Of a stretch of DNA of 64,000 bases, positions 1 to 64,000 are shown one piece after another. Every line of letters begins with the position of its first letter. Position 1 is the first letter of the stretch. The DNA is taken from NCBI GenBank assembly GCA_907165135.1, contig OU015567.1, positions 9,176,001 through 9,240,000 of the forward strand, read 5' to 3'. The translations under genes were made by a program, and so were the position numbers. The notes beneath the pieces are model-generated. The model ran no database searches. It worked only from the letters and a program-made list of their open reading frames with translations, and was not told the origin of the DNA. This stretch comes from Oikopleura dioica (Eukaryota; Animalia; Chordata).

Positions 1-13
1 GCAGGGTTCTAAA

Positions 14-280
14 TCGACTAGTCGAGTTTCGACTAAAGTCGAAGTCGAGTCGAGTCTTAGTCGAAAAGACTAGCTCGACTCGACTTGGTTGATTGTGAGA
101 GAAAGTCGACTCGACTCGACTAGAAAATCATAAATATGTCGACTTAATTTCGACTAGTCGAATAAGTCGAAAAAGAAGTTAAAGATGTAGTCGAAAAAGT
201 CGAAAATCAAGTCGAAAAAGTCGAAAATTGAGTCGAAAAAGTCGAAAATTTAGTCGAATAAGTCGATTTGAAAAGTCGAA
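14..280. repeat. Left subterminal array of TCGA-core pentamers (GTCGA/CTCGA/GTCGAAAA)
   Basis: Dozens of gtcga/ctcga units directly inside the left TIR. Confidence 0.9.
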
Positions 281-393
281 AACATTCGGCAGTGAACTCA
301 AATCTTTTCTAGATTTTGTAAACTGACTTTTCTAGACTTCAGAAATGAGCCTCGCGCCAGCATCATTTTCTCGCCGCTTTAGTCGAAGGCAAC

Positions 394-3300
394 ATGTCGA
401 AGGACACTTCGAGGCCAAAAAAGAGGAAAATAGACCATGATTTTTCGCTTGATGAAATCTCCGAAATGCCGGAACTTTCTCAGGAATCGACCAATCAGAG
501 TCAAGAGATCCAGCAGTCTGCGAGTCAGCAAGTTACGGCGGAAATTTTCGATTTGACCCTCGCAGAAGAAAATGTAGTCGACGAGGCTGCATTAAATGAC
601 CACACATGGGAGAAAATAGAGTCGACTACAATTATCAATTGGCTTAAGAGACAGGATAAAGAAGTTTACGATCTACCAGAAGCTTTTTTCGCCAAACTCG
701 ACAAAAACGGAATTTTTACCGGAACAGTAAAATGCAACCGTGAGAATTGTCCAACATTTGTGAGCCGCGAGACTAAAAACAAGAAGAATATAAATGTGAA
801 AACATCTCACTGTAAGCTTTCTACGATGAAGTAATCATAATTCTTTTTAGTTTTGCAGCATCTCAAAGCAGCTCATAAAATCGAAAAAGAAAAAGATTTG
901 CCTGCTGCTTTTTCACGATTTCGCGCAAGAAAAACACCGACGATTTCCGAAAAAAATAAACAGGAAATACTTGAAATCGAATGCTCTATCTTAAGCGAGT
1001 GCAAGCTTCCAATGAGTTTCTTCCAAAGGCACTGTTTTCAAATTACTTTATTGATGATAACCATGATGCTTTTAGAGAAGCGATCAAAAAACGGGACAAA
1101 GCGATGATGAGATCAGTTGGAATTAACGAGGAAGTGATCGACCAATATATGAGTTCAAGTCCTCATATGATGAAAGAACAAATGAAAAAAAATAATGAAG
1201 AAATGAAGAAGATATTCGTAGAGATTGGTCCTTTTCTCGTTGAAGATGGAACAATGCATCTCGAAATCGATCACAAGAGCATTAAAAAGGGCACACAAGA
1301 CGAAGAGAAACACGGATTTGGAATCGTCGCGATTCTGAATTATGAAGAGATTCATGAACGATACATGATGAGTTTCAAAGCAACAGACTATACCGACACT
1401 GCAACGAACGTCATTTTATTAGAACAATGTTTGAAGGTAAGATTATTATCAAAATTACTCGAAAAACAATGAATCAAGGAATATGGGCTAATCGACGCCT
1501 GGAAAGAGAAAAGAATAATCATCAGTGGCGACTCAAAGATGGTAGGAACCATGGAAGCCCATGCGTGTCTCTGGACGATATGCCTCTCACACACTTTGGG
1601 ATGCGCCGTTGATGGGATACGAGCAAAATCGCCCATTTTCGGAGTCGAAAAGAGCAAGTTTGAAGGTCCTGATAACTTTGTCAAGGAGGCGCGAAAATCA
1701 AGAAAAATACCTCATTCTGCTCCTAAAGGTGAGTTTTCCAAAGATCAAAACAATCTTTTTTTGTCAGAAAATTTTTGCCAAAGACCAAAACAAACCATAC
1801 TTTAGTCAAAAATTATCATAAGATGCAATTGCCAAAGATCATAACAATCAAAATAGTCCAAATAAATATTTTTAGACTCGCCCAAATCGATTTCAAAATA
1901 CTTGCAGAACCAATCAATTACAGAAGTTGCCCAGTTGGACAATTTTTTTCTGTCGTTTCCTGAACAATATCAAGATTACGATCCAGAAGATGAAAAATAT
2001 CTAGCGGCACTTGAAGCAGCCAAAAATCAATTCAAAAGCTTCCCTAAAATCAAGGTAAGATATAACAAGCTTAATAAAAAAGATAATTTTATCTTTAAGG
2101 AATCGTATTTCTCCATTCGCTTTGGATCAATGTTCTCGAAATATAAACATATTCTCGAGAACTCGCGCTCCCTCAACGGCTTGAAATTGAATTTGGACCC
2201 GAAATACAGCTATCTCTTGGCGAATATCGATCTGCCTGACATGTCCTTTATGAAATCAGTATTTTTCTTTCTGAATAAGGCGCACACTCTCCTTCTGGCT
2301 TCAGAACAAAGAGATTCATCGGTAGGCTTCTTTTGCGCAATTCTTTTTAAAAAATCTTAGGTTCTCGAAGTCATAATCAGTATGGAAAATTTGGTCATCG
2401 ACGCCTGCCGAGTGAGATCAACCCTTCATTTCGAGCAAGAATACGTATTGGACCAAGCGGAGAAAATCGGGAAAGCGGTTGTGGCGAAAATTATATCTAT
2501 GTGCTTCGGAAGTGTTTGGCTCCCAAGTCATAATGATAAAATTTCTGGCATTGTCAACTCTCCCTCCGGAGAACCTCAACGATTCGTAGAAGTTCACATG
2601 GTTGCCGCACTATTACACTGGCCATACCGCCAACTCAAACTCCATCGCATGATTCGGGCGCTAAAAGAAATGGATGATGACTGTTTTTTCAAGACGAATC
2701 GAATTTTGATCGAAACAAAATTGAAAGAATGGCCAGAAATCGCCAAAAAGAAACTTCGATTTCTCTCTGAAAAAATTGAAAAAAATTCCTCGATCACTCA
2801 GATGATGACTGGCGACAAGTCCCAAAAAGGTCAAAGTGCGGACATCTACGACGACGATGACAAAACAGTGCCAGTTAAAGGAAAAATTCCATTATCCAAG
2901 CTTGACAGTGAGCTGCAGATCTATTTCAACTTGTCCACCGACCAATACGCCGAATGGAGAAACGCAAAAGTTGCTCCAGAACATAACCCCGAGTCGTTTT
3001 TCTTCAGAACATTCTGGGAAGACCACAAAATCCAAATGCCGACTTTATCGAAAATTGCTGGAAAGGTAAATTTTATAAATTTTCAAAATTTAAATAAAAA
3101 TTAGATCGGCCGCTTGCCATCATCCTCAAACGAAGCTGAGCGAGAGTTCAGTTGCTTGTCGTACCAAATGGGAACAATTTTTCATAATCAAAAAGCAGCC
3201 CATATAGAAAAGAAACAACAAACAGCGGAACATGGTCGCTTCAAAGAGGCCTTGAAAAAAATCGCTGCGCGAAAAGGACTCAAAACTCAAGCCTTTGGAA

Positions 3301-3432
3301 CATCTGAAGCATCAAAAAAAATAGTAAGAATTTTCTGAAGATATCATATTTCTTATTTTTTAGAAAATCACTCCGCTTACCCAGCCTTTCGTCATAAATT
3401 GTGGAAAGAAGAACGTCATAAAAATAGTTTGA
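394..3432 (+). CDS. Spliced hAT transposase (BED zinc finger, DDE core, C-terminal hATC dimerisation domain)
   Basis: Predicted introns 812-850, 1029-1075 (GC-AG), 1437-1478, 1729-1875, 2055-2099, 2322-2360, 3066-3104 and 3324-3363 join the ORF pieces in frame. Motifs: CNRENC...TSHFLQHLKAAH (BED), LEIDHKS (D1), ISGDSKM (D2), CLSH (CxxH), IRFGS (TRW-like), FWEDHKIQMPTLSKIAGKIGRLPSSSNEAEREFS (hATC, catalytic E). The last intron is less certain; unspliced, the stop is at 3338. Confidence 0.88.
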
Positions 3433-3469
3433 TAAATATATCCTTACTATTTAGTAATAAATTTTTTTG

Positions 3470-3665
3470 ATCTCGACTTTTCGACTTTTTATTCGACTTT
3501 CGACTTTTTCGACTTTTTCGACTTCGTTTCGACTTTTCGACTAATTAGTCGAATTAGTCGACTCGACTCGACTCGACTCGACTTAGGAGTTTCACAAAGT
3601 CTTTCGACTCGACTCGACTCGACTAGGGATTTTTTGAGTGACTAGCGACTCGACTCGACTCGACT
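3470..3665. repeat. Right subterminal array of TCGA-core pentamers (CTCGA)n / TTCGAC
   Basis: Runs such as tcgactcgactcgactcgac and tttcgac directly inside the right TIR, mirroring the left array. Confidence 0.9.
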
Positions 3666-3695
3666 TTTGATTTTGGGCTCAGATTTAGAACCCTG

Positions 3696-5404
3696 CCCGC
3701 AAGGGAATGACTCCGCCCAGGTCACTTTTTTAAATTATGGAAAATAAATACTACAGATCCTCCCCTGAATTGTCTGGTAGTCAGTTGGTAGTTTTTGTAG
3801 CCCAAGAATAACTATTCATTTTTTTATAAAGTGACCCATTCCAGACAAGCATATCTATCAGTTTGATTCTCAGCAAGTTCAACAGAGACGGAAACAATGG
3901 AGTTGTCAATAAATGCTCCTGAAAACTCCGCGGTCTGGAAAACTTGATCCGTGTGCACAAGAGCTACTGTGTCATCTTCGTCAAGCCAGTTGGCAGAGTT
4001 GCCCATGAGTCGCTATTTCCAGGGGTCGAGAAGGTTTTCTTTTTGAATTTGATTATTTCGTGTTTTTTTTCTTTGTTCGACCCCGCACACGTCACTTTCA
4101 GGATCTCATTGTAGCCCGGAAGGGGACATGTTATCGTGGCGGTTCCATTGCGTGTCCAAGGTTGATCTTATCTCTGTTGCACATTTTGATTTGATCAAAT
4201 TTTTGGAAGGAGCTTGATTTTCAACCTTTTCTTTGAGCGGCGTCGTAAAGACCTCGGGCTCGTTTTCTTTTGCAACACGGAGTTCTAGGAGATTTTGTCG
4301 GACTAGGCAAAAACACAGTTGTCTCGAGAGTGGGATTAGGAAGTACCTGGTCGACGGGCGCTCTATCCCAGAATTACAAAATTTAATTTGAACTTTCAAA
4401 AAAAGTAATTGACCCTCTATTCAAAAATTAATTATGAATTAAAATTATTTTCTTAAAATTAAAACTCTTATTTGGTATTTTTACTTCGTTTTTCCGATTT
4501 TAAGCAATTTTATGTTGGTTCGAAAATTTTCTTTTTACTAAATAATTTTAGTGAAAATATTCTATTACTGGCTGTCTATCAGTCATTTGAAATCCTCTTC
4601 CTTGTGGTGAACTTCGCAAAAGTAGTAGCCTTCGTCTTTTGGCGAAATTTGGGTGAGTTGAAAATCCTAAAAGAGAACCTTTGGTCCATTAGAAAGATAA
4701 ACCGTGCTCGTTGCTGTTATCGAAATGGAACAAAATCCGCGATTAGAAGATTTTGTTGTAACCAGCAACAAACTTAAAACGTAGAGCAGCGCTGGAATCT
4801 AAAAACTGGAGCCTTCTCGATTTTGGTTAAACGTAAATGCAATCTTATGATGTGTTTGCTATTGCCAGAGCTGGCAGATTATATTATTGTGATTGAGTCT
4901 ATTTTAATAAGGGTCAAACAAGGCGATTAGAAAGAATTTGCTGCGGTCAAAAAAAGGTGCAATAAATCGGTGATTTGAATATTAAAAAGAGGTTTGCTGG
5001 AACAATTTGCATACGAGATTGGGGAAGGGAGTCACTAGCGGTTTTATCTTTCTTATGAAAATAGTTTTATGCAAAAGGCTTTACGGTACCTGAAAGTTGG
5101 AGCGACTGACTTGAAGTCGATTTTGATACTCGCCGTTTACAGAAATTGAGACTCCCCAAATTTGAACGAGTTGTGTCCAACCAGATAAATCCTCCAAATT
5201 CTTTTTGAAATAGATAATTGCATATGGACTTGCGGCTAAATGATCAGGATTCCGGATTATTTCTGTTTTCAAATTGGTACCTGAGCGTTTGCATTGAATA
5301 ATAGCGGAGTCCCCTTTTCTTCTAAAAAGTCTCTTTTCAACCCTCAACGAAGTATCAGCACCAGATAAAGATATAAAACTAACAACGAAAAGAAAAATGT
5401 TCAT
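3696..5404 (-). CDS. Secreted or membrane immunoglobulin-superfamily protein (V-set plus further Ig domains); 3' part cut by the hAT element
   Basis: Signal peptide MNIFLFVVSFISLSGA. Ig B-strand AIIQC, EYQNRLQV, and an exon at about 4590-4666 reading DFQLTQISPKDEGYYFCEV (DxGxYxC). A second domain reads NGTATITCPLPG...QTDRYACL. Reading continues up to the TIR with no TM segment or stop. Confidence 0.7.
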
Positions 5405-5804
5405 TTTCTTTATCAAATTTTGGAGATTCCTGAAAAACTACATGAAGATTTTTGTTTGGCAATCGAGTTTTGTCAACAAAGGATCTGACAGCCATAAGAT
5501 TATCGGCTCATGCGAGGTGTACTCGCCGATGTCAACACCTAAACCACGGTAGTTCCTCTATGATCAAAAGTTAGCATCCATGAGTCATGAATTTTTTAAC
5601 ACAAATTTAATTAATAAGTTAACTTGCATCATCAGACATAACCAACCGTGTGCAATTTTGATATCAAGAGAAATGATCAAGCTCGAGCAGAATAGCTCGC
5701 GCGCGCCATCGGAGGTATCCGGAAAAATAAAGAGAGCTATTGGAAATCGCGGGGAAAAGTACGTCAAAGCGTGAACTCGCTCTCTAGATCAGCCAAAAAC
5801 CAAA

Positions 5805-8293
5805 ATGAAAATTTGGTGGGCATTTTCCGCACTTGCCATCGCTACAGAGAATGTTCAAGAAGATGAAGCAGGTAAGAGAACAAGAGATAAAAAGAGAAAC
5901 CTTTGTCCCTAATTATAGAAAATCTAATCACGGCTCTTAGATTCAAGAAAAGGAGCTCCAGATCGGGGAATGTATAATCATGACAGATTGGATGCAATGA
6001 CTTCCAGCATTTTCATGAGCGGAGGAAAAAAGAAACGAGGAGGAAAGTGTAAAAACGGAGGCTGCAAGGGAGGCAAGGGTAAGCAAACCGCTGCTAACAG
6101 TCACAGAACACCAGCTGCTCCAAAGCCTACCAAGCCAAATACGACACGATCTCCTGCTAAGAAGCCGCCAAAGAGAGGTGGTAAATGCAAGAACGGAGCC
6201 TGCAAAGGAGGAAAAGGGAAGAAAACAACCCCAGCTCCAATGAAAACTACAACCACCACAAGAACCACCACCACGACAACAACTACCACTAGAAAAACAC
6301 AACCGCCAAAGAAAGAAGCGCCAAGAGAACAGTTGAAAGGCAGCGGACATAGCAACAATCAACAAGCAGCCTACAATTACGTCGGCACTGCTGGCCAAAC
6401 CCAAGATGTCGTCGACGGTGGTGTACCACAGTTTTTCCTCCCTGGTTCCTTGACACCCGCTGATGTAACGAAGTGGGGCTCCGGTTGTTCCCTTCACTGT
6501 CTCCATGGATTTTCCGGACGATGCCAGCTTTGTGGATCTGCTGCTTGCCGCGTTGCTCCACACGAGTTCGAATGCCGTCAATATAAGCACTGCACTTTGA
6601 ACGTCAACAACGTTTGCAAACCTGGTGAAGATTGCGACGCTGTCCGCACCATGTGGTGGCAGACTTGCTGGACTAGTCCCTGCACTAGCCGATGCTGGTA
6701 CAAAGGATCTGTCGGTAACCAGGAGGCTTGTGATGAGTGCTGCGATCTTGCCTGCAGAGAAGATGACAAATACATTGGAAACAGTTGCTTCAGATGTGCT
6801 CTTTGCAAGGACAAGTGGGGACCCCATACTTGGGGAAAAGTCAGTCCCGAGGTCAAATACAATGGCCACGTTTGCTGGGGCCGAGATAGTAAGTCACCTT
6901 TTCGTTTTGAATTTTAACTAAATCTTACTAAGAAACGAGAGGAGCAATCATGCAAAAACTCAAGTACGATCTGCCAGAAGATGCAAGCAAGGTCATTGCG
7001 GGCACTTTAGAACAATCAGGTTCCTTTGCCAACTCCAAGCCAAATGGTTACAAGCCCGGCCAGTCATCCAATAACAAGGGTGACGTTGGAATCTTCACAT
7101 CGGGCGTTGGCTCATTCGAGTTGACCAAAACACCACCAAAGAAGCTTGTGCAGGATAAGAACAAAGATTGCCAGAGGATTTGCCGTGACGCGAAGCGATC
7201 CACCACCCGCGGCGAGCCAGCTCATGTCCAGGCGAAAGAATGGAACCAGTGCAAAGGTAATAAAACATCAATTTAATATGTAAAACATGATTTTACATCA
7301 CAGAGTGCTACTGCTGGGAGAATCCACAAATGGAAATGTGCGAAGCCATCGATTGCCACGTCGCTTGTTTATCCTCCAACATGTCAGGCGAGGGCTGTCT
7401 GACTTGCACAAGATGCAAAACATGTCCAGCGGTGGCGAACAAAGACAAGAACGACAACTTTGTGAACGCAGTCCAGAGCATTTTCTCGCGAGATCAGGCC
7501 GGTACAGCGCCGATTGAAGAGAACAACGGGCCACTTTTGCTCGGTGAAAGATCGACTAACAATGAGAATCGAGAATCGCTAGAAAGAACTGTCAACAGGT
7601 ACTATTCTTTGTTGATTGTATAAAACTATTTTTTTTCTAGTCAATTTGGATACATTCATGCTGCGTCGCGAGAAGCTACTCTGGCCATCCAGGAGCTCGG
7701 AATCCTCAACGTCTTCAAGCCAAAATGTCTCGCTTGCAACAGAATGGACGACCGACAATCCTGCCGAGAATCTTGCGCTGCCTACAAACGAAACCCACAG
7801 AACCATATTGCCGCGCACAACTGCAAGCAAGGCAATTGTGCAGTAATCCTTGCCAGTGCCTGCAAACAGTGCATCAGAAATTGTGACAACATCAAGTCCG
7901 TTTCGCTGTCTGCAGCTGGAAACTCAAACCCTGATATTGCCGACACCTCATTTGAGAACTGCTACCATACTTTTGGATGCGCAAGTGACTGTAAAGCTGC
8001 TCTCAAAAAGGTAATTTAGCAAGATAAGATCCTTGATTTACCATTTTTAATAGGTCAAGGGCGATTTGGAAAGCCGAAGTGGCGGAGAACTGACGTCTAT
8101 CGATGACCTGTCCCCTGAAGAAGCGATCCAATGGGCTCTCCAGCTACCCTTTGAAAGCAAAAAAGAAGCCAAGGAGAAGGGATTCTTCGTCGACGGAACT
8201 CTTGACTACTCAAACGATCAGCTTGAAGCTAAGACGAACCGAGGATTCTCTTTGATCGAAATGAAGAAAAATGGCTGGTGGTGGCGAGAGTAA
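5805..8293 (+). CDS. Orphan secreted Cys-rich protein with Lys/Gly repeats and a Thr-rich mucin segment (candidate extracellular/house protein)
   Basis: Signal peptide MKIWWAFSALAIA. GT-AG introns (e.g. 5872-5940, 6889-6931) link the ORFs 5970-6917, 6950-7276, 7330-7623, 7744-8019 and 8066-8293. KRGGKCKNGxCKGGKGK occurs twice, followed by poly-Thr and dozens of CxxxC/CxxC motifs; the protein ends WWWRE. Confidence 0.75.
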
Positions 8294-8415
8294 ATGTTTA
8301 CTCACTACTAATGATAATTTTAATGATGTGAAAATAAGCATAAAATATCGCATTCGTTTTCTTCCTGTACAAAACTAAACTGAATATTTAATAAAAATTT
8401 TCTTGAATTTATTGC

Positions 8416-9917
8416 TCAATGAAATTGCTCGGCAGGTACGAAGCAATGGACGAAAATATATAAACAGGCGTAAGAATAGGCAAGAAGCTCCATCCATCTA
8501 ACAATTCTGTAGAAAGGAGCAGCATCAACGAGAGCAATTATTTCAGAAATTTGATCGTCAAGCATACTGTTGGTAGCGGGCTCGTTGGTGATAGTTTCTT
8601 TCTCTTTGTAATACTCGCCATCGCTATCAACTTCATGCTCCGGCTCTGCTGATAGTCTGAAGATCATAAGGACTTGTTTTAGATAGATGACCTTACCGAG
8701 GTGGCTCTTGAGAAAGAAGAGCTAGACTTTCGCTGACTTGTGTTTCTATGTCTTGCAATAGTACTTCCGTTTCAAAAGCTTCATCGATGGCATCGTCGGA
8801 GAAGAATGTCATAGATGGTTGGATCCCCGCGTCGATTGTTTCCAATAAACCAAACATAAGAGTTTCAGTAGATTTTTCCTCAGTATTCTTTTGAAGGCTT
8901 AAAAATTTTTTTTTGATGAAGAAATCAGCTATCTCATAGCCTTTCCTTTCTACTTGTCTGATTTCCAGTATTTCTCAAGTACGGCTCAATCAAACTAAAA
9001 GCATTCACTTGAGCACTTTTATCATCCTTTTCTTCTATTTGCGTTGCTTGAACTCCTTCATCTCGCAGTTCTGCTGGCGAGACTTGAGTAAATTCATCTC
9101 TCACTTCGTTCTCGGAAACTTGTGTGAAGTTTTCTATAAGTTCAGTAGATGGAAGCCTCGGTGGAAAATATATTTCTTCATCCGCGTAATTTGAAGTTTG
9201 GTGAGTTGAGAGAAATGTCTCCCTGTCGATGAAATTACCATAGCGGTCTGTTGGGTTCCAGAAGCTGTCGAGTGAAGTTGAAGATAATTTCTGAGAAGAG
9301 AAGGAATAGTCCCCTGATGACGAGATTCTTTCTGGCGTCTAAAAAAGGCTTTCAATTTATATTTATTTTTCTGCTCACAATCGGTCCATGTTTCGGTATC
9401 TCGGGAACGTTCAACGGTACATCATCATAATCCGGCATTTTAGGGCGCACGAAAATCGACATTCTACCGCCACCTTCATCGACAAGGGTCTCTTTGAATT
9501 CTTTCGTCGGAACAGTTAAGTAACTGTATTGATACTCCTCGTATTCGCCGTCATCGTTATCAATATTATTTGACAGGTCTTTCATCTTCTCGGTTTTGGC
9601 AGAAACAGAGATAAAAATAAAGAGTTCTCTATTTGCAAAAATATTGATCACTCTCAATTTGTAAAATTTCGAAAGATTCAATATTTTTATCTCTGTCAGG
9701 AATCTTCTCTAAGACGCTCAATCCCCGACGAGGATCACCCAGGTCTGTCGATCTGCGAGATATTCGACGAGTTGCAGCATTTTGAAGGCGACCTAATGAC
9801 TGCCGAAGTCTATTAGAGAAGATATTCGATGGAAATCCCTTTCAAAAAGAAAATCTTCAGACCCTTGCTATCGATTCTGAAGTCCATGCCAGCACTTGAT
9901 GGCTTTGGCTTGAGCAT
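8416..9917 (-). CDS. Uncharacterised multi-exon protein, acidic, with a hydrophobic C-terminal segment
   Basis: ATG at 9917 (MLKPKPSSAG). ORF pieces 9352-9681, 9134-9355 and 8416-8667 are separated by AT-rich intron-like gaps. The C-terminus WMELLAYSYACLYIFVHCFV could be a tail anchor. Exon structure is not fully resolved. Confidence 0.45.
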
Positions 9918-10191
9918 TTTTGCACACTTTTAAACTAAATTTAGTCTGAATTTTATAATTTATGAAACAAATCGTTCTAGAAAGATGAACTTTCGCAATA
10001 AAGCAAACCAACAGTACTTGGGCCGATTGCACAAATCCTTATCATTGCAGGTTTGAGCGTCACGCAGAGCATGGCAGGAGCCCTGTGCCGGCCGATTTGG
10101 ACGCAAAAATAGATTGATAAGAAGTTGCTCATGCCACTTCAAGCCTCAATAAATACCCCATCGAAAGGCAGTACTTCATCAGAGCTTTGCT

Positions 10192-13100
10192 ATGGCAGCT
10201 TTTGGTAAAACCACAGAGAATAAAGCGGGAACTTAGCTTATGATTTTTAGATCGAGAACAGGCCGGAGCCGCGGCCAACTACCTTCGACTTGATGATCAA
10301 GCCCTTCTTACTTTGCGAACAGCCGAATTCGCTGGCCGAAAGGCCGTTTGGGTTCCTCACAAGGACGATGAAAAGTCCTACGTGAAGGGAATTTTAACTG
10401 GCGAGAAAAAGGAGGGCAAGTTGGAAGTTGAGTTCGAGGGAACGAAAAAATTCTTCAAAGAAGACATTGTTGAATTCCAAAATCCTCCGAAATACGATCT
10501 CGTTGAGGATATGGCGGACATGACGTACCTGTCTGAGCCTGCTGTTCTTTGGAATCTTCGGTGAGTTTTTGTTTATGACTTCAAAGTAATTTTCTTCATT
10601 AGGGACCGATACCAGCGATTCATGATCTACACATATTCGGGTCTCTTCTGCGTTACTGTCAACCCATACAAGATGTTGCCAGTGTACGATAAGAACGTCG
10701 TTGTTTGCTTCAAAGGTAAAATCTTAAAACAGCGAAGAAATCTTCTATGTTTTCAGGCAAACGACGAGCTGAAATGCCTCCTCATCTCTATGCCATCTCC
10801 GACAACGCCTACACCAACATGTTGATTAACCGCGAGAACCAGTCTATGCTGATTACCGGCGAGTCTGGTGCGGGTAAAACCGTCAATACCAAAAAAGTCA
10901 TCACTTACTTTGCGATCGTTGCCGCTCTTGGACAAAAGAAGGAAGACGACGATGGTCCTAAAAATGCTCTGAAAGGAACGCTCGAAGATCAAATTGTCTC
11001 CGCCAACCCTGCTATGGAAGCCTTTGGAAATGCGAAAACGACGAGAAACGACAACTCTTCCCGATTTGGTAAATTCATCCGAATCCATTTTGGCCTCACT
11101 GGTAAACTCGCTTCTGGTGATATCGAGACTTACTTGCTCGAGAAAAACCGAGTCGTTGATCAACAAAAAGCCGAGCGTTGCTACCATATCTTCTACCAGA
11201 TTTGTTCTGGAGCAAAACCAGAGCTTAATGAAATGCTTTTGATCGGAAATGACCCGAGAGAATACAAGTTCTGTTCCTTCGGTGAGATTTCCGTCAAATC
11301 CATTGATGACAAGGAAGAACTCCTTGCGACTGACGCTTCTTTTGACGTTTTGGGTTTCACAGCAGAGGAAAAAACTGCCATCTGGAAGATCACCGGCGGC
11401 TTGATGCACATGGGAAACATGAATTTCAAGCAAAAGCCGCGAGAGGAACAGGCTGAACCAGTTGGATCGGAAGATGCGGACAAGATCGGCTACCTGTATG
11501 GTATCAACTCAGCCGAGCTTCTCAAAGCCTACTGCTCTCCACGAGTCAAAGTCGGTAACGATTACGTCACGAAAGGCCAAACGCCTGCTCAAGTCTACAA
11601 CGCCGTCTCTGCCATCACCAAAGCTATCTACGGTCGCCTTTTCAACTGGCTTGTCAATGTCATCAACAAACAGCTTTCAACTAAGCTTCCTCGCAATTTC
11701 TTCATCGGTATTCTCGATATTGCCGGTTTCGAAATTTTCGACTTGAACTCGTTCGACCAGCTTTGTATCAACTACACAAACGAAAAGCTTCAGCAGTTTT
11801 TCAATCACCACATGTTCACACTTGAACAGGAAGAATACAAAAAAGAAGGAATCGAGTGGGAGTTCATCGATTTCGGTATGGATCTTCAGGCCTGCATCGA
11901 GCTTATCGAAAAGCCCCTTGGCATCATGTCAATTCTTGAGGAGCAGTGTATGTTCCCCAAAGCAACCGACACAACTTTCAAGGAAAAACTATACCTCCAG
12001 CATTTGGGTAAAAATGCCAAGTTCGCCAAACCCGGTCCCAAAAAACGAAAATTTGAAGCTCATTTCGTTTTGGGTCACTACGCAGGTGACGTCGAGTACA
12101 ACATTGAAGACTGGCTTGACAAAAACAAGGATCCTCTCAACACTACTGTCGTTGGTTTGCTCCAAAAAGCTTCGCTCAAGGTTCTCGTTGATACCTGGGC
12201 TGACTACGTGAGTCCAGATGAGGCCGGCGCTGGAGGCGGTGGAAAAGGAGGAAAACGACAAAAAGGCGGTTCTTTCCAAACTGTCTCTGCTCTTCATCGA
12301 CAGTCACTCCAGAAGCTCATGACCAACCTTCGCTCTACTCAGCCCCATTTCATCCGTTGTATCATCCCCAACGAGATCAAAAAGCCTGGCTACATGCACG
12401 GCGGGCTCGTTCTCCACCAACTTCGATGCAACGGTGTTTTGGAAGGTATTCGAATTTGTCGAAAGGGTTTCCCGAATCGAGTTGTCTACAGCGATTTTAA
12501 ACAGCGGTACCGGATCTTGAACCCAAATTTGGTTCCTGAAGGCCAATTCATGGACAACAAGAAGGCCACGGAGAAGCTAATGCTTTCAATCAAGGATTCT
12601 ATTGATCCAGAGCGGTATCGACTTGGTCATACCAAGATTTTCTTCAAAGCCGGAACCGTCGGTGATCTTGAAGACTTGCGAGATCAGAAGATAGCTAGCA
12701 TCATGACCATGCTTCAGCGGGAGATGAGAAGTAACCTTGCTAAACGCATGTTCAATCAGAAGCTGAAAGAACGAGAAGCTATTTATGTCATTCAAGCGAA
12801 TCTCAGATCCTTCATGAGCTTGAAAGACTGGGAGTGGATGAAACTCATGTACAAAATCAAACCATTGCTGCAATCAGCAGAGCAGCAGAAAGAAATGGAA
12901 GAGCTCGTGAAAGAAGCTGAAGCTACAAAAGAAAAGCTCGAGACCGAAACTTCGAAGCGCAAGCAACTGGAAGAGTCGAATGTCACCTTGAATCAGGAGA
13001 AAAACGAACTGGTTCAGAAGCTACGAGAAGAACAAGATCAACTTGCTGACGCTGAAGACCGTTGTGAGCAGCTCATGAAAGCGAAAGTCGACGGTGAAAT

Positions 13101-16100
13101 CAAGATCAAAGAAATGCAAGAGCGCCTCGAAGATGAGGAGGAAATGAACAACGATCTCGTCTCCAAGAAGCGAAAACTAGAAGACGAGTGTTCCGAATTG
13201 AAAAAAGACATCGACGATCTCGAGCTTACCTTAGCCAAGGTTGAGAAAGAAAAGCATGCGCTCGGGAATAAAATGAAGAACATGACCGAGGAGATCGCGA
13301 TTTGCGAGGAAAAGAATGCAAAAATCATCAAAGAGAAGAAGGCTCTCCAAGAAGCGCATCAACAGACTCTTGACGACCTTCAGCAAGAAGAAGACAAAGT
13401 CAATTCCTTGTCGAAGGCTAAAGCCAAGCTCGAACAGCAAGTTGACGATATTGAAGCTTCATTAGAAGCTGAGAAGAAGTCAAGACTTGATCTTGAACGA
13501 GTAAAACGAAAACTCGATGGAGACCTCCGCTTGGCTCAAGAGGCCATTATGGACTTGGAGAATGACAAACAGCGGTTAGAGGAAAAATTCAAGAAGTCTG
13601 AGTTTGAAGTATCTCAACAGCATGCTAAACTCGAAGACGAGTCAGCATTGAACATGCAAATGCAGAAAAAGATCAAAGAACTACAGTCGCGAGTTGAAGA
13701 ACTTGAAGAGGAACTTGATGCTGAGCGTCAATCTGGAGCAAAATCGGAGAAGCAAAAAACGGACTTGACGCGTGAACTTGATGAAATGGCTGAAAAACTT
13801 GAAGAAGCAATGGGACAGACGTCTGCTCAGATCGAGCTGAATAAGCGACGAGAAGGAGAAATGGCGAAAGTTCGACGAGATCTCGAAGAAGCGAATTTAG
13901 CTCATGAAACAACTGTGGTCATGCTGAGGAAGAAACACGCCGATCAAGCATCTGAACTCTCCGAACAAGTCGACAACCTTCAACGCGTGAAACAAAAGCT
14001 CGAAAAAGAAAAATCCGAATGCAAAATGGAAATCGACGATCTGACCTCCAACTGCGAATCATTGACCAAGAGCAAGCTGAACTTTGAAAAATCTCTCCGA
14101 CAATCTGAAGATGCACTTTCTGAAGCGACGCGAAACATGGCTGATATGGAACGATGTATTGCTGATCTCAATGCGGAAAAAGCAAGGTTCCAGACTGAAG
14201 TTGGCGAATTGACACGAGTGCTTGACGAGCGAGAATCAATGGCTTCCCAGCTGGTGCGAGGCAAAAATTCTCTTCAGCAGCAAAACGAAGAACTCAAGCG
14301 GGCACTAGAAGAAGAATCTAAAGCGAAAACAGCTCTTGCTCATTCTCTCCAAGCGCACAAACACGACATCGATCTCCTTCGAGAACAATGCGAAGAAGAG
14401 CAAGAAGCAAAGCAAGAACTCCAACGAAACCTGACAAAATCGAACAACGAAATCAACATCTGGCGAAACAAGTACGAGACTGACGCTATTCAGCGCACGG
14501 AAGAGCTAGAGGAAGCAAAGAAAAAGCTAACAGCCAGACTTCAAGAGGCGGAAGAACAAGTTGAAGCCGCCCAGGCAAAATGCGCTACGCTTGAAAAAAC
14601 GAAAAACCGACTTATGAACGATGTTGAGGACGTCACGAACGATTTGGAACGCGCTAACCAGGCCGCGTCTCAGCTTGATAAGAAGCAGCGTAATTTTGAT
14701 AAACAAATGGCTGACCAGAAGATGCGAGAAAACGAGCTATCAGCGGAACTTGAAACTTCTCAGAAAGAAAACCGAGGTCTTTCAACTGAGCTTTTCAAAA
14801 TGAAAAATGCTTATGAAGAGGCCTTGGATGCGCTTGAAACAATCAAACGGGAGAACAAGAATGTTCAAGAAGAAGTTGCAGATCTGACCGACCAACTCGC
14901 AGAATCAGTTAAAGCCACCCATGATCTCGAAAAAGCGAAACGAGCCATGGAACAGGAGCGAAATGAGCTGCACGCAACTTTGGAAGATTCCGAATCGGCT
15001 GTTGAAGCTGAAGAATCCAAAGTTCTCCGACTTCAGGTTGAACTCGCTCAACTCAAGCAAGATATTGACCGACGAATGCGAGAAAAGGATGAAGAATTCG
15101 AAAATACTCGAAGAAATCAGCAGCGCGCGATGGAATCCATGCAGGTGACGCTTGATTCTGAGATCAGAGCACGAGCGGAGCTGGCAAGGACTAAGAAGAA
15201 GATGGAGAGCGACATGAATGACATGGAAATTTCAATGGCGAAGTACCGAAAGCAGCTTGAGAATACTATCGGGACTAATAAGGAATGGAATTCATCTACT
15301 TTGAAAATGATTTAAAGCCAAAATTATTTGATTCAATGCTTGAATTCTTGAAAAGGATTACTCCCAACAAATCAAGGACCTTCAAATGCGTCTTGACGAC
15401 GAAGAACGGAAAATGGACGACGCCTCCGAAAATATGCAAGTCGTCGAGCGTCGCGCAAATCTTCTTACTGCAGAAATCGACGAGCTTCGAAACGCTCTTG
15501 AGCAAGCGGAACGAGGTCGCAAACTTGCTGAGAGCGAACTTATGGACTCGAACGAGCGTGCGGCTCTTTTGCACACGCAAAATACAGCTCTCTTGAATCA
15601 GAAGCGTAAATGCGAGACCGAATTGCTCGCTGTCGCCAATGAAATTGAAGAAGCGGTTCAAGAGGCGAAGAACGCCGAGGACAAGGCCAAGAAGGCGATT
15701 ACCGACGCCGCCTTGATGGCTGAGGAGCTCAAGAAGGAGCAGGATACTAATGCTCACTTGGAGAGGATGAAGAAAAACATCGAAACGAACACGAAGGCAC
15801 TTCAACATCGACTGGACGAGGCTGAGCAAGTGGCGCTAAAAGGTGGAAAGAAGCAGATCGCGAAACTGGAGCACAGAATTAGGGATATTGAAGCTGAGCT
15901 GGATGCGGAGCAGAGACGAAACGTCGATGCATCCAAGGTTCAGAGGAAACTTGAGCGCAAGCTGAAAGAGGTACGTAATGAAAAAGCATTTTTAAAACGT
16001 GTAAATATATTTTATAGGTCACTTATGCAGCTGAAGAAGACAAGAAGAACGTCATTCGCATGCAAGATCTCATCGACAAGCTCCAAGTCAAGGTCAAAAC

Positions 16101-16260
16101 CTACAAGAAGCAAGCAGAATCTTGCGAAGAAACAGCAAATGCAAACCTCAGCAAATACCGACGGCTTCAGCATGAGCTCGAAGAATCCGAGGAACGAGCG
16201 GAAATCGCCGAGTCTCAGGTCAACAAGTTGCGATCAAAGCGCGAAATGGACTCCTTCTAA
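10192..16260 (+). CDS. Class II striated-muscle-type myosin heavy chain
   Basis: [18 protein letters not shown] start, SH3-like N-terminus, P-loop GESGAGKT, switch [11 protein letters not shown], switch [26 protein letters not shown] region and a complete coiled-coil rod ending [17 protein letters not shown]. Introns include 10205-10250 and 15283-15355 (GA-AG). Confidence 0.97.
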
Positions 16261-17034
16261 GAAAGGCTTAGAGCAAGCTTTCCACTGATTTGCTTTGTGT
16301 GTGTTTTCATCTAATAAAGTTTTGGGTTTTCTTAAATTGGACTGAAATCTCGTTTGCAGGTTGTTATGGCAGCAGAGTAGTTAAGTTAACTTGGTGAGCC
16401 GGGCGTTCTTTTAGAAAGTTTTTATTATGCCTCCAGCCCACTTTACTTTTCGCGGCTTGGGTTTCCATTCTAGAGTTTTGACTTCAAACAATGACCTGGA
16501 CACATTGAGACGAATGTCCTTGAGTTAACCTCTTACGCGAGATATGCAACTGACACTTACCGCATATAAGTGCGCCCGAGTCTTGCGTATTTACTTCGCG
16601 GTGGGTCTTTTACGATGATTCTAACAGGCACGAATGGAGATGAGACTGTCCTATCAAACTGTCGACGGGCCCGTATGTTCGTTATCTTTGGCTGTATGGG
16701 AGCTAGAAGTTGTTATCATTTTAATTCAAGATAGGCTTATAAAAGCCTATTAGCCCAATTAACCGGTCAGACGTAATCCAGTACCTTTTATTCCACGTTC
16801 TATACAGCCACGAAAATGAGTACTTTCTTGAATTTTCTAAACTTTGAAAATGTTCAGTACATAAATGGGTCAACGTGAGCTAAACTTGACGCATTTTCTT
16901 AATGACATTCAATCCGGCAAATCACAATTACAAAGATGCTGAAGTTGCTATTATTGCCAAGCCGTGAACCTAGACCGCAATTATCACTCGTTTGTTTGCG
17001 TTTCAGTTTATTCAAAAATATAGTCGTTCAAGAA

Positions 17035-19054
17035 TCAAGCTAAATAGATGCGAATCATTTGACGTCTGTTTGAAGGTTTGTTGCAGATTGGACACACGGG
17101 TGCAACTCCAGTTCTCGTAAAGGCTTTCTCGAGGCATGATCTTCCAAATACGTGACCACATTTTATTTTAACAGTATGGTGTCCTTCATCATCATAATCT
17201 CTTAAGAACAGATACAATGTAATATGCAAATTTAGCGCTGAAACGTACCCCAAACATATACGACATTGAAGACGAGCTTCTAGCTCCTCGTATTTAGCCT
17301 CTGTATCTTCCCACTTGTCCTTTAGCTTGCCATACTCATTTTTTATCTTTTCGAGCTCATTTAGATCAACTCCAGAACCAGCTTCTTGAATAAGATACTC
17401 TATCGTAGCTTCACTATTGGCGATTTGGGCACCCAAGCACTCAATGGTCGCTTGTAGCTCATCTTTACATCGTTTTTAAAAAAAGTTATTTAATAACTTT
17501 TCTAATAGAAAATGTAATATTTTCAAAAACCCGTGCCTATGACTTCAGAATTAGACTTGTCCTTGCGTCTATGAATTGAGTAAACCGCCGAGTGTTCTTT
17601 TTTGAGAACCTCAATCTCAAACCGGAGGTTCCAAATGATCTCATCTTTTTCTGACATTTTCTCAGCATGCTTTTTCTTGAAATTTTCGAGTTCTTCCGTT
17701 GTTTTTACATTTGTGCCATAGTTTACGTGATCCCTTAACGGGAACGGGTGATCTTTCGTTATTGGACCTTGGTGTTGTCGTCGTGGGTCTACAGAACTGT
17801 TCAATGATTTCTTTAGATTCCGAATTTGTTGTTGGAGTTCGAAGATGTCTTTTGAATACTGATCCTTGTTAGACTCTATCATCGCTTGAAGAGCGGCTAT
17901 TTCTTCATCCTTCTCTTTCGAGCTGATATCAACTGTAGGAGGTTGGTATTTCTCAAGCTCACTGAGTCGCTCCTGCATGCGATGGTTCAAATTTCTTTGA
18001 TTACTGAGCTCCCGCCAGAGATTGTGCTCAAGAGGGGTCTTCAGATTTTTCGGCTCTTTCAAGTTTTGATCATCGCCAATTAATGTTTCCTCTCGTATGT
18101 ACTCAATTTGACTCAAATTGACCTCTGATGGCTCTTCAACCTTTTCTTGCGTTTTCTTGTACCTTTCGTTCGTCGAGTCAGAAAAGGTGACTCCCTTTTT
18201 GCAGTTATTACAGCTTTCGGAAAGAAGCAACAGAGCATCACTTTGCTCTTTGAGCCTCTCATCATATTCCTTCTTCATTTTCGCGAATTCAGTTGTATAG
18301 TACGTCTGAGTACTGATAACCAGCTTTCTCACATCGCTGCAGTCCTTCCTCTCACACACTTCGGGGACGCTCTCTTGTTTTGCTGATCTTGGAGTCTTTG
18401 GGATCTCGGGCAAGACGCTGAACTTGGACGCACTTTGGTTTCTCAAGTTTTCGAATTGCTCTTTGCATCTTTTATCGAGTTTTGTCTTCAGCTCGGCGAG
18501 TCTGAACGGAGATGCGCTACAATCAATTTTCAAGTGTTAGCCAAGTGCATTTTCCCGATCATTTTCTTTTCAGAAGTGCAGAGTTCGGGATTCTTATCGA
18601 AATTTTAATTAACTTCTGATAATTTATCTCATTCCTGTTACAAGCTGCTTGATAATTCCCCACGCAGGCGAAATTCTCTCCATTCGTCAAGTTATACTTC
18701 CCCATCAAAGAAACCATGCTCCATTTGTACATGTACTCTTCATCCTCTCTTGCGCTTTTTCTAGCGCTTTCCCCATCATTCCAAAGCCTTTCGCACCAAA
18801 AGAGAATCTCCTTCGGTGAGTAGGTCTCTCTAACAGATCGGGATGCGAACTGGATCGAGGCATAAATAGGGTTAATCATGACTTAATTCAATCTGGTACT
18901 TCAAGTGAAGCGGGTCTTGGTGACAGCCAAACATGAAATTTGTTGGGTCCTTCCAAATAGTGACGTATCGGGAGATCAGTAAACAGAGAATTAACCCTCC
19001 TACAGATTCTACGCTTGTTATGGAATTGTCATAACAAAAGTTTTTCCCGTTCAA
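17035..19054 (-). CDS. Coiled-coil protein with a C-terminal RFWD3-type (C3HGC3) RING finger; probable E3 ligase
   Basis: After removing intron 17201-17248 the RING reads CRICLGDYDDEGHHTVKIKCGHVFGRSCLEKAF...CPICNKP. Long coiled-coil ORF 17523-18533 lies upstream. Linkage of the 5' pieces (18559-19054) and the true start are uncertain. Confidence 0.7.
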
Positions 19055-21477
19055 AGTTGGACCAGACAGGCAGATATTTCTAAACTAAGATAGATTGAAT
19101 AAGTTTAGGGAGAGTCATCTCAAAACACGGAACACGACCGCACTTGAAAATAGCAGCTCATCATTTTATGAGCATTTTACTAGTGCTCTGTTTGGCGGTT
19201 TGTGGCCTGCGCCCTTGTGAAGGATCAGACGGGAGTAATATTTAGCGTGGTGGTAGTGGAGCTTTACCGAGGGATGCAATTTTGGACTTTTCGCATCGCG
19301 CCACGGTCTAAATACGATACAGCTCAATTCGCGTTTTAGAAGATTTTCACGGCGCCAATTTCGTGCCGATTCTTCTTAACGTGCGAGATTTCGCACTAGA
19401 AAGGGGCCCTAAATCCACTTTGCATGCTCAATTCAATCTCTTGTTTCTTCCTCACTGTAGACTTCGGGCAAAATCGTTAACCGAGTTTCGTTTGTTTTCA
19501 GACGAAGCAATTATCCGAGCTTGTTTTCATAAATATTGAATCTTTATACATCATTAACACTTGTTTTGACAAAGTACGCGGGAATATGGGCAATATGCAT
19601 AGACAGGCGAAAAACGTGGGTTTCCATGATACAACTTTCGCTCGAACAAAGTTCGTAGTTCAGCTATCAGCGTAATCAGCTCTTGTATAATTGACAGTGA
19701 CCGTGAATTTGAAGTTATCAGCGAGTGACGTACCGCGCGTTCTTTTCCTTCTGTCAAGATAAAATTCCTATCTCTCGACTAAAACTACCATAAAAGCCCC
19801 TGGTCGAATCCAATCTTCTTAGAATCGAGTAGATTTGAAAGTAGAAAATGGCGTCATTCAGAAGTTGGCAAAATCCAACGTAGGAATCGAGAAACATTAT
19901 TTTCCCCAAAACATTAAACTGATAGGAACGACTGATAAGAAGGACAAGGACTTTGAGTACACGCCACAAATGTTTAACCCAAAGCGGCTTTCAAATTTAT
20001 GTATACAAGTTGTTTGAAAAAAAGCTGGTCCAATAAAAACAGGAGTGAGTCGTTATTACAGTACTTTGTACGTTACTTGTTCTTACTACAGGTAACACAG
20101 TGGCTGGGCTAGCAAAGTGTTTAATTTCGATGATAGCTGGGGCGATTGATTGGCAATTATCTGGAAAATCAACTTGAATAAATTTGGCGGGATGAAAGGA
20201 AACGGACAAGAACCCTCAAAAAGCACGATTCGCCGGTTCAACAAAGAGAGACAGTTCAGAGCAGCTTGCCCGCAAAGGCCACTCGAACACGTTCCATCCC
20301 CTACCGCAGCAGTTACTTTTACAAATCAGTTTTCCCAAAAGTCAACACGGAAACTATTGGACACCGATTCACTCAAAGAAAAACCAACGAACAAATTGAA
20401 AAAGTCGATCAGTACTTCATAAAATCTGAAAATCTTTGATTTACTCTCAAATATAAAGAGCACCTCCGTTGTTTTATATTTTTGAGCTCTTTTTTTCGAA
20501 AAAAAACGAAAAAAAATTATTGAAAATTTTTTGAAAATACTCATAAAAGCCCATAAATTTAGACGGCCTTAAAAGTGTCCGTTCTAAAGTCACAGTGAAA
20601 TAAATTTGTAACCTGTAATAAGAGCCTGTCAGTTATCAATATTCCACCCATGGTTTGGAACTTCCATAATACCTTCGCCTCCTTATCAATCTTCTTCAGT
20701 TTCCTGCAAAAACAGACACGATTTTTTGATTACTTAAAATTTTATTTGCAGGTTTAAATATAGCCAACTCAAGGGCGAGATCCCGTATGTAACTGTATGT
20801 GATTGTAATGAGCAATTTAAATATATACTGTACTGTGAAACTGTGATTTAGAATGAATGGGGCTCAGTGGACGGTTTTATGCAAAGATTAATTTTTAGGG
20901 TGTCTCGCGAAAAAGTTATAAACGATATTTATATGTGTTGGGGTGATGCGAGCATGATGCTGTGATTCAAAATGCCGCAGTGACCCCGGTTCTTTCGAAT
21001 ATACAGTAGTAATAAATAGTTACAGTGACAAAATCGGGCATATCGGTTGTGTGTTTGATAAGGAGAGCTAGAGTCTGCAAAGACTTTATCAGCTTCATAA
21101 AGTCTTGACAAACAGTAGCTCGGAACATGTTGATCTAACTTAAGGGTATCCGCCTCGATTCACCAATTCGCAAAATCTCTCCAACACTTTCTCTTATCTT
21201 GAAATTAAGAATAAAAGCCACTGAAAAGTAATTTTTGCGAATCGCTAAATTCGAGATTGAGATACAGTAACAAGTCCTTGAAGTTAGAAAAACGGTACTT
21301 TTCAAAGAAAAATAACGAACAGTGGCAACAGAAATAGAATAATTGAAGAAGCTGTGATTAGCGATAAACGATGGAAAATAATTTTTTGTTTAGTCAAAGC
21401 GGCAAGTAGGTGACTTGTTTTTTTGTTTGCGAAAATTTGGGCGACGTCAATCAGGAGTCAAATAACAACCTTTACAT

Positions 21478-23390
21478 TTAGCCTTCAGATGGCAACTCCC
21501 GGCCGAGGGATTTGAGTTTCTCCTTGTACTCGTTAATAGCTTTCACGTGGGTTGGAATCGTTCCTTCGGGAAGCTTGTTTTCGGGCTCGGGAATTCCTCC
21601 GTTTTGGATTCCCATCATTTTCTATAAAAAAAAAATAAGCGAAATGAATATTATCAAAAAACTTACTCTCATAAGAAGCCAGAGAACAATACCACCACAG
21701 GCGAAGCCCATAGCAATGATTCCATATTTGATCATTTTCTTGTTCTGCATGTCGGTCTTGCCACCCAACATGGATGCCTTGTCGAAAACAGGGTTGTCAA
21801 AGGCGAAATTCGCTCTCATCGTCGACATTTCTAAAGAAAAATGTTGAAATTCATTTCACTGACATTCGACGAGAGTAACGATATATTGGTACTGTAACTA
21901 ACCTTCTGTAGTAGTAGTTTCCATTGTCGAGGCAGTTGTTGTTGTCTCTGTGGTCGTTGTTTCTGTTTCTATTTCCTGGCTGTTTACAATTTCTTACAAC
22001 AAGAAAAGCGGGGGGTTATTCAACCTCAGCTGCAAATATTTATCAATATTGGCCAGTGCCTGAAATTGACTTTGATTCTTCCTCGTTTTGCTGAGCTGGC
22101 CTTAGCCGAAAGTCCATCACAAAAGAGCCAGTTTCGGCATTTGAAGTGAACAACGAGTAAACCAAGTTGCCGGTGGAAACGATTGGCTCAGTTGTACTTT
22201 CGCACAGCTTGAAGTCGTTCTCGTTTGCGACATCAACAATATGCAGTGATTGGCGATCGCAGTTCGAAAACGTCGAAGAAAAGCCAAGCTCGATTGTGCG
22301 GCCTTCAGGGGCGGAAATTCTAAAAGAAAGTTCAATACTAGGGATTGACTTGTCAGATTTAAACACTTGACTTTTGTTAACATATTTCCAAATCAGGAGC
22401 TTACGTAGTTCGAATTCAGCAAAAATATACTCGTGCGTGTAAAACACTAGAATGTTGCCGGTAAGGCACTTTCTCTTACTGGAGCACCCTGAGACCCTGC
22501 CTAAGGATTATACACGCAAAGGGGTCAAGCACTTGAATAAACATAAATAAAACGCTGAGTTCTTTATTGAAGATTTTCAAGAAACAAAGTGCTTCTCTAT
22601 CTGTAGCCTACAGATTGTAGGTTATTTCTCGAAATGGAATGAAGTACTTTTTTTAAGAGAGAGAAGGAGACATCGAATTAATCGATAAGAATGATAAACG
22701 AATTGGCCAAGACATGAGCCGGCTTTTGGTAGTCCTAGATTACAGATCCTTATTCAGGAATGAGTTCCGGTTTAGGAACAACTGCCGGCTTGAGTAGCAT
22801 AAGCTGATCAGGCCCTATTCAAGCGTTTGCTATGTAAACGTGTCGATTCGTATGTTTCCACAACTGAAACGAAAGGACTGGTAAGTAGTATTTCACACTT
22901 TGTTTTCAATACGTTTTAAAAAGGGGATCGCATTTTCGAAGAAGAAAGAGTCGAGTTAAGTGGATGGCGCATTTACTGAATGTGCTCTCTATTGTCCGCG
23001 AAATTCATAATGGGTAGGTTCAACTTCGTAATAATCATCATTAAAGTCGGCTATCGTCAATTTTAGGAAAAAAAGACGTTCTTTAATGGAATTTGCTCAA
23101 GGAAAAGATAAGCTTTACGTGACTTTACTGGAGCAGAAAGAAGGAAATTTGATTAGTACAAGAATACACCGAAAACGCTTGAAAAACATTTGTCGGAAAA
23201 AAATAAGGAATATAAAAAGAAATTTATGATTTTAACTTGCACTTACATATACATGCACTCGGCTTGGCCAGCATCTCCCGGAAAGTTAGGAGATTTGATT
23301 TGGTCCCAATCGTCACCAGCCTCTACGGTCTTTGTGCAACTGGGACGGTTGCTGTTTTCAAGGCTCAAATCTTTTGTTTCCATGCTACTA
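21478..23390 (-). CDS. Type-I membrane protein: CUB domain, Thr-rich stalk, TM helix, short tail (5' signal exon not located)
   Basis: The exon at about 23265-23390 (SCTKTVEAGDDWDQIKSPNFPGDAGQAECMYI) splices in frame to ISAPEGRTIELGF...CDRQSLHI...KLC...IVSTGNLVYSLFTS (CUB). This is followed by TTTTETTTTAST and TM YGIIAMGFACGGIVLWLLM; stop at 21478-21480. Confidence 0.75.
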
Positions 23391-49100: not shown

Positions 49101-52100
49101 GTCGAGGAGCTGTTCAGTTTTCTGTCGCAAGTCCGTCTCTAGTCGAGTTTTAAGAGCCCACAAGTTTTCTCGGGCCTTAGTTTCGGAGTCAAGCTTGATA
49201 AGAGTCTCGTGGATCTTCTCCTCGAGATTCTGCTTGTTCAAGGACAAATTCGAGCATTTCTCCTCGAGAGACTGAAGATCAGCGTTGATGAGTTCCTGCT
49301 CAGAAAGGTTCTTTTCTTTCTCCATGTTCATCTTGACCATAGATTCCTTGAATTGCTGGATATCTTCCTCCAAATTCGACATCTGTTTTTCAAGCTGCTT
49401 GCGCTCGCCCTTCATTCGCTCGACAATCTCAGTTTGCTTTTTCAGGTCCTCTTGGAGGCCAGCAATCGTGTTTTTGAGATTATCTCGCTCTTCCTGCATT
49501 TCTTCGACCATATTTGTGTTTCCTTCAAAGTTTTCCTTCATTTCAGAGATCTTTTGCTCCATGATGAGTTTTGCTTCCTGGAGCTTTTCAGCTCTGAATT
49601 CAGCTTCGTCAAGAACATCTTGAATAGTGTCGAGTTCAGCTCTGAGATCGTTTCGCTCGTTGGTGATTTTTCCAAGTTTCTTTTGAAGCTCTTCTCTCTG
49701 CGCGGTTTCCTTTTCGAGAGCCTCCTTATTTTTCTTATAGTCCTCAGCCATCTCCTTCATTTCCTTAGCATTGTCGTGCTGCTCGACCAGTGGTTTGATC
49801 TTGTAGATGATGTCCATCCACTTGTCGGTCTTCAAGCGCATGAATGATCTCCAGTTAGCCTGGATAACTTCAGCTGCGTCTCGCTCCTTTCTGATTTTCT
49901 GGAACTTTGCCTTCGCAAGTTTGGCTCGCATATAAGTCTGAAGTGCAGTCAAAATCGCAGAGATCTTGTCGTCACGCCAATCTTCAAGCATACCGATCAT
50001 ACCGGCCTTGAAGAAAAGTTTGGTGTGGCCAAATCGGTACTTTTCTGGGAAGCTGGCATCGATGCCTTCCCATGTTTTAGTGGCAAGAACACCCATGAGG
50101 TCCTCGCAGACTTTCTTTGGATCAGGAGTTCGTTCGGGAACAACGTTGGGGTCGAGGATTCGATATCGCTGACGGAAGTCCTCGTAGATAACTCGCGATG
50201 GGAAACCTTTACGGCAGATACGAATACCTTCCAAGACACCGTTACATCGAAGCTGATGGAGAACAAGGTTGTTGTCCATATCTCCAGGGCATTTTCGCTC
50301 GTTGGGAATAATACATCGGACAAAGTGAGGATCAGTGGATCGAAGATTGACCATCAATCGGTTAAGACCTTCGCGATGAATGGAAGAAACAGTCTGGAAA
50401 GAACCACCCTTCTTTCGCTTGCCACCTTTTTTAGCACCACCAGTATTCTTGGCAGCATCTTCGGGGGATTCATAGGACTCCCAGATAGCACGGACAGTAG
50501 GTTCTTTGGATGACTTGTAGAGAGCAACAACAGAGTTGTTCAATGGATCCTTGTTCTTCAAGAGCCAGTCAGTAATATTGTAACCAACGGTACCAGCGTA
50601 ATGGCAAAGTTCAAAGTGCGCTTCGAACTTTCTTTTAACACCAGGTCGAGGCTTGATCAAGTTCTTGGACTTGCCCAAATGCTGCTTCATGAGTTTCTGG
50701 AGGAATGTCTGGTCGGTTGCCTTGGGGACGATACATTCTTCTTCAAGCATGGACATGATGCCCATCGGCTTTTCAATAAGATTGATACAAGCTTCCAAAT
50801 CCATACCAAAATCGATGAAAACCCAGTCGATTCCTTCTCGCTTGTACTCTTCCTGTTCGAGGATGAACATATGGTGGTTGAAGAACTGCTGGAGTTTCTC
50901 GTTTGTGTAGTTGATGCAAAGCTGCTCGAAGGAGTTGAGATCGAAAATTTCGAAACCAGCAATATCAAGAAGACCGATGAAATACGCTCGGGGGTTGTCG
51001 TTTCCAAGAGCTCGGTTGACAACAGCAACGAGCCAAAGGAAAAGTCGCTCGAAGCAGGCTTTGATCAAAGCACCCTGGGCAAAGATGACTTGTGGCACTG
51101 TCTGACCTTTGACGACGTACTCGTTGCCGACCTTGACCTTGGGCGAGCAAAGAGCTTTGTTGTATTCGGGTCCAGAAATACCGAGAAGGAAACCGGCGTT
51201 GTTAGCAGCTTCTTCTCCGTCGGCCTCGGCCTGTTCCTCTCTTGGCTTCTGCTTGAACTCCATGTTTCCGGAGTACATGAGACCACCAATAATTTTATAA
51301 ATGGCATCTTTTTCCGACTTGTCGAAACCGAGAATATCGAAAGACTCATCGGTGGCGGCAAGTTCTTCTTTGTCGTCAATAGATTTGACGGTGACCTCTC
51401 CCATTGAAGCAATCTTGAATTCTCTTGGGTCAAGTCCGATCATAGTCATTTCATTGATATCTGGGCGACCACCGGAGCAGATTTGGTAGAAAATGTGGTA
51501 GTTACGCTCGACAGATTGCTGGAAAACGACTCGGGATTTTTCGAGAAGGTAAGTGTCAATGTCACCAGAAGCAAGTCGACCAGTGTTGCCGAAATGAATT
51601 CGAATGAATTTACCGAAACGGGAGGAGTTATCGTTACGGATGGTCTTGGCGTTACCAAAGGCTTCCATGGCTGGGTTAGCAGCGACAATCTGATCTTCAA
51701 GAGTTCCGCCTCCTTTGAGTTCAACTTTCTCGGCACCAGGACCGCCTGAAGCAGCGACAGCGGCAAAGTACTGGATGACTCGCTTCGTGTTGACAGTTTT
51801 ACCAGCACCGGACTCACCAGTGATCAGCATGGACTGATTCTTTCTGTTGATCAACATGTCGCTGTAAGCATTGTCGGCAACGGACCACAAATGAGGAGGC
51901 ATTTCCGTCTTTCTTTTTCCACGATAGCATGGGACGACATAATCAGCATACACGGGGAGCATTTTGTAGGGGTTGACGGTGACACAGAAAAGACCCGAAT
52001 AAGTGTAAATGAGGAAGAGCTTGTATCGCTCGCCCAAATTATAAACAACTGAAGCCTCTGACAAATAGGTCAAATTGGCCATATCTTCTCCAAGTTCATA

Positions 52101-52400
52101 TTTTGGAGGGTTCTGTGGCTCGATGTTCTCTTCTTTGACTTCCTTTTTGTCCCCTCAAGAGTTTGCTAGGTACATTTTTTAAAATTTATCTTTACCTCCA
52201 TTAATTTGAACAACTTTGCATCCATCCTTGGTCGCTTTTTCGTCAAGCAAAGTAGCTTTCACATATCCAAACTCTTTGCTAGGAACCCAAACAGCCGATC
52301 GTCCAGCAAACTCCTGAGATCTGATTTCTAGCAGTCTCTTCTCGTCCAGTCGGAGGTACTCGGCGGCTGCCCCCGCCTCATCAGGATTCCACAACGCCAT
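46109..52400 (-). CDS. Second class II striated-type myosin heavy chain (divergent rod)
   Basis: [18 protein letters not shown] start, [40 protein letters not shown], and a coiled-coil rod across about 9 short introns ending [25 protein letters not shown]. Confidence 0.96.
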
Positions 52401-52978
52401 TCTTACGAATTTTTAAACATATATGTCATCGAAAATTCAAATTTTGATGGATTCAATAAATGCGCGCATACGCACGAAGTCGTTTTATAAGAGCTTGAAA
52501 TAAGTTTATCCTACCTAGCTGCGTTTCTCTGGTCTCCCTCTGGCGTGTTGCGCTAAAAATGGCCTCCGAAGAGGCGTTAAGATCATGCTTTGACTCACCA
52601 ACTGACACCTTATCCCGCCAGAGCTACCTAACCGATAACGATTAATTATATGCAGCCGGAAATTTAGAAAAAATTTCCACTCCAATCATTTCATTCATCA
52701 ATTGCGCATGATGTATCAATTTTATAAGCTCAGAATCATTAAATTTTGAAAGGGCGGGTCGAAACTTGCCTAAGGGGCGAGCTCAAGAAAGTACTGGAAA
52801 ATTTGAGTAATCATTATATCATGTTAAATTTCAACTATTTCCTGTTAATTAGGAGGGTAGTTCTTATCAGCATGTCATCTCTAATATCATAAGCAAAAAT
52901 TCATTTTTGAGAAATAAAAAAATTTTTGGAATTATTATCTACTGAGGTTATATATTTCAGTTTTTGATGTGCTGTCAC

Positions 52979-53051
52979 GGGGGTGTAGCTCAAATGGTAG
53001 AGCGCTCGCTTAGCATGCGAGAGGTACCGGGATCGATACCCGGCATCTCCA
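52979..53051 (+). tRNA. tRNA-Ala(AGC)
   Basis: Acceptor stem GGGGGTG/CATCTCC with G3:U70, D-arm TAGCTCAAATGGTAGAGC, anticodon stem CTCGC-TTAGCAT-GCGAG, T-arm CCGGGATCGATACCCGG, and a downstream oligo-T pol III terminator. Confidence 0.97.
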
Positions 53052-53272
53052 CATCTTTTTCTAATTTTTTTTTCTGGCGCTCGCGGCTTTCCAAATCTTC
53101 TCGCGGCCTCATTGGTCTAATTTCTATTGAACATTATTGCGCAACCATTTTGCGTCTTTCGATGGGTTTCTTTTCGTAGTTAGGTCATTTTTCTTCAATA
53201 AATTGCAAAGAGGGTTAATTTTTTTGAGTACAAGATCGTTTTTTAGAAGAGAGAAGCAAGAAGACTTTAAAA

Positions 53273-53954
53273 ATGGGATACAAATGGTTTTTCGAAACGG
53301 AAATTCGCGAAATGCCGAAGAAAGAAATGATCGGAAGATCTGGCAGTCTTGAGAGATTATTCAAAGATGGTCCGACGAATCTTTATGCTCCTCAAGATTA
53401 CTACTGTCTTTTCGTCTTCTGCCCCCTCGCCGTGGTTGGTTTTGGTGCCACCTTGTGGTCTCTTCAAAAGGGTCTTTCGAGTAAGTTTTCTAATGCAATA
53501 TTTTGATAAGTTATCATTTATTCAATTTGAATAAGAATTTGTTTACTCTATTTTGATAGTCATCGAGGTTTTTTTATCGAATCTGATAAATCTATTGTTA
53601 TTTTTAAAATGACATTTAGACATGCACGTGATCAAGTATTCCCACATGCGACCCACATTTCAAAGTGCTTGTTTCATCGGCCTCATTGGCTACGGCTTCA
53701 ACTCTTGGGAGCTTTACCGTGAACTGACTCCGGCAGAGTTCAACCAGCGAGTGTCCAACAGAAGAGAGCTGGAAGCAAAGTGGAGCAAGTGGCACCAAGA
53801 AAACAACCAAGAAGAAACCAAATGGTAAGCCACTTCAAGGAAAAATTAACTATTACACTTTCTTAGGGACAATCGAGGCCTTGCAATCGGATCCGTCAGC
53901 GCCGCAGTTGCTGACAAAATTGAAGCCGATGAAGCCAAAGCCCGACAAGCTTGA
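53273..53954 (+). CDS. HIG1 domain family (HIGD1/Rcf1-like) mitochondrial inner-membrane protein
   Basis: Three exons. Two TM helices, FVFCPLAVVGFGATLWSL and YSHMRPTFQSACFIGLIGYG, resemble the HIG1 P..v.G / HMRxxxQ pattern. Confidence 0.6.
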
Positions 53955-54347
53955 AAAACTCAAGCCAAATTGAAACAATTCGAAAAAGCAAGAAATTCAT
54001 CAAACGCAAAAGTCCTGATTTTACTCTGTTGAAATCTGCCAGTCGGATTCCAATCTGTACAAAACGAAAACAATACAGAATTATTTAATTACAGTCTCTC
54101 TTCAATTTGACTCGTCTTCCAGCCGTAAAAGTCCTCCAGTAACGGTAAACCCTACGCTTCAATCTCTAAGTTCACGGAGCATCACGAGAAAAACGACATT
54201 TTATCCTTTTCTTTACGATTTTTGTCTTTCGAAATCTCACACGGGTCACGTGCGTATCATTTGTTTATAGCACCTCATCTCATTTTATAAAGATGACAAG
54301 ATTGCAAGAGTAAACTTCTATTCAACTCTCCGAGAGAAAACAAGAAC

Positions 54348-56250
54348 ATGAGAGCCTTGCAGGTCCTTTTTGGGTTAATACCTTTCTTGTATGCGAAAAG
54401 ACCAAACATAGTGTTCATTCTAACAGATGATCTCGACGTAGCGATGGGCGGTATGGTAAGCGACTAGAATTTTAGGGAACAAAGGGTGACCTTCCATTCA
54501 ATTGAAGACGCCGCTAGAAAAGACTCGAAGATTGCTCGGCGAAGCCGGTGCGACCTTTTCAAATGCTTTTGCTTCAACTCCAATTTGCTGCCCGAGCAGA
54601 AGTACAATCTTATCAGGCCGTTATCAGCACAACACAAAGGTCTTGAACAATACTGTCGATGGAAATTGCTCCTCCCAAGCCTGGCAGGATAATATTGAAC
54701 CAAGTACAATTGGCGCAAGATTACAGCCGCTTGGATACAAAACCTTCTACGCTGGAAAATATTTGAATATGTATGGGCTCAAGAGAAGTCCTGGAGGAGT
54801 AGGGCATGTTCCGAAGGGATGGGATAGCTGGAATGCCTTGGTTGGAAATTCTAGGTAATTGAGAAGTTCAACCATCGATTCTTCATCGATTTGATTGTTT
54901 CAGATATTATAATTACTCGATTTCCCGAAATGGCAAAGAAGAGAAGCACGGCGACGACTTCAATAAAGACTATCTTACCAACTTGGTTGCCAACGACTCC
55001 GTTGCTTTTATTAATTCCATGAAGGCCGACACACCATTTTTTATGATAGTAGCTCCACCAGCTCCTCATGAGCCTTGGGACTCGGATCCTAAGTACGCTG
55101 ATCTTTATCAAAACCTCACTGCTCCGAGAGACAACCAACAGTGGAATATTCATCGGGCAGATGCTCATTGGGTCGTAAGAAACGTTCCCAATCCAATGTC
55201 GGAAACATCGACAAAGTGGTCCGACAACGCGTACAGATCACGCTGGAGGAAAGGGTTCAGTTTTTACATATTTTCAATTTCTTTTCTATAAAAACTCAAC
55301 TCAAAGATGTCTCAAATCCGTCGACGATTTGGTGGAGTCAATCATGAATGCGTTGAATGAAACTCAAATGCTCGATGACACCTACATAATGTTCTCCTCT
55401 GACCACGGCTACCACACTGGACAATTCTCACTTCCGTACGACAAACGTCAACCATACGAGTTCGACCTTCGAATTCCATTGCTCATTCGAGGGCCGAATG
55501 TCAAGGCCTTGGTTTTTTTTTACTTTTCTGTCTTTCGAATGATTATCAATCAAAAACCTTGTCAAGCCTAATTCTACGATTCCCTATCCAGTCAGCACTG
55601 TTGATTTTGCTCCGACTATCCTCGACTTGGCAAATCAGAATTCGAAGAAACTTCGATTCGAGGATACGAATTTTGATGGTGAAAGCTTCAAGACGCTCCT
55701 AAATGGTTCTGTTGACACGAGTTGGCGCCAAAACCTTCTGATTGAATATCATGGCGAAGGGTTGAACGACCCAGCAACTGTTTACAACTGCCCTGGTCTT
55801 GGTCCTGGAGTTTCGGTTAGTTTTGACGTGTTGAATTTATGAAAACACTCTTTAGGAGTGCGTACCGGATTGTGTCTGCGATGATGCTTCCAATAACACT
55901 TTTGCTTGTGTTCGAAGACAAATTTACTCAGAAAATCTTAACCTTACTGACGATCTTGTTTATTGCGAATTTGTCGACAAAGAAAACTTCATCGAAGTTT
56001 ACAACTTGATTGAAGATCCTGCACAGCTTAAAAATTTGAGAGGAACGCTGGATCCCACGATGCTTGAGGATTTAAATATGCAGGTATCGAGAGTTTTTTT
56101 TTTAACCGAGATTGCATATATTTTTAGCTTATTGAATTATCAAGTTGCACTGGCGAAGAATGTTCAACCCTTGATGTTCCTCCCTTTCGAGTCGACTTTG
56201 ACCGAACTCATGAAAAAGAAGAAACAATTCAAAACGATCATATTTTCTAA
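54348..56250 (+). CDS. GNS: N-acetylglucosamine-6-sulfatase (lysosomal sulfatase)
   Basis: Signal peptide, [11 protein letters not shown], formylglycine motif [89 protein letters not shown]. Confidence 0.92.
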
Positions 56251-56469
56251 TTTTTATCTGTCTATATAAATTTATGCTGAAATTGCTGCCCTCAAACAAT
56301 AAACAAGCAAGGACACAAGTAAAAATGAATGTAAGAGACTCTGAGTCATTGTCAATGACTCATTAGTTTTCCCTTTTTTGCTTCAATCAGATTCGCTACT
56401 TTTCAAATAGGAAAAAGCAAATAGGTTTCGTTTTTCAGAAATAAATCTCACTTTTTGAGCTTTGCGAGA

Positions 56470-57786
56470 ATGAGTTTTGTACTTGACGAGGGCGAAACAG
56501 TATTTATCAAGAGACAATCCAAACCACGGCCAGTTCCGATGTTCCAGGTATCAAAATAAAGATATCAGGGCGTATTCAAAGCCTAGGTTGGAAAATTTCT
56601 TGGACGCGGAGGATACGGCGCGGTCTATGAAGCTTTGAACCTTGAAGCGAATAATGAAGATGATCAAAAAGTCGTGTTGAAATTTGAACGCGCTGACGCG
56701 GAGAACCCACAGAAATTGGTAAAATTATCAAAATTTTTAACACAAATGATTGTTACTATCAGCAACTTATTTACTTTAAAAATGATAACCAAGATAAGCT
56801 CGAAATTGAGTTCAAAGTTTACTCAAGACTTCACCGATGTGGATCTCAAAAACCGACGAATTTCGCGAAGTTTCATCGCTTTGGGAGCGAAATTCAATTG
56901 AATTGCAGAGATGTTTCACGTTTTGGTGAAAGATCCGAGCCTAGACAACAAACTTTTAATATCTTAGGAAAAGATGATTACTAATCATTTTATTTATTTT
57001 AAATAAACACTGCGTTCATCTTTTTATAGCGCTTGAAAAATTAGGACCTGATCTGGAAAGAATTCTTCGACACGCCAAAGAAATAAACTTCTGCAGTTTG
57101 AACAACCACTCAAATAGACAATACAACAAGGGATTGAGTTTTTCGACCGTCGTCAACACTGGGAAGCAAATCATTAATGCGCTAGAATATCTTCACTCAA
57201 AGGACCTGCTCCACAGAGATATCAAACCGCAGAATATTCTTGCTGGACGTGGTGATCGAAAAGGAACTATTATAATCGTTGATTTCGGAATGTCAAAGCG
57301 TTACCAGAACGAGGTAATATAAAGAGCTACTTTGGTAAATTAATTTAAATTATCAAGATTGGTGTGATGGAAGACGAGCGCGATTGCCGCGTAGGAACCG
57401 AGCACTACAAATCAATCAACATCACAGGTCCAGTGGGAGACATCAGCTCAGCTTCACTAAGAGACGACTGCATTTCAGCATTTTATGTCTTGCTCGAACT
57501 CTACTGCGGAAAACTACCTTGGGACCACCTCGAGCGACATCAAAGAGAAGAATTGTACAACGCAAAAGTTGATTACCTTGATGAGGAAAAATGGAATGCC
57601 CGGTTTCCAGAACTACTGCCGTTTTGGTCGATTTTAAACGAACTTCACAAGCTTGATTTTGCCGGAAAGCCACAATACAGTACGATCAAGCAAATTTTAG
57701 ACGAAATGAAAAACCATCGATACTACCGCCCAGCTGAATATTTGGACTGGCTCATCGAGGAGAATGGATTCGACGTTCTCTGGTAG
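56470..57786 (+). CDS. Divergent casein kinase 1 family Ser/Thr kinase
   Basis: [42 protein letters not shown] (CK1 SIN in place of APE), SLRDD, GKLPW. Confidence 0.88.
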
Positions 57787-58148
57787 TCAGAAATGATCTC
57801 ACTGCTTTAGCCTTTTTCGCTTTCATAAAAAATTAAAAAGAGAAAAAAATGAAACAAGGTTTTTTATTCATTTGAGTTGAGTTGAACTTGGCAGGCCCTA
57901 ACAGCAAAAAAAAAATGATGCTAATTTTCGAGATATTAATCTCTTTTTCGTACAGAAAAATGAAGCAGCTGGATATCTGGCGGAATGCTTGAACTCATGT
58001 GTAGTACTTCCATTTGCTGCTAAAAAGTTTGAATCAACGATTTTCACGGAGAATTCTTTGTGAGACCAACAAATAAATACCGAGACATGTATTTACCTGT
58101 TGGTGTTCACGAGCTACTTTTTGTTTCTAAAATTGCAAGCAAGGCAGG

Positions 58149-58983
58149 CTAGCAGTACTCGGAATTTTGAAGCGGTTGTCCGGAAATGTAAGGACCGGCA
58201 TCAAATCGGCCGCCATCATCGTCACCATCGCTTCCTAGAGAGCCAAGGATCATTGCCGCCCCAGCCAGAATTTTGACGACCATATCGACCCATCCTAATT
58301 TTTCGTTATTATCTTTTTTTTCAATTCAGAGGCATTACCTATTATGAGACAAGGTCCGTAGATATAATGAATACCACTATCTGATCTCATCATACTGCCA
58401 TCGAAGTTTTGATATACAGTAACAGCGTAGTAATTGATACCGATTGCTACAAGTATCCCGGAAATGACTATAAGTCCTCCTGACACGACTCCGATCTTTG
58501 AAGAGAGTATTATCCTTGATTAACATAAGTAAACAAACCTTTCCCTTCATAGATTCTTCTCCATGGCTTGATTCTCCTAATTTCGTGCACTCAAGGCCGA
58601 CAATGCCCAAAAGCGCGCTAAAGACAAGCTGCAATCAAGGAAGAGAAACCAAAAACTTACGCAATCAGACTCAGAGCGCAAGCAGTAATCAGTGTGCCCT
58701 TCGCTAGTTGAACCTCTGTCGAAAGTGTGAGAAAGAATCGTTTCTCTTTTTCGCAGTTCCAAAGGGCTCCGATTCTATCACATTCGTACCAAAGGCCGAC
58801 GAATTTCTGTTGGGTCTCGATTTGCTTGCCGTAAGGATCGTCTCTTTTCCACATTGGAAGAACTTATAATTACGTTTTATTATTTCTTATGCTCATATTC
58901 AGATTACCTATTGCAAGAATCGTCAAAACAAAACCAATGACATTGAGAAAATATGCCACGATTTGTAGGCCCGAGTTCGCCAT
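58149..58983 (-). CDS. Claudin family tetraspan protein
   Basis: MANSGLQIVAYFLNVIG, PMWK, signature GLWYEC...C, VGLECTKL, YIYGPCLIIGW, four TM helices and a C-terminal EYC. Confidence 0.92.
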
Positions 58984-59792
58984 TATTTAAATTTGCACGT
59001 TACGTGGAACTGTTTTTTAGAATTTTCAAAATCTTGACAATTTCCCTTTGATGTTTTCTCTATAACTTGTAGTGGAATTAAGGTGCTCAACACCACCGTG
59101 TCGGTGGTCCGCGCCATGGCGAACCCCTGCAGGCGAAGTTGCAGAATGATTCAGACTGGAGTATCAGAACATTCACACTCTTGGTGGAGTATTTTATTAG
59201 TCATCACGGTGCTTGATTCACAGACAAAAATCAGAAAAGAGTTTTGTAGTTATTCGTTTTACTTTCATACTATGATTATCTTTCTCCATACCGAGCTGAA
59301 AGATACGGCATCTGATTCTATGATTTAATGTTCCATAAGGATAAGAGGTATGGAAAACTCCTTGGACTGAGTAAAAAAGGACCGCGAGTTTGAAAAAATT
59401 CATTTTGTTTTTTATGATATATTTCATTGCCAGCTCTGTTTTATATATTCTCTCTCGCCCTCAGATAATCCTGGAAATAAAATATATACGATGCACTGAC
59501 AGATGCGATGGCTGTCTAAGGCGGACTCTCTTGACGTCTAGGAAGTATTACATATAATATGTAACATTTCCTTTTTTGTGAGGGGTATGAAAAGAACATC
59601 TTTTATTGAAGTTTTTAAAATTGATTGTTAGTAAAAGAATATTAAATTATTATTAAAAATTGCGCTTATTTGTACGGATAGGCAAAGGGCAGTAGAATTA
59701 ACAGTTTGAGAGTAACAATATTAAGAGAGGTGAGTTTTATCATTTTACTTTCCAATATAAATATTAAATAAGATATTTATAATATGAAGTAT

Positions 59793-60966
59793 TTACAGAA
59801 AAAGAGATAGAACGATGATTGCCGAACAAGTCATTGCCAGCGCATTGCTTCCTTCAGGTTCCGGTTCAGGGTCAGTCTTTGTATCAGCTTCGTCAGTTTC
59901 GTTTGAGCCTGGTTTCTTTGTTTCGGGCTCAGGCTCCGTATTTGGATCGGTCTCGTTTTCAGATTCTTCTGCTGCAGATTCTTTTTCTGCAGGATCATCA
60001 GCCTCTGTTGCATCGCCTTCTTGTACTTCCTCTTCCGGTGGCATGTTGGCTGTCGCAGCAGCAGTGATTTCATCCTTTATAAAATTTCAATGCAACCAGA
60101 TTTTTATTATATTCTCTGCACCTGTTTGCTCCTCAAAGCTTCTTCAATTTGAAGTCTGTAATCCGTACATGTCTTGCAACAGATTTTGCCAAGAGTTGTG
60201 CACTTTGCTGCGATGTCGTCTTCCTCCATCTCATTGCAAAAATCATGTTGGTTCACGCAATCTAAGATATTTTACTTCAAAGCCTTTGTCAAAATTAATA
60301 ATAGTACCATCAGATGGTGGCAAGCATTTCCACTCGATTACAGTGTCATTAGCATCCTTCCATTCCATTTGATCGGGACAAGTTAACGATCCATCAACCT
60401 TTTTAGGGTTAAATTAACGATTCGTAATGAAAAACTTTCAAAATTTTTAACCCATCCTGAGTTTCCGCTTTTCCTATTTCTTCCGTGATCATCATATCAT
60501 CTCCGTCAATCTTAATCCATTCAATTATAAACGTTACGCATTTCTTCTTTGCTCACGTTAGTTTGCTTTGTAACATATAACGAAGGATGAACTTTTCCAT
60601 CACTGCGCTCCCAATTCATCGAGACCAGGTTTCCGGAGTTGGTTGAGTCGCCAACGGATCTGTAAAGCGGAACTTCATCGATTCCGATTTTGATCGTCCC
60701 ACTTGACTAGAAATAAAATTGAATCTTTGAAATTTTCATTAGTCAAAAAAACGTGCAAAGCTGAAAAGGTTAATTTCTTGCATCTGAGCGCGAGCTATCT
60801 TCTAATCCCATTTACCCATTATCCGATTATTCTATCTCCCCTGGCTTACGTCATAGGTGCGTCCGTTCCATTCAGCCTGGTGACAGCAATTCAGAATTCT
60901 AGCTTCCGCGCTTCTCTCGCTAGCTAACAGCAAAAACAAAGGATGAATAATTTCCTTAACGACCAT
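59793..60966 (-). CDS. GPI-anchored surface protein with a PLAC/ShK-like Cys domain and an acidic stalk
   Basis: Signal MVVKEIIHPLFLLLAS. Exon DCVNQHDFCNEM...KCTTLGKICCKTC, an E/P/T-rich stalk, and the C-terminal GPI signal GSNALAMTCSAIIVLSLFL. Confidence 0.7.
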
Positions 60967-61148
60967 GGCAAGGGGATATAGTAGTGAGCATGCGGAATTC
61001 CATTTCGCGAGCGATTTGGACCGCCACAGACTTTACGCCCAGAGGGCATGTTCTTTCATCCCTTTTTTATCTGAACGGTAGACTTGATTTTCCATGAAAT
61101 GAAATTTATCACGTAACTCGATCGTCTCAACCATGCTCGTTTTTTTAA

Positions 61149-61486
61149 GGACCCCCCCGTCAACAAATTTCCTCAAAAAATGGAAAATTTCTAAAAAGCC
61201 ATATTTTGGCTTCGAAGTGTTCCTGGAAGACCAGTTTACCAAAAAAACTTGTTCGGAGCACTTTTTTACCAAGAAAAATCTGAAATTTTAGCAAAATTTG
61301 GACTTTTTCGCCATTTTCCCTCAAAAAGTCCGATTTTCAAACGCGATTTTGAGGGTGTTAGAGTCGAGATAGACCCCCAAAAAATGCAGCCTCAAAATCG
61401 TTTTTTGACCTGTAGAATCCATTTCCGGGGTCAAAATTTTGAAATTCCAAAAATGGATTTTTCGAAAATTGTTGACGGGGGGGTCC
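61149..61486. mobile_element. Non-autonomous TIR element (MITE) flanked by TTAA
   Basis: TTAA|GGACCCCCCCGTCAACAA (61145-61166) is the perfect reverse complement of TTGTTGACGGGGGGGTCC|TTAA (61469-61490). The interior is AT-rich and non-coding. Confidence 0.85.
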
Positions 61487-61783
61487 TTAATTCAACGTTT
61501 GCTTTTTAAAAGATCATTTTAGCTAAAGTGCTAGTATCAAAAAACTTCGGCAAACGTTGATAAGTAAGGCGTACGCTCGTGACCGCGGAAAACCATAATT
61601 GGTATTTTATGAATTCAGATTCTCGCGCGAATTTTTGGTGGTAATTCGTCGAAGAATTCTAGTTAAACACATCTCTTTCATTAGTTTCAACGAATATTAC
61701 CTATTTTATCTCTCTTGTTTTATTTTTGCATTCGTTAGTGTTTCAGTAATCATGTCTTCTTGGAGTTGATGCGCAATAAAAGA

Positions 61784-62890
61784 TTAGAACATCTTCTTGA
61801 GAAATCGTCGGTCAAGTGGCTGTGAAATTTTGAGGCAAGCAGCGGTAGAGCTTGCATCAAAGTTGATCTTGAATGGCCGGGAAATATGATGTTGATTCTC
61901 CCAATACCGATTGGAGACTAACAAATTGATAATATTAATATTAAATATGGGTAAACCTTTGAAGCATATTTCTTTGACGACATCTTCATTTGTCCAAGGA
62001 ATTTCTCCACGTTTGAGTTTTGCCCTGATCACAAACGGATTTTCACCGTAGATTTGAGTAAATGGAGCTGGGATTGTCAGCATTTCAGAAACATATCGAG
62101 CTTGTCCGATTAACTCGATTCTAACAACTGGACAGGTTACATTTCTAAGAGAGTCGGGTAAAGTGAAAATATTCATATTCTCGACCCATGTCGGTGCACC
62201 ACAGTCGATAAGCTCCACTAAAGTTTCGATATAATTTGAAATGGTACTATCTTTATTTATTAACCTTTTGATGAGTCTTCTTCTCGTTTTAGGACTAGCG
62301 CTCTGTAGTACAAAAATGCACCACCGGTAATTTTATTTGTCCTGACCAAGACGAGCTTCCTTTCGGTGTCTATTTCAAGCTCTTCGTCGATAATTTTGTC
62401 TTGGATGCTTTCGTGAAATTGCGCTTGCGAGATGAACTGACTCCTCTCACCAGTAAGATGTCGAAGGACGAAAACAGACATCATCTGACGTGATTGAACG
62501 TGCGTTATTTGGATGATTGTCGACCCTTGAAGAATCCTTGTTTCCAGCGTCGGCACAGCTTTTCTTATGTCGCTTGATTTCTTGTGGAATTCTAGAGCTG
62601 ACATTAGATCTGTCGAGTCCAGACTGTGACTGAGGGACTCAAAGATGAGCCAAGGTGAGTCCTTCGTGATCTCTTTTTTTAGATTTATGAATTTAGCTGG
62701 TATGGTCTCTCGAATTCTCATAGTGAAATTTTTGTGCGTTGAGCACATTTTTCCGAATTTTTATGCATGAAAGAATAGCGACATCACGCGGATCTGATGG
62801 ATACAAATTTTCGTGAAATATATTGGGCTTGATGCACAAGAGTTGAAAAATTTTCCATCCAAATCGACAATCATCAATTCTTCTCATGAG
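61784..62890 (-). CDS. Uncharacterised multi-exon protein
   Basis: Consecutive ORFs 62693-62887, 62260-62748 and 61784-62218 are separated by intron-like gaps (GT donor at 62264). No recognisable domain. Confidence 0.45.
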
Positions 62891-63668
62891 CGAGCCTCAT
62901 GTTCCAAGACTGATCAACATGAAATTAGAGAGTAGAGACCTTTGATCATCCACGGTCAAGATTTCGAAGCCGTGGATTTCATGGCTTTGCTTGTTAATCT
63001 TCGCCCCGAGCGAAAATTTTCAAGTAATCGGTCTTAACATTTTGACAAGAAACCGCTTCTTGAGACTTGGACTCATTGGAAAGGCTTATTTACTGTTGAT
63101 TTAAAACACAGCATCAAAATAAATCGAATGAATATCATAACGTACCCCCCCCCTAGCTCGCTCACATTTTGTGAACATTTTTCCCTTTTTCGCTTAGTTA
63201 AACTCCAACAAGACCCCCCCTTGGTCGCTCGCTTTTTGTTACCAAGATCCGTTGGTCGCTTTCCTTCTTTTGCATTCTACGACCCCTTGTTCGCCCTCCT
63301 TGGTTTCGACGGCGCACCTTTGCTCGCCCGCCTTTCTCCGTCATTTATCCCTTGTTCGCTCCTGAAGCCCCGCGAGAACGCTTTATAACGCGTAGCTCAT
63401 TTTCTTTTTCACTTTTAAAAGGCTTTTTAACTCGTAGAATGGTCTCAAAATTCGATTTTCATGATTTTTTCCAAGCAAACTTATTTTTTTATGCTCTTTC
63501 ACGTCCATTTTGACAAATTTTCATATCTTCTTAATAAGAAGAAATTTGGACACTCCATTTTAAGTAAACATAAGTACTCGAAATACATGGATTGAAACTT
63601 TGAGACTGTTTTTATAAAAAATCAAATGCCATTTTCCTCGAGAGTTGCAAATTTTGATTAATTTTTCC

Positions 63669-64000
63669 GAGCTGAGCTGAGCTGAGCTGACCTGCGAAAA
63701 ATTTTTCTGAGCTGAGCTGAGCTGAGCTGGCCTACTTCGGAGGTTTCTGAGCTGAGCTGAGCTGAGCTGGCCTTTTCAGAGGTCATTGAGCTGAGCTGAG
63801 CTGAGCAGACCTTTTGTTTAAGAGAGTTGAGCTGAGCTGAGCTGAGCGGACCCTAATTAGAGCTGAGCTGAGCTGCTTTTTACTGTTTTTGGTAGTAAAA
63901 TTGTATTCAAATCATTGAGCTGAGCTGAGCTTAGCTAAGTGATAATCGTCTGAGCTGAGCTGAGCAGAACAGATCATGTTCGAAAATAATGGAGCTGAGC
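63669..64000. repeat. Clustered (GAGCT)n pentamer array, probably the subterminal region of another TIR transposon running out of the window
   Basis: About 8 blocks of 2-4 GAGCT units separated by roughly 15-40 bp spacers, the same architecture as the TCGA arrays of the 2-3695 element. Confidence 0.75.

Follow-up and report, generated by a model that had tools for sequence, protein, structure and literature searches.

Among hAT transposons, hobo and Hermes have no introns and Ac has four, and the Tol2 transposase gene likewise has fewer introns than the element described here. The tryptophan of the RW motif in Hermes is W319, and the target consensus of Ac is reportedly nTnnnnAn, as Arensburger et al. 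2011 are said to have given it. The present element resembles Ac, hobo and Hermes in its 8-bp target-site duplications (TSDs) with an nTnnnnAn bias, its short terminal inverted repeat (TIR) starting with CAG and its inverted subterminal short repeats, and its predicted protein would resemble theirs in a putative N-terminal BED-like finger, candidate D-D-E residues, a CxxH motif and a predicted C-terminal hATC domain with the candidate Glu in a SER-type motif. It departs from them in having DHK rather than DxW, IRF rather than RW, a Cx4C instead of a Cx2C finger and seven conserved introns, and in being too divergent for exon-by-exon detection with Pfam or PDB profiles. Like BuT2 and Tol2 (medaka), it is a hAT element with a multi-exon transposase gene that would yield its product only after splicing; unlike them, it has eight or nine exons, introns of a host-typical 39-47 nt, and intron positions common to families that are only 25-35% identical within one host genome. 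The initial annotation had held that well-studied hAT genes contain fewer introns, which agrees with what is generally known of Ac and Tol2. It also agrees with BuT2 (Tip family, Drosophila), which has five exons against the seven introns found here, together with 12-bp TIRs, 8-bp TSDs and MITE-like derivatives (PMC3942097). The papers searched contained no account of a hAT element from Oikopleura.

The window analysed here is a 64,000-nt stretch of the genome of Okinawan Oikopleura dioica (OKI2018_I69). In all likelihood, its positions 2-3695 constitute the sole full-length copy of a hAT DNA transposon of the autonomous type, Ac-like in its choice of targets. The element is 3,694 bp long (chr2:9,176,002-9,179,695) and its ends are perfect 14-bp TIRs, as first annotated (Table 1). 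The seven bases predicted to precede the window were found exactly: on the locus contig L001, positions 1494-1501 comprise these seven bases and window base 1, completing the TSD CCCGCAAG on both sides. The match extends to 15 nt (1-15 and 3682-3696) only through a chance pairing between the first and last bases of the TSD. The TIR start, CAGGG, fits the hAT rule (C/T)A(G/A)NG for short TIRs. Of the GTCGA repeats, the first 330 bp contain 27 and the last 260 bp contain 22, against 12 across the 3,104-bp interior; they are oppositely oriented at the two element ends.

Table 1. Window coordinates of the element and of its predicted transposase gene
Feature	Position	Strand	Support or remark
Left TSD CCCGCAAG, last base	1-1	.	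Remaining 7 bases directly upstream of window
5′ TIR CAGGGTTCTAAATC	2-15	+	14/14 complementary to 3′ TIR
5′ subterminal region, dense GTCGA repeats	16-330	+	Putative transposase-binding sites
Exon 1: start codon, basic KKRK patch, putative BED-like finger, first half (Cys codons 733-735, 748-750)	394-811	+	Sibling match
Intron 1, 39 nt, GT-AG, phase 1, divides putative zinc finger	812-850	+	Same position and phase in L038, L045
Exon 2: finger His-x4-His (859-861, 874-876), then LPMSFFQ motif	851-1028	+	Sibling match
Intron 2, 47 nt, GC-AG (GCACTG...TTTTAG), phase 2	1029-1075	+	GT-AG at same codon and phase in relatives
Exon 3: candidate first catalytic Asp (1269-1271) within invariant DHK	1076-1436	+	Sibling match, colinear with P0021
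Intron 3, 42 nt, GT-AG, phase 0	1437-1478	+	Same position in siblings and paralogs
Exon 4: candidate second catalytic Asp (1530-1532, SGDSK), CxxH (CLSH, 1581-1592)	1479-1728	+	Sibling match
Intron 4, 147 nt, GT-AG, phase 1, subfamily-specific	1729-1875	+	Siblings; absent in paralogs; exactly missing in L044
Exon 5	1876-2054	+	Sibling match; contiguous with exons 4 and 6 in L044
Intron 5, 45 nt, GT-AG, phase 0	2055-2099	+	Siblings, L044; paralogs at same position
Exon 6: IRF motif (2115-2123), counterpart of hAT (T)RW	2100-2321	+	Sibling match
Intron 6, 39 nt, GT-AG, phase 0	2322-2360	+	Sibling position
Exon 7, 235 aa: helical region, predicted first hATC half (FWEDHK...LSKIAGK)	2361-3065	+	Sibling and profile match
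Intron 7, 39 nt, GT-AG, phase 0, divides predicted hATC domain	3066-3104	+	Missing in L044/P0017; same position in paralogs
Exon 8: predicted second hATC half, candidate catalytic Glu (3138-3140) in AEREFS	3105-3323	+	Hermes alignment via relatives
Putative intron 8, 40 nt, GT-AG, unsupported	3324-3363	+	No counterpart in relatives
Putative exon 9, 22 codons and stop, unsupported	3364-3432	+	No match in relatives
3′ subterminal region, inverted GTCGA (= TCGAC) repeats	3436-3681	+	Repeat count
3′ TIR GATTTAGAACCCTG, reverse complement of CAGGGTTCTAAATC	3682-3695	+	Perfect
Right 8-bp TSD CCCGCAAG	3696-3703	.	Identical to left TSD

A genome-wide copy census returned only one full-length copy, the element in the window. 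Shorter copies, at least 14 in number and 286-1,846 bp long, each have their own 8-bp TSD; a 535-bp MITE and a 1,088-bp derivative belong to the family, and exact 5′ TIR ends occur 12 times in the genome. The nearest derivatives are 93-97% identical to the full-length copy, and the small non-coding copies (MITEs) about 80%. These figures do not bear out the earlier description of the element as probably recently mobile, for which the perfect TIRs and the TSD had been the sole grounds. Target choice in the family is Ac-like, following nTnnnnAn rather than the Buster pattern. Among 15 family copies with 8-bp TSDs of at most one mismatch (10/15 perfect), T occupies TSD position 2 in 9/15 and A position 7 in 11/15, whereas TA at positions 4-5, as in the Buster consensus nnnTAnnn (PMC3517528), was found in 2/15. 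From this bias, the transposase would be expected to fall in the Ac clade. In two metagenome copies (L034 and L038) the TSDs mismatch; their flanks are probably chimeric repeat assemblies and were left out. Sibling copies lie in differing flanks across many samples; exact-protein look-ups with a flanking ORF and the exon-7 ORF found no empty or filled site on record in other samples.

The gene comprises about 844-866 codons in eight or nine exons. Exons E1-E8 find a match over their entire length in a sibling element from marine metagenomes, exon by exon and with frame changes between exons; amino-acid identity is 39-68%, and all seven introns occupy identical positions. Where the present element has GTCGA repeats, the sibling has GCCTAG repeats. 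Introns 4, 5 and 7 are exactly absent from a cDNA-like contig (L044). A metagenome scan with the exon-3 alignment gave no match, and one with the sibling's exon 3 gave a single, unspliced contig. Intron 6 ends in an in-frame TAG, and its removal is therefore obligatory. About eight mini-introns had been proposed, seven of which are confirmed by comparison with relatives, whereas the eighth (3324-3363) is unsupported: the frame stays open without its removal, the ORF then ending at TGA 3336-3338, and in L044 the ORF terminates where exon 8 does. Against the sibling, pS is 0.83 (saturated) and pN 0.24 over 336 codons; the transposase coding sequence appears to be under long-term purifying selection.

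The GC-AG intron reported initially, intron 2, is real as a position, since relatives carry a canonical GT-AG intron in identical phase at this codon, and its GC donor (GCACTG) is unique to the window copy. Donors elsewhere are GTAAGA in L034 and L038, GTAAAT in L045 and GTTTGT in the paralog L029. A frameshift in place of intron 2, suggested by the reading frame of L029 being open there, was rejected: L029 has an in-frame 42-nt GT-AG intron, and the canonical introns of L034, L038 and L045 at the same codon and phase also rule it out. Full-length protein from the window copy would require this non-canonical donor to be used. The coding region of the element is full-length; its designation as intact is conditional on a non-consensus GC donor that competes with a cryptic GT 5 nt downstream (1034-1035), use of which leads to a TAG stop.

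It is a serious possibility, somewhat short of an even chance, that the element is a hAT transposon whose window copy was recently disabled by a T-to-C change at the intron 2 donor (+4 to +6 are also changed) that blocks productive splicing. The 47-nt intron would then be retained, shifting the frame, or the GT at 1034-1035 would be used, giving TAG; the product, of about 200 residues, would comprise the finger only and might even serve as a repressor. A purely functional analogy is offered by the Drosophila P element, which belongs to a different superfamily and whose transposase is controlled by splicing: with one intron unremoved, a truncated DNA-binding protein would arise in place of transposase. 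Restriction of the GC donor to the window copy, with GT in L034/L038, L045 and the paralog L029, argues for such a loss, as do the resemblance of the cryptic donor (GTTTTC) to the GTTTTT donor of the sibling's intron 3 and the presence of one full-length copy and no young copies. On the other hand, the roughly 2.5 kb of coding sequence carry no other lesion, so that any inactivation would have to be very recent, and the GC donor may be tolerated, because 11% of the introns in the O. dioica annotation are non-GT/AG (PMC8008620).

A very improbable reading is that a hAT transposase was domesticated here into a host gene that no longer moves. The single copy, the long-term purifying selection and the many conserved, host-gene-like introns would suit such a gene, but perfect TIRs, an intact TSD and subterminal repeat arrays would not, nor would deleted and MITE derivatives that share the element ends and have their own TSDs, or sibling copies in differing flanks in many samples.

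Assignment to hAT rests on the TSDs, the TIRs and hATC-bearing relatives whose only solved-structure match is Hermes. Neither hATC (PF05699) nor other Pfam hAT models hit the window ORFs or the exons scanned singly, intron 7 splitting hATC; zf-BED gave no Pfam hit on the window ORFs, the finger being split by intron 1. The expectation that ORF-based family scans would miss the element was thereby confirmed. PDB searches with the exon profiles A2, A3 and A4 returned nothing relevant and did not reach Hermes. Membership of the window protein is accordingly transitive, since its exons have no Pfam hAT hit and its exon profiles miss Hermes. Three homologues (P0021, P0018 and P0025) match the exon-7 profile and exon 8, and carry Dimer_Tnp_hAT (hATC) at 34, 23 and 39 bits, respectively (cut-off, 21.4). 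The exon profiles align colinearly to P0021, whose sole PDB match is Hermes, including the hATC region. In the Atlas, every neighbour by feature or by structure is a hAT/ZBED/Hermes cluster, and the Atlas model of P0021 has a TM of 0.5-0.55 to hAT clusters. The exon-7 profile matches only 29 of 1.84 billion representative proteins, in keeping with the distinct lineage first proposed, which is divergent and narrowly distributed. Another superfamily that makes 8-bp duplications, such as P, would fit the window exons having no Pfam hAT hit and is the least probable reading of all, given that hATC exceeds the cut-off in the relatives, whose only PDB match is Hermes, that the protein follows a hAT protein colinearly in order and motifs, that the TIR starts with CAGGG, and that a THAP-type match was looked for and not found.

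Known paralogs in O. dioica include CAG5101471.1 (OKI2018_I69.YSR.g17121, that is, P0021) and a 4,192-bp element at chr2:6,939,715-6,943,906. They share with the window element a colinear protein, introns 2, 3, 5 and 7, the CAGGG TIR start and hATC, and differ in their 25-35% identity, subterminal repeats and TIR interior. P0021 has in addition retained IRW; introns 1 and 4 are missing from its gene, which contains two further introns.

The DHK (1269-1277) and IRF (2115-2123) readings of the initial annotation hold, as does its CxxH (CLSH, 1581-1592). Within the subfamily neither DHK nor IRF varies, five members having been compared for IRF; they are old conserved subfamily features, W-to-F included, and not lesions. 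The conserved RW tryptophan of Hermes is replaced here by IRF, with IRW at the aligned place in P0021; IRF is an aromatic replacement and not a loss. The finger ligands Cys, Cys, His and His, spaced Cx4C at the cysteines, are invariant in four lineages. The candidate catalytic residues do not vary and align colinearly with P0021; they are Asp 1269-1271, Asp 1530-1532 and Glu 3138-3140, the Glu having been placed in AEREFS by alignment to Hermes SERTFS. An invariant Glu in exon 6 (ASEQRD) was also considered and was rejected for the exon-8 Glu on the Hermes alignment.

As a hAT transposon, the element would encode, in its spliced mRNA, a four-part transposase with a BED-like finger, an RNase-H-type D-D-E core, a helical insertion domain and hATC. 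The finger would presumably read the GTCGA repeats, the core would consist of the Asp in DHK, the Asp in GDSK and the Glu in AEREFS, and the insertion domain would carry IRF in place of RW. Through the hAT hairpin mechanism, such a transposase would excise and reinsert the full-length element as well as its MITEs and internally deleted derivatives, and reinsertion would duplicate 8 bp with an nTnnnnAn bias.

The introns measure 39-47 nt, as is typical of the host (64.3 Mb in 19 scaffolds; median intron, 49 bp; PMC8008620), except for the 147-nt intron 4, three times the usual size. Introns 2, 3, 5 and 7 recur in paralogs that are about 25-35% identical; three paralog lineages lack intron 4. 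By this comparison, the lineage has carried its introns for long, positions 2, 3, 5 and 7 predating the divergence of the hAT families within the host, and intron 4 was gained later, in the subfamily. Intron 4 contains three TGCCAAAGAYCAAAACAA-like 18-nt motifs (1736-1753, 1776-1793 and 1830-1847), nearly unchanged between lineages with saturated synonymous sites. The same motif is also present in host arrays. Rfam gave no credible match on the element (sn668, E 0.14), and folding of intron 4 gave no structure signal (z-score, -0.03). We consider it rather unlikely, though conceivable, that intron 4 is a datable gain inside a transposon carrying a working element, whose motif could bind a host factor controlling the place or time at which the transposase mRNA is produced or spliced.

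This divergent hAT member with seven conserved introns is otherwise ordinary as a transposon. The genome of O. dioica ranks among the smallest of any animal and contains few transposons; its introns turn over very fast, and the spliceosome is unusually tolerant. The full-length element is the likely parent of a MITE family and a candidate transposase source for one hAT MITE family of this species. Its transposase gene records intron history within a mobile element, with four old positions and one later gain, which allows the gain of introns and the erosion of splice sites to be tested on a sequence other than a host gene.

The element at window 2-3695 is a genuine hAT transposon: it is full-length, divergent and Ac-like, and its gene is interrupted by seven conserved introns of host type. 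Its terminal inverted repeats (TIRs), described as perfect 14-bp repeats in the initial annotation, are so at 2-15 and 3682-3695, and the predicted upstream copy of the target-site duplication (TSD) is present: CCCGCAAG follows the element at 3696-3703 and precedes it at 1494-1501 of L001, the locus that includes DNA upstream of the window, where seven of its bases fall just outside the window and the last one is base 1. The hAT assignment of the encoded protein is transitive, through its relatives; no hAT model was matched in a Pfam scan of the window exons, and exon profiles run against the PDB did not reach Hermes. Three protein relatives (P0021, P0018 and P0025) match the exon-7 profile, and each has Dimer_Tnp_hAT above the cut-off. 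One of them, the O. dioica paralog P0021 (CAG5101471.1, 764 aa), has PDB matches to Hermes transposase chains only; in the Atlas, its feature-based and structure-based neighbours (the latter at TM 0.5-0.55) belong without exception to hAT, ZBED1 or Hermes-type clusters. The profiles of exons 3, 4, 6 and 7 are colinear on this protein (176-262, 285-342, 403-452 and 501-693), and exon 8 aligns with the hATC half of P0017, P0018 and P0008. Added to TSDs of 8 bp and termini that read CAGGG, this evidence from relatives makes membership of the hAT superfamily secure.

The exons of the transposase gene were taken from a three-frame map, and every search was run with single exons rather than the joined protein. 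Exons 1-8 total 2,532 nt (844 codons). In the host annotation, the median intron is 49 bp and 11% of introns are non-GT/AG (PMC8008620).

Exons of the transposase gene in the window and sizes of the introns that follow them
Feature	Window position	Following intron (nt)	Basis
Exon 1	394-811	39	three-frame map
Exon 2	851-1028	47	three-frame map
Exon 3	1076-1436	42	three-frame map
Exon 4	1479-1728	147	three-frame map
Exon 5	1876-2054	45	three-frame map
Exon 6	2100-2321	39	three-frame map
Exon 7	2361-3065	39	three-frame map
Exon 8	3105-3323	(40)	three-frame map
Exon 9, possible	3364-3432		three-frame map

Profile A1, built from exon 7 and its genomic paralogs, matched only 29 of 1.84 billion proteins, and its top matches were exon-sized ORFs on marine metagenome and Logan contigs; two named O. 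dioica proteins, OKI2018_I69.chr2.g6308 and YSR.g17121 (P0021), were among the relatives found. A diverged sibling element on metagenome contigs L034 and L038 is ~3.56 kb long, with a near-identical TIR and GCCTAG subterminal repeats. Exons 1-8 all have a counterpart in it (39-68% identity), exons 3-7 align from first to last residue with the frame shifting from exon to exon, and its seven introns occupy the same positions and phases, with sequences that cannot be aligned to those of the window element except in intron 4. Introns 1-3 are confirmed by a third lineage, L045. Over 336 ungapped codons pS was 0.83 (saturated) and pN 0.24, so the spliced frame has been under purifying selection.

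The cDNA-like contig L044 (JGI 3300032519, Ga0314676_10097685) comes from a related copy: exons 4-5-6 and exons 7-8 are joined in it, introns 4, 5 and 7 being exactly absent, and the contig runs on into the 3′ repeats of its element; it is best read as spliced RNA. An internal deletion has removed ~105 codons from the beginning of exon 7 of this copy and changed the frame, a hint that transcription and splicing extend to defective copies. Since its ORF ends where exon 8 ends, and exon 9 had no match in any relative compared, the eighth intron is unsupported; of the approximately eight mini-introns originally proposed, seven stand.

The proposed GC-AG intron is intron 2, with junctions caa AG/GCACTG...TTTTAG/A gaa in the window. 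Because the sibling (caa CG/GTAAGA...TTACAG/G gaa), L045 (CG/GTAAAT...GAAG/T) and the paralog region L029 (aa/GTTTGT...TCTAG/a) carry an intron at the same place, it is real, and the change of frame does not come from a frameshift mutation. Its GC donor, however, which departs strongly from the consensus, is a derived state of the window copy. Five bases downstream of it, a GT at 1034-1035 (GTTTTC) resembles the GTTTTT donor of sibling intron 3, and splicing from it would yield TAG and a protein of ~200 residues. The transposase coding sequence showed no lesion besides this donor. The description of the copy as intact is conditional on use of the GC donor, and impaired splicing of the window copy is a serious but tentative possibility.

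Intron 4 contains three copies of an 18-nt TGCCAAAGAYCAAAACAA-like motif (1736-1753, 1776-1793 and 1830-1847), which is kept in sibling elements although all remaining intron sequence has diverged and synonymous sites are saturated. TGCCAAAGAYCAAAACAA occurs 60 times genome-wide, versus 14 for the reversed control, with clusters on chr1, chr2, XSR and PAR and a 41-bp tandem array among them; one site outside the element is G000:C4:5467714-5467854 (L046 1214-1355). Neither an Rfam match nor a folding signal was found for the intron or motif.

The gene for P0021 also has seven introns, of which those near residues 146, 270, 396 and 697 correspond to element introns 2, 3, 5 and 7; counterparts of introns 1 and 4 are missing and two introns are its own. 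The paralogs in L022 (chr1) and L029 (chr2) read straight across the intron 4 site. A further paralog, 27-32% identical in exons 6-7, is encoded by another hAT element, 4,192 bp long (L065 2216-6407; G000:C5:6939715-6943906), whose 12-bp TIRs (CAGGGTGGGGAA) and TSD (ATATAGAC) are both perfect; the O. dioica paralogs are therefore also transposons, at least in part.

Among the protein motifs, the candidate first Asp lies in EIDHK, the second in GDSK, and the candidate catalytic Glu in AEREFS, aligned with IEREFS of P0021 and SERTFS of Hermes (E572, chain numbering). CxxH reads CLSH, and CLLH or CYAH in relatives. The initial readings of DHK and IRF were correct: DHK is invariant in four members and IRF, at the place of the RW motif, in five, on which grounds both are old, selected states of the subfamily. 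P0021 has DDK, with a weak HMMER alignment (0.3 bits) to Hermes SATID, and IRW. The Cys, Cys, His and His of the finger, which is split by intron 1, are invariant in four lineages.

Minus-strand ORFs resembling immunoglobulin-domain exons (e.g. DEGEYWC) lie on either side of the element (L001 977-1141, window 3824-4006 and 5081-5416), so it may be inserted antisense within an intron of a host gene. Two long overlapping ORFs occupy window 5943-6917, a minus-strand one of 308 aa and a plus-strand one of 315 aa; in its Thr-rich and Cys-rich stretches the latter resembles a mucin-type or secreted protein.

Sibling lineages agree in the outer 13 bp of the TIR. Two more TIR variants recur genome-wide, CAGGGCTCTAAATAGACTAG (10 matches) and CAGGGTTCGAAATCGCCTAG (7 matches), and probably mark sister MITE families sharing the outer TIR. 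A related family is represented by a 508-bp MITE at L014 795-1302 (G000:C1:5796357-5796864), which has the TIR CAGGGATGTAAATC and a perfect 8-bp TSD, GCCCAAAT. Subterminal repeats differ between lineages, being GCCTAG in the sibling (L034 160-490 and 3390-3717) versus GTCGA in the window (16-330 and 3436-3681). The first 330 bp contain 27 copies of GTCGA and the last 260 bp contain 22, against only 12 in the whole interior of 3,104 bp; their orientation is chiefly forward near the 5′ terminus and the opposite near the 3′ terminus. Exon 1, which bears the finger, is the least conserved exon between the window element and sibling lineages (39-45%); diverged repeats and this weaker conservation of exon 1 fit co-evolution of binding sites with the DNA-binding domain.

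A genome-wide search of the OKI2018_I69 assembly (G000; 64,281,565 bases, 19 contigs), in which the window is chr2:9,176,001-9,240,000, found one full-length copy. A 1,088-bp derivative, 93-95% identical, has an internal deletion joining ~395 to ~3049, and copies of 1,689 bp (5′ end 97% identical) and 1,846 bp have the element ends flanking ~1 kb of unrelated sequence. Numerous copies measure 286-535 bp (~75-83% identity), and the 5′ 20-mer has 12 exact occurrences. Fifteen family copies have an 8-bp TSD at ≤1 mismatch, perfect in 10, with T at position 2 in 9, A at position 7 in 11 and TA at positions 4-5 in 2. This target preference is Ac-type, as reportedly defined by Arensburger et al. in 2011, and not that of Buster. 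The Buster consensus is nnnTAnnn (PMC3517528). The element is likely the parent of a MITE family in the O. dioica genome.
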